64,000 nucleotides of DNA from an uncultured delta proteobacterium (GCA_963727625.1 CAVSHR010000009.1:449140-513139); one strand, 5' to 3'; counted from the stretch's first letter, positions 1 to 64,000 are shown. A program made the numbers and translations. The notes: generated from the letters alone by a model not told the origin.

Positions 1-590
1 TGGTCGAAGGCGAGGAACACCTCAAGTCGGCGCTGCGTGAAGGGCGCGGCGCATTTCTGTTATCGGGACACTTTTACGGCTTCGAGCGGATTGTCGCCCC
101 GGCGTTGGCCGAGCGCGGCTACCGCATGAACCGCACCGGCTTCGGCTGGCGCGGCGACGACATCTCGGAGCGCTGGGGCAAAGGAAGCTATGCCCGTTGG
201 GAACATATCAACTACGGCGACGATCGCCGCCAACGTCTGCAGGCACTCGCAAAGATCGAGCGCGCGCTTGGGCGCAACGAGGTCGTCCATTTATCCATAC
301 GCGGATTTTCTCAAGGCGAGCCGCAGTTCGAGATCCCGTTTTTCTACGGAAGGTTTTTTCTCGATGGGCGGCTGCTTGAAACTCTCGAACTTTTAGAGGC
401 GCCGGTACTGCCCTGCTTCGCCCTGTCGGATGAGCGGGGCCGGTTCGTTATCCGCTTGTATCCTGCCGCGCCGCCGAGAAGAGCCGAGATCATGTCCGGA
501 TTCGGACAACGCTACGCCGGTTATCTTCGAGACCATCCCGAGTTTGCCCAAATCTGGAAAAACGTCGCCCAGAAACGAAAGGAATGGTGA
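1..590 (+). CDS. Lysophospholipid/lipid A acyltransferase family protein (LpxL-like), 5' end outside the window
   Basis: Frame is open from base 3: VEGEEHLKSALREGRGAFLLSGHFYGFE; C-terminal YLRDHPEFAQIW resembles the family's P.QW motif. Confidence 0.65.
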   Translation, partial: VEGEEHLKSALREGRGAFLLSGHFYGFERIVAPALAERGYRMNRTGFGWRGDDISERWGKGSYARWEHINYGDDRRQRLQALAKIERALGRNEVVHLSIRGFSQGEPQFEIPFFYGRFFLDGRLLETLELLEAPVLPCFALSDERGRFVIRLYPAAPPRRAEIMSGFGQRYAGYLRDHPEFAQIWKNVAQKRKEW

Positions 591-685
591 CGTGGATAAG
601 CGCAGCGATCCTTTTCTGCGCGGCGGCGAACGTAGATTCCCGGAAGTTGACCGGAAAAACCTTTCCAAGTACGATGTTTTCTCAC

Positions 686-871
686 ATGACCGCCATCGCT
701 AAAAAATTGGACGCTAAAATGAGCCGCTGGACGCCGGAAACCGCGAAGAAGGTCGAGAAGCTGGTCGCTGAAATTATCGAATTGGCCGATAATGACGCGC
801 TCGACTTGGTCCGGTCCCGGCAAGTCGAACAGGAAGTTCTAAACATCATCGATGGCCGCAAAGCCGGGTGA
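686..871 (+). CDS. Putative antitoxin of the downstream PemK/MazF toxin
   Basis: 61-aa ORF MTAIAKKLDAKMSRW... whose 3' end overlaps the toxin start. Confidence 0.6.
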   Translation: MTAIAKKLDAKMSRWTPETAKKVEKLVAEIIELADNDALDLVRSRQVEQEVLNIIDGRKAG

Positions 872-1169
872 AGTTTGGCTCGCTGATCTAGGACTCACCG
901 CTAAAACCCGCCCCGTGATAATTGTCTCCCGCGGGGATCCCGATGCGCCTCGGGCCCCTGTTACGTACATTCCCCTGACGACCCAAAATCGCAATAGCCG
1001 TTACGAAATCGATGTGGGCAAACTCAGGTTTCTTAGAGAAACCTCCGTTGCCAATGTTCAGGGCATCGGTTCAATTACTTCGGTTCGTCTTCAGCGAAAG
1101 CTCGGCGTACTTCCCAATGATGTTCTAAATAGGGTAAAGGACGCTGTGAGATTTGCTCTCGATTTCTAG
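852..1169 (+). CDS. Type II toxin, PemK/MazF family endoribonuclease
   Basis: KPGEVWLADLG...KTRPVIIVS...YIPLT...SVANVQGIGSI...RLQRKLG; 105 aa. Confidence 0.88.
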   Translation: MAAKPGEVWLADLGLTAKTRPVIIVSRGDPDAPRAPVTYIPLTTQNRNSRYEIDVGKLRFLRETSVANVQGIGSITSVRLQRKLGVLPNDVLNRVKDAVRFALDF

Positions 1170-1361
1170 ATTGCAGAGGCGAGAGGGAGAGCCCGGAGCG
1201 CCACATCGACACTGGAAGCCGGACGACGGCGCCGCCGAGATCGAAGAGTAGCGCGAGTCGGCCGATGGGCAAGGCCTTGACCGTAACTTTTCCTCGGCTA
1301 AGAGTGTCGGTGAGCAAGCCCGGGGGCGCAGAAATGACAGTCGCGCCGCCGTAATCGTCCC

Positions 1362-2370
1362 ATGCCGATTCAGATCGATCGGAAAAAAGCCGAGAGTCTC
1401 GCAGCTCAATTCGACGAAGCGCTCGACCTCGCGCGCAACGAATTCGACGGGCTCGACCCGCACCGCCAGTACCGAAACGCTTTCCACCGGCTGCTCAAGC
1501 CCGATCCGCTCGGGCGGGTGCTGATGATGGGCACCGACCAGCGCGACATGTTCGTGCCGGAGCTTCGCCGCGCCATCGAAACGTCGGTGCCGAGCGGCGG
1601 TCACGTCTTCGACTTCGGCGCCGGCGACGGTCAAACCTTCGCCCTGGTCGCCGATGCGGTGCCGCAGGGCACCCGCGTCTCCCTCGAGGAGCCCAATCCC
1701 GAATACCTCGCGAACTACCGCGCCTTTTTGAAAACCAAGGCGCATCTGCGGCCCGGCATGGCGCTGGCCGCGGAGTTCGACGAGATCGACGCGGCGGCCG
1801 AGCGCTCTGGGGAAACGCTGCCGTCGGACCGCAGCATCGACCTCGGCCTCGCCCTGCACATGATCTATTTCGTCAACGACGTCCCCGCCACCATTAAAAG
1901 GATGGTGCGCTTCTTGAAGCCCGGCGGCGTGCTGTTCGTGGTCGTGACCGACGAAACCGTCGGCTATACCGGCCTCGCGCTCAAAAGTTTTATCGAACGG
2001 GGCGGTGATACCGGCGACAACGCCAAGCAACTCTCGGTCATCGCCGAGCGCCGCCGCTTGCTCGGGACTGCCCGCCGAAGGCGGCGGCGCGATCGCCGAA
2101 CTGCTCGCTGCCGCCGGCACGCCGGTGGAAATCGAAGTGCGGCTTCAGCCGAGCCGGCTCTACGGCCACAACCTCGCCGACATGATCGCGCTCTCCTCCA
2201 TCGCGGTCCTCGCCGGCGTCGAAGGCGTCGAAAAGTTCGAGGCCGCCGCGGCCTTGCTGCGCCACGATCCCAAAGCCGTCGACCTGCGCATTGAAGACGA
2301 CGGCCCCCGCAAAGGCATGTGGAGCGTCACCCAACCCCAATGGGTCGCCGCCCTTCGAACGCGCGGATAA
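1362..2370 (+). CDS. Class I SAM-dependent methyltransferase, frameshifted near 2065-2075
   Basis: VFDFGAGDG SAM motif, HMIYF, LKPGGVL; the frame continues in ORF 2005-2370. Confidence 0.75.
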
Positions 2371-2495
2371 CCGATCTCCACTTGATTAGACCGACAAAGA
2401 GCGCCTAAGACTCGTCTCCAGCGACTACCGGCGTTTGTCGTCGTTCCTACTTCGGATTTCGGGTTATTTTCCATCAATTAACAGTCTCTACATTA

Positions 2496-2846
2496 TCACC
2501 TCAACCGAATCGGCGGCACGTCCTGAGCGGCATTGCGATAAACCGTTAAGGGAAATATCGTTGTTCGATTTACACGTAATTCGTAGATGCCTGGCGATAT
2601 GTTTCTCAAATAATACAAACCATCCGGCCCAGTGTGAGCAGTGCGGATTATTCTCCGCGACTGGATTAGCTCGACTTGTGCCCCAAAATACGGAACGGGT
2701 TGCTGACTGTATCTATTCTCACGGTAAACACCGCCGCGAATATCCGCAGCCATCGCTTGCGAGGCCGTTAGGGTTAAAAGCAACAGAATGTTAGCCAAAC
2801 CAACGATAGGGTGAACGCGACGTATCGGTAGTTTGCGAAAAAACAT
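2496..2846 (-). CDS. Secreted protein with carboxypeptidase-regulatory-like (prealbumin-like) fold
   Basis: Signal peptide, then IRGGV...GAQVEL...HTGPDGLYYLRNISPGIYELRV; AGGAGG RBS upstream. Confidence 0.6.
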   Translation of the reverse strand: MFFRKLPIRRVHPIVGLANILLLLTLTASQAMAADIRGGVYRENRYSQQPVPYFGAQVELIQSRRIIRTAHTGPDGLYYLRNISPGIYELRVNRTTIFPLTVYRNAAQDVPPIRLR

Positions 2847-2847
2847 G

Positions 2848-3525
2848 TTACTCACCTCCTTTTTCACTCATGACCATATGCGCTGAACTGGTTTCGATTG
2901 GTTCTCGATGAGTTAAATTTGGAGCCATTGAATTGTAAACATTGTTGCGTTCCGTGCTTTTCGTTTGACGTAGCACTATCGGTCTCGGCAGATGAATCGT
3001 CCTTTTGAAGTTGTCTCTGATAGCCTTCGGGTCAGAAACCTCTTCAGCAAGATCAAGGTGAGCAGGTAAAAATCCCGGTAGACCAACGAGAATGCTTGGC
3101 CAATCTTCCGGACGAACAAGGGGGATTCGCATATCAAAGAGATTTCCCGCGGTTTGATCACGATCCGGCTTAAAAAACACGGTCAAAGCATTAAGGTCGC
3201 CCGGCTCTAAAGGAATTTTTTTGTTATGCTCGTCAAGCAAGTCAATCGTGGCTCTGATTTTCCACGCAGGAAATGTCATTGCATTAATTAGACGTGTGGT
3301 ATCAACGATCAAGAAAACCCCTATTCCTGCGGTCACGATATAAGCGGCAAATGCGCCAGTAGCTTTTACTGTCCAATTTTGGAAGGGCCCGGTAACAGCT
3401 ACCTTGGTTTCGGGAAAGAGCTTGTAGATTATAGCTGTTGGGATGAGAGGTAGGAGAAGGAAAAGTATATAAAGGAAAAACTCCAAAACAACGGCAACGA
3501 TGTTTACATCCAAATGTTCGACCAT
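2848..3525 (-). CDS. Hypothetical membrane protein with two N-terminal TM helices
   Basis: 225-aa ORF with a hydrophobic N-terminus, a GGGAGG RBS and AT-rich sequence; abuts the next gene. Confidence 0.65.
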   Translation of the reverse strand: MVEHLDVNIVAVVLEFFLYILFLLLPLIPTAIIYKLFPETKVAVTGPFQNWTVKATGAFAAYIVTAGIGVFLIVDTTRLINAMTFPAWKIRATIDLLDEHNKKIPLEPGDLNALTVFFKPDRDQTAGNLFDMRIPLVRPEDWPSILVGLPGFLPAHLDLAEEVSDPKAIRDNFKRTIHLPRPIVLRQTKSTERNNVYNSMAPNLTHREPIETSSAHMVMSEKGGE

Positions 3526-3989
3526 TTTTCACCTCCCGCTATTTTCCATTCTTACTGAGGTCGCTAAGAACGGGTTTCCCAGGGAACACAGGCCTTCAGA
3601 TCTTGAACGCGCTTTGGATTATATCCTTGGCAGGTTGCCCCCCTTCTATTACGACGGGATTGCAGCGACTACCTTTCGTAACACTTAATCAGCAATGCTA
3701 GTGCCAGTCGCCGGGCGTCGTCCCATATGTCTTGAGGGGTGCGAATATTCAGAGGAAACGTGCTGTGCGCGTGTGAAGTTGTTTTGGCGTTCGTCAGTGG
3801 CGTCAACTTCTGGGTACACAGCCGTATCCGAAAGTTTACAACGAAGACGCTACAACCGAATCGAGATTATCGGATTGATCCAACGCTTTTTTGAGCGCGC
3901 CAGCTAGAGTCAAAATGCGGTACCCAGGGTCTAACGGAGTTCCTTGGCAAAGTACGCGGCTATTGTACGCTCCGCATTTCGGATTGAAA

Positions 3990-4101
3990 CGTTTGGAGCA
4001 CTTGGAACCGCCGGAACGTTTGGAACCGCTCAACGGTTTGAACGACCTAGACGGACCCCGGACTTGATCCGGGGAATTGAACGACTCGAACGGTTTGAAC
4101 C
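3990..4101. repeat. Intergenic TTGGAAC/TTGAAC short tandem repeats around a CCCCGGACTTGATCCGGGG palindrome
   Basis: ttggagcacttggaaccgccggaacgtttggaacc...ccccggacttgatccgggg...ttgaacgactcgaacggtttgaacc. Confidence 0.6.
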
Positions 4102-4145
4102 TCACTCTCGATTCGTAGTAAGCGCAAGCTACGGAGGACACCGTC

Positions 4146-4694
4146 ATGATCGCGAACGATATCTTGCTTGACGCTTTTACCCGCGTCCACGAGTCGCTGC
4201 ACCGTACGTTGGGCGACATTACGGCGGAGGAACTGGTTAAAGAGCCGCATCCATCGGTCGGGTGGCTCGCCTGGCGCATCAGTCGAGTCATGGACGCCAA
4301 TGTCTCCCGGCTTTCCGTCCGCGAGCAGCTATGGATCGGCGCAGGATGGGCTGCCCGGTTCGCTATGCCGCCCGAACCGGCGGACTATGGTCGATCGGCG
4401 AGACACACGCGCGAGCAAGTCAACTCTTTCCGCGCTTCCGCGCAGCAGCTCCTCGACTATCACGATGCGGCGTATGAGCGGATGAAAACCTATCTCAAGT
4501 CAGTATCCGCCGACGAGCTCGCACGAGAGCTCGATGAGCCCCAATATGACCCGCGCCCAACGGTAGCTGTGCGCTTGGTCAGCGTCTTGGAGAATGCCAT
4601 GACCAACGAGGGGCAGATCAGTTATTTGAAAGCCTACCACCGCCTCGGCGGCTGGTTCCCGCGCGAAGCCAAGGATCCAGCGAGCGTCCGCTGA
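4146..4694 (+). CDS. DinB family protein
   Basis: PSVGWLAWR...QLWIGAGWAARF...LLDYHDA...L.RELDEP...TVAVRLVSV...GQISY; GGAGG RBS. Confidence 0.75.
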   Translation: MIANDILLDAFTRVHESLHRTLGDITAEELVKEPHPSVGWLAWRISRVMDANVSRLSVREQLWIGAGWAARFAMPPEPADYGRSARHTREQVNSFRASAQQLLDYHDAAYERMKTYLKSVSADELARELDEPQYDPRPTVAVRLVSVLENAMTNEGQISYLKAYHRLGGWFPREAKDPASVR

Positions 4695-5050
4695 CAGAAC
4701 CGCGCTCTTACATTGACCACGCGTGGTGGGACCGACGAAAATCCGAAATGTGTCAATTCAAGACGTCTCTACCTGTCTGCTACCTGTTCTCAAAAGCTCG
4801 CTTGAAGAAGCCATCCAACATTAAGTCAATACTCAGGCCCGACCCCAAATTTGACCTGCGCCGCAACTCGGCGTTTATTATCTATAAATTTATACCTCGG
4901 TATCAACAGGAAGGGATGGGGAAGTAAGAGAGGAGTGCTGAAACAGGACTTGATTGGCCTTAGCCGCGCCAATCACCTACGCAGCCCAGCAAAGCTGAGA
5001 GACAAATCGGCCTCCCTGCGGAGATGGACAATATGGCTTGACCGGCAAAA

Positions 5051-6222
5051 CTATTCCTCGTTATTTCGAGACAAATACCGTACCAGATCATTGACCTCTT
5101 CGATGGGATCAAGTTGGTAAACCGTCGTCGTGGCAGCGACCGGAGAATGTTCGCTCAATGCCTGCGCAAGATCCGTCAATCGCGAAAGTGACTCATGGCA
5201 GTAAACAAGTGCGTCTTTTTGGTTTCCACTACCTTGTGTGCTTGCGTATGCCTCCAACATCGAGGCAAAATCCTCGAAATAGTCTTCGGCCGAACGGAGC
5301 TTTAAAATTGCGTTGGGGTTCGAGGGCAGCGGACGGTTGTGTAAGGCACGTCTTCGGAACCGATGGAAAAAACGCGGGTTTGGGCAAATAGCCGCCTTTG
5401 TGCCCTTGCCAGCGGCGCCGCGTGCATTACCAGATCGCGGTAGGCCCCAAGTTCCTGAAGCCATCCGTCTTCCTGCATTGCCGAACGTAGGGATAGCGTC
5501 AATGCGTCCGAATCACCAATTTGCTGCAACATTTTCTTGAGACTTGCCGCCGTGCTCACGGCGATTCCCGTCATTCCTACTTTGGGGCCGTAGATAAAGT
5601 GCGCAGCGAACTCAGCCAGACGATCTCGAAGGACACATGCGTCGAATAGAAATCCATGAATGGCTGCGTAAGATTGCCATACCCAAAGATTGTCGTAGCC
5701 GCTGATTCCAGAATCAATCTTGGCGCCTTCAAGTACCCGGCTCCTAAGTTGCCGAAAGTATGCCTCACAAACCTCGCTGAGGCGCCATTCGCAAATCCTG
5801 AGTTGGTACGCGATGCGAGCAGCGAGGTCGAACAGCCTTCCCCTCTTTTCGGTATGCGCAGACCGGCTGATACCACGCCAATCTTGGATAACATCGAAGG
5901 CCCAGACGCTTTTCGGGTGACGATGAAAAAATCGCCATTCAGTGGGAGAGAGACCATCCCCCTGGTCGGTACCAACTACAAACTCGACTCCGATAATGTG
6001 CAGTTTGTGCGACTCAATCACGGAATATAACGACCTGAAATCCGGCAGGGCCATTCGCAGGGTTTTGCCGGACGCGCTGTTTGGAACGATCTCAAAGTAT
6101 GGTTCAAAGTTGCAGATCGCCCGACAACCCCCGCCCAAATGTACAATCCGCGCCGCCGGCCATTTAGTTGTTGCTCCGGGGAGTTTTTGCCGTTCTGTAA
6201 TGGTCAGTTTCGGCTGATCCAT
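5051..6222 (-). CDS. Hypothetical protein with a probable HEPN domain (RX4H), frameshifted near 5330
   Basis: FLFDACVLRDRLA and YRDLVMH motifs; C-terminus continues in ORF 5051-5464. Confidence 0.5.
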
Positions 6223-6356
6223 TTTGCCTCTTTATCATCCAGCAAACCCGCAATAAATAGGATGAGCGCAAGAGAATTGGGGTCACGTCTTTAATCTTGA
6301 TATTCGTACATGGTACGATCGCAATCTTTGCTTTTGCCATTCCAAGGTCGCAATCT

Positions 6357-7280
6357 TTACGACTCCTCGAAGTAATCGGAGTCAAGACGCTTGACCTCGT
6401 ACGCTGTCGCCCTTGTCACCCCGACGCCGTGATCGATCATCAAATTACAAAGTCGCGTCCCATTGATAAGCACGATACGGCTGTCGATCATCGCCGCGTA
6501 GTCGTTTGCGTCTTTCGTGAAATCCGACGTGGTTATGAAGATTCCTTTCTTTGCACGCTGGCCTTGAAGCGCGCCGGCGAACTTTTGAATCTCTGGGCGG
6601 CCGACGGTTCCTTCCCAGCGTTTCGCCTGGACATAGATAACATCGAGCCCAAGTCGATCTTCATTGATGACACCATCTATTCCGCCATCCCCGGCCCTGC
6701 CGACCGTGCGGCCCGCGTCTTGGCGCGATCCGCCGTAACCCATCGCCAGCAGCAACTCGACGACCAGCTTTTCAAAGAATGCCGGTGAACCGTCCTTTAC
6801 TTTTGCCAGCAAGTCGGTTGCAAGTTGGTCTATAATCCTTTGGTAGCCGTATTCCAGGTGATCCTCGGGCGTCCATTTGTCGGTCTCTGGAATGCTTTGC
6901 GGTACCCCTTCCGATTTCGGCTCACCGATTTCGTTCTTCGGTTCGCGGAATTCGACGTATTCCGGAAATTGATTGAGGACGCGTAGGTCGACGCGTGTTG
7001 GATTTGCTTTCACAACTTCCAATCCACGCGGCCGAATTCTGTAATACCCGCGTTTCGGCGATTCAATTAGGCCAGCCGCCTTTAGATGGCTCTTGGCCCA
7101 GGCAATCCGGTTGGTAAATACTGCTTGCAGTCCGCTTGGTAATCGTTGGGCAAGCTAATCGTCCGTGAGCAGAAAATGCTCTGCGAGAGACTTCAGCGTC
7201 TCCTGATTCGAGTGCTCATTGCCGTCACTCAGATGCTTGAGCAACGGAAGCATGATCGTTTGAAAATCGGGGATCGGCAC
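6357..7280 (-). pseudogene. mrr: Mrr type IV restriction endonuclease with an in-frame TAG at codon 42 (7155-7157)
   Basis: Mrr_N (PIPDFQTIMLPLL...FTNRIAWAKSHLKAAGL) is in frame with Mrr_cat (FFEKLVVELLLAMGYG, DGGIDG, YVQAKRW, KGIFITTS). Confidence 0.9.
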
Positions 7281-7434
7281 AAACCTCCCGGTAGCCGACA
7301 AAACACTTGATGGTCGCGTATTCTACTCGCAAAAATAGATCGGTCAAACGGCCCTTTCGAAAGTCTCAGTAACTTGAATCCGGTCCCGTGGGCGTTAAGG
7401 TGCAGGTACTATCTTTACTTGAACGGAGCGGATT

Positions 7435-7989
7435 ATGGCCAAATGGTTTTTCGAACCGGGGCATACGGCGGCGGAGTTTAGTGTGCGTCACATGATGGTG
7501 ACTTTTGTCCGCGGCCATTTCAAAGATATTCACGGCACCCTTATCTTCGATCCCGCGGACCCGGGCGCGACTTCCGTCGAGGCCACGATCGAAGCGTCTG
7601 GAATCTGGACGGGTGAAGCAGCGCGCGACGCCCACCTCAAGAGCGAGGATTTTCTGGACGTGGAGAAACATCCGAAGATCACTTTCGCAGGGAAGCAGGT
7701 CGAACTGGCCGGCGCGAACGAAGCGGTTCTCACGGGCGCGCTGACAATTCGAGGTATAACGCGCACGGTGCCGCTGCGCGTCCATTATCTAGGACAGTGG
7801 CAGACTCCATGGTGGGAAGAGGGTGTCGACAAGGGACCGAAAGCCAGGGCCGGCTTTGCCGCCACCGCCACGATCAATCGCCACGACTTCGGCGTGAGCT
7901 GGAACAGCACCCTGGACAGGGGCGGCGTCGTTGTCGGCAACATGGTTGAGATCACGATCGACGCCGAAGCGATCCTCCAAGAAGGATGA
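7435..7989 (+). CDS. YceI family protein
   Basis: HTAAEFSVRHMMVTFVRGHF...RDAHLKSEDFLDVEKHPKITF...INRHDFGVSWN. Confidence 0.92.
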   Translation: MAKWFFEPGHTAAEFSVRHMMVTFVRGHFKDIHGTLIFDPADPGATSVEATIEASGIWTGEAARDAHLKSEDFLDVEKHPKITFAGKQVELAGANEAVLTGALTIRGITRTVPLRVHYLGQWQTPWWEEGVDKGPKARAGFAATATINRHDFGVSWNSTLDRGGVVVGNMVEITIDAEAILQEG

Positions 7990-8181
7990 TCGCGCACAGC
8001 TTCTTCGAAAGTTCCAGTAGCCAGCGGCGCGTTTCTGACTCACTCAGACGACAGCGAAGCTCTGAGAATCACGCATGAGTTATTGATTTATTTTTTGTCC
8101 GATAGCCGCTGAACCTCGCCGTCAAGGCCGTTGCGATCGGTTAAATTGAATACCGGGATACAAAGAGATATTGAGGCAAGC

Positions 8182-8976
8182 ATGGCGGCCGAAGTGAGAA
8201 TGGGCGAGCTTACCGCGGATTTCGGAAAGACCGCCGCGGACTACGGAAAACATCGGGCGGGTTTTCCGCCGGAGTTGTTCGATCGTCTCGCGGCGATGGG
8301 CATCGTCCGAGCCGGCATGCGCACGCTTGATCTGGGAACGGGAACCGGGACGATCGCGCGGAGTCTCGCGCAGCGCGGCTGTGAATCGACCGGTCTGGAT
8401 CGGTCGGCGCCGTTGATGGAGGAAGCGCGCCGCATCGATCGCGCAGCTGGCGTCACGGTTCGCTACGTCGAAGCGGCGGCCGAAGACACGGGTTTTCCCG
8501 AAGCGAGCTTCGACCTGGTCATCGCCGGAGAGTGCTGGCATTGGTTCGACGGGCCGCGCGCGGCGAGCGAAGCGCGGCGGGTCGTGAAACCCGGCGGCAG
8601 TCTCGTGATCGCGCATTTCGATTGGATTCCGCTCCCTGCCAACGTCTCTGAGCTGACGGAAAATCTGATTAAGAGACATAATCCGAAATGGAACCTCGGC
8701 GGCAGTATGGGGATTCATCCACGCTGCCTCGCCGATATGTCGTTGGCGGGATTTCGCCGCCTGGAGACCTTCTCTTTCGACCTCGACATCCCCTACTCGC
8801 ACGAGGCCTGGCGCGGGCGCTTTCGCGCCAGCGCCGCCGTCGGCGCGAGTCTTTTGCCCGAAGGCGTGGCGGCGTTCGACCGCGACCTGCAGGCGCAGCT
8901 CGCCGAGAAGTTTCCCCAAGAGCCGCTCGCCGTGCTTCATCGCGTCTTCGCCGCGGTCGGCAAAGCCCCGGAATAA
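8182..8976 (+). CDS. Class I SAM-dependent methyltransferase (Methyltransf_11 type)
   Basis: LDLGTGTG, FDLVIAGECWHWF, VVKPGG. Confidence 0.88.
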   Translation: MAAEVRMGELTADFGKTAADYGKHRAGFPPELFDRLAAMGIVRAGMRTLDLGTGTGTIARSLAQRGCESTGLDRSAPLMEEARRIDRAAGVTVRYVEAAAEDTGFPEASFDLVIAGECWHWFDGPRAASEARRVVKPGGSLVIAHFDWIPLPANVSELTENLIKRHNPKWNLGGSMGIHPRCLADMSLAGFRRLETFSFDLDIPYSHEAWRGRFRASAAVGASLLPEGVAAFDRDLQAQLAEKFPQEPLAVLHRVFAAVGKAPE

Positions 8977-9112
8977 ATCCACAGCTCACCGCGCTTCGGG
9001 GTGAGGCCTTCAATCATTGGCAAGCTCCGCGGAACGACCGGTTTGCGCCTTTCATCGATGCATGGCGCCGAAAGAACAGGAAGCGCTTAGCGGCTCGGCC
9101 GCGATCTTTGGC

Positions 9113-9796
9113 TCAGCAACATCCGGGACCCGCCGAGCGTGCGTGCCGATCTTTGGTTTCCTCGAGGTAACGTTGCGCCCATCCCCGCCAGCTCTCCGAG
9201 ATGCGAGGAACGGCGAGCAATCGCTCAACTTCTTCTCGGTCTCGAGTATAGATGCGAAATATGTCTCGCACCGTCATATCGTGCGCCGGTCTTTCGATGA
9301 TCCTGATCCCATCTCCGGCACCGACCGCGCCCTCGACGATGATGCGCAGGTAGGTCCCGGGTCGCAGCGCTTCGGTAAATCGGCGCACAAACCCCTGATC
9401 GTTCATCCGAACTCCCAGCCTCCAGCAAGGGATCCGCGGTTCGGATACTTCAAATACGGCGGTGCCGATTTCCCAACGCTCGCCGACGAGCGCGTCGTTC
9501 ACCGCGACTCCTTCCGTCGTGAGATTTTCCCCAAACTCGCCGTATTGAAGCGATCGGCCGAGTTTTTCTTCCCACCACCGCATGTCTTCTATGGCATAGG
9601 CATACACCGATTTGTCCGGTCCTCCGTGCGCTTTACGATCGGCCTGGTCGTCCCCTTCGAGGTTGACGCCTCGGGCCGCGATCCGGCCGGCAACCGGCGA
9701 TTTCCAAATCGCGCTTTTGGCCGGCCGACCGTTATAACCAAACTCGCGCGGCCGTCCAACGTTGACCGATAGAACTCTCGCGTTGGCAGCTTCCAT
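9113..9796 (-). CDS. MOSC domain protein with 3-alpha domain (YiiM-like)
   Basis: LEGDDQADRKAHGGPDK, FGENLT, EPRIPCWRL. Confidence 0.9.
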   Translation of the reverse strand: MEAANARVLSVNVGRPREFGYNGRPAKSAIWKSPVAGRIAARGVNLEGDDQADRKAHGGPDKSVYAYAIEDMRWWEEKLGRSLQYGEFGENLTTEGVAVNDALVGERWEIGTAVFEVSEPRIPCWRLGVRMNDQGFVRRFTEALRPGTYLRIIVEGAVGAGDGIRIIERPAHDMTVRDIFRIYTRDREEVERLLAVPRISESWRGWAQRYLEETKDRHARSAGPGCC

Positions 9797-9978
9797 GGGT
9801 TTCTCCTTCCTTTACAGTTTGTCGCCAATCTCCGCAAAAAAAAACCACCTCGCTTTTCGCTCTCGTCGATCCAAATCACTGCACTCATCGGGGACGCTCC
9901 ATAGCAAAACAACTTGCCGTAGCGTCTCTTGAGGGTCAAGCCGTTTTAGGGAGACGATTCCGGTCGGCCGCTCGTGCT

Positions 9979-10716
9979 ATGGATACATTCATGTCTGTCG
10001 CGCATCTGATCCTGCTTGCGGGCGCCGCTTTTGCCGGCTCTATGTTGGCGGCGGTGGCGGGTTTTGGCGGCGCGGCGGTCTTGTTGCCGCTCCTCGTGGC
10101 CGCCTTCGGCGTGCGTGAGGCGATCCCGATTCTCACCGTGGCCCAGTTGTTGGGTAACTTGAGCCGCGCATGGTTTAACCGAAGCGAGCTGGATCTGCCC
10201 GTCGTCGGCTGGTTCGCTCTGACCGGCGTGCCCGCCGCGCTGGTCGGCGGGTTTCTCTTCGCTTCGGCGCCGCTGTCGTTTCTGACGCGTCTCCTGGGCA
10301 TTTTTCTGATCGGTGTGGTGGTCTACCGCCACGCCGGCACAGGCAGCGCGACGCGATTCCCGCTCCGCGCCTTTGCCATCGTCGGCGCCGTGTTTAGTTT
10401 TCTCTCCGCCCTGTTGGGAAGTGTCGGGCCGATCATGATTCCGTTCTTCCTGGCGTATGGGCTTGTCAAAGGCGCGCTCATCGGCACCGAAGCGCTCGCA
10501 ACCGTCGTCATGCACGTCACCAAACTGGTCGCCTACGGAAGCACCGCGATCCTCACGAGCCATAGCGTCACGGTGGGGCTCGGGCTCGGAGTGATCATGA
10601 TTTTTGGCTCTTTGATCGGAAAAAAGATTTTGGACCGGCTGCCCGAGCGAATATTTATCTTGCTTATCGAGGGGACGCTTCTAATCGCCGGATTGAGATT
10701 TCTGATCTACGGATAG
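9979..10716 (+). CDS. Sulfite exporter TauE/SafE family membrane protein
   Basis: AVAGFGGAAVLLP motif and about 8 TM helices. Confidence 0.85.
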   Translation: MDTFMSVAHLILLAGAAFAGSMLAAVAGFGGAAVLLPLLVAAFGVREAIPILTVAQLLGNLSRAWFNRSELDLPVVGWFALTGVPAALVGGFLFASAPLSFLTRLLGIFLIGVVVYRHAGTGSATRFPLRAFAIVGAVFSFLSALLGSVGPIMIPFFLAYGLVKGALIGTEALATVVMHVTKLVAYGSTAILTSHSVTVGLGLGVIMIFGSLIGKKILDRLPERIFILLIEGTLLIAGLRFLIYG

Positions 10717-10745
10717 CCGGCTGCCGACAAGCGAGCAGGAAGCGG

Positions 10746-11732
10746 TCAGCGATTCGATCTTTGGCGTGGAACTTTGAGCGCGTCCGGGTTGGCAACGTGG
10801 CTGGGTTCGCCGCGAAAATAATTCAAAATATTCTCGACCGACATCGCGGCGGCGCGTCGAAACGTTTCCGTGGTCTGCCATGCCATGTGCGGCGTCAGCA
10901 GGGTCCGCGGCGCCTCGAGCATCGGGTCGGTCATCGACACCGGCAGGGGATGGCAGAGATCCATCGCGGCTCCGGCCAGGCGTCCGGCCTTGAGCGCGTC
11001 GGCGAGGTCCCGGCGATTTACGACACCCTCGCGCGAAATGTCGACCAAGAGAGCGCTCGGTTTCATTTGCAGCAGGCGCGCGCCGTTGACGAAATTGTCG
11101 GACAGCGCGCTGTACCGCAGGTGGACGGACAAAATGTCGGCACTCTGGAAGAGCTCCTGTTCGCCGACGAAGCGGGCCTGGGATGCGGCGGCGCGCTCGG
11201 CCGTAAGCGTAGGCCCCCACGCGATCAAGTTGACGTCGAAAGCCGCCATCCGTTTGGCCACGGCGCTGCCGATCCGGCCCAAACCCAAGATTCCGAAGTT
11301 TTTTCCGGCGAGATCGAATCCGGTCGCCGGCTCCAAGCTCCGCCGGCGCAGCGCCTGATCCGCGCTCACGATATGACGCGCGAGGGCAAGCACCAGCGCG
11401 CAAACATAATCGGCCACCGCCGCGGTCGAGACCGCGGGCGTGTTCGCGACCACAATCCCCAGCTTGGTTGCGGCTTCCAGGTCGATGCGGTGAGGGCCGG
11501 TCGAAGCGATCATCTCCAGAGCGGGGAGTTCACTCAAAGTCGCTTGATCGAGGGCGACTCTGCCGCGAAATTCCAAAACCGCGCGGGCGCCGCGCAACCG
11601 GCGGACGAGGAGTTCCCGGGGCGGATCCAGCTCGTTGAATATTTCGATCGAGCCGAGGGCTTTTAACCTGCTCAGCTCGCCGCTTTTTTCGAGCTCGCCT
11701 TCGAGGTCGCCGCAGACGACGATATCGGCCAT
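10746..11732 (-). CDS. D-2-hydroxyacid dehydrogenase family protein (SerA-like)
   Basis: GILGLGRIG, MKPSALLVDISREGVV, LAGAAMD, LLTPHMAW; true start taken as MADIVVCG. Confidence 0.88.
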   Translation of the reverse strand: MADIVVCGDLEGELEKSGELSRLKALGSIEIFNELDPPRELLVRRLRGARAVLEFRGRVALDQATLSELPALEMIASTGPHRIDLEAATKLGIVVANTPAVSTAAVADYVCALVLALARHIVSADQALRRRSLEPATGFDLAGKNFGILGLGRIGSAVAKRMAAFDVNLIAWGPTLTAERAAASQARFVGEQELFQSADILSVHLRYSALSDNFVNGARLLQMKPSALLVDISREGVVNRRDLADALKAGRLAGAAMDLCHPLPVSMTDPMLEAPRTLLTPHMAWQTTETFRRAAAMSVENILNYFRGEPSHVANPDALKVPRQRSNR

Positions 11733-11810
11733 GGCATGTCTTATATTGATTCGTTCGAACCGTTCAAGAGAACGGATGACGCTTCGACTCGCGGCTGTTA
11801 AGATTGAACC

Positions 11811-12155
11811 ATGATCATGGCTCACGCTGACGTCGTCGGTAGCTTGCTTCGGCCGGCGGAGCTTCTTGAGGCCCAGAGGCGGCTCGCCGACGGAGCCATC
11901 ACGGTTGAGCAGTTCAAGGAAATCGAAGACCGCGCCTTGGATGAGGCGGTCGCTTTGCAGGAAAGCGCGGGCTTGGAGATCGTTACCGAGGGCGAGATGC
12001 GCCGCCAGTCCTTTCAAAGCCAGATGACGGCCGCGGTGAGCGGCTTCGGTGAGTTTGGCCTCGACGCCTTTCTCTGGGGCGAGTGGCACGATGAAACCGG
12101 CGTCCAGAAGAAACGCCGGCCGGGGAGGGAAAGGGGGACATTCTACATTATTTAG
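11811..12155 (+). pseudogene. 5' fragment of cobalamin-independent methionine synthase II family gene, truncated at about 12125
   Basis: ADVVGSLLRPAEL...QESAGLEIVTEGEMRR, then the frame runs into an inverted repeat. Confidence 0.8.
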
Positions 12156-12241
12156 ATTATCGAGCTACGAATCGCGACTTATCTACCGCCATTTCCATCG
12201 CTCTGAGGCACCGAGATAATGGAAAATTAGAGTCCCCCTTT
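12130..12241. repeat. REP-like inverted repeat at the truncation point of the MetE-II fragment
   Basis: aaagggggacattcta (12130-12145) and tagagtccccctttg (12228-12242). Confidence 0.6.
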
Positions 12242-12409
12242 GTTTCTCTTCAGACATTATCGCGTCAGCCAGTCGTAGAAACTTTGAGCCGCATCCCGCG
12301 CAGCGATGCTTCCGTTTGTGATCTGTCAATTAACTGCTACCCGGGGGTGTACCCTTCGGGGGGGTTTGAATAACCTGCATCTCGCTCACACAACCTCCCG
12401 ACACCAGGC

Positions 12410-13141
12410 TCACTTTTTCTTCGGAATGGGCAATAACATCGATGTTTCTTTTTTATAACTCTCGTATTCCTTACCGTGAAAGCGGATGAGATCTCGTTCC
12501 TCCAATTGTATCGAGATTAAAATCCAAACCGTGGTCACGACCGCAAAGACCAAATGACCGGTCGTCATTCGTGGAGTTGCCCAGAACGCGATGATGAAGC
12601 CCAACATAAGCGGGTGACGAACCAGCCTGTACAAACCGGCGGTTTTGAACACAAGCGGCTTATACGCTTCGCCGCGAAGATTAATAAAGACTTGGCGCAG
12701 GCCAAAAAGATCGAAATGATTAATCATAAACGTGGACAATAGCACGGTCACCCAACCGATCCAGAACAGCGCCCACATGACAATCTGACCCGCGCCATTT
12801 TCAATGTTCCAGACAACAGTGAGCATCGGTCGCCACTGCCAGTAGAGCAATATCAGCAATAAACTGGCAAACAGGACAAAAGTGCTGCGCTCGACGCTCT
12901 GCGGGACGATGTTTGTCCACCATTTTTTGAACCACGGTCGTGCCATGAGGTTATGTTGGATGGCAAACAGACCGAGCAAAACCACGTTGATTACCAGCGC
13001 CGTCGTGAACGGAGTTTCCACGCCCGTATCGACGGATTTTGGAACCATCATATTGCCGACGAATCCGATGGCATACAAGAATGCAATCAAAAATATTAGA
13101 TAACTGATTACACCATATATGAAAGCAACAATTCTTCCCAT
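12410..13141 (-). CDS. mddA: Methanethiol S-methyltransferase MddA (ICMT-like membrane methyltransferase)
   Basis: FLYAIGFVGN, QH..MARP.FK.WW...P...ERSTFVL, INHFDLFGLRQV, YRLVRHPLMLGF...FWATP.MT.GHL, EERDL. Confidence 0.85.
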   Translation of the reverse strand: MGRIVAFIYGVISYLIFLIAFLYAIGFVGNMMVPKSVDTGVETPFTTALVINVVLLGLFAIQHNLMARPWFKKWWTNIVPQSVERSTFVLFASLLLILLYWQWRPMLTVVWNIENGAGQIVMWALFWIGWVTVLLSTFMINHFDLFGLRQVFINLRGEAYKPLVFKTAGLYRLVRHPLMLGFIIAFWATPRMTTGHLVFAVVTTVWILISIQLEERDLIRFHGKEYESYKKETSMLLPIPKKK

Positions 13142-13545
13142 AATAGCCTCCTCCCCGTCGAACAAGTTTAATTCATTCTCTGGTCGATTCTTTTGGGCCC
13201 GGTAGCCTCCCCAGGCTTCAGAAAAAAGCGCTTATCAAATACCGAACGTAAGACAATAGGGAGGCACCAGCTCCTGCTGCGGTGGCCCGTTCCACTTGAG
13301 TGATTTATCGGGCCTACCTTCGCGTGGTTGTGGCACCTGGCCTGAGTATTAACTATTTTAAATTGACGAGCCGGCTTCTATTGTTTTTGCTTATCCCGAT
13401 GCAGCCGTGCCCGAATTCCTTGGTCGTGAGCCCATTCCCGCATCGGATAAACGAGCTGCGCTCTGCCCGCCATGGGAGTCTCCTCCCATCGACTTAGTGA
13501 GCTTTGGGATCTTTAACCGGGGCAGCTCAGCCATGAGTTTTGAGC

Positions 13546-15015
13546 CTACAGCCCCACCGCCGCCGCGTTTCTCCCTGCCAACCGCGAAAAGACCACATTG
13601 CGTGTCTGCCCGGTGCACGATGGATAATTGTGAAAAAACAGACCGACGATGTCGCCGGAGGCGAACAGGCCGCGGATCGGGTTGTTCGACGTGTTGAGCA
13701 CCTGGGCCTGGGTGTTGATCTGCAAGCCGCCGAAGGTAAACGTGATCCCGCCGGTGACGGCGTAGGCCCAGAAGGGCGGCTGGTCGATGGTATCGGCCCA
13801 GTGGGATTTTTTCGGCGTGATCCCTTCGGTGCAGCGGCCGTCCAATTTGGTGGCGTCGAACGGTATGTCCTTGCGCACCGCATTGTTGAAATTGTGAATC
13901 GTGTGATTCAGCACCGCGGGCTCGATGCTGATCTTATGCGCCAAGTCTTCAACGGTATCGGCTGCAATGGGATGGGAAAATTCGTAGTAACGTTTGTTGA
14001 GCAGCGCTTGGGCCTTCTGATCGTAGATCTGATAAGCCACCGCGCCGGGTTGGCCGAGCACGGCCCAACCGGTTTTGGCGTAGGTGTAAGAATGACGCGC
14101 TTCGCCCTCGTCGAAGAAACGCTGGCCCAATGAATTGACCGTAATGCCGTAGGTGTAGCCATAGCGATTCGCCTTGTTGCTAATCTCGACGTCGGGGAAT
14201 GTCGCATCGATGGGCGTGGCGTGGGCGCCCTGCCAGTGGCCGGCAGTCTTGGCGCCCAAGTCGATCGCCATCATCAGCACTTCGCCGGTGTCATGCTTGC
14301 TGCCGCGCACCTTCATCAGATCGGCGTTCTGGCCGAGGTAACGCGCGCGCTTTTCGGCGCTGGCCTGAAAACCGCCGGCGCAGAGAATCAGCGAATTTGT
14401 GCGAATTTCATATTCTTCGTTGGGATCGGACACTCTCACGCCTTCGATCCGCCGATCGTTGCCGAGCAGCGCCGAGACCCGCGATTCGTAGCGCAGCTCG
14501 ATACCCATCTTGGCCGCGATCTCGCGCCATTGCATCAGCTGTCCGATGCCCCCTTCGACGCCGCCGGCCGGGTGAACGACCATGCCGGGCTCGAAGTAAT
14601 AGCGCCCATCGATGATCACGTGGCTGTCGATATCCCATTGGATGCCGACCTCGCGCATCCAGTGGATCGCCGCGGTGGATTGGCTGACGAGCACGTCGGC
14701 CAGCGTCTTATCGATTCGCCCGCGCGTGACCCGCTGCAAGTCGCCGTGAAACTGCTCCGCGGTGTAGGGCGGAATATGCAACTTGGCAAAGGTTGCCTCG
14801 TCGAGGTGCGGCAGGAACTGGCGGATCTCCTCGGCGCCGGAGAACACCCAGCGAAATCCGGTGTGGGAAAATCGCGCGTTGCCGCCGAACTCCGGCTCCG
14901 GCGCTTTTTCCAGCATGACGACTCTCGGCGCCCCCGCCTGCTTGGCCGCCACGGCGGCTTCGAAGGCGGCACTGCCGCCGCCAACCACAACTACAGGGAT
15001 GTTTTCACTTCGCAT
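13546..15015 (-). CDS. tcuA: FAD-dependent oxidoreductase, tricarballylate dehydrogenase TcuA-like
   Basis: VVVGGGSAAFEAA, GGNARFS, RGSKHDTG, G.RFFDEG, GITFTFGGL, GLFFHNYP. Confidence 0.72.
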   Translation of the reverse strand: MRSENIPVVVVGGGSAAFEAAVAAKQAGAPRVVMLEKAPEPEFGGNARFSHTGFRWVFSGAEEIRQFLPHLDEATFAKLHIPPYTAEQFHGDLQRVTRGRIDKTLADVLVSQSTAAIHWMREVGIQWDIDSHVIIDGRYYFEPGMVVHPAGGVEGGIGQLMQWREIAAKMGIELRYESRVSALLGNDRRIEGVRVSDPNEEYEIRTNSLILCAGGFQASAEKRARYLGQNADLMKVRGSKHDTGEVLMMAIDLGAKTAGHWQGAHATPIDATFPDVEISNKANRYGYTYGITVNSLGQRFFDEGEARHSYTYAKTGWAVLGQPGAVAYQIYDQKAQALLNKRYYEFSHPIAADTVEDLAHKISIEPAVLNHTIHNFNNAVRKDIPFDATKLDGRCTEGITPKKSHWADTIDQPPFWAYAVTGGITFTFGGLQINTQAQVLNTSNNPIRGLFASGDIVGLFFHNYPSCTGQTRNVVFSRLAGRNAAAVGL

Positions 15016-15072
15016 CGCTGACTCGCTTTCCGCCGTGCTTTATAGGAGAAATGAAAATGATCGCGGCGCCGT

Positions 15073-15440
15073 TTATTTCTGCCAAATGCTGTGCACGAAA
15101 CCCGATTGATCGAGCTTCCGGATGAACGAATGGTCGATCACCGAGTCGACCCGCACGTCCTTGACCTTGGGTTGATCGTGGCCGATAGACTATGCAACCG
15201 CCTCATGCTCGCGACGCCGGCGTAGGGCATGCTCGTAGGAACTCACCACCGAATGATAGGACTCCGCGGTGTCGGCGGGATTGCTCAGACGCAGATTCCT
15301 CGCGATAATCTTAGTCACGCTTTCCTGATTTGCCGGATCGAGCAGCAGACCGACGCTTTCGATCAAAGCTTTCAGATACGTTTCGATCACCTGCGATTTG
15401 GCGGCGGCCGTGCGCCGGCTGGTCGCCAACATGCTCTGCG
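15073..15440 (-). pseudogene. C-terminal remnant of an ABC transporter substrate-binding protein (NMT1/SsuA-like)
   Basis: YLKALIES...VTKIIARNLRL...then KVKDVRVDSVIDHSFIRKLDQSGF; the N-terminus is missing and the frame is broken. Confidence 0.55.
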
Positions 15441-15546
15441 GCAAGGTCATGGCGCTGTTGCCGCAGCCAGGCAGAGCGCCACCGCAAGCAGGGTGAGGAA
15501 AGCGCGGTGGCAACTGGATGGACTGCCACGGATCATAACGATTTGA

Positions 15547-15939
15547 CTAGCTCGGCTTTTTCTCGCCCACCGGCTCGACGGTCAAAAAGCCGTGTTCGGA
15601 GATGTCGAAGAAGTTGCCATCGATATCCGAAGTGCGGGTCTCCGCGTACGGCCGGCCGTTAGGACGTTGTTTCGGGAGCTTGTTAGGATTGTATTTCTTC
15701 AGGCGCTCGACGATCTTCTCGCCGTTCTCCACCTCGAAGCCGAAGTGATAGAGCCCGTTGGGTGCCTGCTGCTCGTGGTTGGGCAGGATCGCCAAGTTGA
15801 AATAACCGTCGGTCAGGTATACAGCACCGCCCTCGTTCTTGTCCTTGTGCAGGACTTGCATCTCGAAGACGTCCATATAAAAGGTCGCGAGCTTTCCGGT
15901 ATCCTCGGTGCGGATGGCAAGATGGCGAAGTTTGGGCAT
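15547..15939 (-). CDS. VOC family (glyoxalase/extradiol dioxygenase) protein
   Basis: KLRHLAIRT...FY...YLTDGYFNLA...GLYHFGFEV...D.DGN.FDISE. Confidence 0.85.
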   Translation of the reverse strand: MPKLRHLAIRTEDTGKLATFYMDVFEMQVLHKDKNEGGAVYLTDGYFNLAILPNHEQQAPNGLYHFGFEVENGEKIVERLKKYNPNKLPKQRPNGRPYAETRTSDIDGNFFDISEHGFLTVEPVGEKKPS

Positions 15940-16082
15940 ACAGACCTCCAATTGAAATTTTACTCGCTCCACCCTTAGACCTCGAAGGCTCAATTTGTCA
16001 AGAAACGCCCGCAGGCAGCGCGGCGGGAAAAATCATGCGAGATGCAGAACAGGTGGGGCGAACTGGAGATCGAGACGGCAAC

Positions 16083-17495
16083 TCAAGGCGCCGACGGCGA
16101 ATGCAATTCGAGCTCGATCTGATCGCGGTCGACGATCATCGGCAGCATCGCATCGCGGATCACTTTCTCGCTCACTTCGCCAAATCTCTCTTTGAAGCGG
16201 TCGAGCGGCACCACCGCCTTGGCCATGGCGCGGTGGCCACCGGCGCTACCGATATCGTCATAGAGCTTTTTCATTATATCGCCGGCGCTTTTGACGTAGC
16301 CGACATTGCGCACGCAAATGACCACGCGGTCCTTGACCAAGCCGGAAACCACGCTCCACTCCACACCCTCGATTTGCATGCTGAACTCAGCCATCTGGGG
16401 AATCACGTCCTCGCGGTTGATCTCGCCCAGATGAATCACCGCGACGCCGCTGTCGACCTGCAGCCGGCTTAACGCCCGCCCCATCGCCTCGATATCTTCC
16501 CGCGGCAAGGCCGGCCGTTCGATGCGCGTGATCATCGCCTTGTTGGCGAGCGGATAGAGATAATTAAACGCGCTCAGATCGGCCAGACTGCTGCCCCGCT
16601 CGAGAAACAGCGTGTCGGTCTTGATGCCGTAAACCAGTGCAGTGGCCAAACGCTGCGACGGCACCATGCCGGCTGCGCGCAGATATTCGGTGAAAATCGT
16701 CGAGCTCGCGCCGTAGCTGGTGCGCAAGTCGGCGAACCGGGCTTTGAAGGAGTTCCGCTTGGGGTGGTGATCCACGACCAGGTCGACTCTCCCCAGCGGC
16801 CGATCGAAATAGGGCGGCTGCACGTCGACAAGCGCCACCCGGGCGCCGTCCTTGTGCAAATCTTCGTAGGTAATCCGGTCGATGTGGATCTCAAGCAGGC
16901 GGATCATGGTGAGGTTTTCCGGCCGGGTGATCTCGCCGAAGGTAACGATCGGCGTCGTTGCCCGATTCCGCCCGAGCAGCTCGCGCAGCGCCAATGCGCT
17001 GCCGATGGCGTCGGGATCGGGATCATGTTGCAGGAGAATATGGATCTTCTTGCTTTCGCTCAACAGCGAGCGAATCCGCTCGACTTTTTTAATATTGAGC
17101 GTGTCGAGCAAGTGCGTGGCGCAGAATTCTTCGAAAATATCGGCCAGATTCAAGTGGCGGATCAACGGGTCGGCAACTTCTTTTTTACCGTCGCCGCCCG
17201 AAGTGAGAGAGACGATCGACATGCCTTTGTCGAGATCGCGCAGCAGCCGGCAGACACGGCCCTGGGTATCCGGGTCTCGGATAAGCACAATCGCCTGGTC
17301 TACGTGACGCAGTTTGATCTTTTTGTAAGTTTCCTCTTTGAGCAGATCGCCCTGGCGCACCATGCCGCCCTGGCGTTTGATCGACCGCGCAACGGAATCA
17401 TTGGGCACCAGATAACGGACTTCACCCTGTTCCGCGGCGACATTGCGCATGAACTGAAAGAGCAAATCATCCTCGCAAATCGCTAGATACTGCAT
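16083..17495 (-). CDS. DHH/DHHA1 phosphoesterase with N-terminal RCK/TrkA-N-like domain
   Basis: HDPDPDAIGS, LVD, VVDHH, GIKTDT, AGGHRAMA. Confidence 0.85.
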   Translation of the reverse strand: MQYLAICEDDLLFQFMRNVAAEQGEVRYLVPNDSVARSIKRQGGMVRQGDLLKEETYKKIKLRHVDQAIVLIRDPDTQGRVCRLLRDLDKGMSIVSLTSGGDGKKEVADPLIRHLNLADIFEEFCATHLLDTLNIKKVERIRSLLSESKKIHILLQHDPDPDAIGSALALRELLGRNRATTPIVTFGEITRPENLTMIRLLEIHIDRITYEDLHKDGARVALVDVQPPYFDRPLGRVDLVVDHHPKRNSFKARFADLRTSYGASSTIFTEYLRAAGMVPSQRLATALVYGIKTDTLFLERGSSLADLSAFNYLYPLANKAMITRIERPALPREDIEAMGRALSRLQVDSGVAVIHLGEINREDVIPQMAEFSMQIEGVEWSVVSGLVKDRVVICVRNVGYVKSAGDIMKKLYDDIGSAGGHRAMAKAVVPLDRFKERFGEVSEKVIRDAMLPMIVDRDQIELELHSPSAP

Positions 17496-17660
17496 GGACG
17501 AGTCCCTAGATGGAGAATTGCTTGGATAGTTGGTGCGAGGCGAAATTTACCGATCGGTCCTTCATCAGTTCGGGCGTGAGTTTAGCACCAGGGTTTTGTC
17601 AATACTAGGGGGCGAGCTTGTACCCAGGCTCCGGTAAGATAATAGGGCACCAATTAATCA

Positions 17661-18110
17661 GTGGAACCGGAGAATGCGCACATGATCAACAGCGGTGAGC
17701 GGGGTTTCGGTTTGCCAAAGTTCAGGCAGGCTGAAAGGGAGCGGCGCTGGGGGCGCGTGCGCGAGCTCATGGGCGAGGCGCATCTCGACGCCATCATCGG
17801 ATTTCCCAACCAAAGCCACTGGGACCAGTTTCAAGCCGATGTCCGCTATCTGACACACATCGGCGGCCACCAAACCGAAGCCGCCATGGTCTTCCCGCAA
17901 GCGGGCGAGCCGACGGCCTTCGTCCGGAAGGCGAGCGCAGCATTGATCTGTTCGATCCCGACAACAATCGGCTGCAAATCACCGCCCACGCACCGAATCA
18001 AAAAGAAGAACTGCTTGACGACGAAGAAAAATGGCGCCGCATCATCGCCAGCCGCAAAGAACAAGGCCGCGGCTTGAGCCGCCGGGAAAGCAGCGGGAAG
18101 AAATTGCTCT
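17661..18110 (+). pseudogene. Chimeric remnant: N-terminus of a creatinase/Xaa-Pro peptidase joined to a VOC-like C-terminus
   Basis: PKFRQAERERRWGRVRELM...DVRYLT, then in another frame SIDLFDPDNNRLQIT. Confidence 0.5.
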
Positions 18111-18167
18111 AAGAATTGTTTCCACCCGGCTCGGGATTGAAATTTTCCGACCCGCCCAATCAACCGA

Positions 18168-19190
18168 CTATTTTTTGGCCATGATCAGCATCGTTCCCGG
18201 CAATGTCTTGGGAACCTCGCCGTGGGTTTCAATCGACGCGAATCCCGCTTTCTTGAGCCAGTCGGAATACTGCGACAGCGTCCAGCACTCGCCCTCCGGC
18301 GTGTGCGTCAGCGTGTAGACGGAAAAGCGCAAAGCGAAAGTCGGTTCGGTCCGTTCTTCGTTGGGGACGAAATCGTTGACGACAAAGATGCCGCCGGGTT
18401 TGAGCGCCGAGAAGGCTTTGGCGAATAATTCCTGATTACCCTTGGGGGATTCGAAGCGGCAGAAGTTACTGGCTAGAACTAAATCGTAATAATTCGACTC
18501 GATGTTGGCGGTGTGATGCTCGCCGTCGATGAAGCGGATCTTGCCTTCGAGGCCGCGCTCTTTGTTAGCCTTCTTGGCTACCGCATTGACGTTGGGCCAG
18601 TCGAGCTGTGTCACCTGCGCGGTTGGATCGCGCGTCACGATCGTCATGCCGAAGATGCTCGAGCCGCCGGCAATGTCGAGCACGCGCATGCCCCTGCGCT
18701 CCGTGCCGATTTTCAGGATATCGCAGAGCGCCTTGGCGGCTGGCTCGGCGATCACGATGATGCCGAGCACCAGTTTTTCCCAAACCGGCAACTCGGCATT
18801 GGTATCCATGCGGCTCAGCGGTTTGCCGGTCTTGAGCGATTCTTTGAGATGCGCCATGCCGTCCCATAGCGCCAGAGCGACATGGCGGAAATCGCCGCAA
18901 TAGGACGGCTTCCCTTTGACCAGAAAGGCCTGCGCTGATGGCGTGAGAAAATACTTGCCGTCGCGTTTTTCGATCAACGACAACGCCGGCAAGCTGTCGA
19001 GCACGATGCGCGTGGCGCGCGCATCCGTGCCGGCTTCCCGCGCCACCGCTTCAGCGCTGGTGAAACCTTTGCTGATCAGCGTGAAAAAATCGTACTCCAG
19101 CGCCGCGTCGAGAATTTGACTATTGGCGAAATCGCCGAGTATCCGCATCAGCGGACGGGGTGAAATATCTTCGTGGGTAGACTCCGCCAT
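18168..19190 (-). CDS. SAM-dependent methyltransferase with N-terminal dimerisation domain (Methyltransf_2 type)
   Basis: wHTH-like AAL..DFFTLI...VAREAG, VLDIAGGS, LKPGGIFVVNDF, WLKKAGF. Confidence 0.88.
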   Translation of the reverse strand: MAESTHEDISPRPLMRILGDFANSQILDAALEYDFFTLISKGFTSAEAVAREAGTDARATRIVLDSLPALSLIEKRDGKYFLTPSAQAFLVKGKPSYCGDFRHVALALWDGMAHLKESLKTGKPLSRMDTNAELPVWEKLVLGIIVIAEPAAKALCDILKIGTERRGMRVLDIAGGSSIFGMTIVTRDPTAQVTQLDWPNVNAVAKKANKERGLEGKIRFIDGEHHTANIESNYYDLVLASNFCRFESPKGNQELFAKAFSALKPGGIFVVNDFVPNEERTEPTFALRFSVYTLTHTPEGECWTLSQYSDWLKKAGFASIETHGEVPKTLPGTMLIMAKK

Positions 19191-19192
19191 AA

Positions 19193-19987
19193 TTATTCTT
19201 TGTACAGGCCTTCCTGCTTGATTTGCTGATAAACCCCCTCGAAGAACCAGGCGAAATACGCTGTGCCCATGCGCATGCAGTATTCTAAGTTGAAGCCCGG
19301 GCGGGTTTCGGCCTTGCCTTCGGTGAGCAAATTCTTCAAGACCAGCCAATCGAGATCGGCGTGGGCCATAATGCCATCATGCTCTTCCAGGTCAGCTTTG
19401 GCATGCACGCTAAAGTAGACGATCTTTTCTTCAGGAAAGTTGTAGACCTTGCGTAGCGCGGTGCCAAAGAAGCGCGCCCAGTGGCCCACCGCCTCTTCAA
19501 CGCAGAAGGATGCCCACCACTCGGCGGTGGTGCCTTCATAAAGAACGCCTCGGTAGTATTCCAAGAATGCCCGGCATTCGGCGAGCATTTCGTACTCGAC
19601 CATTTCGTCGTCGCGCAAACCGAAGTTGCGCCCCTGTTCGAGGACAATCTGAATATGGCCGGGGGGTTTGGGATGGATCATCTCGTCGGCCACATGGGCG
19701 GCAAAGTGTTTGAGCAGCTCGGGGTGACGTTTGAAAAATGGCTGCTGCCGTTGGTAGGCGACGCCGTGAAAATTGTTGATTTCGGCGACAAAGCCATACC
19801 AGTTCTGCCAAAAGATTTTGATCGCCTCCATCGGCAGCGTGCCGTTACCCATGTCCGTGTGAAAGCGTCCCTTGATCAGCCACTTGTCGGCGATACCCAA
19901 CAGATACGCTTTCAAATCCGCGATCACCGCGTCGGCTTCCTGCGGCGCCAGCTTCTTGCCGGAAAAATCCTGCCTGCCTAGTCCCAT
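19193..19987 (-). CDS. Heme-oxygenase-like diiron protein (TenA/PqqC/CADD superfamily)
   Basis: Helical protein with ADEMIH...GH, CVEE and YFSVHAKADLEEH metal-ligand pattern. Confidence 0.7.
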   Translation of the reverse strand: MGLGRQDFSGKKLAPQEADAVIADLKAYLLGIADKWLIKGRFHTDMGNGTLPMEAIKIFWQNWYGFVAEINNFHGVAYQRQQPFFKRHPELLKHFAAHVADEMIHPKPPGHIQIVLEQGRNFGLRDDEMVEYEMLAECRAFLEYYRGVLYEGTTAEWWASFCVEEAVGHWARFFGTALRKVYNFPEEKIVYFSVHAKADLEEHDGIMAHADLDWLVLKNLLTEGKAETRPGFNLEYCMRMGTAYFAWFFEGVYQQIKQEGLYKE

Positions 19988-20078
19988 AAAGTTCTCCTTA
20001 CCGCAAATCTCGCGAAACCTTTAGTGCTATATTTCTTGGACGTTGAACTTTTGAACGCTTGAACCTTGAACGAACTTA

Positions 20079-21563
20079 TTAATAGAGCGCCCCAGGGTTG
20101 AGAATATTATTAGGATCCACCATCTGTTTGATTTCTTTGATCACGTCGTAAAGGTTGCCGAGCCGCTGGTACGGCAGCGGCCCCTTGGTGCTGAGCGTCG
20201 GCGCGGTCCAGACCACGCCCCGTTCGTTGCTGAACTGCTGAACCATTCCCATCCATTTGCGCAATCTGCCGATGTCTTCGTCATCGTAGGGGTTGTAGAA
20301 AACGAAGTACTCTTCTTTAATGCCGAAGTCGCGGGTGACGTAACTGTCGTGCTGAGGCGAATGTGCGGCGTCCCACAGGCCGCACTCGCGTTTGGCCGCC
20401 TCGTCGAGATCGTACATCTCTTTCAAAAACGTCAGCGGGTACATTTTCGACGTCACCGCGAACATGCCGGTGTGGCGAACCACAGTGCCGCACCAGCCGT
20501 CCGGCCCCATGACATGCCAGTCGGGCCAGCCGCGCAGTCCATGTTCTTGCGCCTTAGCGCCCATTGCCTTTTCGGCAATCTCCGGCACGTCGACGCCGCC
20601 GGCGTCATGATAGATGCGCCGCATGCGCCTTTCCTTGAGCGCGAGTTCTTCCTGGTCGCGCGCCATCAGCATGGTCTTCAAGAAAAACCAGCCGTCGTCG
20701 GGAATCTTGCTCTTGTCGTATAAACCCTCTTCCATCGGCCAGTGATACTGCCAGCGGTCGGTAAAATGGATATCGTAAACCGCCTCGCCTTTGACCTGCT
20801 GCATGAGCGCATTTTGCGCTTCCGCCAGCTGATCGCGGCGGAAAGAATAGCAATAATCGTGCAGCCACTCGCGCCTGCCCTCGATGGCTCGCAGGCAGAC
20901 CTTGGTGATAATCCCCATGGAGCCCGCGGCGAGCGTGAAGAGTCCGAGCAGGTCCGGCAAGTGAATCCATTTTTGAAACGGCCCGAAGGTCGTCTCTTGA
21001 TTGGCCAGCGCGCCAAGGCGAATAGTTTCGCCGTTGGCGAGCACCACTTCCAGACCGAGCACCATGTCGGCGATCCAGCCGTAGCGCGTCATGCCGTAGC
21101 CGATGCCGCCCTTGTTGATCATCGCGCCGATCACCACCGCCGGGCCGTAGGTGCCGAAGTTGGGCAGCATCAAACCATGCCGCCTGAGCGCGTAGTGAAT
21201 CGCATAGACACTCGCGCCGCCCTCGGCGATCACATACTGCATAGTCGAATTCACTTCGAGGATTTTGTCCATGCCGAGCATATCCAGCAACAGACCACCC
21301 TTGAGGGGAGAGCTGATGCCCATGCCGACGCCGCCTTTGGCGACGATGGGAATCTTATGCTCGTTGGCAAATTTCAGAATCTCGGCCACCGGCTGATTGC
21401 CTTGGGTGTCGGACTCGACGCGCACGATCACGTCGGGCAGCGCCCGATAAGCGCCGTATGCGAGCGTGTGCTGGTAGTTGATCTTGTCGATCGGGTTGGT
21501 CGAGACGTGGCGCGGGCCGACGATCTCTTTCAATTTCGCGACAATCTCTTCGACAGAAAGCAT
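20079..21563 (-). CDS. FAD-binding oxidoreductase (VAO/PCMH, GlcD-like)
   Basis: PDVIVR, PIVAKGG, GGLLLDM..MDKILEV, VLGLEVVLANG, GSMGIITK, DPNNILNPG. Confidence 0.88.
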   Translation of the reverse strand: MLSVEEIVAKLKEIVGPRHVSTNPIDKINYQHTLAYGAYRALPDVIVRVESDTQGNQPVAEILKFANEHKIPIVAKGGVGMGISSPLKGGLLLDMLGMDKILEVNSTMQYVIAEGGASVYAIHYALRRHGLMLPNFGTYGPAVVIGAMINKGGIGYGMTRYGWIADMVLGLEVVLANGETIRLGALANQETTFGPFQKWIHLPDLLGLFTLAAGSMGIITKVCLRAIEGRREWLHDYCYSFRRDQLAEAQNALMQQVKGEAVYDIHFTDRWQYHWPMEEGLYDKSKIPDDGWFFLKTMLMARDQEELALKERRMRRIYHDAGGVDVPEIAEKAMGAKAQEHGLRGWPDWHVMGPDGWCGTVVRHTGMFAVTSKMYPLTFLKEMYDLDEAAKRECGLWDAAHSPQHDSYVTRDFGIKEEYFVFYNPYDDEDIGRLRKWMGMVQQFSNERGVVWTAPTLSTKGPLPYQRLGNLYDVIKEIKQMVDPNNILNPGALY

Positions 21564-21572
21564 GGGGAAAAC

Positions 21573-21697
21573 AATTGGTAATGGAGAATCGATAATTGAA
21601 AATTTACAATTCGGACAATCTACGCCGACTGGCTTCGGCTGGTGAGCAGTTCGGTAATTCCGGGGTTATCAATTCTCCATTATCCATTGTCAATTCT
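21573..21697. repeat. Intergenic heptamer tandem repeats arranged as inverted arms
   Basis: AATTGGT AATGGAG AATCGAT AATTGAA AATTTAC ... TTATCAA TTCTCCA TTATCCA TTGTCAA. Confidence 0.7.
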
Positions 21698-22474
21698 TCA
21701 AAGCTGCAGATGGCTGCCGCCGGTGATCAGGATATGGCTGCCCGTGAGCATGCTCGCTTCATCACCGGCCAGGAACGCGATGGCGCCGGCGACATCTTCG
21801 GGATAGAGGTGTTTCTGCAGCGGCCGGGTGTCCTTGACTCGCTCCCTGTATGCCTCGGGCATAATCATCGACGCATCGGTTAGCGTAAACGCCGGCGTAA
21901 CGACATTGACGGCAATGCCTAAAGGCCCCAATTCGATCGCCATGGTATTGGCCATGGATTCGAGAGCCGATTTCGCCGCGGCATAAGCGCCCATCCTCGG
22001 CAACGGCTGCTGCGCCAATCGGGTGCTGACCACGATGATTCGGCCGCTCTTCTTTTGTTGCATGGCGGGCAAACACGCGCGCGTGCAATGGAAGAATGCC
22101 GACAGCTCGTGCTCAATGGAGCGCTGAAAACCCTCCCAGGACAGCGCGTACAACGGACCAACCTCAAAGGGAAAGTAGGCGTTGTTGACCAAGACATCGA
22201 CGGGGCCGAGCGCCTGCTCAGTCGTCTGCACCATCTTGTCGATCTGATCCTTCCGGGTTACGTCCGCTTGAAAGATTATCCCGCGGGCGCCGGAGTTCCT
22301 AACTTCCTGGAGGACCTTGTCGGCGGCCTCCTGATTCCGGTGGTAATTGACGACCACCGCGGCCCCGCCTTGGGCCAACCGGATGGCGGCCGCCGCACCG
22401 ATGCCGCGGCTCGCGCCGGTCACAAGAGCAACCTTCCCGTCCAGCGGGCGACTGCTTAACTGGCCAGCCATCAA
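21698..22474 (-). CDS. Short-chain dehydrogenase/reductase (FabG-like)
   Basis: TGASRGIG, VLVNNA, YAAAK. Confidence 0.92.
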   Translation of the reverse strand: MMAGQLSSRPLDGKVALVTGASRGIGAAAAIRLAQGGAAVVVNYHRNQEAADKVLQEVRNSGARGIIFQADVTRKDQIDKMVQTTEQALGPVDVLVNNAYFPFEVGPLYALSWEGFQRSIEHELSAFFHCTRACLPAMQQKKSGRIIVVSTRLAQQPLPRMGAYAAAKSALESMANTMAIELGPLGIAVNVVTPAFTLTDASMIMPEAYRERVKDTRPLQKHLYPEDVAGAIAFLAGDEASMLTGSHILITGGSHLQL

Positions 22475-22485
22475 GTTGGACCCGA

Positions 22486-23967
22486 TCAGATCGCGACGGC
22501 GTCTTCGGCGGCGCCTTTTTCGTATTTAGCGGCGTTGTTCTTAAATGACAGGAACTTCATTTTTACATAAGGCGAGCTGTAACCGTTCAAAATCCGCTCG
22601 ACGCGGCCCGGCTTGCTGTAGAATGATTGGAACGCCCAGCCTGTCAGTTCGCCCAACTGCTGGCGTGTCAAATGCTTGGTCGGCATGACAGAGTGCTCGA
22701 GATCGTACAGGCTAAGATTGTCGATTTCGATGATGTTGTTCTTGATGGCGGCCTTATATATGGGTGAGCCCGGAATCGGATTGAGCACCTGAATCATGAC
22801 GATATCGGGATCGATCTCGTCGACGGCTTTCGCGCGTTGGCGGATCTTAGCTTCGTCATCCTCCCAAAAACCATTCAAATAAGTGGAAATCGTTGAAATG
22901 TCGTTCTTGCGTAGAAACTGAATCAGCTCTTTCAGTTCTTTGACGCCAACCTTCATCGGTCCCTTGCGCGCCTCGGCGATCTCTTCGTCCGTGCCGCCAT
23001 CGATGCCGATCAAGACTTGATACAAGCCGACCTTGCGCAAACGCGGCACCAAATCCATGTCACGAATTAGGTTTTGCGCTCGGCTGAGCATGAACCAACT
23101 CATGTCTAATTTTTTCTCTTCCAACGCTTCGACCAAGTCGACCATCTTTTGCCGATCGGAGTTGAAATCGTCGTCCATGAAGGTGAGCGCTTTGACGCCA
23201 TAAGTTTTGTTCAGCAGCTCCATTTCTTCAGCGACTTTCTTGCCGCCTTTGGTTCGGTGCGAGCTGAAATCGCGCGGATTGCGCTGGTCGACCAGCCACC
23301 ACTCGTAGCAGAAATGACAAGCGCCCTCGCATCCCCGGGAAGTCACCGTCTCGTTGTAATTGGGAATCACCGAGTAGCCATAGTACTTGTCCATCGGAAA
23401 GAGATCGTAGGCCGGCATGGGCAGTTCATCGAGATTGGCAATCACCGGCCTTGCCGGCGTAAGCACGACCTCGCCGTTGTCGCGGTAAGCCAGTCCCTTG
23501 ATCCCGCTGAAATCGGGCGCGGGTTTTTTCAATTCCGCTAAGAGCTCCCACACCGCATACTCATTGTCGCCGAACACTCCGACAATCGCGAAGTCGAGCT
23601 GGGGGTTATCGGTCATGATTTTCTGCGGCACGGCGGTGTACATCAAACCGCCGCCGATAGTAATCGTGCTCGGGGTAACGTCCTTAATTTTCTTCATCGC
23701 TGCATGAAAGCGGTTCAACGTGGCGGCGCCGCCTGCAGCAGCGATCATCGCGCCGAAGAAAACCGCGTCAGGTTTTTGCCGGCGAACCTCGTCCACCATC
23801 TGCTCGTCGGTCAGACCCAGGGCGCGGCAGTCGAGCACCGACACCTCAGCCGCCTTCTTTTCGCGGATGAATGCAGCGAGCTGAGAATACAGCGAGTTGA
23901 CGGCAAAATGGCGGTCGCCCCAAGGCGCCCAATTTCCCATGGGGGGCGTAATAAATAGGAGTTTCAT
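22486..23967 (-). CDS. B12-binding domain radical SAM protein (BchE/class B methyltransferase superfamily)
   Basis: N-terminal cobalamin-binding domain, LDELPMPAYDLFP, TSRGCEGACHFC (CX3CX2C), PIPGSPIY. Confidence 0.9.
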   Translation of the reverse strand: MKLLFITPPMGNWAPWGDRHFAVNSLYSQLAAFIREKKAAEVSVLDCRALGLTDEQMVDEVRRQKPDAVFFGAMIAAAGGAATLNRFHAAMKKIKDVTPSTITIGGGLMYTAVPQKIMTDNPQLDFAIVGVFGDNEYAVWELLAELKKPAPDFSGIKGLAYRDNGEVVLTPARPVIANLDELPMPAYDLFPMDKYYGYSVIPNYNETVTSRGCEGACHFCYEWWLVDQRNPRDFSSHRTKGGKKVAEEMELLNKTYGVKALTFMDDDFNSDRQKMVDLVEALEEKKLDMSWFMLSRAQNLIRDMDLVPRLRKVGLYQVLIGIDGGTDEEIAEARKGPMKVGVKELKELIQFLRKNDISTISTYLNGFWEDDEAKIRQRAKAVDEIDPDIVMIQVLNPIPGSPIYKAAIKNNIIEIDNLSLYDLEHSVMPTKHLTRQQLGELTGWAFQSFYSKPGRVERILNGYSSPYVKMKFLSFKNNAAKYEKGAAEDAVAI

Positions 23968-24194
23968 CTTAATCTCCTGGCTATGGCGGGATTCGTTCAA
24001 TTGAAAATATTTAATACCTAAACGATTGTCAAGGTTGGCGGCTGTTAAACCTTATCGATGCGGCGTTAATCGCCGGCCAAAGTGTAGAAAATGCGAGACC
24101 AAAGGCGTATTGACAAGGTTCAGGCCTTTTGATACTGATTCGCAGGCTAAGCAAGGGTATAGGTCTTTTACCGAGTTAACAGGAGGGTCTCGAT

Positions 24195-25037
24195 ATGGCT
24201 CAAGCCGCGCGCGAGGAACAACTTTTAGATATACGCGTCGCCGAGGCATCCGCCGCGTATAAGTTCTATCTCAATCAGGAAGCGAAGATCCTCGGCAGCA
24301 TTGCCGTGGTACTCTTTTTGACGACCTGGGAGCTGGTCGGAAATACTCTTCAGCTCATCAACCCGATGTTCATGAGCTCCCCCTCGCTCATTGGCAAAGC
24401 GGCCTACCAGCTGTTCGCATCCGGGGAAATCTGGAACGATCTCCGTGTCAGCGGCATCGAGTTTTTCTGGGGCTATCTCCTGTCCATTGTCGTCGCCATT
24501 CCGTTTGGCATCGCCATTGGCTGGTACAGAAGATTCGCCTACATATGCGACCCTTTCGTCAATGCCATGAATGCAACCCCCCGCATCGCCCTGCTCCCTC
24601 TGGTCATCATTTGGGTTGGCATCGGCATCGCGTCAAAGGTCGCAATCATCTTCCTGGGCGCGGTCTTTCCCCTGCTGATCAACACTCGTGATGGAGTTAA
24701 AACGACCCCGGCCAATCTCCTCACAGCCGCGAGAAGTTTCGGCGCTTCCGAGTGGCAAATTTTCAAAGCGGTGGTTTTGCCCTCGACGATACCCTTTATC
24801 ATCACGGGTCTCCGCCTCGCGGTGGGGCGCGCGCTGATCGGCGTCATGGTCGGCGAGCTCTACGCTGCGACCGCCGGCATCGGCTTTATGATCACGGTTG
24901 CCGGTGCGACTTTCCAAACCGATAAAGTTTTCGTCGGTGTGTTGGTTTTCGCCATCACAGGGATGGCAATGACTGAACTCATCAACCGTTGGGAACGGCG
25001 TTTCGACAAATGGCGTCCAAAGGTTGGCTCCGACTAA
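24195..25037 (+). CDS. ABC transporter permease (SsuC/TauC family)
   Basis: PRIALLPL, AARSFGAS, VVLPSTIPFIITGLRLA, GELYA. Confidence 0.9.
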   Translation: MAQAAREEQLLDIRVAEASAAYKFYLNQEAKILGSIAVVLFLTTWELVGNTLQLINPMFMSSPSLIGKAAYQLFASGEIWNDLRVSGIEFFWGYLLSIVVAIPFGIAIGWYRRFAYICDPFVNAMNATPRIALLPLVIIWVGIGIASKVAIIFLGAVFPLLINTRDGVKTTPANLLTAARSFGASEWQIFKAVVLPSTIPFIITGLRLAVGRALIGVMVGELYAATAGIGFMITVAGATFQTDKVFVGVLVFAITGMAMTELINRWERRFDKWRPKVGSD

Positions 25038-25059
25038 AAGCACGGCTAAAACTGAAACT

Positions 25060-25093
25060 AAAGGGCGCTAGATTAATTCTAGCGCCCTTTTTT
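25060..25093 (+). terminator. Rho-independent terminator
   Basis: aaagggcgctaga-ttaat-tctagcgcccttt followed by ttt, just after the permease stop. Confidence 0.85.
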
Positions 25094-25772
25094 ATGTCTC
25101 TCCTATCCGGAGAAATTTAATTTTGCCCGGTGCCTAAACATTTGTTCTCTCTACCTCCAACTGCGGTTTCTAGCTTAATTCATTGACCAAAACATTTTTT
25201 ACTGCACTTCAGGTGGCTTGGCGTTACCCGCCATTTACATCCTGCTGTGATTCTTACGCCAGCCCTTCGCTCCTTGCAGCGATCGGCTCTGGTTTGAAGT
25301 CGGCAGTTCGACTGTTTGCACAATATTAAATTTCGCTGAGACCCTGCGTGATCTTAGCTCCGGCGTGCTTCTGAGCCTAGCATTATGGCAATTTGTAGCT
25401 CGCGGCATCGCGGCCCAGCCGTTTCCGCTACAGAGGCCGGGAAATCGTCATCGAGTTAGTCTCAGCGGAGACCTTAGACCTGCCGTTCAAGCGTTTACTG
25501 ATTCCGGGGCGCGTTGCTTATCGGTTTCATGGCGGTCCCCCAGCGTTGGCGAAAAGGGATCTAGCCGCATTGGCGTGAGACCATCCTAAGCGCGCAAAAC
25601 TTTCTCAAACGCGGACATTGAGGCGCTTACGATGGAGAGTTGAAAAAGCTCGCAAGTCATTTCGAGGAGCAATAAAAGTCACCGTGAGATGCAAATTTCT
25701 AAGGGCTTCTAGCATCGCCTTCGAAATCTACGCAGTTTCTTTTTTCTAACTTTTGTTGTTATAGAACGTTCG

Positions 25773-26504
25773 ATGAGCAACCAGCGCCGCCAGCTTGCCG
25801 TACGGGGCCTGATTTTTATCGCTTTGGTGGCTCTACTGTTCTTTTTCAGCCGCTATATTCCACGGCCCTTCAGCGCTTTCGCGCCGGCGGGGGAGGACTT
25901 TGACGACTTCGAGGGCATCTACTCAAGCAGCGATCGGCTGAGTAAGTTCCTGCAAAGTTTAGGTCCCTATTCTCCCGCTGTCTTTGTCTTAATGCAGGTT
26001 TTACAGGTCATCGCGGCGCCTTTCCCGGGTGAGCTTACCGGCGTCGCGGGCGGTTACGCGTACGGCGAAGCTGTGGGGTTCCTGCTTTCGACGATCGGTC
26101 TGTCGCTCGGCTCCTGGGTGGCCTTTGAATTGGCCAGCATTCTCGGCCGGCCGTTTGTCGAGCGTTTTGTCAGACGAGAGGTCTTGGAAAAATTCAATTT
26201 CCTCACGACCAAGACCGGAACGTTGATCTGTTTCGTGCTGTTTCTCTTTCCCGGTTTTCCCAAGGATTATTTATGTTATGTGCTCGGGCTGAGTCGGATG
26301 CGGCTCGGCACTTTTTTGCTGGTTTCTATTGTAGGACGGTTGCCGGGTACCTATTTGCTCACCGTGCAAGGCGCGACCATTCGCAACGAAGAATACCACA
26401 CATTCTTTCTTCTTTTGGTCGCCTCCGTCGCCGTGCTCATCGTCGCATATTTGTATCGCAACCAGCTCTTCGATTGGCTCAAACACCGCCACGAATATAA
26501 ATAA
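25773..26504 (+). CDS. TVP38/TMEM64 (DedA superfamily) membrane protein
   Basis: LQVIAAPFPGE, GYAYG, FLFPGFPKDYLCYVLGLS, GRLPG. Confidence 0.88.
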   Translation: MSNQRRQLAVRGLIFIALVALLFFFSRYIPRPFSAFAPAGEDFDDFEGIYSSSDRLSKFLQSLGPYSPAVFVLMQVLQVIAAPFPGELTGVAGGYAYGEAVGFLLSTIGLSLGSWVAFELASILGRPFVERFVRREVLEKFNFLTTKTGTLICFVLFLFPGFPKDYLCYVLGLSRMRLGTFLLVSIVGRLPGTYLLTVQGATIRNEEYHTFFLLLVASVAVLIVAYLYRNQLFDWLKHRHEYK

Positions 26505-26559
26505 CGCCGGGCAAAGTTGGATTTTGATGCATACCGGGTTTTTTAAGGCCGGCTCCCGC

Positions 26560-27384
26560 CTAAAAAATTAAGCCGCGCGTCAAGAAATAAAAAACCGGCG
26601 CCGCGAGGATCCGATACCAGGCGAACGGCGCCAGCTTCCCCCGCTCAAGATAGCGGACGAACCCCTTTACCGCCGCCAGCGCGACAATGAAAGAAACCAA
26701 GAAACCGATGCCGAGCTCCAGCGAATCTTGGACGGCCAAGCGACCGCCCATTTTAAGAAGCTCGTAGCCGGTCGCTGCGAACATCACCGGAACCGCAATG
26801 AGGAAAGAAAACTCCGCGGCGCTTTTTCGATCCAAGCCGAGCACCATGCCGCCAATAATCGTCGCCGCCGCCCGGGAGGTTCCAGGCCAAAGAGCCAGCA
26901 CTTGAAACAGCCCGATGCCCAAAGCTTGCCACGCCGTCAGATGATCGACGTCGTCGGTTGAGCGCCTCGCCACGAGACGCTCGACCATCAGGATCGCCGC
27001 GCCGCCCACTGCCAGCGCCCAGGTCACTGTTTCGGGGTTGAAAAGCTCTTCTTTGATCCGATGGCGCGCAAGGTAGCCGACCAGCAATGCCGGAAACGTG
27101 GCCAGCGCGACACACCACAGTCCCGACCAACCGTCCAGCGTGGATCTCGCTCTGATCAACGAGCGTTCTCGACTGGGTATCAGGCGAATAAATCTTTTCC
27201 AGTATAGAAAGACCACGGAAAGGATTGCGCCCAGCTGAATGATCACCTCGAAGCTGGAAGCTTTTTCACCGACGAATCCGAGCAAATGCCCGGCGATAAT
27301 CAGATGCCCGGTGGATGAAACCGGCAAAAATTCGGTCAGTCCTTCGACAACACCTAAAATCACTGCGATCACCCAGCTGTTCAT
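26560..27384 (-). CDS. uppP: Undecaprenyl-diphosphate phosphatase
   Basis: GVVEGLTEFLPVSSTGH, IQLGAILSV, PGTSR, AAEFSF. Confidence 0.95.
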   Translation of the reverse strand: MNSWVIAVILGVVEGLTEFLPVSSTGHLIIAGHLLGFVGEKASSFEVIIQLGAILSVVFLYWKRFIRLIPSRERSLIRARSTLDGWSGLWCVALATFPALLVGYLARHRIKEELFNPETVTWALAVGGAAILMVERLVARRSTDDVDHLTAWQALGIGLFQVLALWPGTSRAAATIIGGMVLGLDRKSAAEFSFLIAVPVMFAATGYELLKMGGRLAVQDSLELGIGFLVSFIVALAAVKGFVRYLERGKLAPFAWYRILAAPVFYFLTRGLIF

Positions 27385-27653
27385 GCGCTCCTCGTTGAAC
27401 TCTTAGCCTTAATCCGACGCTAATCATTGGCTGAAACATTAATTTTTTCCAGCAACGACCACCGTCATTGTAGCACATTGAAAGTTCACCAATCGTTAAG
27501 TTAAGCGATGATCGGTTGAGCTGCGCCCGACCGCGCTGGACCCGCATGACAGAGCATTGCAGTAACTGTTTAGTATCGGATTAGGCTTAGTTTGCTGCGG
27601 CCTAACCGTAACGGTTCGCGGGAATAGCGCGGCAGCCGATCGCGCCGGTTCTT

Positions 27654-29429
27654 TCACGGTCTTTCAACCAATAGATACTCCTTCACCGCAGCTATTCTTC
27701 GCAAGGCTTGGCCGAGATTTTCCTGCAATCTCGGCAGATTTTTTTCCTTGACGATGATCAACAAAGGTTGTTTGACGCTCCGCCAACGATCGTGAAATTC
27801 GTCGAAATCCAACATCGCTTTACCCCATGGGGTGACCGGTTCAGGGCGATTGTTGAGCGCGTAATAGTTGCCCAGAAAGGTCCGTTTATTTTTGCCCTTG
27901 TTCACTAACCAAATCGGTCGATCGGTACGCAAATAAAAAGCCATACCGGAAAGGTAGGTATCGTAAAAAACCGCCTGCGTTGCCGGGCTGACATGTTGAT
28001 GCGCTTCGGTCGCAACAGCTTTGGCGGACCGATCCGGCGATACTGCAATCATCATTTCGGCGACAAAGACGACGACACAACACAGGCCAAAACCCTGAAC
28101 CAGGTAGAGCGGCTGTTGACGGCGCGGCTCGGCGGCGTTTTGGGTGGCGGTTAAGTAAACCAGCACAGCAGTCGAGAGCGCCGCGTAGATCCACACGATA
28201 TAAGCCATGCTATCAACGGCATCGCGAATTTGGCGCGCCAAGACCATTGGAAAAAATGTTCCCAACGCCAAATACAGGGCCGTTGCGGATTGGAGCCACC
28301 AGGTTAACGACAAGGCAAATCGCAATTTGGCAACAGAGTCTCGGTAGCAGCGCACCAGCGCCGCCGCAGTCAATATCGCCAAGGCGGGAAAGATCGGCAA
28401 AATATAGTGCGGCAGCTTGGATTTGGAAGCGGAAAAAAACAGTAACGGTAGAGCGACCCAGAGAATCAAATAAAGAGTTCTATCGTCGAGCCTGAAATTC
28501 CAAGCTTTCTTTATGACCATGGGTAATAGCAGCGTCCACGGAAAAAAACCGACGAGCAAAACTATGATAAAGTAAAACCACGGTTCGCTGCGATCGAACT
28601 CAGCCGTGGCAAAACGACCAAAGTGTTCATCCCAGAGATAGTAACGCAGATAGCCATCGTTGCGGGCATCGGCCGCGAGATACCAAGGCAAGACGATTGC
28701 GAAAAACAACAGCGCGCCAGGAATGAGATAAATACGCCGGAGCACCGCCCATCGATTGCTCAGCAACAAATAAAAAAAGAATACCATGCCCGGAACCACC
28801 ACGCCGATCAGACCCTTGATCAGCGTGGCGATGCCCAGCGCCGAGTATAAAACCAGGCACCAGGTACGTCGCTGCTTGGCGTGATCGCTATGCGCAGCTT
28901 CGTAAAACGCCCACAAAGCCAGCGTCAAAAAAAACGTCAGGGACATGTCAAAGATCACGGTGCGAGCGAGAATGAAGAATTCCGCGCTCGTAAGCAAGAT
29001 CAACACGCTCCACAGGGCTTCCCACGGGCCCCAGCGCGCCAGGACAAAACGGTAGACCAGAACCAGGCAAGCGAAGGCCGCCAAGGCCGACGGTAGCCGC
29101 GCCGTCCACTCGGACAAACCGAGAAATTTGAACGAGACGGCGATCAGCCAGTAAAAGAAAATTGGCTTGTCCAGAACGGCGTGAAAATTTTCATGGGGTG
29201 TGATCCAGTCGTCGAGCACGAGGATTTCCCGCGCCTTCTCAGAGTTTCTCCCTTCGTCGGGTTCGAAGAGAGCCGCTCCACCCAAACGATAGAACAAAGC
29301 GGCGATAAGCGCCGCCCACATCAGCCAGAAAAACCAACGCCCACTTGCGCCGCTCGCAGCGGACTCGGCTAATGGATTGGACGAGTTTTCGGATTGACTT
29401 GTCACGCTCGGGCTCGAATTGAAATTCAA
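27654..29429 (-). CDS. ArnT-like glycosyltransferase (GT83/PMT_2); start uncertain
   Basis: EPDEGR, DKPIFFYW, ARLPSAL, LIKG, SKSKLPHYILP. Confidence 0.85.
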   Translation of the reverse strand: MNFNSSPSVTSQSENSSNPLAESAASGASGRWFFWLMWAALIAALFYRLGGAALFEPDEGRNSEKAREILVLDDWITPHENFHAVLDKPIFFYWLIAVSFKFLGLSEWTARLPSALAAFACLVLVYRFVLARWGPWEALWSVLILLTSAEFFILARTVIFDMSLTFFLTLALWAFYEAAHSDHAKQRRTWCLVLYSALGIATLIKGLIGVVVPGMVFFFYLLLSNRWAVLRRIYLIPGALLFFAIVLPWYLAADARNDGYLRYYLWDEHFGRFATAEFDRSEPWFYFIIVLLVGFFPWTLLLPMVIKKAWNFRLDDRTLYLILWVALPLLFFSASKSKLPHYILPIFPALAILTAAALVRCYRDSVAKLRFALSLTWWLQSATALYLALGTFFPMVLARQIRDAVDSMAYIVWIYAALSTAVLVYLTATQNAAEPRRQQPLYLVQGFGLCCVVVFVAEMMIAVSPDRSAKAVATEAHQHVSPATQAVFYDTYLSGMAFYLRTDRPIWLVNKGKNKRTFLGNYYALNNRPEPVTPWGKAMLDFDEFHDRWRSVKQPLLIIVKEKNLPRLQENLGQALRRIAAVKEYLLVERP

Positions 29430-29625
29430 GCGTTCAGGTTTACCTGAGGGGAACCTATTTGCAAGTCATGGCGCGGTCGATTCCGCCATTTAGGCGCCAC
29501 CAAACAAACTTCCAGGCAATCTGGAGTCGACTTACGGACGCCTGGAGTCGGGGTCGGCCAACTGTGCCACGTTGACATCACCTACCCCCTGGCGTAGCTT
29601 GATCTTGCCGAAACGGAGGTGATTT

Positions 29626-29829
29626 ATGATCGGCAGTCTTGGTGCCCCGGAGCTTATTGTCATTTTTCTCGTCGCTCTGATCGTCTTCGGCCCGAGCAAG
29701 ATCCCCGAGTTTGGCAAATCCTTGGGCGAAGCAATTAGAGGCTTTAAGAAAGCCCTCAACGAAGCTGAAAAGACTCCCGTCGACAATCCAGCAGCGCCGG
29801 CCGCCCGCCACGACCCAACGAAGTCTTAA
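29626..29829 (+). CDS. tatA: Twin-arginine translocase TatA/TatE subunit
   Basis: GAPELIVIFLVALIVFGPSKIPEFGKSLGEAIRGFKKA; GGAGG RBS. Confidence 0.93.
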   Translation: MIGSLGAPELIVIFLVALIVFGPSKIPEFGKSLGEAIRGFKKALNEAEKTPVDNPAAPAARHDPTKS

Positions 29830-29866
29830 TCCGGCTAGACTCGCACTCCTTCACCTAAGGCAGGCG

Positions 29867-31093
29867 ATGCAGCACCTGGCACGATTTGCTTGGTTCTTGC
29901 TTGCAGCGATCGTAACGCTTGCTCTGCCTTTTACGGCCAACGCGCAGCAGCCGGTCGCAAGTTTTTATTACGATGAGGGCGGCAACGTGATTCGTCAAGC
30001 GCAAGACAGCAACCGCGACGGCAAAATGGACCGCTGGGTCTACTATGATTCCCAGGGCCAAACCGAACGGGTCGAACAGGACGTCAATTTTGACGGCCAG
30101 CCGGATACCACAATCTACTACGAATCGGGCAAACCGGTGCGTCAGGAGAACGCCAGCAAGAACGACGGCCGCGTCGATACCTGGCTTTACCTCAATGCGG
30201 AGGGCGAGATCGAACGCAAGGGCCAAGATCCGGAGTACACCGGTAAACCGACCCTGTGGATCTACTATAAAAACGGCCAGGTCGTGCGCAGCGAAGAGAG
30301 CGGCAATGCGACGGGCCTGTCGAAGCGAAAAGTATTTTATAAGGACGGCAAGATCAGCCGGGTCGATGAAGACACCAACGGCGACGGCGCGCCCGATAGT
30401 TTTTCCTACTATGAAAACGGCCAGCTGGTCCGAAAAGACCTGGATCGAAAACATCGCGGCAAGATCGATTTATGGGGTTACTACCAGGATGGTCGGCTGA
30501 TCAGACAAGAAGAGGATCTGCACGGCGACGGTAAAGTTAGCCGAATCGTTTATTTTCGTGGCGATGAAGTCGTGCGCCGCGATGAGGACACCGCGCGGCG
30601 CGGCCGCATGGATATGATCGAATTGTTTTCCCAAGGCCGGCTGACCCAGCGCTTTCGCGATACCAAGGGAAGCGGTAAATGGGACATGGTTTCCTTTTAT
30701 CAGGACAATCAGCTTGTTCGCGAAGAGCGCGATACCAGCGGCGATGGCGTTTTTGACCTGCGGGTACTCTACGACAAAGGCGAGATCAGCGCCCAGGAAG
30801 CCGATACCAACGGCGACCGGCGCGTCGATGTCTGGGTGAGTTTCCAGAACGGCGAGCGCGTCGAGCAGCTGGAGGATCAGAAATTTTCTGGCAAAGTTAC
30901 CGCGAGATATCTGTTCAAAGACGGTCAGGTGGTCAACCAGGAGCAACTGGAGAACGCCGAGCCACCGCGCCTTTCCCAGCCCTTCGTCTTGGTCGAAGAG
31001 GCACTGCGAGGCCTCGATATTGGAAGCACTTCGGCGGCAGGTGAAAAGCGTCCGGCAACCTCCCTATCAGGGTTGGAGTCGGGCACGGAATGA
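29867..31093 (+). CDS. Exported protein with about 13 tandem 24-25 aa repeats (DxxGDGxxDxxxYY.xG)
   Basis: Sec-type signal MQHLARFAWFLL...ANA; repeats such as DSNRDGKMDRWVYY, DTNGDGAPDSFSYY, DTSGDGVFDLRVLY. Confidence 0.8.
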   Translation: MQHLARFAWFLLAAIVTLALPFTANAQQPVASFYYDEGGNVIRQAQDSNRDGKMDRWVYYDSQGQTERVEQDVNFDGQPDTTIYYESGKPVRQENASKNDGRVDTWLYLNAEGEIERKGQDPEYTGKPTLWIYYKNGQVVRSEESGNATGLSKRKVFYKDGKISRVDEDTNGDGAPDSFSYYENGQLVRKDLDRKHRGKIDLWGYYQDGRLIRQEEDLHGDGKVSRIVYFRGDEVVRRDEDTARRGRMDMIELFSQGRLTQRFRDTKGSGKWDMVSFYQDNQLVREERDTSGDGVFDLRVLYDKGEISAQEADTNGDRRVDVWVSFQNGERVEQLEDQKFSGKVTARYLFKDGQVVNQEQLENAEPPRLSQPFVLVEEALRGLDIGSTSAAGEKRPATSLSGLESGTE

Positions 31094-31120
31094 AGTAAGA
31101 TCTTCGCTCTGGGTTAGCGA

Positions 31121-32269
31121 ATGATGAAAACGCGATTCGGTTTATTCCTGCTGCTCTATATGGTCGCAATTTACGCCTGCGATCCGGTGCCGGTGCAGTA
31201 CCCGCCTGGCACGGCCCAGTATCCATCTGCAAATTCTAATGCAAGTCAGCCCACGTCAGTTCCGCAGCCGCCCGAAGTCACCGGTTCGCAACGCTGGCAA
31301 CATGCTTGGGGTAAAGCGATGGAAGGCGTCGCCATGGGCGGCTCGATCGGCGGCCCCTACGGCGCAGGCGGTGGCCTGATCATAGGGCTGATCACCGGTT
31401 TGGTCACGGCGGACTCCTATTACGGCAAAATTAATAACCAAATTCATTCTGAACAACAGAAAGACCAGAAACTCGAAGCGGCCATCGAGCAAGAGTTGGC
31501 GCGCCAGCGCGGATTGGAAAATCAGATCGCCAATGCCTCGGCGCCAGCCGCAGCTGCCGACGCGAAAGCGCCGCCGGAGGCAGCAAACAATCCAGCACAA
31601 GCATCGTCAGTCGGAGCGCCGCCGCCAGCGACGCAGAGTAACCAAGCCAATGTCACTCTCGCCTCGCTGCCCAAACCGTCGACGCCGCAACCAGCGCCCA
31701 GGCCGTTTAAGAATGTTGAGATCAGAGACGTGAACGGCGATGGCGTGCCGGATCTATGGATTTATTATAACCCGCAGAAGCCCGATGAGATCATCCGCCA
31801 AGAAGAGTCGACCAAGGGCGACGGCCAGGTGGATACCTGGAGCTATTTTAAGGACGGCAAAATGGTGCGCCGCGAAGTTGACAATAAGCAACTGGGGCGA
31901 CCCGACATCGTTTATTTTTACGAAAACGAAAAGCTCGTTCGTGAGGAGCGGGATGAAACCGGACTGGGCAGCGTGACCTATCGAGCCCTGTATCAAGATG
32001 GCCGGATTGCGAAAGTCGAAAAAGACTCCACCGGAGCCGGTCGACCGGATCTCTGGATTTATTACGACAAGAGCGGCGAAGGCGAGGTCGTCCTCAAGGA
32101 AGAACGGGACCTCAACGGCGATGGCGTTCCCGACCTCTGGTCATACTACGAAAACGGCCGCCTGGTGCGCCGCGACGTGAACGCCGTGGGGCTCGAAATC
32201 CTTTCGAAAAAAGACCAGCTACCCGCGCCTTCCACTGAGTTGAGCCAAGTTAAAATTCCAGGCAGTTGA
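31121..32269 (+). CDS. Putative lipoprotein: glycine zipper, coiled coil, Pro/Ala linker and 6 DxxGDG repeats
   Basis: Signal ending IYAC; GVAMGGSIGGPYGAGGGLIIGLITG; DVNGDGVPDLWIYY...DLNGDGVPDLWSYY. Confidence 0.8.
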   Translation: MMKTRFGLFLLLYMVAIYACDPVPVQYPPGTAQYPSANSNASQPTSVPQPPEVTGSQRWQHAWGKAMEGVAMGGSIGGPYGAGGGLIIGLITGLVTADSYYGKINNQIHSEQQKDQKLEAAIEQELARQRGLENQIANASAPAAAADAKAPPEAANNPAQASSVGAPPPATQSNQANVTLASLPKPSTPQPAPRPFKNVEIRDVNGDGVPDLWIYYNPQKPDEIIRQEESTKGDGQVDTWSYFKDGKMVRREVDNKQLGRPDIVYFYENEKLVREERDETGLGSVTYRALYQDGRIAKVEKDSTGAGRPDLWIYYDKSGEGEVVLKEERDLNGDGVPDLWSYYENGRLVRRDVNAVGLEILSKKDQLPAPSTELSQVKIPGS

Positions 32270-32270
32270 C

Positions 32271-33296
32271 ATGGCCCAGCAAAGCTCCTTCGATTGGGGC
32301 GACTCCGGAATCCTCTCCCTTTTCCGCAGCCCCTTTCTGATTCCATCGTTAATTTTTCACACTCTGTTTTTCTTGCTCGCCTGGCGTGCGGTCACCTTCA
32401 CGGTCGTCAAAACCGACGAGGCGCCGATTTCGGTCCAACTGTTGGAAGTCAGAAGCGGCAGTTCCCCCAACAAAAGCATCGGCCCAGGCAAGGGTCCGGG
32501 CGGGCCGCGAACCATGCCGAAACTCGGCACGCCGGTAGCCCCGACGCAGCGCAGGGGTAAACTAGACAGCGGTTCGATCGAGACTTTGGTCCCAAGCAAC
32601 AAGCCGGTGGAAACCGCGCCACCCCCAAAGCCGGTTGCTTTACCGGGACCGAAAGTGTTGGCGGCAGACACGCGCAATGATTGGGTGAACCCGAAGGAGA
32701 CTTCCGCCGACTCATTGGTGCGGCTACCGACCAGAGAAGCGCCGACTCACCTTCCAGGCAACAGCACCGCTGACCGGCAAGCCAACCAACGGAGTATCGC
32801 CGCGCTCAAGGGCCCTGGCGACACTGCGGGAATCAAGGCGCTCAAAGAAGGCACGCAAGTCCCCGGCGCGCTCAAAGGCAGCGGATCGGGAACCGGTCCA
32901 TACGGGGTCCCCGGCGGCAGCAAGAGCGGCACGGGATTAACCGGCGGCGGCACCGGCAGCGGCACCGGCGGCGGCAGCCTCACCGGCTTACGCGGCTTGT
33001 CCGGCGCCGATTACAATCAGTATTTGAATCAACTTAAAAAACGCGTGCAATCCGTGTGGAAATATCCCGACGGGGTTTCCGGCGTTCAAAAGGTGGCGAT
33101 TCTTTTCACCCTCGACCGCGCCGGCAGATTAGTGAAGTCCGAAGTATTGGAATCGACGGATGCCCGATTGAACGCCAGCGCCGTCGAGGCGATGACGCGC
33201 GCCGCGCCGTTTCCACCGATCCCCGAAACTTTGAAAGACCTCGCCAACACGCCCTTGCGCATGCAGTTCACGGTTACGATCGGCGTGCGCGGCTAG
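32271..33296 (+). CDS. TonB/TolA-like energy transducer (TonB_C domain)
   Basis: N-terminal TM with SxxxH (SLIFH), Pro/Gly-rich linker, C-terminal YLNQLKKRVQSVWKYP...AAPFPPIP. Confidence 0.85.
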   Translation: MAQQSSFDWGDSGILSLFRSPFLIPSLIFHTLFFLLAWRAVTFTVVKTDEAPISVQLLEVRSGSSPNKSIGPGKGPGGPRTMPKLGTPVAPTQRRGKLDSGSIETLVPSNKPVETAPPPKPVALPGPKVLAADTRNDWVNPKETSADSLVRLPTREAPTHLPGNSTADRQANQRSIAALKGPGDTAGIKALKEGTQVPGALKGSGSGTGPYGVPGGSKSGTGLTGGGTGSGTGGGSLTGLRGLSGADYNQYLNQLKKRVQSVWKYPDGVSGVQKVAILFTLDRAGRLVKSEVLESTDARLNASAVEAMTRAAPFPPIPETLKDLANTPLRMQFTVTIGVRG

Positions 33297-33377
33297 GCAG
33301 GCGCTCCCGTCCGATCAGTTTCATTGCAATAATTTTTATTTAAGGTAATCATTTTCGGACATCGGGAAGGAATAATC

Positions 33378-34004
33378 ATGCAGCCGCAAGGCCTCGATTT
33401 TATCGACATCATTCACAAAGGCGCCATCGCTACCTATCCGTTGATTATTTTGTCGATTGTCAGTTTGACGGTGGTTTTCGAGCGGCTCTGGTCGCTGCGC
33501 AATATCGGCTCGATCACGCTCCGAGTCACCGAATCGATTCTCGATCCGATCAAGAAAGGACAGCGGGACTTGGCGATCGCGATCTGCAAACAAAATTCCC
33601 ATTGCCCGGCCGGGCGAATTTTTCTCAACGTCTTGGAACGCGATGTCGGCACACGCCCGGAATCCGCCACCAGCATCGCCACCGAAGCGATGTTTGAGGA
33701 AACTCAGAAGCTCAAAAAGCATCTCTGGATTCTCGGCACGGTGGCGAGCAGCGCGCCGTTCATCGGCTTGTTGGGCACGGTCGTCGGCATCATCAAATCC
33801 TTCGAAAGCATGGCGATTGCCGGCACCGGCGGTTTCGCCGTAGTCGCCGCGGGCATTTCCGAAGCCTTGGTGGCCACCGCGCTCGGGCTCGGTGTCGCCA
33901 TCATCGCGGTCATTTTTTACAACTACTTTCAATCCCGCATCTCCACGCTCAACGGCCTATTTCGCATTCAAGTCGGCAAGATCCTGCAGAATTTGACCGC
34001 CTGA
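33378..34004 (+). CDS. MotA/TolQ/ExbB proton channel protein
   Basis: LGTVASSAPFIGLLGTVVGII, GISEALVATALGLGVAI. Confidence 0.93.
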   Translation: MQPQGLDFIDIIHKGAIATYPLIILSIVSLTVVFERLWSLRNIGSITLRVTESILDPIKKGQRDLAIAICKQNSHCPAGRIFLNVLERDVGTRPESATSIATEAMFEETQKLKKHLWILGTVASSAPFIGLLGTVVGIIKSFESMAIAGTGGFAVVAAGISEALVATALGLGVAIIAVIFYNYFQSRISTLNGLFRIQVGKILQNLTA

Positions 34005-34013
34005 GGTAGTCCC

Positions 34014-34439
34014 ATGGCTATGACCCCGCTTGGTGGTAACGACGAGAATTCCGAGATCGTCGCCGAAATCAACATCACGCCGCTGACCGATATCTTTCTT
34101 GTGCTGTTGATTATTTTCATGATCACCAGCTCGGCGATGATCGAGTCGGGCGGGAAAGTGAATTTGCCCAAGGCCGTCGCCACCCAATCCGAATCGCGCG
34201 GCACGACGGTAACGCTGACGCCCAAGCACGAAATTTTCGTCAATCAAAAACGCGTCCGTGAGGAAAACTTTGAGAAGACGCTGCAGCAAGCTTTGAGCAC
34301 AAGCGCCGACAAGACCGTGATCCTGCGCGGCGACAAGGACGTACTGCTAGGGGACACGGTCAAGGTGATGTCGATCATCAAGCGCGCCGGCGCTTCGGAA
34401 ATCGCCATCGCCGCCGAGGTAGAGCGAAAAGCCCGCTAG
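34014..34439 (+). CDS. ExbD/TolR family protein
   Basis: EINITPLTDIFLVLLIIFMI, VNLPKA, VILRGDK. Confidence 0.93.
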   Translation: MAMTPLGGNDENSEIVAEINITPLTDIFLVLLIIFMITSSAMIESGGKVNLPKAVATQSESRGTTVTLTPKHEIFVNQKRVREENFEKTLQQALSTSADKTVILRGDKDVLLGDTVKVMSIIKRAGASEIAIAAEVERKAR

Positions 34440-34606
34440 GCTTTGACCTCCGGAACGGATCGGCAAAGAGCCCATCGCGGAGGAGAAAGAGCATAGGGCA
34501 TAGAGCGGGGGTGAAGAACCGGGCGCTTGGGCGACCGACGACGCTGTTGCTCGATGCGCTTTACCCCGTGCGCTCTGCTCTTCGCGCCCTGCCCTTTGCG
34601 TTGTCC

Positions 34607-35869
34607 TCATCGCCCCGGTTCATCCGCGGGCGGCGGCAGTTGCGCCGGCCGGCCCAGGCCGTCTTGCCGATTGCGTTCGATTTCACGTTGGATTTCCGCG
34701 GAGCTTTTGCCCAGCCGCTCGACTTCCAATTGCAGCTTTTTTTCCTTCTCGAGAAAAACTTCCAGCTCCAGTGATTTCTTATTCCCCGATTGATAATAGA
34801 TCGTAATCGAATCGTGCGCGTTGGAACCGTCGCTGGCGCGCGCCAGGACATCGATTTGGTTTTGTCCCTCGACCACCGGGACAGCGGAGGAAAAGAAGCC
34901 GTCGGCCGCCAAGCGCAGATGGGTAGCCTTTTGACCGGTCGTTCGGTTGACGACCTCTACGTAGTCAACCCCGACCACGGAAATATTTTCGAGCACCGCG
35001 AGCACGTCCGCGGGCCGTATCACTGGTGTGTAGGTGCCGCCGCTCTCCCGGGCGATACCGAGCGCCGCGCGCGGATAGGAGAGAGCCTCTTCGCCCAGTG
35101 CAAAAACATGGACCTTGATGCCGGCCTTGCCGGCTAAACGGGCGGCGTTGATCGCTAGGTCGGTGTCTTGAGGCGTGGATCTCTTGCCGCCGCCGATCGG
35201 CAACGAGGGGAAACCGTCGGTCAGCAGGAACTGCACCTTGATAGCGTCGATGCGCTTTGCGCTGGTGCCCAGCCCAAACAACTCGATCGTCGCCATGCGG
35301 ATGCCTTCGACCATATTGGTTCCGCCGTAGGGACCGGCGCGAAGGATGTCGCTGAGCACGCGGCGCACCTGTTCGAAATCATGGGTCAGCGGCTGCAATA
35401 ATTTTGCGCCTTCGCTGAACGTCAAGACACCCACACGAGTGGTCTGGCCATTGAGTTGCAACAGTAAGCGGCGGGCGGCCGCCACCTCGGCGGCAAGAAT
35501 CGAATTTCGCGGATTGCGCAGCGGCGGCCCGCCGACGCTCATGCCGCCGATGATGATCTGCGGCGCGCTGAAACCGGATCGCTCCGGCGGCTGGTCGGCA
35601 TCGCCCAAGTCGGCGCCGGCGTACAGCGCCGTGCTGCCGGAAATATCGATCACTAAAAAGATATCGACATTGTCCGATCGGCCGGTCTCGCGCGCCACTT
35701 TGCCGCTGACGAATATGGCGTTTTGGTCCTGAGTGACGCGGCTGCCGTTTTGGGGCGAGAGGATTTGCACCTTCGGCTCCGCGCCCCAAATTAAACCGGG
35801 AACTATAGCGAGCAAGAGAAAAAGTCCGAAAACAAAAAACCCAAAGGGACGTTTGTGCATAGCGTTCAC
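34607..35869 (-). CDS. Secreted von Willebrand factor A domain protein with flanking Ig-like segments
   Basis: Signal peptide; MIDAS residues DISGS, GGTN, LTDG; C-terminal coiled coil. Confidence 0.85.
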   Translation of the reverse strand: MNAMHKRPFGFFVFGLFLLLAIVPGLIWGAEPKVQILSPQNGSRVTQDQNAIFVSGKVARETGRSDNVDIFLVIDISGSTALYAGADLGDADQPPERSGFSAPQIIIGGMSVGGPPLRNPRNSILAAEVAAARRLLLQLNGQTTRVGVLTFSEGAKLLQPLTHDFEQVRRVLSDILRAGPYGGTNMVEGIRMATIELFGLGTSAKRIDAIKVQFLLTDGFPSLPIGGGKRSTPQDTDLAINAARLAGKAGIKVHVFALGEEALSYPRAALGIARESGGTYTPVIRPADVLAVLENISVVGVDYVEVVNRTTGQKATHLRLAADGFFSSAVPVVEGQNQIDVLARASDGSNAHDSITIYYQSGNKKSLELEVFLEKEKKLQLEVERLGKSSAEIQREIERNRQDGLGRPAQLPPPADEPGR

Positions 35870-35978
35870 CCCTCTGACGGGAAAAAGCTAGCATGATTGA
35901 ATCGACCGTAAAAGAGACCCTCGAAGTTCGCCAGATCAAACTTACCGCCCGACTACCTTCCGTGATATACTAACGACC

Positions 35979-36741
35979 ATGCGCAAGATGATCTTTGTCC
36001 TGGCGTCCCTTTGCCTGCTTGCCTGGCTGAGCCCGGCTGAGGCGCAGTATGTCTTGGTTTTAAAAAACGGCCGGCAAATCAGCGCGCAAAGCTACCGCGA
36101 AGAAGGGCCGATGGTAAAATTTTTTAGTCTCGGCGGCGAGATGTCCATCAGCAAAGACCAAGTGCAAACCATTCGCCACGCCGATGAGAGTGACCGGGGT
36201 GGCGCAACTAATTTTGCTGTCGATCAACTTCGTCCAACAACCACAGCGCAAACACGAGAGGCCGTAGTAAAGCCAGAGAAAATCAAAATCTGCCGATCGC
36301 ATCTTCTCCGAGCCCGCCGAGCAAAATCGCTTGACAGAGGAACGTGAGTATCGAGAGAAATTGAAAAAAGATAGAGGAGGATTTGAAAGCTAGCAGCAGG
36401 AAGAATATTCCACAGTGGCTCGGCGGTACGGACCCGCCGGAAAAAAGTAAGCTGAATGAATGCACTCAAAGGTTGGACAAGTGATTTAACGTCGAAATCA
36501 TGACCACAGACAGGCCCAGGTGGAGGAAATGTCGCACCACCATCTCTTCCTACACCCCACAGGCACACAAGAGTTAAAGGAACTCAGCAACTGGAACAAA
36601 TCGATGACCTTGAACAGGAAAAAGTTAAGCTTGATTGGTGAAATGAAGGGAAAGAACCTTACCGTCGAGCCTGCTAGTACAGCGATAATAACCGCTCACT
36701 TTAAATTAGACCTATGGCCGCGCGAAGACCCAAGCAGATAA
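35979..36741 (+). CDS. Hypothetical exported protein, apparently frameshifted several times
   Basis: Signal peptide, then [20 protein letters not shown]; downstream fragments in other frames. Confidence 0.45.
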
Positions 36742-37141
36742 CTGTCCACACCGAACCCGGCAATCTGCCCCACCGCCACTTCGGCGATGAAGGAATGATG
36801 GCGGAAAGTTTCCCGTTTATGAATGTTTGAAATGTGAATCTCCACGGTGGGGATGCCACCGCCGCGAAATCGCATCGCGCATCGCCAAGCTGGTGTGCGT
36901 GTACGCCGCCGGATTGATTACGATGGCGGCGAATTTACCGGCGGCTTGCTGAATCCAGGTCACCAGTTCGCCTTCCGAGTTGGATTGGCGAAAATCGAGG
37001 TCGACGCCAAGCTCTTTGGCCAAGGCAGCGGACTTGTTTTTCGATCTCGCCAAGAGTCATCCTGCCATAAATTTCCGGTTGGCGCTTGCCCAAAAGATTG
37101 AGATTGGGTCCGTTGAGCACCAGGATTTTTTTCTTCGCCAT
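36701..37141 (-). CDS. aroQ: Type II 3-dehydroquinate dehydratase, frameshifted in this sequence
   Basis: [21 protein letters not shown] / QSNSEGELV...[10 protein letters not shown] / [16 protein letters not shown] spread over three frames. Confidence 0.92.
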
Positions 37142-37185
37142 CTAGGATTCCTCGTTTTCGCTGACGATCCGAGCGCTGAGATCCT

Positions 37186-38262
37186 TCACCCGCCAAGCGC
37201 TTGTAGGATCTCCTCCGGCGCGATCCAGTGGAAGCGGGTCTTACCGATGCCTTCGCACATGATGAACTTAACTTTGCCTCCGGCGACTTTCTTGTCGATC
37301 TCCATGGCTTGGATCAAACTCTGCGTCGAAACCTGCGGCGGCATTTCCGCGGGCAACCCGGCGCGCCGCACCAACGCAGTCACACGCTCAAGAGTTTGCG
37401 AGTCGCACAGTCCCTGACGCACCGAGAGCTCTGCGGCCTTGACCATGCCGACGCCGACGGCTTCGCCATGGAGAAATTGGCGGTAGCCGGTGGCGGCCTC
37501 TAAAGCATGACCGATGGTGTGGCCGAAGTTGAGCACCGCGCGGTAATCCTCCTCGCGCTCGTCGGCTTCGACGACCCGAGCCTTGATGGCGCAGGAAGCG
37601 GCGATAATGTTCGCCAGCAGGGCACGATCCAACCCGACGATCTGTTCCAGCCGTTGTTCGAGGAGCTGGAACAGATTCGGGTCTTCGATAATTCCGTATT
37701 TAATGATCTCCGCGAGACCGGCGGCCAGCTCTCGGCGCGGCAAAGTGTTGAGAACGGCAGCGTCGACAAGCACCAGCCTCGGCTGGTAGAAGGCACCGAT
37801 CAGGTTTTTTCCGCCCTCGTGATTGACCCCGGTCTTGCCGCCGACGCTGGAGTCCACTTGCGCCAGGAGCGTAGTCGGTACTTGAACATAAGGAACACCG
37901 CGCAGGTACGTAGCCGCGGCGAAGCCGGCAAGATCGCCGATCACGCCGCCGCCCAGCGCGAGCACGCTGGACTTTCTCTCGAAGCGCTCAGCAATCAACC
38001 GATCGTAGATGGTCCCGAGCGATTTGAGATTCTTGTGCTCTTCGCCGTCCGGCACGAGCACGGGCGTGATTTCGAATCCGGCGTGAGCAAGCGCGTCGTG
38101 AACCGGGTCGAGGTAAAGTTGCGCCACGGTGGGATTGGTAATGAGAGCAACTTTACCGTGCAATCCGGCCTGCTGTAACAATTCACCGGCGCGTTCCAAA
38201 ATTCCCGCGCCGACGTGGATCGGATAAGAGCGCTCGCCGAGGTGAACGGTTAGACTTTGCAT
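37186..38262 (-). CDS. aroB: 3-dehydroquinate synthase
   Basis: LGGGVIGDLAGFAAATYLRG, DSSVGGKTG, LNFGHTIGHA. Confidence 0.97.
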   Translation of the reverse strand: MQSLTVHLGERSYPIHVGAGILERAGELLQQAGLHGKVALITNPTVAQLYLDPVHDALAHAGFEITPVLVPDGEEHKNLKSLGTIYDRLIAERFERKSSVLALGGGVIGDLAGFAAATYLRGVPYVQVPTTLLAQVDSSVGGKTGVNHEGGKNLIGAFYQPRLVLVDAAVLNTLPRRELAAGLAEIIKYGIIEDPNLFQLLEQRLEQIVGLDRALLANIIAASCAIKARVVEADEREEDYRAVLNFGHTIGHALEAATGYRQFLHGEAVGVGMVKAAELSVRQGLCDSQTLERVTALVRRAGLPAEMPPQVSTQSLIQAMEIDKKVAGGKVKFIMCEGIGKTRFHWIAPEEILQALGG

Positions 38263-38266
38263 GCCT

Positions 38267-38791
38267 TTAGTTTTCCGTGTTAACGGTCTGCACTATTTTT
38301 TCCACCACTTGATCGATGCCTAGCTCGCTGGTATCGAAGGTCACATGGGCCTGAGCATAGCGGCCCTGGCGCTGTTTGAGCAACTCCTCCACCCGATCGC
38401 GCAGGTCACCGCCCTTGAGCAGCGGCCGTTTGGAATTTTTTCCGACCCGGCTAAGCAGTGCTTCAGTGGACCCGGTCAGTCCGACCAGCAAGGTTTGCTC
38501 GCGCAGCAGGGTTAAATTTTCGTCGTCCATGACAATGCCGCCGCCGGTGGCGATCACTTGGCCTGGCTGGTCCAAGACCTCCTTGAGCACTCGCTTTTCC
38601 GCCTGGCGAAAGTAGGGCTCGCCCTTTTGCGCGAAAATCTCCCGCACCTTCATTCCTTCGGCTTTCTCGATGAGACGGTCGAGATCGATGAAACGTCGGC
38701 GCAGCTTCTTCGCCAGGTTTCGACCCACGGCGCTCTTGCCCACCGCCATGAAACCGATGAGAGCGATATTTTGGTTCGGCGATTTGGGCAA
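38267..38791 (-). CDS. aroK: Shikimate kinase
   Basis: IALIGFMAVGKSAVG, GEPYFRQAE, VIATGGG, RPLL. Confidence 0.93.
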   Translation of the reverse strand: MPKSPNQNIALIGFMAVGKSAVGRNLAKKLRRRFIDLDRLIEKAEGMKVREIFAQKGEPYFRQAEKRVLKEVLDQPGQVIATGGGIVMDDENLTLLREQTLLVGLTGSTEALLSRVGKNSKRPLLKGGDLRDRVEELLKQRQGRYAQAHVTFDTSELGIDQVVEKIVQTVNTEN

Positions 38792-38795
38792 AGCG

Positions 38796-39991
38796 CTAGT
38801 AGTTCTTGATCTGTTCCAGATAGTTTTCGTAATTGCGCCGGATCTCCCGGAGAGAATCCCCGCCGAACTTTTCAAGAAACGCTTTCGCGACCTCGAAGGC
38901 AACCACCGACTCCCCGACCACCGCAGCGGCCGGCGCGGCGCAAACGTCGGAACGCTCCACCGAGGCGTCGGTGGGCTGTTTCGAGCGCAGGTCAACCGAC
39001 TGCAGCGGGCTCATGAGCGTTGAAATCGGCTTCATGGCGACCCGAACGACCAGGGGTGAGCCGTTGCTCATGCCGCCTTCAGTGCCGCCGGAATTGTTGC
39101 TGCCGCGGTAAAATCCGGTCGGTACGATGCGTGGCGTACCCTCGGTAACATCTTTACTCGGATCGAAGAAAATTTCATCGTGCACTTGCGATCCGCGCCG
39201 CCGCGCCATCTCAAAACCCAGTCCGATTTCGACGCCCTTCATGGCTTGAATGCTCATCAACGCCTGGGCCAAGCGGCCGTCGAGCTTGCGGTCCCATTGG
39301 GTATGAGAACCCAAACCGGGCGGCAAGCCGAGTGCGACCACCTCGAAAATGCCCCCGAGAGTATTCCCTTCTTTCTTGCATGCTTCGATTAGGGCGATCA
39401 TTTGCTCTTCGGCCTGGCTGTCCGCCGTGCGCACCGCTGACTCTTCCGAGCGGGCGTAAATCTCGTCGAACGAGAGCTCTTGCAGATTCGCCGCCACGTT
39501 GCCGATGGAGCGAATGTAACCCATGACGCGAATGCCAAAGGGCGCGAGCAACTGCTTGGCGAAGGAACCCACCGCGGTGCGCGCCACGGTTTCGCGCGCG
39601 CTCGCTCGTTCGAGAATATCCCGGACGTCGGCGCGGTCGTATTTGAGCACGCCGTTCAAGTCGGCGTGGCCCGGCCGGGGTTTGGTAACCGCGATCTTGT
39701 CGTCGCGGTCCTCGGGCAGGGCGGACATTTTTTTTGTCCAGTTTTTCCAATCGCGGTTCTCGATGCCAAAGCCACCGGGGAACCCATGGTCTCGCCCCAG
39801 CGAATGCCGGAGCGAACCTGCGCCTCATCTTTTTCGATCAGCATCCGGCCGCCGCGGCCGTACCCCTGCTGGCGGCGCCAAAGGTCGTGATTGATTTTGT
39901 CGATATCGACGGGAAACCCGGCCGGAACCCCGTCGACGATCATCGTCAAACAGGGACCGTGGGATTCTCCCGCCGTGAAGTAACGCAACAT
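38796..39991 (-). CDS. aroC: Chorismate synthase, frameshifted near 39730-39780
   Basis: [53 protein letters not shown]. Confidence 0.95.
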
Positions 39992-40024
39992 ATGCAATAC
40001 CCTACCGTATTAACTTTTGGCAGG

Positions 40025-41994
40025 CTAGGGCGCGGAATTCGGAGTAGCTTGAGCTCCCTGCGTCTGTTTCAGTTGATCGCGCCAGAGCTGTTCGGCGGTC
40101 GGCAGGTTTTCTGAACCAGAGGCAATAATCCTCGGGGTTATAAAGACGACAAGCTCTTCAAAGTCCTTCTGCCAAGAGGACTTCTTAAACAACCAGCCGA
40201 GAACTGGAATGTCTTTGAGATAGGGAACTCCGCTATCCGAGTTTGCAGCTGGTATCCTTCATGATACCGCCGATAACAACCGTTTCACCGTCTCTGACCA
40301 ACACATTGGCTTTGGCTTCGCGGGTGTTCTCTTGAGGAATACCATCGACTGTTTTACCGAAATCCAATGTGCTGGATTTCGCTTGGATTTTCAGCAAAAC
40401 AAAACCGTCAGCCGAGACTTGGGGTGTCACCTTTAACGTTATTCCCGCCCTGATCTCTCGAAGGCTCCGGCCTCGCCTACTGTCGCAGCCGAAGTTTTAA
40501 TCCTGACGACGTTAGCGCTCTCGATCTGAGACTCCATATTATTCAAAGTAACCACTGAGGGCCGAGAAATAATTTTAACGTTTCCTTCGCGCTTCCGCGG
40601 CTGATAGAAGCGCTGCTGACACTGTTGCCGAAATAGGCGAAGCTGAAACCGCGATCGGCGGAGATAAATGTGGGTGTAGTGTTTTCAGGAGAACGTTAAG
40701 CTGACCGTCGTTAAAAGGCGGGTCTGCCCTAAATCTTGTGCTGGTCCGTACGCGACCTTTATTGAATAGCGTTTCCATCTGGATTCCGAGAGCCCGTGAG
40801 AAAGTTGGCGTCGTTTCGATGAGATTCGACTCGATGAGGACTTGAGGCGTGCGAACGTCAAGCCTACTCACCATGCACGCGACATCTTGAACGTCTTGGA
40901 AAGTGCCCCGGACTACGATTGTATTACTTCTTTCATCGGGAACTATCTCCGCCCCAGTCTTTATGATCTGCTTAACCTTATCGACTAAGTCTTTAGCCTT
41001 GGCGTAATTCACATTGATATAGGAGGTCTGGCGCATCTGAGCAGTTCGGGTCGCATTTCGCACCTCCAATTGAGCTTTCTTCTCTTGGGCCAGTCTTGAG
41101 GCGGTCGAGATCCTTAATACGTTACCCGTTTCCTCCTTAGCCAAGCCATTGGTCTCAACGATTAAATCCAAAGCCTGATCCCACGGGACTTCAAGGAGAC
41201 GCAGCGTTACCTTCCTGTTAACATCATCCGTCACCACAATATTTTTTCCGCTCACTTCCCCGAGTAGTCGGAATACATTCTTGATATCAGCGTCCTTGAA
41301 TTCTAGCGATACTTTTTGACCGGTATATTGTCTTTCCGACGCCGATTGTCCTTCGCCTGAAAGAGACAGGGCCTTAATTTCAGCACGTGATGGACGACAC
41401 GCAAAGTCACCGGCTGCAACGTCCACTCGTTTCCCGTCCCTTACTAGGGTGACATTTTTCCTTGCGGTCGCATTTGGATCCAAAGCGCCGATCACAAATT
41501 TTAATCCGCCATTCTCCGGCGAGATCGTATAGACAGGGACTGTCGCGGCCGCTATCTCGGCAACAACCCGAAGATTATTTTCGCTGACGTTCACCCTCAA
41601 CGCGATACCCAGTTGGTATCGATCCGATAAGTGTCGTCCGCTGGGATACTTTCACCGGGATCAAGGAGATCCAACACGATCCGGGAAGGTTGCGGCAGGG
41701 TAAAATGGCGATACTGGGTGACCGGATGGGCAAATTTTACTTGTATGATCGATTGGCCTTGCTCTTCGCGAACGACCAAATTCTGCAAAGCGCTGCGCGA
41801 TGCGGTGCTCACTCGCCGGCTTTGACGGCGCTCGACTTCGGTGCCGCCGCGGTTTCCGGCGGCCCTTTGGGCTTCGACGGCCCGTCGTTTAGCGAACAAC
41901 CGGAAAACCCGATTGCCACCGCCAAAAGCACGGCCGGCATCAGCGATGAGATTTTCGCAAGTCGCACCCTTATTCGCGATTTGAAATAATCCAT
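40025..41994 (-). CDS. pilQ: Type IV pilus secretin PilQ (AMIN domains plus secretin), multiple frameshifts
   Basis: YTGQKVSLEFKDADIKNVFRLL, VPWDQAL, DERSNTI, QVLIE, VRDGETVVIGGI, LKDIPVLGWLFK, ELVVFITPRI. Confidence 0.9.
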
Positions 41995-42022
41995 TGAGAT
42001 ATTCCCGTTCTTGTTCAGCGCC

Positions 42023-42655
42023 CTACTTCGATAAAATTTTCATGGTCACATCATGTTTTTTCGGCTTGCCGTAAGCATCGAAGCGAATTTCCTCGACCAC
42101 AATTTCATCGGGGCGGATCGCTTTTATTTTACCGTCGTTATTTCCGATGGGCGTGCCGATTTTTACGACGTAACCCAGTTTCGCGCTGTCTTCGACCAAA
42201 GCTCTCGGTTCCTTAATATCCCAGATGATCCCTACGAGCTTGAGCTGACTCAAATCGAAACGCTCCAGCGGCGAAAGATTTTCGCGTTTTCGGGTCTGCA
42301 CTTTTGTCTGCAACGTCATCGGGCGAAATGGATCGCGGTCGATTTCCTTCAATGCCCTTTGAGGAGCAGGCGGCGCTGTGAGGTTCTTTCGCGGCACATC
42401 GAGGTCGAGTTGCTTGGTTTTATCGGTCGGTTTTGACTGGCCGCCGAAGGCCTGTTTCAGTTTCGCTTTTGCCGCCTCGGTCAACTCTTGCAGCGACTTC
42501 CCGATGGTTGCCGGTGCCTTGTTGAGTTTGCCGACCGCTTCTTTCATCTGCTCCGAAGGCGTGCGAATCTCCTTTTCCGCGCATAGCGCCCGCCCCGCGA
42601 GGAGCGCCGCGCACGCGAACGAAACCAACAGCAAAAATCCGCCATGCTTGACCAT
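42023..42655 (-). CDS. pilP: Type IV pilus assembly protein PilP
   Basis: RDPFRP, PLERFDLSQLKLVGII, GYVVKIGTPIGNNDGKI. Confidence 0.9.
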   Translation of the reverse strand: MVKHGGFLLLVSFACAALLAGRALCAEKEIRTPSEQMKEAVGKLNKAPATIGKSLQELTEAAKAKLKQAFGGQSKPTDKTKQLDLDVPRKNLTAPPAPQRALKEIDRDPFRPMTLQTKVQTRKRENLSPLERFDLSQLKLVGIIWDIKEPRALVEDSAKLGYVVKIGTPIGNNDGKIKAIRPDEIVVEEIRFDAYGKPKKHDVTMKILSK

Positions 42656-42661
42656 ATTCGT

Positions 42662-43285
42662 TTAGCGTTTTGCCTTCTTCGCCGCCTTGGCCTTTTCCTC
42701 GGCAATTTTCTTGCGCTCGGCGTCGTCGAGAAATCGGAACGCAGTCGCCACGCTGGTCGTCTCCAGGACTACGTTATCGCCGTTGACCGTCGCCTTAAAA
42801 CCGATGCGGTCGATATTGACTAACCGGTTCAAACGGCCGACCTGGTCAAAAAAATTTACGGTATTGTAAAAACTGCCCCTGACCGTGATATCCACCGGCA
42901 CTTCGGCGTAAAAGTCCTGGAACTTTTCGGCCCTAGGGCGAAACAATAAGACGTTAAGGCCGGACTGTTGCGCCTTCGCCGAGATACCGCTTAAAAGATC
43001 GGCGATTTCCTTCTTATCCGGCAGTTGCGCGACCGCCAATTTGAGCTCGGCGTCGAGTTGTAAGAGATCCTTGCTCAGGCGCGGCAAGTTTGCCGACTTC
43101 TGAGTTTTTATCATCTTTTCATTGCGCGCGATTTCCACGCTGCCCAATAAGTTCGCCAGTTGATCGGCGCGCGGGCTGTACAAGAAACTGTAAAAGAGCG
43201 CCGTGATCAAAATGATCGCGACGACCAGAATGCCGATTTTTTGAATCGTGGGTCGTTCGAGAATATTGTCAAGCAGCTCGTTCAA
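42662..43285 (-). CDS. pilO: Type IV pilus assembly protein PilO
   Basis: QLPDKKEIADLL, FYAEVPVDITVRGSFY, RLVNI. Confidence 0.92.
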   Translation of the reverse strand: MNELLDNILERPTIQKIGILVVAIILITALFYSFLYSPRADQLANLLGSVEIARNEKMIKTQKSANLPRLSKDLLQLDAELKLAVAQLPDKKEIADLLSGISAKAQQSGLNVLLFRPRAEKFQDFYAEVPVDITVRGSFYNTVNFFDQVGRLNRLVNIDRIGFKATVNGDNVVLETTSVATAFRFLDDAERKKIAEEKAKAAKKAKR

Positions 43286-43896
43286 CCCTTTTTCTCCTGT
43301 TTCTTCGCAGCGGCGCCGGCTTTGGATTTATCCGCGGCCCGGGGCCTGTCCGGTGGCCGATAATTGACTCTCGCTCTGATCGAGAATTTCTTTCGCGATG
43401 CGTTGGCGTCGGTTCCGCGGACGGATTCAACCAGCTCGACGTTATTAAAAAATTTCGACCCATCGAGCGAACGCATAAATTCCGCGATGGTCTCGTTGTC
43501 CGCCGCCAGGCCGTTCATCGTCACGCTGCCGGCGGTTTCGCTCAGATCGGTGAGCCAAAGACTGGTAGGCGTCGCCCGCGAGAGACTCGCCATCACCAGC
43601 ACCGGCCCAGTTTTTTTCCGGTTGAGATCATCGATAATTTTCTGTTTTCCGCGCGCTTCTTTGATCTTGACTTGGAGATCGGCGATTTCCTTGACCTTCG
43701 CGTTGAGCACCCGCAGTTCGGTGCGCAGCCCGGCAAGCTCCTGTTCCAGCTCCGTAAGCCGATGCGATTGATAAAGATAAATACCGAGCAGCAAGACCAG
43801 CACCGAACCCAACGCTGCCGAGCCTATGATAATCTGGCGCTTGCGCGAGACCTCGGCTTGCCGTTGCTTGAACGGTAAAAGATTGATGCGAATCAT
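43282..43896 (-). CDS. pilN: Type IV pilus assembly protein PilN
   Basis: MIRINLLP motif, TM helix, coiled coil, P..LWLT. Confidence 0.92.
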   Translation of the reverse strand: MIRINLLPFKQRQAEVSRKRQIIIGSAALGSVLVLLLGIYLYQSHRLTELEQELAGLRTELRVLNAKVKEIADLQVKIKEARGKQKIIDDLNRKKTGPVLVMASLSRATPTSLWLTDLSETAGSVTMNGLAADNETIAEFMRSLDGSKFFNNVELVESVRGTDANASRKKFSIRARVNYRPPDRPRAADKSKAGAAAKKQEKKG

Positions 43897-44993
43897 CGAT
43901 CGCCTGGTCTCCGAATCGACAACCCCGCCGCAACGGCAAAGTAGGGGGCTGATTCAAGCAAAAATTCACGATCGATATTCCGGCCGATGTCAAAGCCTCG
44001 GAAAGGCTCGCTCATGCGCACTGGAACGCGCATATGTTCTTCGAGTAAAACCCGCAAACCCGCGAGCTTGGCCCCGCCACCGCTTAAAAAAATAGTCTTT
44101 AGGCCATCCCCTTCATCCGAAGGCAGCGCACCGTACAGACTCACCGTTCGTCGAATCTCTCCGGCCAATTCTTCAGAGGTCGGTCGCAGTGTCGACTCCA
44201 GATCGAGATCCTTTTTGCCATCCAATAGACCGGTTGTTTTGAACGCTTCCGCCGCCTCGATGCCGATGCCAAGCTGCCTTGCCAGGTTGTCGGTGAAATA
44301 GGCGCCCCCCAGCGATAAATCGCCGGTGAACGTGGATATGCCGTTTTGCAAGAGTGTGATGCTGGTATACTGCGCGCCAATATGAATCAGCGCCACCACG
44401 CCGTTTTCAGCTTCCCCGGCGTAGTTCGCCTCGTACATGTTCTCCAAGGCAAAGTAATCGACGTCCATGACGGTCGGCGTCAGACCCGCTTCGTCGATGA
44501 CATCGGTATAACTGTTGATAATTTCCTTTTTGACGGCTACCAAGAGAACATCAATCTTGTTCCCATCCTCTGCCTCGAACAATACCTGATGGTCGAGATT
44601 AACATTCTCCAGGCTGTCGGGAATAATATTTTGCGCCTCGAATTCGATATTCGCCTCGAGCTCCGCGGGTTCCTGCTTGGGCATCTGCACCTTTTTCATG
44701 ATCACGGCGCGCCCTGGAACGGCGGATATAACCTGCTTGGAGTTGACCCTGTTTTCCTCGATTAAGCGGCGAATGACGTTAACCACCGGGCCGGAATCCA
44801 CCACCATGTTGTTCTGAATCGCGTTCTCCGGCACCGGCAAAAGTGCCAAGTTCAATATTCGATAACCGCTCTTATCAACCGCAGCTTCGACCATCTTGAT
44901 CGAGCTCGAGCCGATGTCTAAGGCCACGTAGCCATCCTTGGCGTTTAACGAACTCAAAAAACCCAGGTTGAAATTTTTCAGGAATGGCAGCAT
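43893..44993 (-). CDS. pilM: Type IV pilus assembly protein PilM
   Basis: LDIGSSSIKMVE, DVDYFALEN, LSGGGAKL, AVAAGLSIR. Confidence 0.94.
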   Translation of the reverse strand: MLPFLKNFNLGFLSSLNAKDGYVALDIGSSSIKMVEAAVDKSGYRILNLALLPVPENAIQNNMVVDSGPVVNVIRRLIEENRVNSKQVISAVPGRAVIMKKVQMPKQEPAELEANIEFEAQNIIPDSLENVNLDHQVLFEAEDGNKIDVLLVAVKKEIINSYTDVIDEAGLTPTVMDVDYFALENMYEANYAGEAENGVVALIHIGAQYTSITLLQNGISTFTGDLSLGGAYFTDNLARQLGIGIEAAEAFKTTGLLDGKKDLDLESTLRPTSEELAGEIRRTVSLYGALPSDEGDGLKTIFLSGGGAKLAGLRVLLEEHMRVPVRMSEPFRGFDIGRNIDREFLLESAPYFAVAAGLSIRRPGDR

Positions 44994-44996
44994 GGG

Positions 44997-45197
44997 TTAC
45001 TGTTTAAAAAGCGTGTGCTTTTGCTCGATGGTCAGTCCCAAAGCGAGAAGGATTTTCCGTTTGGTTGCCAACCGGCAATCCTTGCCCTTCTCAATCCGGT
45101 CCAGAGTAAGGGGTGAAATCCCGGCGAGGCGCGCGAGCTCAGCCTTGCTTAGCATCTTTGCCTCGCGCATTAACTTGACTTTGTTTTCTTGATCCAT
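44997..45197 (-). CDS. XRE/Cro-type HTH regulator directly upstream of pilM
   Basis: MLSKAELARLAGISPLTLDRIEKGKDCRLATKRKI. Confidence 0.85.
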   Translation of the reverse strand: MDQENKVKLMREAKMLSKAELARLAGISPLTLDRIEKGKDCRLATKRKILLALGLTIEQKHTLFKQ

Positions 45198-45525
45198 TGC
45201 TACAGGCCCTTAGCCCGATACTTTGAGCAGTGCAAAATGTAGGCATTTAACCAACTTAGCACTTCAAGTCAATAAAAATATGTTTGAATTATACTTAATT
45301 AGATATTTTTGTTCTACTAATATTTAGCAAACTGCCCGCCACCGCCGGCGCGCCAAATTTATAAACCGCAAGTTCATCGCAAGTACTTTAATTCAAAAGA
45401 TTATAGGATTCAGCTTCGAGCTCGGACGATGACCCCACGATGGACACAAGTGAACGAAAATAGTCCAGCCGCGCCTAATTTGCATAGAATTGCTTTTGCG
45501 TGGGTCGCCGGATAGAAATGCCTCA

Positions 45526-47805
45526 ATGAGGGCGGCGGAAAAATTTGCGCGGGTGATCGTGCCGGGGCCGTTGGAAGAGCCGCTAAGCTATCATGTACCC
45601 GACGCGCTGATTGGTCTCATTGCTGCTGGTTCGCGCGTCTTGATCCCCTTGCAACGGCGCACCGTAACCGGCGTTGTACTCGAGATTGTCACGGAAAAAC
45701 CAGCCGTAAAGACCAAAGCGATCATCGATCGGTTGGATGATCAACCGATCCTCGATCACTCTCTGCTCCAACTTGCGAAGTGGATCGCGCATTACTATTT
45801 AGCATCTCTCGGCGAAGTTCTAACCATGCTGTTGCCGCCGAACTCACGTCGGCAAAGCCGGCGAACCGCGGTATTGAAGCGGGACCACGTCGAAGGCTTG
45901 GATGCACCCGGCAAAAAGGTTCTTAGCGAGCTGAGCCGGCGCAATGGCAAAGTAAGCGTAAAAACCCTCGCGCAATTTTTTGCCGGCCACTCCATCGAGC
46001 GAATCCTTGCTCGCCTCGAATCACTCGGAGCGATCGAAATCATCGATCACCTGCCGAAACAAAGACGCAGGCCGGACGCGATCGCCGCGGCGGAAAACCA
46101 AGCCTTGGGTGATCACCGAGTGGGCTTTGCCTTGACTGAGGAACAGCAGACGGCTCTGGACGCGATCGGCAAGCGTATTGTACCGAGTGGCTTCGAAACG
46201 TTTTTGCTGCACGGTGTTACCGGCAGCGGCAAAACCGAAGTTTACATCCGTGCCATGGAGCTGGCGAAAAGTCTTGGCCGGCGCAGTCTAATCTTGATTC
46301 CCGAAATTTCGTTGACACCGCAGTTACTCGACCGACTCAACGCCCGCTTTCCCAATCGAGTCGGCGTCCTGCACAGCGCTCTCACCGGCGCCGACCGCTG
46401 GGCGCAATGGCGCCAGATTGCCCGGGGTGAAATCGATGTCGTGGTCGGTGCCCGCTCGGCGGTGTTCGCACCCATTCCCGACCTCGGCCTCATTATCGTC
46501 GACGAAGAGCATGATTCATCTTACAAGCAGGAAGAAGGTGTCCGTTATAATGGCCGGGACGTTGCGGTGGTGCGTGCCAAGCTACTCGGTTGCCCGGTCA
46601 TTTTGGGATCAGCGACACCCGCGCTTGAGAGTTATGAAAACTGCCGCCAGGGCCGTTACCGGCTCCTGGAAATCACCCGACGGGTCGAGCAACGGCCGCT
46701 GCCGTTCATTGAGACGATCGATCTTCGCGCGCAGTATCGCAGCGCCAAGCCGCTAACTAACCAGAAATCCGCCGCCGCGGATGCCATGGATCCCGATCGG
46801 CGATTAATTTCTGCCGCATTCGCCAAAGCGTTGACGGCAAACTTTGACGCCGGCTATCAGACGCTGATATTCTTGAATCGGCGCGGCTTTGCCAATTTCC
46901 TCCAGTGTAGCCTCTGCGGTTACGTATGGCGCTGCCCATACTGCAGCGTGACGCTCACGCTGCACCTCAAGCAGCAGCGAATTTCCTGCCACCACTGTGA
47001 TTATCGTCGGCCAACGACGGAGGTGTGCCCGCAATGTAACAATCCTACGCTCGGCGCCATCGGCAGCGGCACCGAAAGAATCGAACAAGCGCTCACGCGG
47101 CTAGTACCGCAGGCGCGGGTGACAAGGATGGATCGGGATACCACGGGCAAACGCGGCTCGCACGAAGAAATAATTCGCCGTTGGGAAAAGGGCGAGATTG
47201 ACATTTTGGTCGGCACTCAGATGGTGACCAAGGGGCATGATGTTTTTGGCGTGACCCTCGTCGGCGCGCTGCTCGCGGATCTTTCTTTGAACGTGCCGGA
47301 CTTTCGCGCCGCCGAGCGAACCTTTCAGTTGTTGAGTCAAGTGGCCGGCCGGTCGGGACGCGGAAATAATCCCGGGCGTGTCATCATCCAAACCTACGCG
47401 CCTGATCACTATGCCATTCAGCACCTCTTGTCCCACGACTATAAAAGTTTTTTTGCCGCCGAGTGCGAATTTCGCCGCGCTCTCAACTACCCGCCGTTCG
47501 GCCGTCTGCTCAATTTTCGCCTCGACGGACCCAAACAATCGGAAGTGGAGAAGCGCGCGCAAACCTTGGCAGGCCGCCTGCGCGAACTGCTGGCACGCAG
47601 CGCAAGATTCGCCGCGGCGATCGAGCTACTCGGTCCGGCTGCAGCGCCGATCGAAAAAATACGAAATCGTTATCGCTGGCAGCTTTTGGCCCGAAGCAAA
47701 CAAAGCGCGATACTGCTCGACTTCGCCCGCCGGGCGCGGGAACTCATGCCGGCGGGGCGCGGCGTGCGTCTCCACGTTGATGTCGATCCCTACAGTATGC
47801 TATGA
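45526..47805 (+). CDS. priA: Primosomal protein N'
   Basis: LLHGVTGSGKTEVY, IIVDEEHD, Cys-rich zinc region, GTQMVTKGHD, QVAGRSGR. Confidence 0.97.
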   Translation: MRAAEKFARVIVPGPLEEPLSYHVPDALIGLIAAGSRVLIPLQRRTVTGVVLEIVTEKPAVKTKAIIDRLDDQPILDHSLLQLAKWIAHYYLASLGEVLTMLLPPNSRRQSRRTAVLKRDHVEGLDAPGKKVLSELSRRNGKVSVKTLAQFFAGHSIERILARLESLGAIEIIDHLPKQRRRPDAIAAAENQALGDHRVGFALTEEQQTALDAIGKRIVPSGFETFLLHGVTGSGKTEVYIRAMELAKSLGRRSLILIPEISLTPQLLDRLNARFPNRVGVLHSALTGADRWAQWRQIARGEIDVVVGARSAVFAPIPDLGLIIVDEEHDSSYKQEEGVRYNGRDVAVVRAKLLGCPVILGSATPALESYENCRQGRYRLLEITRRVEQRPLPFIETIDLRAQYRSAKPLTNQKSAAADAMDPDRRLISAAFAKALTANFDAGYQTLIFLNRRGFANFLQCSLCGYVWRCPYCSVTLTLHLKQQRISCHHCDYRRPTTEVCPQCNNPTLGAIGSGTERIEQALTRLVPQARVTRMDRDTTGKRGSHEEIIRRWEKGEIDILVGTQMVTKGHDVFGVTLVGALLADLSLNVPDFRAAERTFQLLSQVAGRSGRGNNPGRVIIQTYAPDHYAIQHLLSHDYKSFFAAECEFRRALNYPPFGRLLNFRLDGPKQSEVEKRAQTLAGRLRELLARSARFAAAIELLGPAAAPIEKIRNRYRWQLLARSKQSAILLDFARRARELMPAGRGVRLHVDVDPYSML

Positions 47806-47818
47806 ATTTTCGTAAGGT

Positions 47819-48361
47819 ATGGCGATCTTGGAAATCCTAAAATTTCCCGATTCGGTGCTCTGCAAAGTTGCCACGCCGGTCAAGAACATCACCGGCAAGA
47901 CCACCCAGTTGATCGATAACATGCTCGAAACCATGTATGCCGCTCCGGGGGTTGGACTGGCCGCGCCGCAGGTGGGCGCATCCCAACGCATCATCGTCAT
48001 GGATGTCGACCATGAAAATCCGCACAAGCAAGTCTACAAGCTGATCAATCCGGTCATCACTCGCGCTGAAGGCGAAATTGTCTGGGAAGAGGGCTGCTTG
48101 AGTGTGGTCGACTTCACCGCCGAGGTGCGCCGGGCCGCGCAGATTGAAGTAGTCGCCCTCGATGAGAACGAAAATGAATTGAAGATCGAAGCCGAAGGAC
48201 TGTTGGCGGTGGCGCTGCAACATGAAATCGATCATCTGGACGGAAAACTCTTTATTGACCGGATCAGCCGATTGAAACGCGACCTCTACACCCGTCGGCG
48301 GAAAAAAATGTTGCGCTCCGGAATCGAGCCGAGTCAAGAAGCGCCGCGGGTAATGATCTAA
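47819..48361 (+). CDS. def: Peptide deformylase
   Basis: GVGLAAPQVG, EGCLS, QHEIDHLDG. Confidence 0.97.
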   Translation: MAILEILKFPDSVLCKVATPVKNITGKTTQLIDNMLETMYAAPGVGLAAPQVGASQRIIVMDVDHENPHKQVYKLINPVITRAEGEIVWEEGCLSVVDFTAEVRRAAQIEVVALDENENELKIEAEGLLAVALQHEIDHLDGKLFIDRISRLKRDLYTRRRKKMLRSGIEPSQEAPRVMI

Positions 48362-48418
48362 GCGTTTACTCGACTGCCAAGTCGCCGTCCAAATCCAGAC
48401 CGCCTGAAAGTTTTTTTC

Positions 48419-49360
48419 ATGTCCACCAGTTGGCCGATCGTTTTCATGGGCACGCCCCAGATCGCCGCCGCCACGCTGGAGCAGCTGTTGGAAGGCCCCG
48501 ACCCGGTTGTCGGCGTCGTCACCCAGCCGGATCGTCCTGTCGGTCGCGGCCAAAAAAGCGCGCCTTCGCCCGTGCGCAAAGTCGCGGGAGCGCACGGCAT
48601 CCCGGTGATTGCCGCGACAAAAATCCGGACTCCGGAGTTTCTCGAAACCCTGCGCAGCTGGCGACCCGAGATCATCGTCGTCGTTGCCTACGGCAGAATT
48701 CTCCCTAAAACGATTTTAGAATTGGCACCTCGTGGCTGCCTCAACGTGCACTACTCGCTTTTGCCGAAGTACCGCGGCGCCGCGCCGGCCGCTTGGACCA
48801 TTATCAACGGCGAACACGAAGCGGGCGTGACGACCATGCAGCTCGTAGAAAAGATGGACGCGGGCAAAATCTATCTGCAGGAAGCGGCGCCATTGGCAGC
48901 GGACGAAACCACCGGCTCGCTGCAGGCTAAACTCACACCGCTCGGCGCCCGCCTGTTGTTGGAAACGCTGCAAAGACTTAAAGACGGCACGCTCGTCGCA
49001 AGAGAGCAAGATGAAAGCCGGGCAACGCTGGCGCCGATCTTGAAAAAAGAAGACGGGCTGATCGATTGGACACACCCCTCGGAAGTGATCGAGCGGCGCG
49101 TGCGCGGGCTCGATCCCTGGCCAGGAAGCTACACCTATTTAAACGGCAAAATGCTCAAGGTGCATCGAGCCAAAATTATCTCGGGTGATACGGCAAGAAA
49201 TCCGGGCGAAGTCGTCCGCGCTGATTCCGGCGGTTTTTGGATCGCGGCCGGTTCCGGGGTCATCGCCCTGGACGAGGTTCAACTGGAAAACAAGAAAAAA
49301 CTTCCTGCCGCAGAATTTATCAAAGGGGCGAGGATCAAAGCCGGTGATCGCCTCGGCTGA
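48419..49360 (+). CDS. fmt: Methionyl-tRNA formyltransferase
   Basis: VFMGTP, VVTQPDRP, NVHYSLLPKYRGAAP, MDAG. Confidence 0.96.
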   Translation: MSTSWPIVFMGTPQIAAATLEQLLEGPDPVVGVVTQPDRPVGRGQKSAPSPVRKVAGAHGIPVIAATKIRTPEFLETLRSWRPEIIVVVAYGRILPKTILELAPRGCLNVHYSLLPKYRGAAPAAWTIINGEHEAGVTTMQLVEKMDAGKIYLQEAAPLAADETTGSLQAKLTPLGARLLLETLQRLKDGTLVAREQDESRATLAPILKKEDGLIDWTHPSEVIERRVRGLDPWPGSYTYLNGKMLKVHRAKIISGDTARNPGEVVRADSGGFWIAAGSGVIALDEVQLENKKKLPAAEFIKGARIKAGDRLG

Positions 49361-50708
49361 AAAAACCGCGAAAACGGTTCGTGAGCTCGCCAGCGAGATT
49401 CTTTTCAAGGTTGACCGAAACAAAGCTTACGCCGACATTCTTCTCGATCAGGTCCTTAGAGCAAACCCTTTGGAAGACCGCGATCGCGCCCTGCTCACCG
49501 AGCTGGTCTACGGCACGCTGCGCTGGCGCGGCGCCATCGATGCTCGGCTGAGCCGGCACCTGCACCGCCCGCTGTCCGAAAGCAATGCTTGGGTACGAAA
49601 TCTTCTCCGGCTCACCGGCTATCAATTGGCTTATCTCGACCGCGTCCCGGACTATGCCGCGGTCAACGAAGCGGTTGAGTTAGCCAAGCGTCTTGACGGC
49701 CGCAGAACCGCAGGTTTTGTCAATGGGGTTCTGCGCAGTTTTCTTAGAGACGCCGATGACGGCATAACAATCACACGAGAGCCCTCTGTCGAATCCCTTG
49801 GGGCGCAGTGCTCCCATCCGGAATGGCTGGTGCGCCGCTGGCTCGCAGAGTTCGGCCGAGATGAAGCCCAGGCGCTGATGCGCGCGAATAACGAACATGC
49901 GGCGGTGGTGCTGCGAGCAAACATTCTCAAGTGCACGAGAGACCAATTACTGGACCAGCTGTTAAACTCCGGAATCGGTGCCAGCGCAACGTTTTGGTCG
50001 TCCCAGGGAGTTTCGCTGCAATCAGCCGGTGCAGTGGAAAAACTACCTGGCTTTGCCGAAGGATGGTTTCAAGTCCAAGGTGAGGCGTCCCAGCTTGTCT
50101 CCCACCTGCTAGCGCCTTTGCCGGGCGAGCGCATTCTTGACGCTTGCGCTGCGCCGGGCGGCAAGTGCACGCATATTGCCGAACTCATGAAAGACAGCGG
50201 CGAGATCGTCGCCATCGATAGCTCGGCACGCGGCGTTGAAAAAATTCGCGAGAACTTAAGCAGGCTCGGTCTTAAATCGGTGCGCGCCGTACGCGCCGAC
50301 GCCAGCAAGGAATTGAGCGAAGGCGCTGACGGAACCTACGATCGAGTTTTGCTCGATGCGCCCTGCAGCGGCCTGGGGACGCTGCGCGCCCACCCGGAAA
50401 TCAAATGGCAACGCGGCGAAAAGGACATTCAACGCCTCCGCGGCTTGCAGGCAAAGCTGCTCGACAATGTCGCAACCTATCTCAAATCCGGCGGCACCCT
50501 GATCTATTCAACATGCACGCTGACGCGCGATGAAAATGAGCGAAACGTCGAAAACTTTCTCGCGCGGCATCCGGAGTTTGAGTTGCAAGATGCCGCGCGC
50601 TATCTTCCAGAACCAGCAACCGAGCTCGTGCGCGGCGCATATTTCCAGGCGCTGCCGCAGCGCCACGGCACCGACGGCTTTTTTGCCGCGCGCATGAGAA
50701 AGGCTTAG
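49344..50708 (+). CDS. rsmB: 16S rRNA m5C967 methyltransferase RsmB (Sun)
   Basis: NusB-like N-terminus, LDACAAPGGK, LLDAPCSGLG, YSTCT, DGFFAA. Confidence 0.93.
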   Translation: MIASAEKTAKTVRELASEILFKVDRNKAYADILLDQVLRANPLEDRDRALLTELVYGTLRWRGAIDARLSRHLHRPLSESNAWVRNLLRLTGYQLAYLDRVPDYAAVNEAVELAKRLDGRRTAGFVNGVLRSFLRDADDGITITREPSVESLGAQCSHPEWLVRRWLAEFGRDEAQALMRANNEHAAVVLRANILKCTRDQLLDQLLNSGIGASATFWSSQGVSLQSAGAVEKLPGFAEGWFQVQGEASQLVSHLLAPLPGERILDACAAPGGKCTHIAELMKDSGEIVAIDSSARGVEKIRENLSRLGLKSVRAVRADASKELSEGADGTYDRVLLDAPCSGLGTLRAHPEIKWQRGEKDIQRLRGLQAKLLDNVATYLKSGGTLIYSTCTLTRDENERNVENFLARHPEFELQDAARYLPEPATELVRGAYFQALPQRHGTDGFFAARMRKA

Positions 50709-50711
50709 CAA

Positions 50712-51377
50712 ATGCCATCGCTAAAAATAGCTCCGTCGATTCTGTCCGCCGACTTCAGCCGGCTCAAAGATGAGATTCAAGCCGTCGAAGCCGGTGGCGC
50801 CGATTGGCTCCATGTCGATGTCATGGACGGTCACTTCGTACCCAACATTACCATCGGCCCGGTGGTGGTGGAGTGGGTGCGCAAGGTCACCACGATTCCG
50901 ATCGACGTGCATTTGATGATTACCGATCCCGACAAGTACGCACCCGAATTCATCAAAGCCGGCGCGGATTGGGTGTCAGTTCACCCGGAGACCTGCCCCG
51001 ATCCTCATGCGACCTTGCGTAAGATTCGCGCGCTCGGCGCCAAGGCTTCGATTGCCGTGAACCCCGACGTGCCATTAAAAAAGGTGGAAAGCTGCTTCAA
51101 CGATATCGAAATGGTTCTGATGATGACCGTTTTTCCCGGCTTCGGCGGGCAGGCTTTTATTCCCGACGTCTTGCCCAAGATCGAAGAAGCGCGAAAACTC
51201 ATCGAGCAGCGCAATCTACCCATCCTGATCGAGGTCGACGGCGGCATCAAAGTCGACAACATCGCCCGCGTGCGCAACGCCGGCGGTGAAGTGATCGTCT
51301 CCGGCTCGGGCATCTTCAAGACACCGAGCTACACCGACACCATCCGCGCAATGCGCAAAGCGGTGGAGCAAGTCTAA
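50712..51377 (+). CDS. rpe: Ribulose-phosphate 3-epimerase
   Basis: IAPSILSADF, HVDVMDGHFVPN, PGFGGQ, EVDGG. Confidence 0.97.
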   Translation: MPSLKIAPSILSADFSRLKDEIQAVEAGGADWLHVDVMDGHFVPNITIGPVVVEWVRKVTTIPIDVHLMITDPDKYAPEFIKAGADWVSVHPETCPDPHATLRKIRALGAKASIAVNPDVPLKKVESCFNDIEMVLMMTVFPGFGGQAFIPDVLPKIEEARKLIEQRNLPILIEVDGGIKVDNIARVRNAGGEVIVSGSGIFKTPSYTDTIRAMRKAVEQV

Positions 51378-51537
51378 CCGCGGGTTAAGCTGGCGATTCC
51401 AAAGTTCAAATTCCAGATGCCAAATAGACAGCATCGCGAGCTGGTAATCTGGCATATGTAATTTGGCATCTGGGCTGCGCCCTCGAGGGCGCACCCTGCT
51501 GTTGTTTTCTGCTTTCGGTGTGCTAGGTTGTGCGAGT

Positions 51538-51614
51538 CGGGGCGTGGCTCAGCTTGGTAGAGCGCACGGTTCGGGACCGTGAAGTCGGTGGTTCAAATCC
51601 ACTCGCCCCGACCA
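51538..51614 (+). tRNA. tRNA-Pro (anticodon CGG)
   Basis: CGGGGCG acceptor stem, anticodon arm CACGG-TTCGGGA-CCGTG, GGTTCAAATCC T-arm, encoded CCA. Confidence 0.96.
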
Positions 51615-51619
51615 ATTTT

Positions 51620-51880
51620 CTCTCTCAATTTCACTTTCAATACCTTCACTGGATTCGGTCGGTTGATCGTCGGTACCGTCGCGCAAGATTTCGGAAAAGC
51701 TTTCGGGTTTCGCTCCGAAAAGGCGCTCTAGCTGCTCCCTGGAATCGCTGTTGATGTAGCGCCCGTAGTGCTTTTCGATCATCGCCACCGAGGTGCCGCA
51801 GTACTCAACCGGCCACTTTATGTTTACTCCCTGTGCCAAGCCGGCTGAAATGAATGTACGGCGGGTTGCGTAGCACTTGC
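51620..51880 (-). pseudogene. C-terminal remnant of a tyrosine integrase pointing into the tRNA 3' end
   Basis: KCYATRRTFISAGLAQGVNIKWPVEYCGTSVAMIEKHYGRYI resembles box II (Y.TRHTF...GTS..MIEKHY). Confidence 0.7.
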
Positions 51881-51914
51881 AGATATTATGTCTGGCCCGT
51901 GTGGCTCATCTAAC

Positions 51915-53543
51915 TCAGCCCGCCCTCTTATCTCCAAGAAGCGCATGCTCGACGGCTAACCGTCCAAAGGTCATCCCGCCGAGCAGCGTTAGACCTGCTT
52001 GGTAACCGGCCCCGTACTCCGTCCGTACCCTTACGGTGCCGCCTGCGTATAAATTGGGAATGGCGTGTCCACGCAAGTGCATCACCCGTCCGTGAATGTC
52101 CGTATAAAGCCCGGCGGATGACGACTCCGAAGGCGTTAGTTCGATGCCATAAAACGGCGCCTTTGACAATGGCCCCAAGTTGGGGTTGATCGGATGTTTA
52201 GTGTCGCCAACTTTTCGAATCCATAAAGATTGGCCCCGACCAAATTCCGGATCTATTCCGGCGCTAGCATTTTCATTGAATGTAGCCACTGTTTGCTGAA
52301 GATGCATCGCGTCGATACCCAATTGTTGTGCGAGTTCCGCAAGCGACCCAGCTCGTTTTATCCAAGCCGGAAGCGGCCTTTCGGGCGCGATATTGGCAAA
52401 TGGATAGCGCTCTCTGAATTGAGAATCGAAGAGCAAAAAGAATGGAATGTTCGCGTATCGATGTTTTTTGACCACATCAAATTCTCTCAGTTTTACGACA
52501 AACTCTTGGAAGAAGGCCTCGTTGCCGAATCGCTTGCCTTCAGAATTCACCACAATAGAATGAGGATAGGCTAGTTCTTGTATGCCAGCGGAGTGAAACT
52601 CGGGCTCACCTCCTGGGCGCGGGATCCAGTAGCCCACCATGGAACTTAAACTTGTCGGAATATTTCGGATAAAGGCGCCAAGTTCCCCTGCCATGAGAAG
52701 TCCATCACCCGTCTGGGTCGGTGGGTGGTGTGGAGCGGAATTAGGAAACGGGTGGTAAGCGCGAACGAACTCAGGGTTGCTCTCGTATCCGCCAGTACCG
52801 AGAAAGATTCCGCAATCACCTTTTATCTGTTGCGCGCGATCTCCTGCTCTCACTTCAACACCAGCGATCCGGCCCTTCTCCAGCAAAAGCCTTGTCGCCG
52901 GGGATTGCGTCAATAGGGTCACTCCTTTTTCTATACACTTGAGTAGCAACCATGCCACCAAACCTTGACCCGCCGCATAGACAGACGCCGCATGCTCGAG
53001 GTTTTCCGGAGCCCAGGAATAACGATTCCCGAGTCCTCCCCATTTGATTGCATCAGACCAGGAAACACCTCCCGGCATGTATGGGCTTTCCAAAAGAACG
53101 GGAGCCCTACCAGGCAGGGCTTTCCTTGGCAGTGGCACGACTTCGAGTGTTCGACCAAGGCCGAGTGAGCCCGGCGCGCCCGGAAAGTAATGGTCGGGAA
53201 GACCCTCAATTATTCGAAAGGGAACGCCCAGTTGGGCGAATGCCTCAATCGTCGCGGCCGCTTCGTTAACGTACGTGCGCATTTTTTCTTCTTCAGCAAA
53301 TCCTCCCGAAAGAAAGCGCAGGTATTCGAGCCCTTGTTCATTAGAATCGTCCATGCCGGCGGCGCGCTGAAGCATGTTGTTGGGTGCCCAAAGTCCCCCG
53401 TAAGAATAGGCAGTGGCTCCGCCAACAACAGGTGCTTTCTCTATGACGATCGCCTTTAGACCGCGGTACGCCGCCCACAACGCACTTGCCAAGCCTGATG
53501 CTCCCGAGCCAACCGCTATCCAATCCGAGTGCGAATCCATCAA
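51915..53543 (-). CDS. FAD-dependent oxidoreductase, 3-ketosteroid delta-1-dehydrogenase (KstD)-like
   Basis: VGSGASG, GGATAYSYGGLWAP, GKRFGNE, GIDPEFGRG, NPNLGPL..APFY. Confidence 0.8.
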   Translation of the reverse strand: MMDSHSDWIAVGSGASGLASALWAAYRGLKAIVIEKAPVVGGATAYSYGGLWAPNNMLQRAAGMDDSNEQGLEYLRFLSGGFAEEEKMRTYVNEAAATIEAFAQLGVPFRIIEGLPDHYFPGAPGSLGLGRTLEVVPLPRKALPGRAPVLLESPYMPGGVSWSDAIKWGGLGNRYSWAPENLEHAASVYAAGQGLVAWLLLKCIEKGVTLLTQSPATRLLLEKGRIAGVEVRAGDRAQQIKGDCGIFLGTGGYESNPEFVRAYHPFPNSAPHHPPTQTGDGLLMAGELGAFIRNIPTSLSSMVGYWIPRPGGEPEFHSAGIQELAYPHSIVVNSEGKRFGNEAFFQEFVVKLREFDVVKKHRYANIPFFLLFDSQFRERYPFANIAPERPLPAWIKRAGSLAELAQQLGIDAMHLQQTVATFNENASAGIDPEFGRGQSLWIRKVGDTKHPINPNLGPLSKAPFYGIELTPSESSSAGLYTDIHGRVMHLRGHAIPNLYAGGTVRVRTEYGAGYQAGLTLLGGMTFGRLAVEHALLGDKRAG

Positions 53544-53973
53544 TCCTCCTTTCAGTCGGAACTAACGGAAATTAAGGCCTGCAATTGTAGAAGCCGCCAA
53601 CATCGCGATCCGGTTCAATTTCTTAATCAAGAGTATCTCGCTGAGAACGATCTCGAAGGACAACGTTGACCATCTTTGTTTGTCCCGTAACGCGGCAGGA
53701 GCTCGTTGCCTTTCCATATAACACAGACAGCGCGGGCGCGGCGAGCTAAGCAACTTGGAGTATTTCTCAACGAGGGTTCGTATATAGAGTCGCTCTCGGT
53801 AGGAGTGACGGTGTTCTAATGTTTGTTGATCGTTAAACTCCTGCCGAGAGACGACATTGATGCGCCTTACAGTTCGATCCTGCGGGAATATTGCGATGGT
53901 TTGGCCGAAATGGGCGGCCATTCGTTAGGGAGATAACCCGCCGTCCTGGCGGCTTTTGTCGGGAAACGAAACA

Positions 53974-54002
53974 TTGACAAATTCGGGTAGCTGGCTGATA
54001 TT
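53974..54002 (+). promoter_or_regulatory. Possible sigma70 promoter facing the recombinase gene (now separated from it by the intron)
   Basis: TTGACA, 17-bp spacer, GATATT. Confidence 0.35.
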
Positions 54003-54092
54003 GCAACCGATTTGGATTTTATTGGCGGAACCATCGTCGGAAATAAGCCGACCGGTATATGTCGCTGCCTACGGCGGCTTACTTAATAGTTG

Positions 54093-56054
54093 ATCGACAT
54101 AGGTAGGCTCTCACGAGCTGTCCCTGTCACACCACCGGGCATACGGGTCACGTACCACGGCGGTTCGATCGGATTAAGCATTTGAAGCGCCGGCTAATCG
54201 CGGAAGGCCGATCGAGTCGAAATAGCGATTGCGCAGTGCTTGTTGGACCGCCGGATGGCCTGACATACGCCAGAATCCCGTCGGTGAACCGGCAGCGACT
54301 GCCGCTTGGAACTTCGGAACGCCCCGTCGGCGCAGTTCTTTGAAACGGTTGTGTCCGTTCTGCCACTGCCGCCAGAGGTACATCCGTAGTCTCCGGCGAA
54401 TCCACGCATCCAGATTGGAAAGCACTCGGGGAGTTTGGCAAAAGCCAAAGTAGCCTCGCCAGCCAATCAGGTAATCGAGCCAATGGCTCGACCAGCTTGA
54501 CCAGACTTGCTCCACGACGTCCGACGTGTCAGTTCCCGTACCCGTAGCTTGAATCGTTCGAACCGCCTTCGGCGCAATTTGCCGTTCGCTCCCATCGTTC
54601 GTGATGCTAAAGCCCAGGAACTTTCGCTCCTCTGGTCGAGCCACAGCGCTCTTTGACTCGTTGACTTTCAGCCGAAGCCTAGTCGTCAGAGAATCGGCTC
54701 ACGCTGGCCATGACCCGCTCGCCCGCCCGCCGACTGCGTACGTAGATGTTACAGTCGTCCGCGTAACGACAGAATCGATGGCCGCGGCGTTCCAGTTCCT
54801 TGATCGAGTTCGTCCAGCACCAGATTACTCAACAGACGGAGAAAGAGGACCCCCTTGCGGTGTCCCTTCATCGGTCGGACGGACCAACCCGTCTTCCATC
54901 ACTCCGGCGTTTAAAAACGCTCGGATGATTTTCAGCACTCGCTTATCAGCCACCCGTTCCGCCACCCTTGCCATCAGCCGGTCATGGTTGACTCGATCGA
55001 AGAATTTCTCGAGATCGATGTCAACCACCCAGTTGTAGCCCTCAGCGATGTACGCTTGAGCTTGGGCAACAGCCTGATGCGCCGAGCGACCCGGTCGGAA
55101 CCCATAGCTGTGCTCGGAAAACGTTGGGTCCCAACTCTCTTTGCAGAACCTGCAGCAGCGCTTGCTGAATCACTCTGTCGACGACACAAGGAACGCCGAG
55201 CTTCCTGATCCCGCCATCCGGCTTGGGGATTTCCACCCGCTTGACCGGTTGCGGCTTGTAGGTTCCGCTGAGAAGTTGTTCCCGAATGTCTGGCCAGTGC
55301 TCCCGCAGGTAGTCCACGGCCTGCTCGATGGTCATCCCATCGACGCCCGCACTACCCTTGTTCTCACGGACGCGCTTCCACGCTATTTCGAGATTTTCTC
55401 GTTCGCACACCTCCTCCATTAACCGTTCTTCTATCTGCCGGGCTTTCAGAGTTTCGCTTCGCCACGAGCGGTTCGGTCCCTTTGCGGTCGAGCGTTCGGG
55501 GTTTCACCCCAACCTCCTTCCATGAAGGCCAGATGCAATTGCTTGCTCTGGATTTTCTGCCGCTTTCCGCTCATGAGTTGCGAGTCCTACTTGCCACTCC
55601 CAATCGTTCGGGCCTTCAGCAGTCGTTACCGGCTCCGGCCTTCCGTTTCTCCCCTTTCGGCGTGGAGTGCCTCAATCGAGCTTGACCGACTGCCCTTGCC
55701 TACTATGCCCTCTGCTGACTTCTGCGCCGCGATCAGGGTCGCCTCACGGCTTCCCTCAGTCTCCAATTTCGGAGACACAACGCAGACCTCCCGAGGTAAG
55801 TTCGACAGCTTTCCCCGCACACCTGCCGGATCTACAGCTCTGGCCCTTGATGGATATGGACTTCGCGATCAGTCGCCCGCTCGTCCGACCCGGGATGCCT
55901 CATATCCGGTTTCTGTTCGTCAGGTCGCGGCTTTGCTCCACGCTTCCTTCAGACGCCACCTCGCGATGACGCCCTTGCGCTTCGCTAATCCTTCACCTCC
56001 ATCAGGTTGGATAGGGGACTTTCACCCCCAAGCTCTCGAACATGCTCGGCACAC
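54093..56054 (-). mobile_element. Group II intron, bacterial class C type
   Basis: 5' end GTGTGCCGAGCATG; domains V/VI GAACCGCCGTGGTACGTGACCCGTATGCCCGGTGGTGT...CCTATGTCGAT 3' end; internal RT ORF. Confidence 0.9.
54174..55574 (-). pseudogene. ltrA: Group II intron reverse transcriptase/maturase with no En domain, several frameshifts
   Basis: NKGSAGVDG, IPKPDGGIRKLGVP, DIDLEKFFDRVNHD, GTPQGGPLSP, RYADD, KFLGF, WRGYF...WIRRRLR. Confidence 0.9.
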
Positions 56055-56207
56055 AACTAAACCGCTGCGCGGTGGCGGATACCGTGCGAAGTTTTCTGCC
56101 CTGATCTGCATTTGTTTTTCGCATTAGTTCCCATCAAGTCAGGCCACTGCCAGTCTTCACAATTTGCGTGATAGCGTCGCTCCCATCTTAAATCCAGGAG
56201 GGTTTTT

Positions 56208-57056
56208 ATGGGAGCACTACGAGAGAAGATGGTTGCGGAGATGAAGCTGCGCAACTTCGCGGCGAGGACGCAGAAGTCTTACCTGGCCGCGATGGTCGGG
56301 TTAGCTAAGCATTATCGGCAGTTCCCGGATCAGCTGACGCAGGACCAAATCCGGACGTATCTGTTGCATTTGCAGGAGCGGGGTTTGTCGAGTAGTTCGC
56401 TGAACGTCAATATTTCGGCGCTCCGATTTTTCTATCAACAAGTTTTGGGATGGAGCCGAGAACAGTTCTTCTTGCCACGAAGGAAACGGACCTGGCGTTT
56501 ACCGGAAGTGTTAAGCCCCAGAGAGGTCGAGCGATTGCTGCAAGCCGCCGTCAAATTGCGTGATCGCTGTTTGCTGATGACAGCATACTCGGCCGGACTG
56601 CGAGTCACGGAGCTAATCCATCTCAAACTCAGCGATATCGATTGCGAACGGATGATGATCCGGGTCGAACAGGGCAAAGGGAAAAAGGACCGTTACACGA
56701 TTCTCTCCCAACGTCTGTTGGGGGAACTGAAAAGATACAAGCAAACGTATCAACCCGTGCTGTGGGTCTTCTTTGGTAAAACCAGAAATGATCCCCTGCA
56801 CATCACCGCCGCGCAGAAAGTCTACAATCTCGCCAAGCACAAAAGCGGGGTTGAAAAAGGCAAAGGCATTCATACGCTGCGACATTGTTTTGCCACCCAT
56901 CTTTTGGAAGGTGGCGTGGACTTAGTGACCATCAAGACGCTGTTGGGTCATAACTCGCTTCAGAGTACCCAGCGCTATTTGCAGATTCGCCAGCCCAAGC
57001 TCGGTGCCACCGCCAGTCCCCTGGACTTGCTCGATCTGCGCGACGCCCCGCTTTAA
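56208..57056 (+). CDS. Tyrosine recombinase (phage integrase N-terminal SAM-like domain plus catalytic domain)
   Basis: [35 protein letters not shown]...TQRY; AGGAGG RBS. Confidence 0.94.
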
Positions 57057-57068
57057 CGGGGAATCGCC

Positions 57069-58238
57069 ATGTCGCTGGCCAAGCTGGCGGCAGGAGAGAA
57101 AACAACACGCCCCGAGTTGGCCGATATCTTTCGTCAGTACGGGGCGCGCTTCGAGCAAACCCATCGGGTGTCGGCTGCTGAGCACAAGGTGATCCGCGCT
57201 GTGACGGTCTGCCGAACTCAAGAACTCGGCGGCCACTTGGATCGCTGCGATGCCTGCGGCTTTGAGCGCCCGGCTTACAACTCCTGTCGCAACCGCCACT
57301 GTCCCAAGTGCCAGTCGCTGGCCAAAGCCCAGTGGTTGGAGAAGCAAACCTCTGAGCTTTTGCCGGTGGGATACTTCCACCTGGTTTTCACCTTGCCCCA
57401 TGAATTTAACCGGCTGATTCTTGCTCATAAGAAAATCGTCCTGAGTCTTTTGTTCAAAGCGGTCAGCGAAACGTTGCTGGATTTCGGTAAAAGCCGTCTG
57501 GGTGGAACTCTGGGGGTCATTGCTGTTCTGCACACCTGGGACCAAACCCTCAAGGATCATTTTCATCTGCACTGTCTGGTTCCCGCTGGCGCTCTGTCTA
57601 TCGATCGAAATCGTTGGATCGCGGCAGGTAAGAACTTTCTGTTTCCGGTCAAGGCCCTGAGCCGGGTGTTTCGGGGTAAGTTCTTAGACCTGTTAGGACG
57701 GGCTCGTCGACGAGGAAAAATTGATCCCATCTACAGCAACATCAGAGTTCCGCATCAAAAAGAATGGGTCGTCTATGCGAAAAAGCCTTTAGGTTCTCCC
57801 CAAACCGTTCTCGATTATCTCGGCCGCTACACTCACCGTGTAGCGCTCTCCAATGATCGTATCCTCGGTATCGATCAGGGCCAGGTCACTCTGAACTACC
57901 GGGATCGCAAAGACGGCGATCGCAAGAAAATGATAACCTTGGAGGCCCAAGAGTTTATCCGCCGCTTCCTGCTCCACGTCCTGCCCGATGGTTTCATGCG
58001 CATCCGTCACTTCGGCATTCTGGCTAACCGTTCTAAAAAACAAGCGCTGGCTCAGTGCCGTAACCTGCTGAAACTTGATCCGGCTTTGCCACAAATCCCC
58101 AAGCAATCAGCCCTAGACTTGCTGCTTAGGATCACCGGCGTCGATCTCTCTCGCTGCCCGTGCTGCCATGAGGGAATCATGATCACCGTCGGCGAACTGT
58201 CGGCGACGCCCAACCTGCGTTATTGGGATTCTTCATGA
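57069..58238 (+). CDS. IS91-family (Y2 HUH) transposase with zinc-binding domain
   Basis: CRT..LGGH...YNSCRNRHCPKCQ, HLVFTLP, LHTW...HFHLHC, YLGRYTHRVA, FIRRFLLHVLP.GF.RIRHFG. Confidence 0.94.
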   Translation: MSLAKLAAGEKTTRPELADIFRQYGARFEQTHRVSAAEHKVIRAVTVCRTQELGGHLDRCDACGFERPAYNSCRNRHCPKCQSLAKAQWLEKQTSELLPVGYFHLVFTLPHEFNRLILAHKKIVLSLLFKAVSETLLDFGKSRLGGTLGVIAVLHTWDQTLKDHFHLHCLVPAGALSIDRNRWIAAGKNFLFPVKALSRVFRGKFLDLLGRARRRGKIDPIYSNIRVPHQKEWVVYAKKPLGSPQTVLDYLGRYTHRVALSNDRILGIDQGQVTLNYRDRKDGDRKKMITLEAQEFIRRFLLHVLPDGFMRIRHFGILANRSKKQALAQCRNLLKLDPALPQIPKQSALDLLLRITGVDLSRCPCCHEGIMITVGELSATPNLRYWDSS

Positions 58239-58485
58239 ACAAAGCTTCGTCGAGTTTCATCTGGTTTGTCTCTGGACCTCGCCAGTCGCATGGATGGGTG
58301 TATCCGCAAACGCGAAAAACGATACGCAACGCTCTGTTTCCAGCGGGCCATCTCCAACGTTGGAATTTTGCAACACCCCATCGCCATTGCGATGATGCCC
58401 TCGTATCATCCAGAACCTGGCGCCGTGACGCCTCTGCCTCATTAAAATCCCCATAGCCGCAACTTGGGCGCTGCTCCGCAGTTTA

Positions 58486-58580
58486 GTCCAACACGTTTTA
58501 TCCCCTTGGCGTAACTTCGGCGCGATCGCCGCGACTTGATCGCTATTCAGCTTTGAGGGATAAAACGCTATACGTTAGGC
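58486..58580 (+). other. attC-like recombination site at the right end of the recombinase/IS91 unit
   Basis: R'' GTCCAAC, inner inverted repeat cgttttatccc / gggataaaacg, R' GTTAGGC. Confidence 0.65.
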
Positions 58581-58595
58581 CACACCGCGTTACTC

Positions 58596-58901
58596 ATGCT
58601 TAGCGAGCAGGACTCCCTCCGACTCTTCCGGTGGCGACGCCGAATGGTTGCCCTCTTTGTCGGAACATGGGTCTACATCCTCCTTGTGGTCGCGTTTCAT
58701 CTTCTTGCCAATCCCCCACCACATGTCGTCCAGCTGGCGCTTCTTCCTTCCCTTGGTCTTGTCATCGGCGGTGTCTGGCTCCAGTTCTCAATCCGCTGTC
58801 CTTCCTGCGGCTATCCGCTGGGCCGCCAGTCGCGCTTACTTGTTCCCGATCACTGTCGTTCGTGCGGCCTCTTCCTGCGTAATCCCGGGGGCGCGGCCTA
58901 A
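58596..58901 (+). CDS. Gene-cassette protein: 2 TM helices plus C-terminal zinc ribbon (CPSC...CRSC)
   Basis: ORF starts 16 bp after GTTAGGC, and its TAA lies inside GCCTAAC. Confidence 0.7.
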   Translation: MLSEQDSLRLFRWRRRMVALFVGTWVYILLVVAFHLLANPPPHVVQLALLPSLGLVIGGVWLQFSIRCPSCGYPLGRQSRLLVPDHCRSCGLFLRNPGGAA

Positions 58902-59030
58902 CAAGGCGCCGCAGCCGACGCCAAACAGCGCAATTCAATCGATCCATGGTACAATCCGGCGGATAGCGCTCTCGCCCAAGCGCTAACGGTTAGCGCTGTT
59001 TGTCGCGGCTGAGCGCCAGAATCGTTAACC
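58896..59030 (+). other. Integron attC site
   Basis: R'' GCCTAAC; arms ggcgccgcagccgacgccaaacagcgc / gcgctgtttgtcgcggctgagcgcc; R' GTTAACC. Confidence 0.85.
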
Positions 59031-59285
59031 CTGAGATTGAATTGAATTCTCCTTTGACCCAATCCTGCGAGATTTGACTGAAGCGTCGATCTGTTCGATC
59101 CTATGCCGATTCACAAGGCAAGTGTCTTACCGCAAGTTCCTTTAGACTCCAGCGGTTTGACATGAGCAAAAGCCCTATAGCCCATACCTTGCTTTTGGGT
59201 ATAGCGCACGAATACAATTCGTTTGCGTGATAGTCGTAAGACCGGAATGAAGAAACTTTCCGTGAATGAGTCTACGGGTGATGGT

Positions 59286-61982
59286 ATGAACTTACCGCCG
59301 GATCAAGAAGCCATAAGAGGCAAGTGTTTTAATCCGTCGGGAACGTTTGTCGATTTTCCGAACGAAGATATCGAAACGTCGATTCCAGCTCGATTTGAAA
59401 AGATTGTGCGCCTATATCCTGGCCGAATCGCCGTAAAATTTGGCGAACACTCGTTGACCTACGAGGAGTTAAACCAAGCCGCTAACCGCATCGCCAGTGA
59501 GATTCTGGAACAACGGGGCCGACGTAGTGAGCCCATCGCATTGCTTTTCGAGCAGGGCGTTGATGTTTTGGTGGCCATCTTCGGCGTGCTGAAGGCGGGC
59601 AAGTTTTACGTTGCGGTCGATCCCAAGTCGCCGCAAGCGCGAATCGATTACATCATGAACGACGCCCGAGCCAGAATGGTGGTAACCAACGGCGCGAACC
59701 ATAATTTGGCTTCGTATTTGAATCGGGGTGATGTTTCCGTATTGAACATCGATGAAATTGAGAAAACGGGTCATTGGGACGAATCGCTATTGCGCATCTT
59801 ACCCGATGATTTTGCCGCGCTGATGTATACGTCCGGCTCCGAAGGGTTGCCCAAGGGATTGGTGGAAAGTCATAGGTTTATGCTCCACACAGCGCGCGGT
59901 TTAACTCATTTAAAGAAGATATCGCCGCGGGATCGCCTGACTTTGTTTCATTTTGTTGGTTTTGCAGCGTCCGAAGGACATCTTTTCCCATCTTTGCTCA
60001 ACGGTGCTTGTCTTTGCCCGTTTGACATCAAATCGCGAGGCGTAAGACCCTTGACGTCCTGGCTTGATGAGGAAGGGATTTCCCTTTGTCACATGCCTGT
60101 GTCGGCGTATCGCCACTTGGCGGAACTTCTCCCCATTGGCGCGCAATTCTCGCAACTTCGTTTCATGCAACTTTCGGGGGCACCCATCAACCGATCCGAC
60201 TTCGATCTGTTTCGAGAAAGGTTCTCCTCCGGGATTTCACTGCATATTCTCATGGGAACAACCGAAGTTGGCGCGGTGGCGAGCGCAATTGTCGACCACG
60301 GATTCCGCTTCCCCGAAACCGGCACTCCGATCGGTTACGCGTGGCCGGACCTGCAGTTGCAATTGGTCGATGAAAGCGGTCGCGAAGTTGCGCCCGGACA
60401 GATCGGCGAGATTAGCGTCCGGAGCCGTTACATGAGCGCTGGTTACTGGCGCGAGGGGAATATCTCCCGGGCCAATTTTTTTGCCGATCCCGACTGTGGC
60501 GATACACCGGTCTATCGGACGGGAGATCTCGCGCGGATGATGCCCGACGGGTTCTTGATTCACATGGGCCGGAAAGACTCCCGGGTTAAAATTCGCGGCT
60601 ATCGGGTCGGAATCGTTGAAATAGAGCGCGCGTTATTCCATCATCCGATGGTCAAAGAAGCAGCAGTCGTTGCCTGCGACCGGGAAACTGGCGAGAAATA
60701 TCTGGCCGGTTATGTCGTTCCGCGTCCGGGATCAGTTGTGAGGGTCAATGAGCTGAGCGACTTTCTTAGGAATAATCTTCCTGACTACATGATACCGTCG
60801 GCGTTCCTGTTTATGGAATCGCTGCCTTTGACAAATGGCAAGCTGGATCGCAGAGCGCTGCCAAAACCAAACCACCGGCGGCCGGAATTAGGGACGGCTT
60901 ATGTCGAGGCAAGCAACGAAATCGAGAAACGACTGGTTAACATCTGGGAAGAAATACTCGACGTGCATCCTATCGGGATCGACGACAATTTTTTTGATCT
61001 TGGCGGTCATTCACTATTAGCCTCTCAATTGTTCACCCGCCTAGATGACGAGTTCGGCCGTTTGTTACCCCTAAGCCTTCTCGTGGATTCTTCAACGATA
61101 CGGTTGCTGGCAAACCATTTCTGCAGTGCCGCCAATCCCCAGAAGATCTCGGCCTTGGTGCCGTTTACTCAAGCAGGCGATCAGCCCGCGATCTTTGCGG
61201 TGCCCGGAGTTTACGGAAATGTTGTCGGGCTTTTCGATCTTTTCCGCGCGCTCGGCCATGATAGGCCCTTTTATGGGTTGCAGTCGATTGGACTGGACGG
61301 GCAAGAACGCGCCATCGAAAGCATCGAGGCCATGGCGGAGCGGTATCTCACCGAAGTCCGCGCAGTCCAGCCGCATGGCCCTTACATATTGCTCGGTGCT
61401 TGCTTTGGAGCCGGAGTAACCTGCGAGATGGCCTACCAACTGCTCGAAGCGGGTGAAGAAGTTAGTTTTCTCGGCATGCTAGATCCGATTGGACTCGTAA
61501 TAAATCAACGCAAGCAGCACTTAAATACGGAGACGCCGAATAAGAATGAGCAGCCGAGCAGTTTCCTTTCTACGCGATTGCAATTGTATTTAAAGGAAAT
61601 GCGGGAACTGAATAGTGTCGAGCGGGCGAAATTCCTCACTGAAAAAGTCAGGTCGTTAGGTCGGACGCTTACAAATAAGAAAGCGCGCCGAGCGGTTCAG
61701 CGAGAGATACACCAACTGGCGGTGTTTAATGCTAGTAAAATAGCTGGGCAACACTACCAACTCAAAAAGCTCAAAGGTCGATTAAGAGCACTGGAAATCT
61801 TCGTATCCGAGCATCCGCGAAGGATCGAATTGGAGAACTTCGATTGGGCTACAATGTGGGATGGTAGAGCTGATTTGCATGAAGTACCCGGTAAAGACTC
61901 CGGAGACATGTTGAGTGGTGAAAATGCCATTATGCTCGGCGGTTTGCTGCGCGAGAGATTACAGGAGAATATGCAAGTTTGA
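59286..61982 (+). CDS. Stand-alone NRPS-like protein: adenylation, carrier (PCP) and thioesterase-like domains
   Basis: LTYEEL, YTSGSEGLPKG, GTTE, YRTGDL, VKIRGYRV, LPDYMIP, NGKLDR, FFDLGGHSL, QPHGPYILLGACFG. Confidence 0.9.
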   Translation: MNLPPDQEAIRGKCFNPSGTFVDFPNEDIETSIPARFEKIVRLYPGRIAVKFGEHSLTYEELNQAANRIASEILEQRGRRSEPIALLFEQGVDVLVAIFGVLKAGKFYVAVDPKSPQARIDYIMNDARARMVVTNGANHNLASYLNRGDVSVLNIDEIEKTGHWDESLLRILPDDFAALMYTSGSEGLPKGLVESHRFMLHTARGLTHLKKISPRDRLTLFHFVGFAASEGHLFPSLLNGACLCPFDIKSRGVRPLTSWLDEEGISLCHMPVSAYRHLAELLPIGAQFSQLRFMQLSGAPINRSDFDLFRERFSSGISLHILMGTTEVGAVASAIVDHGFRFPETGTPIGYAWPDLQLQLVDESGREVAPGQIGEISVRSRYMSAGYWREGNISRANFFADPDCGDTPVYRTGDLARMMPDGFLIHMGRKDSRVKIRGYRVGIVEIERALFHHPMVKEAAVVACDRETGEKYLAGYVVPRPGSVVRVNELSDFLRNNLPDYMIPSAFLFMESLPLTNGKLDRRALPKPNHRRPELGTAYVEASNEIEKRLVNIWEEILDVHPIGIDDNFFDLGGHSLLASQLFTRLDDEFGRLLPLSLLVDSSTIRLLANHFCSAANPQKISALVPFTQAGDQPAIFAVPGVYGNVVGLFDLFRALGHDRPFYGLQSIGLDGQERAIESIEAMAERYLTEVRAVQPHGPYILLGACFGAGVTCEMAYQLLEAGEEVSFLGMLDPIGLVINQRKQHLNTETPNKNEQPSSFLSTRLQLYLKEMRELNSVERAKFLTEKVRSLGRTLTNKKARRAVQREIHQLAVFNASKIAGQHYQLKKLKGRLRALEIFVSEHPRRIELENFDWATMWDGRADLHEVPGKDSGDMLSGENAIMLGGLLRERLQENMQV

Positions 61983-62016
61983 CCTAGCCATTCATAAGTT
62001 TAGTCCTTCTTATCCA

Positions 62017-63114
62017 CTATTTGATAATTTCTTGGTAAGGCCGCTCTTTACCAGCACGCCATTTAAGATGGAAAAAGTACAAGTTCGGGTCGATTCCTGC
62101 CGCGTGCACTGCTCTTCCCCAGCTCCCGAAGTACGCTTCGGCAGCACTCACCAAGGCCGGAAACTCGCGCCGTCCGGATGCGTAAGCCAATGTCTGGTTT
62201 GCGCGTTGCCTACGGCGAAGCTCAGAGATGATTTTCCGCTTGCTCCAGCCGTTTCTAATTTTGGGGTTGGTTTTGATATCGATCTTTGCCTTTTTCAAGC
62301 TTCCGAAGTAATCGGTTAGGTCAAATTGCAGTGTCGGTGATACCTTGCGCCGATCCTCGAGGGCATCTTGTAGGTCTCTCAATAAGCAGTAGCGGTTCTT
62401 ACTCGGAACCGCTTTGTCTACCACACCCGTCGCTATCAACGCTTGAGCCCATGATCCGTAGTGACGGAGCGCTCCACCGAAAAGGTCTGCGTGATTTTTC
62501 ATAACGTATGCAGGATAGATTGGCAGACGCCGACCCCGCAGCCGTAGGATTGTTTTAATGATTCTCTCTGAATCCCAGGAGCTACGCAGCCGCACTCGGT
62601 CGGGCTGGAATCCACCCGCCTGGAGCGCCTTATTCCAATCGCCAAATATCCAGACGCCTTGGTTGTAAAGGTACGGGTATTTGCGTTGAAAATTTGCAGC
62701 AAAAACATCTTGCCTATGCAGCGCCTTGATTGCGGTGAGCCACTTTTTCTTACCGATGGGCTGGAATCCCTTTCGGGGGCTTTGCAGTATGCGAAAATCC
62801 TTGGCGACCAGCCCGTCGGGAGTGAGGCCGTATTCCTCCATGTAGGTTTCCCGGTCCGTATCGTGTTTTGAGAGATGTAGACTGCTAATCACGCGACGTT
62901 TATCACCGCAGATACGGCAGCTAACAAAATCGATGCCTGCAGCGCCAGTTAAGCTTCGAGTGCGCGCCATTGAGAATATGGCTATCGCCAAGTGGTAGTT
63001 TTTGCGGTTGGGCCGTGGGCCACTCGTTCTGGCCAATAACCGGTTGAGGGCGGCTATCTTACGGATGATCCTTTTGTCATGAGTTTGCTGAAACTCTATC
63101 GCCAACTCGTCCAC
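62017..63114 (-). CDS. Basic putative DNA-binding protein with a C2H2/MucR-like zinc finger and (F/Y)G(S/D)WxxA repeats
   Basis: CRICG...LHLSKH...YMEEYGL; FGDWNKALQAGG, YGSWAQALIATG, FGSWGRAVHAAG. Confidence 0.65.
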   Translation of the reverse strand: MDELAIEFQQTHDKRIIRKIAALNRLLARTSGPRPNRKNYHLAIAIFSMARTRSLTGAAGIDFVSCRICGDKRRVISSLHLSKHDTDRETYMEEYGLTPDGLVAKDFRILQSPRKGFQPIGKKKWLTAIKALHRQDVFAANFQRKYPYLYNQGVWIFGDWNKALQAGGFQPDRVRLRSSWDSERIIKTILRLRGRRLPIYPAYVMKNHADLFGGALRHYGSWAQALIATGVVDKAVPSKNRYCLLRDLQDALEDRRKVSPTLQFDLTDYFGSLKKAKIDIKTNPKIRNGWSKRKIISELRRRQRANQTLAYASGRREFPALVSAAEAYFGSWGRAVHAAGIDPNLYFFHLKWRAGKERPYQEIIK

Positions 63115-63580
63115 ACGCCATTCGATTGCTCGCGGGCATACTTTTTCGGGAATATCGTTCGGGTAGCCATCGGCGCGATATAGCGCAGGAAGGAATAAAG
63201 AATCAAGAGATGTGAAAGGCTGGAGTGTTTGTGCGTTCGATCTACTGGTGGCCCAATGTCATGGGAAAGCTAACCCTCGGCAATGTGGAAGCGGCACCTA
63301 TATCGCTGCTCGCGGCGATGAGTCAAGGCGGGGAAATCGACGCTGTTGCCATTTCCAGCAAGTACCCGATGGAATTGAAGCGCCTTACGGTTCAATCCCG
63401 CGGCGATTCTCGAGGCGAGTCTCTTAACAATGTCCTTTGTATTCCAGCCCTTTAACATAAGAAACGGCGCTACCGTCACTGGTTTGAATTTCAGCCACCC
63501 CATTTTGTTAATTCGAAAAAGCCGTTGCGGCACGACCTGGAATGAATATAATTTCAGTGAGCGAGTTGAGGCAAAGCAGC

Positions 63581-64000
63581 ATGAAGCTACCGCCGGAGCA
63601 AGAAGCCATAAGAGCTAAATGCTTTCATCCATCGGGAACTTTTGTTGAGTTCCCCATAGAGGATCTTGAGCTATCGATGCCTGCGCGGTTTGAAAAAATC
63701 GTTAGGCAGTTTCCGGATCGAGTCGCTGTCAAAGCGCCCCAGGAGACTCTCACGTATCAGCAGTTAAATTCGCAAGTTAACCGCGTGGCCCATACCATCA
63801 TTGGCAAGCTGGGCAGCACGCAGCAACCGATTGGACTCCTGCTCGCCAAGGGAGGACCGCTCATCACTGCAGTGCTGGCGGTCCTCAAATCTGGCAATAT
63901 GTACGTCCTCGCGGATCCTACATACCCCTCTGATCGAATCAATCACATCCTGAACCACGCGCAGGTTCCGCTCGTTATTACGTATGGTGGGCATGATTTT
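63581..64000 (+). CDS. Second NRPS-like adenylation-domain protein, running off the window end
   Basis: Translated by hand: MKLPPEQEAIRAKCFHPSGTFVEFP...PARFEKIVRQFPDRVAV...LTYQQLN...LAVLKSG; paralog of 59286-61982. Confidence 0.88.
   Translation, partial: MKLPPEQEAIRAKCFHPSGTFVEFPIEDLELSMPARFEKIVRQFPDRVAVKAPQETLTYQQLNSQVNRVAHTIIGKLGSTQQPIGLLLAKGGPLITAVLAVLKSGNMYVLADPTYPSDRINHILNHAQVPLVITYGGHDF

Follow-up and report, generated by a model that had tools for sequence, protein, structure and literature searches.

An IS91-family element of 2,523 bp, in which the gene of a Xer-like tyrosine recombinase lies upstream of that of an HUH/Y2 transposase, was found in a small cassette array of an uncultured delta proteobacterium, where it is placed like an integron cassette. 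The element and its relatives are inserted in a single orientation, without target duplication, and their flanks point to a common target, the G|TT of integron-type GTTRRRY cores. The reading we favour, with a probability of roughly one half, is that the element produces a single-stranded circle by the rolling-circle route and then enters its target by means of its recombinase. The window, i.e. the whole stretch of DNA that was analysed, comprises 64,000 nt (GCA_963727625.1 CAVSHR010000009.1:449140-513139); positions are counted from its first letter (Table 1).

Table 1. Position, strand and characteristics of the element and its neighbours in the window
Feature	Position	Strand	Remarks
165-bp unit, insertion target, just upstream	53925..54089	+	bounded by G|TTAGGG (G at 53924) and ...AATAG|
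Terminator-like hairpin in 165-bp unit	53938-53952		
Promoter-like site in 165-bp unit	53974-54002		TTGACA-17-GATATT
Hairpin in 165-bp unit	54044-54050 / 54075-54081		TAAGCCG / CGGCTTA
Left junction	54089..54092	+	target G (54089), then first bases of the element, TTG (54090-54092)
Group II intron, 1,962 nt	54093..56054	-	3 nt inside the left end of the element, opposite to its genes; boundaries from the intron-free copy 2
Rest of left terminal repeat	56055..56073	+	AACTAAACCGC (56055-56065); subterminal palindrome ACCGC-TGC-GCGGT (56061-56073); presumed terIS side; without variation among 18 related loci
Xer-like tyrosine recombinase, 282 aa	56208..57056	+	PF00589, 122.9 bits; lacks the IntI-specific insertion
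IS91-family HUH/Y2 transposase, 389 aa	57069..58238	+	PF04986, 189.2 bits; PF14319, 112.1 bits (zinc-binding N-terminal domain); HLH and YLGRY motifs
Right end	58478..58574	+	presumed oriIS side; kept in 16 related genome loci and two rhizobial plasmid relatives
Right-end internal inverted repeat	58478-58492	+	GCAGTTTAGTCCAAC
Right-end hairpin arms	58494-58504 / 58557-58567	+	CGTTTTATCCC / GGGATAAAACG
Right-end spacer and terminal G	58568-58573; 58574	+	CTATAC; G
Hybrid core	58574..58580	+	GTTAGGC; G from the element, TTAGGC from the target
Next cassette-like unit	58575..59029	+	ORF 58596-58901, 101 aa, no family match
attC-like site of next unit	58896 to 59023-59029		GCCTAAC to GTTAACC; folds well (z -3.25; 1 of 200 shuffles as good)

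The element consists of the TTG at its left end and of positions 56055-58574, which are separated by a defective group II intron on the minus strand. A reading made earlier from the sequence only had proposed a unit of two genes, for a tyrosine recombinase and a Y2 transposase, and matches to PF00589, PF04986 and PF14319 confirm it. In translation both proteins carry the catalytic motifs of their families (R, HxxR, H and Y in the recombinase). The recombinase scores below the equivalog cut-offs of XerA (183 vs. 220 bits), XerC (160.5 vs. 335 bits) and XerD (158.2 vs. 330 bits), and its best solved relative is 4a8e, a XerC-like/XerA protein (137 bits). It also stays below the cut-off of the IntI profile TIGR02249 (156 vs. 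265 bits), which it matches in two stretches with profile positions 180-236 left out between them, and it is matched by IntI4 (2a3v) in two stretches as well. The IntI-specific insertion, for which a check had been suggested, is absent according to both alignments.

A second copy in the same genome (copy 2) lacks the intron and is 97% identical over 2,530 columns. Its left end reads GTTG|AACTAAACCGC, as had been predicted for the window after removal of the intron, and the same end is present in 18 of 23 related genome loci; the right end is present in 16 of the 23. The alignments of the related genome loci all end at window positions 58576-58581, and comparison of about 100 relatives from MAGs and metagenomes fixed the ends as TTGAAC...CTATACG. 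Conserved terminal motifs among homologous gene pairs had been suggested as a test, and they were found across these relatives. The proposed likeness of the right end to an inverted copy of the left also held, in the form of a conserved inverted repeat of 14-15 nt, which in the right end is followed by a conserved hairpin. In two distant loci, L032 and L037, the end motifs are missing except for a single match to TTGAACTAA in the former. The element occurs commonly, with 336 relatives matched in a metagenome collection, and its carriers are MAGs labelled Binatia, Deltaproteobacteria or Syntrophobacteraceae, and Nitrospirae. Relatives on rhizobial plasmids, with 45-48% amino acid identity, have the same end architecture.

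The intron is recognized on the minus strand by Rfam families RF02001 (135.5 bits, E 9.8e-29) and RF01998 (41.8 bits), and RF00029 gave no match at E up to 1. The reverse-transcriptase/maturase gene has broken up, with RVT_1 and GIIM on separate ORF pieces in different frames. No second intron copy was found elsewhere in the genome, nor an EBS1 match to the exon. Like the group IIC-attC introns, it has a ribozyme and an intron-encoded reverse transcriptase (here in pieces) and is inserted in the bottom strand, against the direction of the cassette genes, just after a stem-loop (56073-56061, then TTAGTT|), which is the terminator-like hairpin formed by the minus strand of the element's left end. 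Those introns follow an insertion rule of TTGT/T at R'' (PMC7923331), whereas the site here is TTAGTT|C, in the left terminal repeat, which is the core on the R' side. The intron probably entered the left end of the element later, behind the terminator-like hairpin, and has decayed since.

The target was derived from 60 left and 76 right flanks, which are non-redundant in the sense that they were de-duplicated on the 25 nt beside the junction only. Position -1 is G in 57/60 left flanks, and the right flanks have T at +1 (71/76) and +2 (76/76), R at +3 (68/76), +4 (65/76) and +5 (62/76), and Y at +6 (70/76). The full TTRRRY is found in 40 of the 76, vs. 0.36% expected from composition. This and the G at -1 place the insertion, which has a single orientation, at the G|TT of GTTRRRY cores of the integron type. 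Four exceptions, two with G|CT on the right (copy 2 and L025) and two with T at -1 (L024 and L028), place the crossover between G and TT. On the bottom strand G|TT reads AA|C, the position that IntI cleaves in attC. The commonest target is a hairpin plus a GTTAGGC core, the core being unpaired in the fold. The rhizobial relatives (n=2) have A|TT or A|CT junctions, and their flanks are not GTTRRRY. An unoccupied allele of the locus was not found among the 30 relatives searched with each flank, which yielded repeat families only.

Positions 58486-58580 had been regarded as an attC-shaped site. The motifs are indeed there, with GTCCAAC (an R'' core of the RYYYAAC type) at 58486-58492 and the hybrid core as an R' core of the GTTRRRY type, but the site belongs to the element, of which it forms the right end that is conserved in the relatives. 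It is one of 39 sites in 6.6 Mb that are recognized by strict home-made attC scanners, which are too strict in that they miss most sites near intI and were used solely for the recognition of this stretch. The attC-like folding that had been proposed for the site holds for the joined ends, but for the right end by itself the advantage over shuffles is only modest (z -1.74; 10 of 200 as good). The head-to-tail junction CTATACG|TTGAAC was seen in five contigs. Two of these (L063 and L131) contain adjacent element copies that are 78-83% alike, one (L072) is a tandem at a flanked site, and two (L093 and L097) are self-closing, with units of 2,513 and 2,528 bp that could stem from tandem copies such as the one in L072 instead of from circles. 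The junctions are compatible with a rolling-circle single-stranded circle but can also be tandems; in contigs from four runs (soil, sediment; 90-95% relatives) the two ends of the element were nowhere joined. Natural junctions, folded as a single strand, reach -27.1 and -24.9 kcal/mol (z -4.3 and -4.0; none of 200 shuffles as good) and form two duplex arms with a 5-nt bulge between them, the cleavage point being base-paired within the outer arm.

Canonical attC sites have a symmetric unpaired spacer and extrahelical bases. In the element's site two arms and a loop are seen, but the spacers measure 1 and 6 nt and the inner arm is without extrahelical bases, so that the spacer geometry is not that of a canonical attC, for which an R box, an L box, an unpaired central spacer, extrahelical bases and a variable loop have been described (PMC8946536). 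A compensatory change was observed in 1 of the 12 predicted pairs of the hairpin and stems from the rhizobial sequences; the close clade is almost without covariation. The right-end hairpin matched no Rfam family.

According to the favoured reading, the transposase would nick the bottom strand at the right end, rolling-circle displacement would proceed to the left end, and the strand would close to a bottom-strand single-stranded circle, as in IS91. The joined ends could then fold into the attC-like site, at which the element's own recombinase would exchange one strand with the target core, and replication would complete the insertion, as with integron cassettes and CTX phage. Points against this reading are the location of copy 2 at G|CT in a non-attC context, the modest folding of the right end alone, the near lack of covariation, the spacers of 1 and 6 nt, the unpaired core of the commonest target, the possible tandem origin of the self-closing contigs and the insertion of the circle by the transposase alone in IS91. 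The layout of the ends also fits an ordinary IS91-family element: on the ter side a palindrome lies by the cleavage site, and on the ori side palindromes are followed by a short target.

The location exactly at a cassette boundary suggests a route into arrays without the usual integron enzyme. The sequence-only reading had gone as far as a self-mobile cassette that dispenses with IntI. Exact cassette boundaries, conserved motifs, the attC-like fold of the joined ends, the lack of the IntI insertion and hosts without IntI agree with this, but the commonest target, with its unpaired core, and the spacers of the site differ from a canonical attC, and integration could be the work of the transposase instead of the recombinase. 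We propose with some doubt, and only tentatively, that the transposase and recombinase make up a self-contained, IntI-independent cassette system, with one-strand exchange at the AA|C of any GTTRRRY core by way of a bottom-strand circle and a folded two-arm site.

It is quite possible, though less probable than the favoured reading, that ordinary IS91-type rolling-circle transposition accounts for everything. The Y2 transposase would nick after YYAA (right end, bottom strand) and TCAA (left end) and insert the bottom-strand circle beside a matching short target; the recombinase would be an accessory protein that resolves head-to-tail multimers, aids termination or regulates, like orf121 of IS91. 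The transposase is a full IS91 equivalog (NF033538; 437.4 bits vs. a cut-off of 125), and tandem copies exist as a substrate for an activity of the resolvase type. The part of the family description available to us (PMC13181058) agrees with the two unlike ends, the subterminal palindromes and the missing target duplication, gives a target like the ter-side cleavage sequence for IS801 and IS1294, and reports for IS91 a bottom-strand ssDNA circle that the transposase alone inserts and an accessory gene upstream, in the place of the recombinase here. The conservation of the element's target, however, spans 7 nt and extends to either side of the crossover, unlike that of a one-sided tetranucleotide. 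Moreover, the pairing of the cleavage point in the outer arm is unusual for HUH nucleases. In the same part of PMC13181058, a terminal inverted repeat of 14-15 nt with two conserved arms round the cleavage point is not reported for IS91.

The element is improbable as a true integron cassette with an IS91-type gene pair as cargo, excised and inserted via attC by the IntI of the host. Its RYYYAAC and GTTRRRY cores with a crossover at G|TT would suit such a cassette, as would its recognition by the attC scanners, the bona fide IntI of the genome (467.8 bits, cut-off 265) and the cassette-like units around it. IntI exceeded the cut-off in only one of five host MAGs, however, and was not found in the other four. 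Among the 30 genomes of the relatives set (G005 left out), six have the transposase and three of these lack an IntI match, one of them with 12 transposase matches at 80% completeness, although the incompleteness of MAGs weakens such absences. By co-occurrence, IntI is not required for the element. Furthermore, the rhizobial relatives (n=2) keep the ends despite their different flanks, copy 2 is located outside any attC-like context, the spacer geometry is non-canonical, and both mobility genes are mostly intact: of 51 complete relatives, 47 have a recombinase ORF no shorter than 270 aa and 47 a transposase ORF no shorter than 342 aa, the latter counted from the first ATG.

The hairpin upstream of the left core, which had been noted at about 54044-54081, is present but is part of the separate 165-bp unit. 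This unit is multi-copy within the genus and also precedes relatives of the element in other phyla; of the 60 left flanks, 24 have CACTTAATAG as their last bases when one mismatch is allowed. Over 22 loci the identities of unit and element are barely correlated (r 0.20, reached by 58 of 2000 permutations), which lends little support to their co-mobilisation. It is very improbable that the cassette likeness is incidental, with an element that prefers this unit and moves with it and a GTTRRRY that reflects flank ancestry and not a target rule: the share of one family among the left flanks, the kinship of the relatives and the de-duplication by 25 nt would allow it, but the correlation is that low, the remaining 36 left flanks are of other kinds and yet G is nearly constant at -1, and the right flanks are diverse beyond +7.

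The prevailing view is that integron cassette arrays owe their filling and shuffling to IntI only, and the origin of attC sites and cassettes is an open question. If the favoured reading is true, an autonomous element entering precisely at the cassette boundary, in cassette orientation and with attC-like joined ends, would represent a second route into arrays, and a role would be suggested for the unexplained recombinase gene of this IS91 subgroup. If the system is self-contained as well, it could serve to seed, reshuffle or tow cassettes where an array has no integrase, and a link in evolution from rolling-circle elements to the origin of attC becomes possible.

The element resembles the IS91 family (IS91, IS801, IS1294) in its transposase equivalog, its two unlike ends with subterminal palindromes, the absence of target duplication and the joined-end junctions. 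As far as the accessible part of PMC13181058 goes, it further shares insertion in a fixed orientation, beside a short and conserved target similar to the ter-side cleavage sequence, and an accessory gene upstream, where IS91 has orf121, but it is targeted to G|TTRRRY (7 nt, on either side of the crossover) instead of GTTC/CTTG next to oriIS, and it has a tyrosine recombinase gene and a terminal inverted repeat of 14-15 nt, whereas IS91 is described there as being without terminal inverted repeats. IS91-family pairs with an upstream tyrosine-recombinase gene have been annotated by NCBI on rhizobial plasmids; they share genes, gene order and end architecture with the element, but not the GTTRRRY flanks (n=2). 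ISfinder also lists IS91-family members with an upstream tyrosine recombinase, e.g. ISShvi3. In the open-access literature we found only a passing note (ISShvi3) and no description of the G|TTRRRY target rule or of a role of the recombinase; the part of the ISShvi3 paper available to us (PMC9229058) gives no target rule, end structure or mechanism.

The IS1111-attC insertion sequences and the group IIC-attC introns are, like the element, specialised on integron recombination sites. They interrupt attC, whereas the element sits at the cassette boundary and brings its own attC-like site. Their enzymes also differ from those of the element, being a DEDD transposase in IS1111-attC and a ribozyme with a reverse transcriptase in the group IIC-attC introns. 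CTX phage combines an HUH rolling-circle strand with a folded hairpin and one-strand exchange of the Xer type, by XerCD, and the logic proposed here is alike. Unlike CTX phage, the integration of which is mentioned in PMC9345347, the element is no phage, encodes its recombinase itself and targets a GTTRRRY core instead of dif. Finally, with integron cassettes and their attC sites the element shares the G|TT boundaries, cores of the R'' and R' type, a folded two-arm site of which each end of the integrated element holds a part, genes co-oriented with the neighbouring cassette ORFs and the location in a cassette array, but it differs from them in its spacers of 1 and 6 nt, in hosts without detectable IntI and in encoding mobility genes of its own.

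The two-gene unit, the attC-shaped site downstream of it and the intron upstream, as described in the sequence-only reading, are all present in the region (see the table). An intron-free second copy was found on another contig of the same genome (G000:C4:1402839-1405364), with 97% identity to the window element over 2,530 columns; the transposases of the two copies are 93% and the recombinases 98.6% identical. In both copies the left boundary reads ...G/TTGAACTAAACCGC (a slash marks the crossover) and the right boundary ...GGGATAAAACGCTATACG, followed by TTAGGCC in the window and CTAAGCC in the second copy, beyond which the flanks diverge. A scan of species-representative genomes yielded 23 related loci, mostly with 68-82% amino acid identity, in MAGs labelled in their records as Binatia, Deltaproteobacteria or Syntrophobacteraceae, and Nitrospirae. 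The left-end motif was identified in 18 of these loci and the right end in 16, all alignments ending at window positions 58576-58581. The attC-shaped site at 58486-58580 therefore belongs to the element, as its own right end.

Features of the element and its surroundings in the window
Feature	Position	Strand	Remarks
165-bp unit	53925-54089		bounded by G/TTAGGG and AATAG/; terminator-like hairpin, TTGACA-17-GATATT promoter-like site, hairpin
Element	54090-54092 (TTG) and 56055-58574		2,523 bp in total
Group II intron	54093-56054	minus	Rfam RF02001, 135.5 bits
Tyrosine recombinase gene	56208-57056		12 nt before transposase gene
IS91/Y2 transposase gene	57069-58238		3' of recombinase gene
GTCCAAC	58486-58492		downstream of both genes
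11-bp inverted repeat	58494-58504 and 58557-58567		then CTATAC
GTTAGGC	58574-58580		after CTATAC
Downstream unit			449 bp; 101-aa ORF and well-folding attC-like site (z -3.25)

The 51 complete relatives measure 2,334-2,553 bp; long ORFs for both genes are found in 47 of them and the intron in none. The least conserved stretch of the element runs from the transposase stop codon to the internal repeat (58239-58477), where blastn alignments break at about query positions 2144-2380. Two related loci (L024, 2647-2670; L026, around 2357) carry, directly past the terminus, a partial duplication of the right end's last 6-21 nt. Two solo sites in the genome of the window (L003, G000:C5:58424-58532; L004, C5:231640-231739) are 77-80% similar to the right end. 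Neither has a transposase or recombinase gene in its vicinity, and they may represent right ends left behind or related attC-like sites.

The element is well defined and its target rule is strong. A metagenome scan matched 336 relatives, the best 80 of which were pooled with all other loci; after collapsing flanks identical over the 25 nt beside the junction, 60 left and 76 right flanks were obtained. Position -1 is G in 57/60 left flanks, and positions +1 to +6 of the right flanks are T (71/76), T (76/76), R (68/76), R (65/76), R (62/76) and Y (70/76), although these loci are kin and the counts exceed the number of independent insertion events. The complete TTRRRY motif is matched in 40 of the 76 right flanks, against 0.36% expected from composition, and the orientation of the element relative to this asymmetric core is identical throughout. 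The crossover can be placed between G and TT from the exceptions: the second copy and L025 read G/CT on the right with TT kept on the left, and in L024 and L028 the base at -1 is T, with the right-end G of the element kept. Integron cassettes have this same boundary, G/TT (AA/C on the bottom strand). The site of the second copy, G/CT between CCAAAA and TTTTGG, is not a GTTRRRY core; the two flanking hexamers could pair with each other.

As the sequence-only reading had it, the left end is a near-perfect inverted copy of right-end sequence; the counterpart, at 58478-58492, is set back about 82 nt from the right terminus. The ends occur joined head to tail (CTATACG/TTGAAC) in five contigs. In L063 and L131 the adjacent copies are only 78-83% alike and thus represent separate insertions, L072 holds a tandem at a flanked site, and L093 and L097 are self-closing contigs (units of 2,513 and 2,528 bp), either circles or tandems. 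As a single strand, the natural junctions are computed to form an outer arm of 15 bp and an inner arm of 11-12 bp that carries a variable loop, with 5 nt bulged out between the arms on the cleaved side. The fold energies are -27.1 and -24.9 kcal/mol (z -4.3 and -4.0), and none of 200 shuffles folds as well; the integrated right end by itself gives z -1.74. Relatives on rhizobial plasmids (45-48% amino acid identity) carry the same gene pair according to the NCBI annotation and keep the end architecture, with the same arms, spacers of 1 versus 6-7 nt and one compensatory pair; GTTRRRY is absent from their flanks (n=2). Most close relatives conserve CTTGAT(T/C)GC within the variable loop of the hairpin at the right end (window 58525-58540 and aligned columns), apparently inside the loop of a small internal hairpin, the stem of which varies among loci. 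The target tetranucleotide of IS91 is CTTG.

The transposase scores 437.4 bits (cut-off 125) as an IS91 equivalog and contains HLH and YLGRY motifs. The recombinase falls below every family cut-off tried (XerA-type 183, XerC 160.5, XerD 158.2, IntI 156 bits). Its match to IntI is in two segments and passes over profile positions 180-236; the IntI-specific insertion, for which a check had been proposed, is therefore absent. Its top paralogue in the genome is a real IntI (31% identity, 116 bits), by a small margin over two loci with 100 and 97 bits, presumably host Xer genes.

The intron lies 3 nt within the left end, opposite to the element genes, and is preceded by 6 nt by a minus-strand terminator-like hairpin (ACCGC-GCA-GCGGT). 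Class C introns likewise insert after such hairpins, but the site differs from the R'' TTGT/T site of the IIC-attC introns (PMC7923331). The intron protein gene is broken into pieces in different frames, and the genome contains no second intron copy.

Cassette-like units in the same orientation lie on both sides of the element. The upstream 165-bp unit has multiple copies in the genus (e.g. 12 matches in one genome), is also found ahead of the element in MAGs of other phyla, and its ending is recognizable in 24 of the 60 left flanks. Since unit identity and element identity are hardly correlated (r 0.20), the unit is mostly a preferred target and not a passenger. Unoccupied units fold with a hairpin about 10 nt before an unpaired core, and are not canonical attC sites. 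This terminator-plus-promoter unit looks like a mobile promoter cassette; in this genome a different ORF follows each copy (the window, L007, L008 and L009). A repeat family starting from a GTTAACC core (window 59023-59109) has many copies in three genus relatives, up to 18 matches per genome. The bona fide IntI (L010, G000:C4:370957-371898, 467.8 bits) has cassette-like units nearby, and the first ORF past a GTTAGGC core there (about C4:369954, minus strand) is found again at C4:1357xxx (L008), where it follows a copy of the 165-bp unit. IntI was detected in one of five host MAGs. The transposase is present in 6 of 30 genomes of the relatives set (the unpublished G005 left out), three of which, 93, 80 and 81% complete, gave no IntI match; one of these three has 12 transposase matches.

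Beside the observed ends, target rule, fixed orientation, folded natural junctions and retention of both genes, a mechanism can be proposed in which the transposase would make a bottom-strand single-stranded circle. Passages of PMC13181058 give such a circle as the functional intermediate of IS91. The element junction and the targets have only GTT in common, which makes a classical two-strand exchange, with its overlap of 6-8 bp, unlikely; we infer that exchange of one strand on folded DNA is the better fit. It is nearly as likely that the transposase does everything, the recombinase being accessory, as that the recombinase itself integrates the element by such an exchange; we favour the recombinase because two sequence-conserved duplex arms flank the cleavage point, target conservation extends to either side of the crossover, and the targets have an IntI-type core.

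Neither the target rule nor the end structure nor a role for the recombinase was found described in the open-access literature searched; the recombinase-transposase gene pair itself is already known and annotated.
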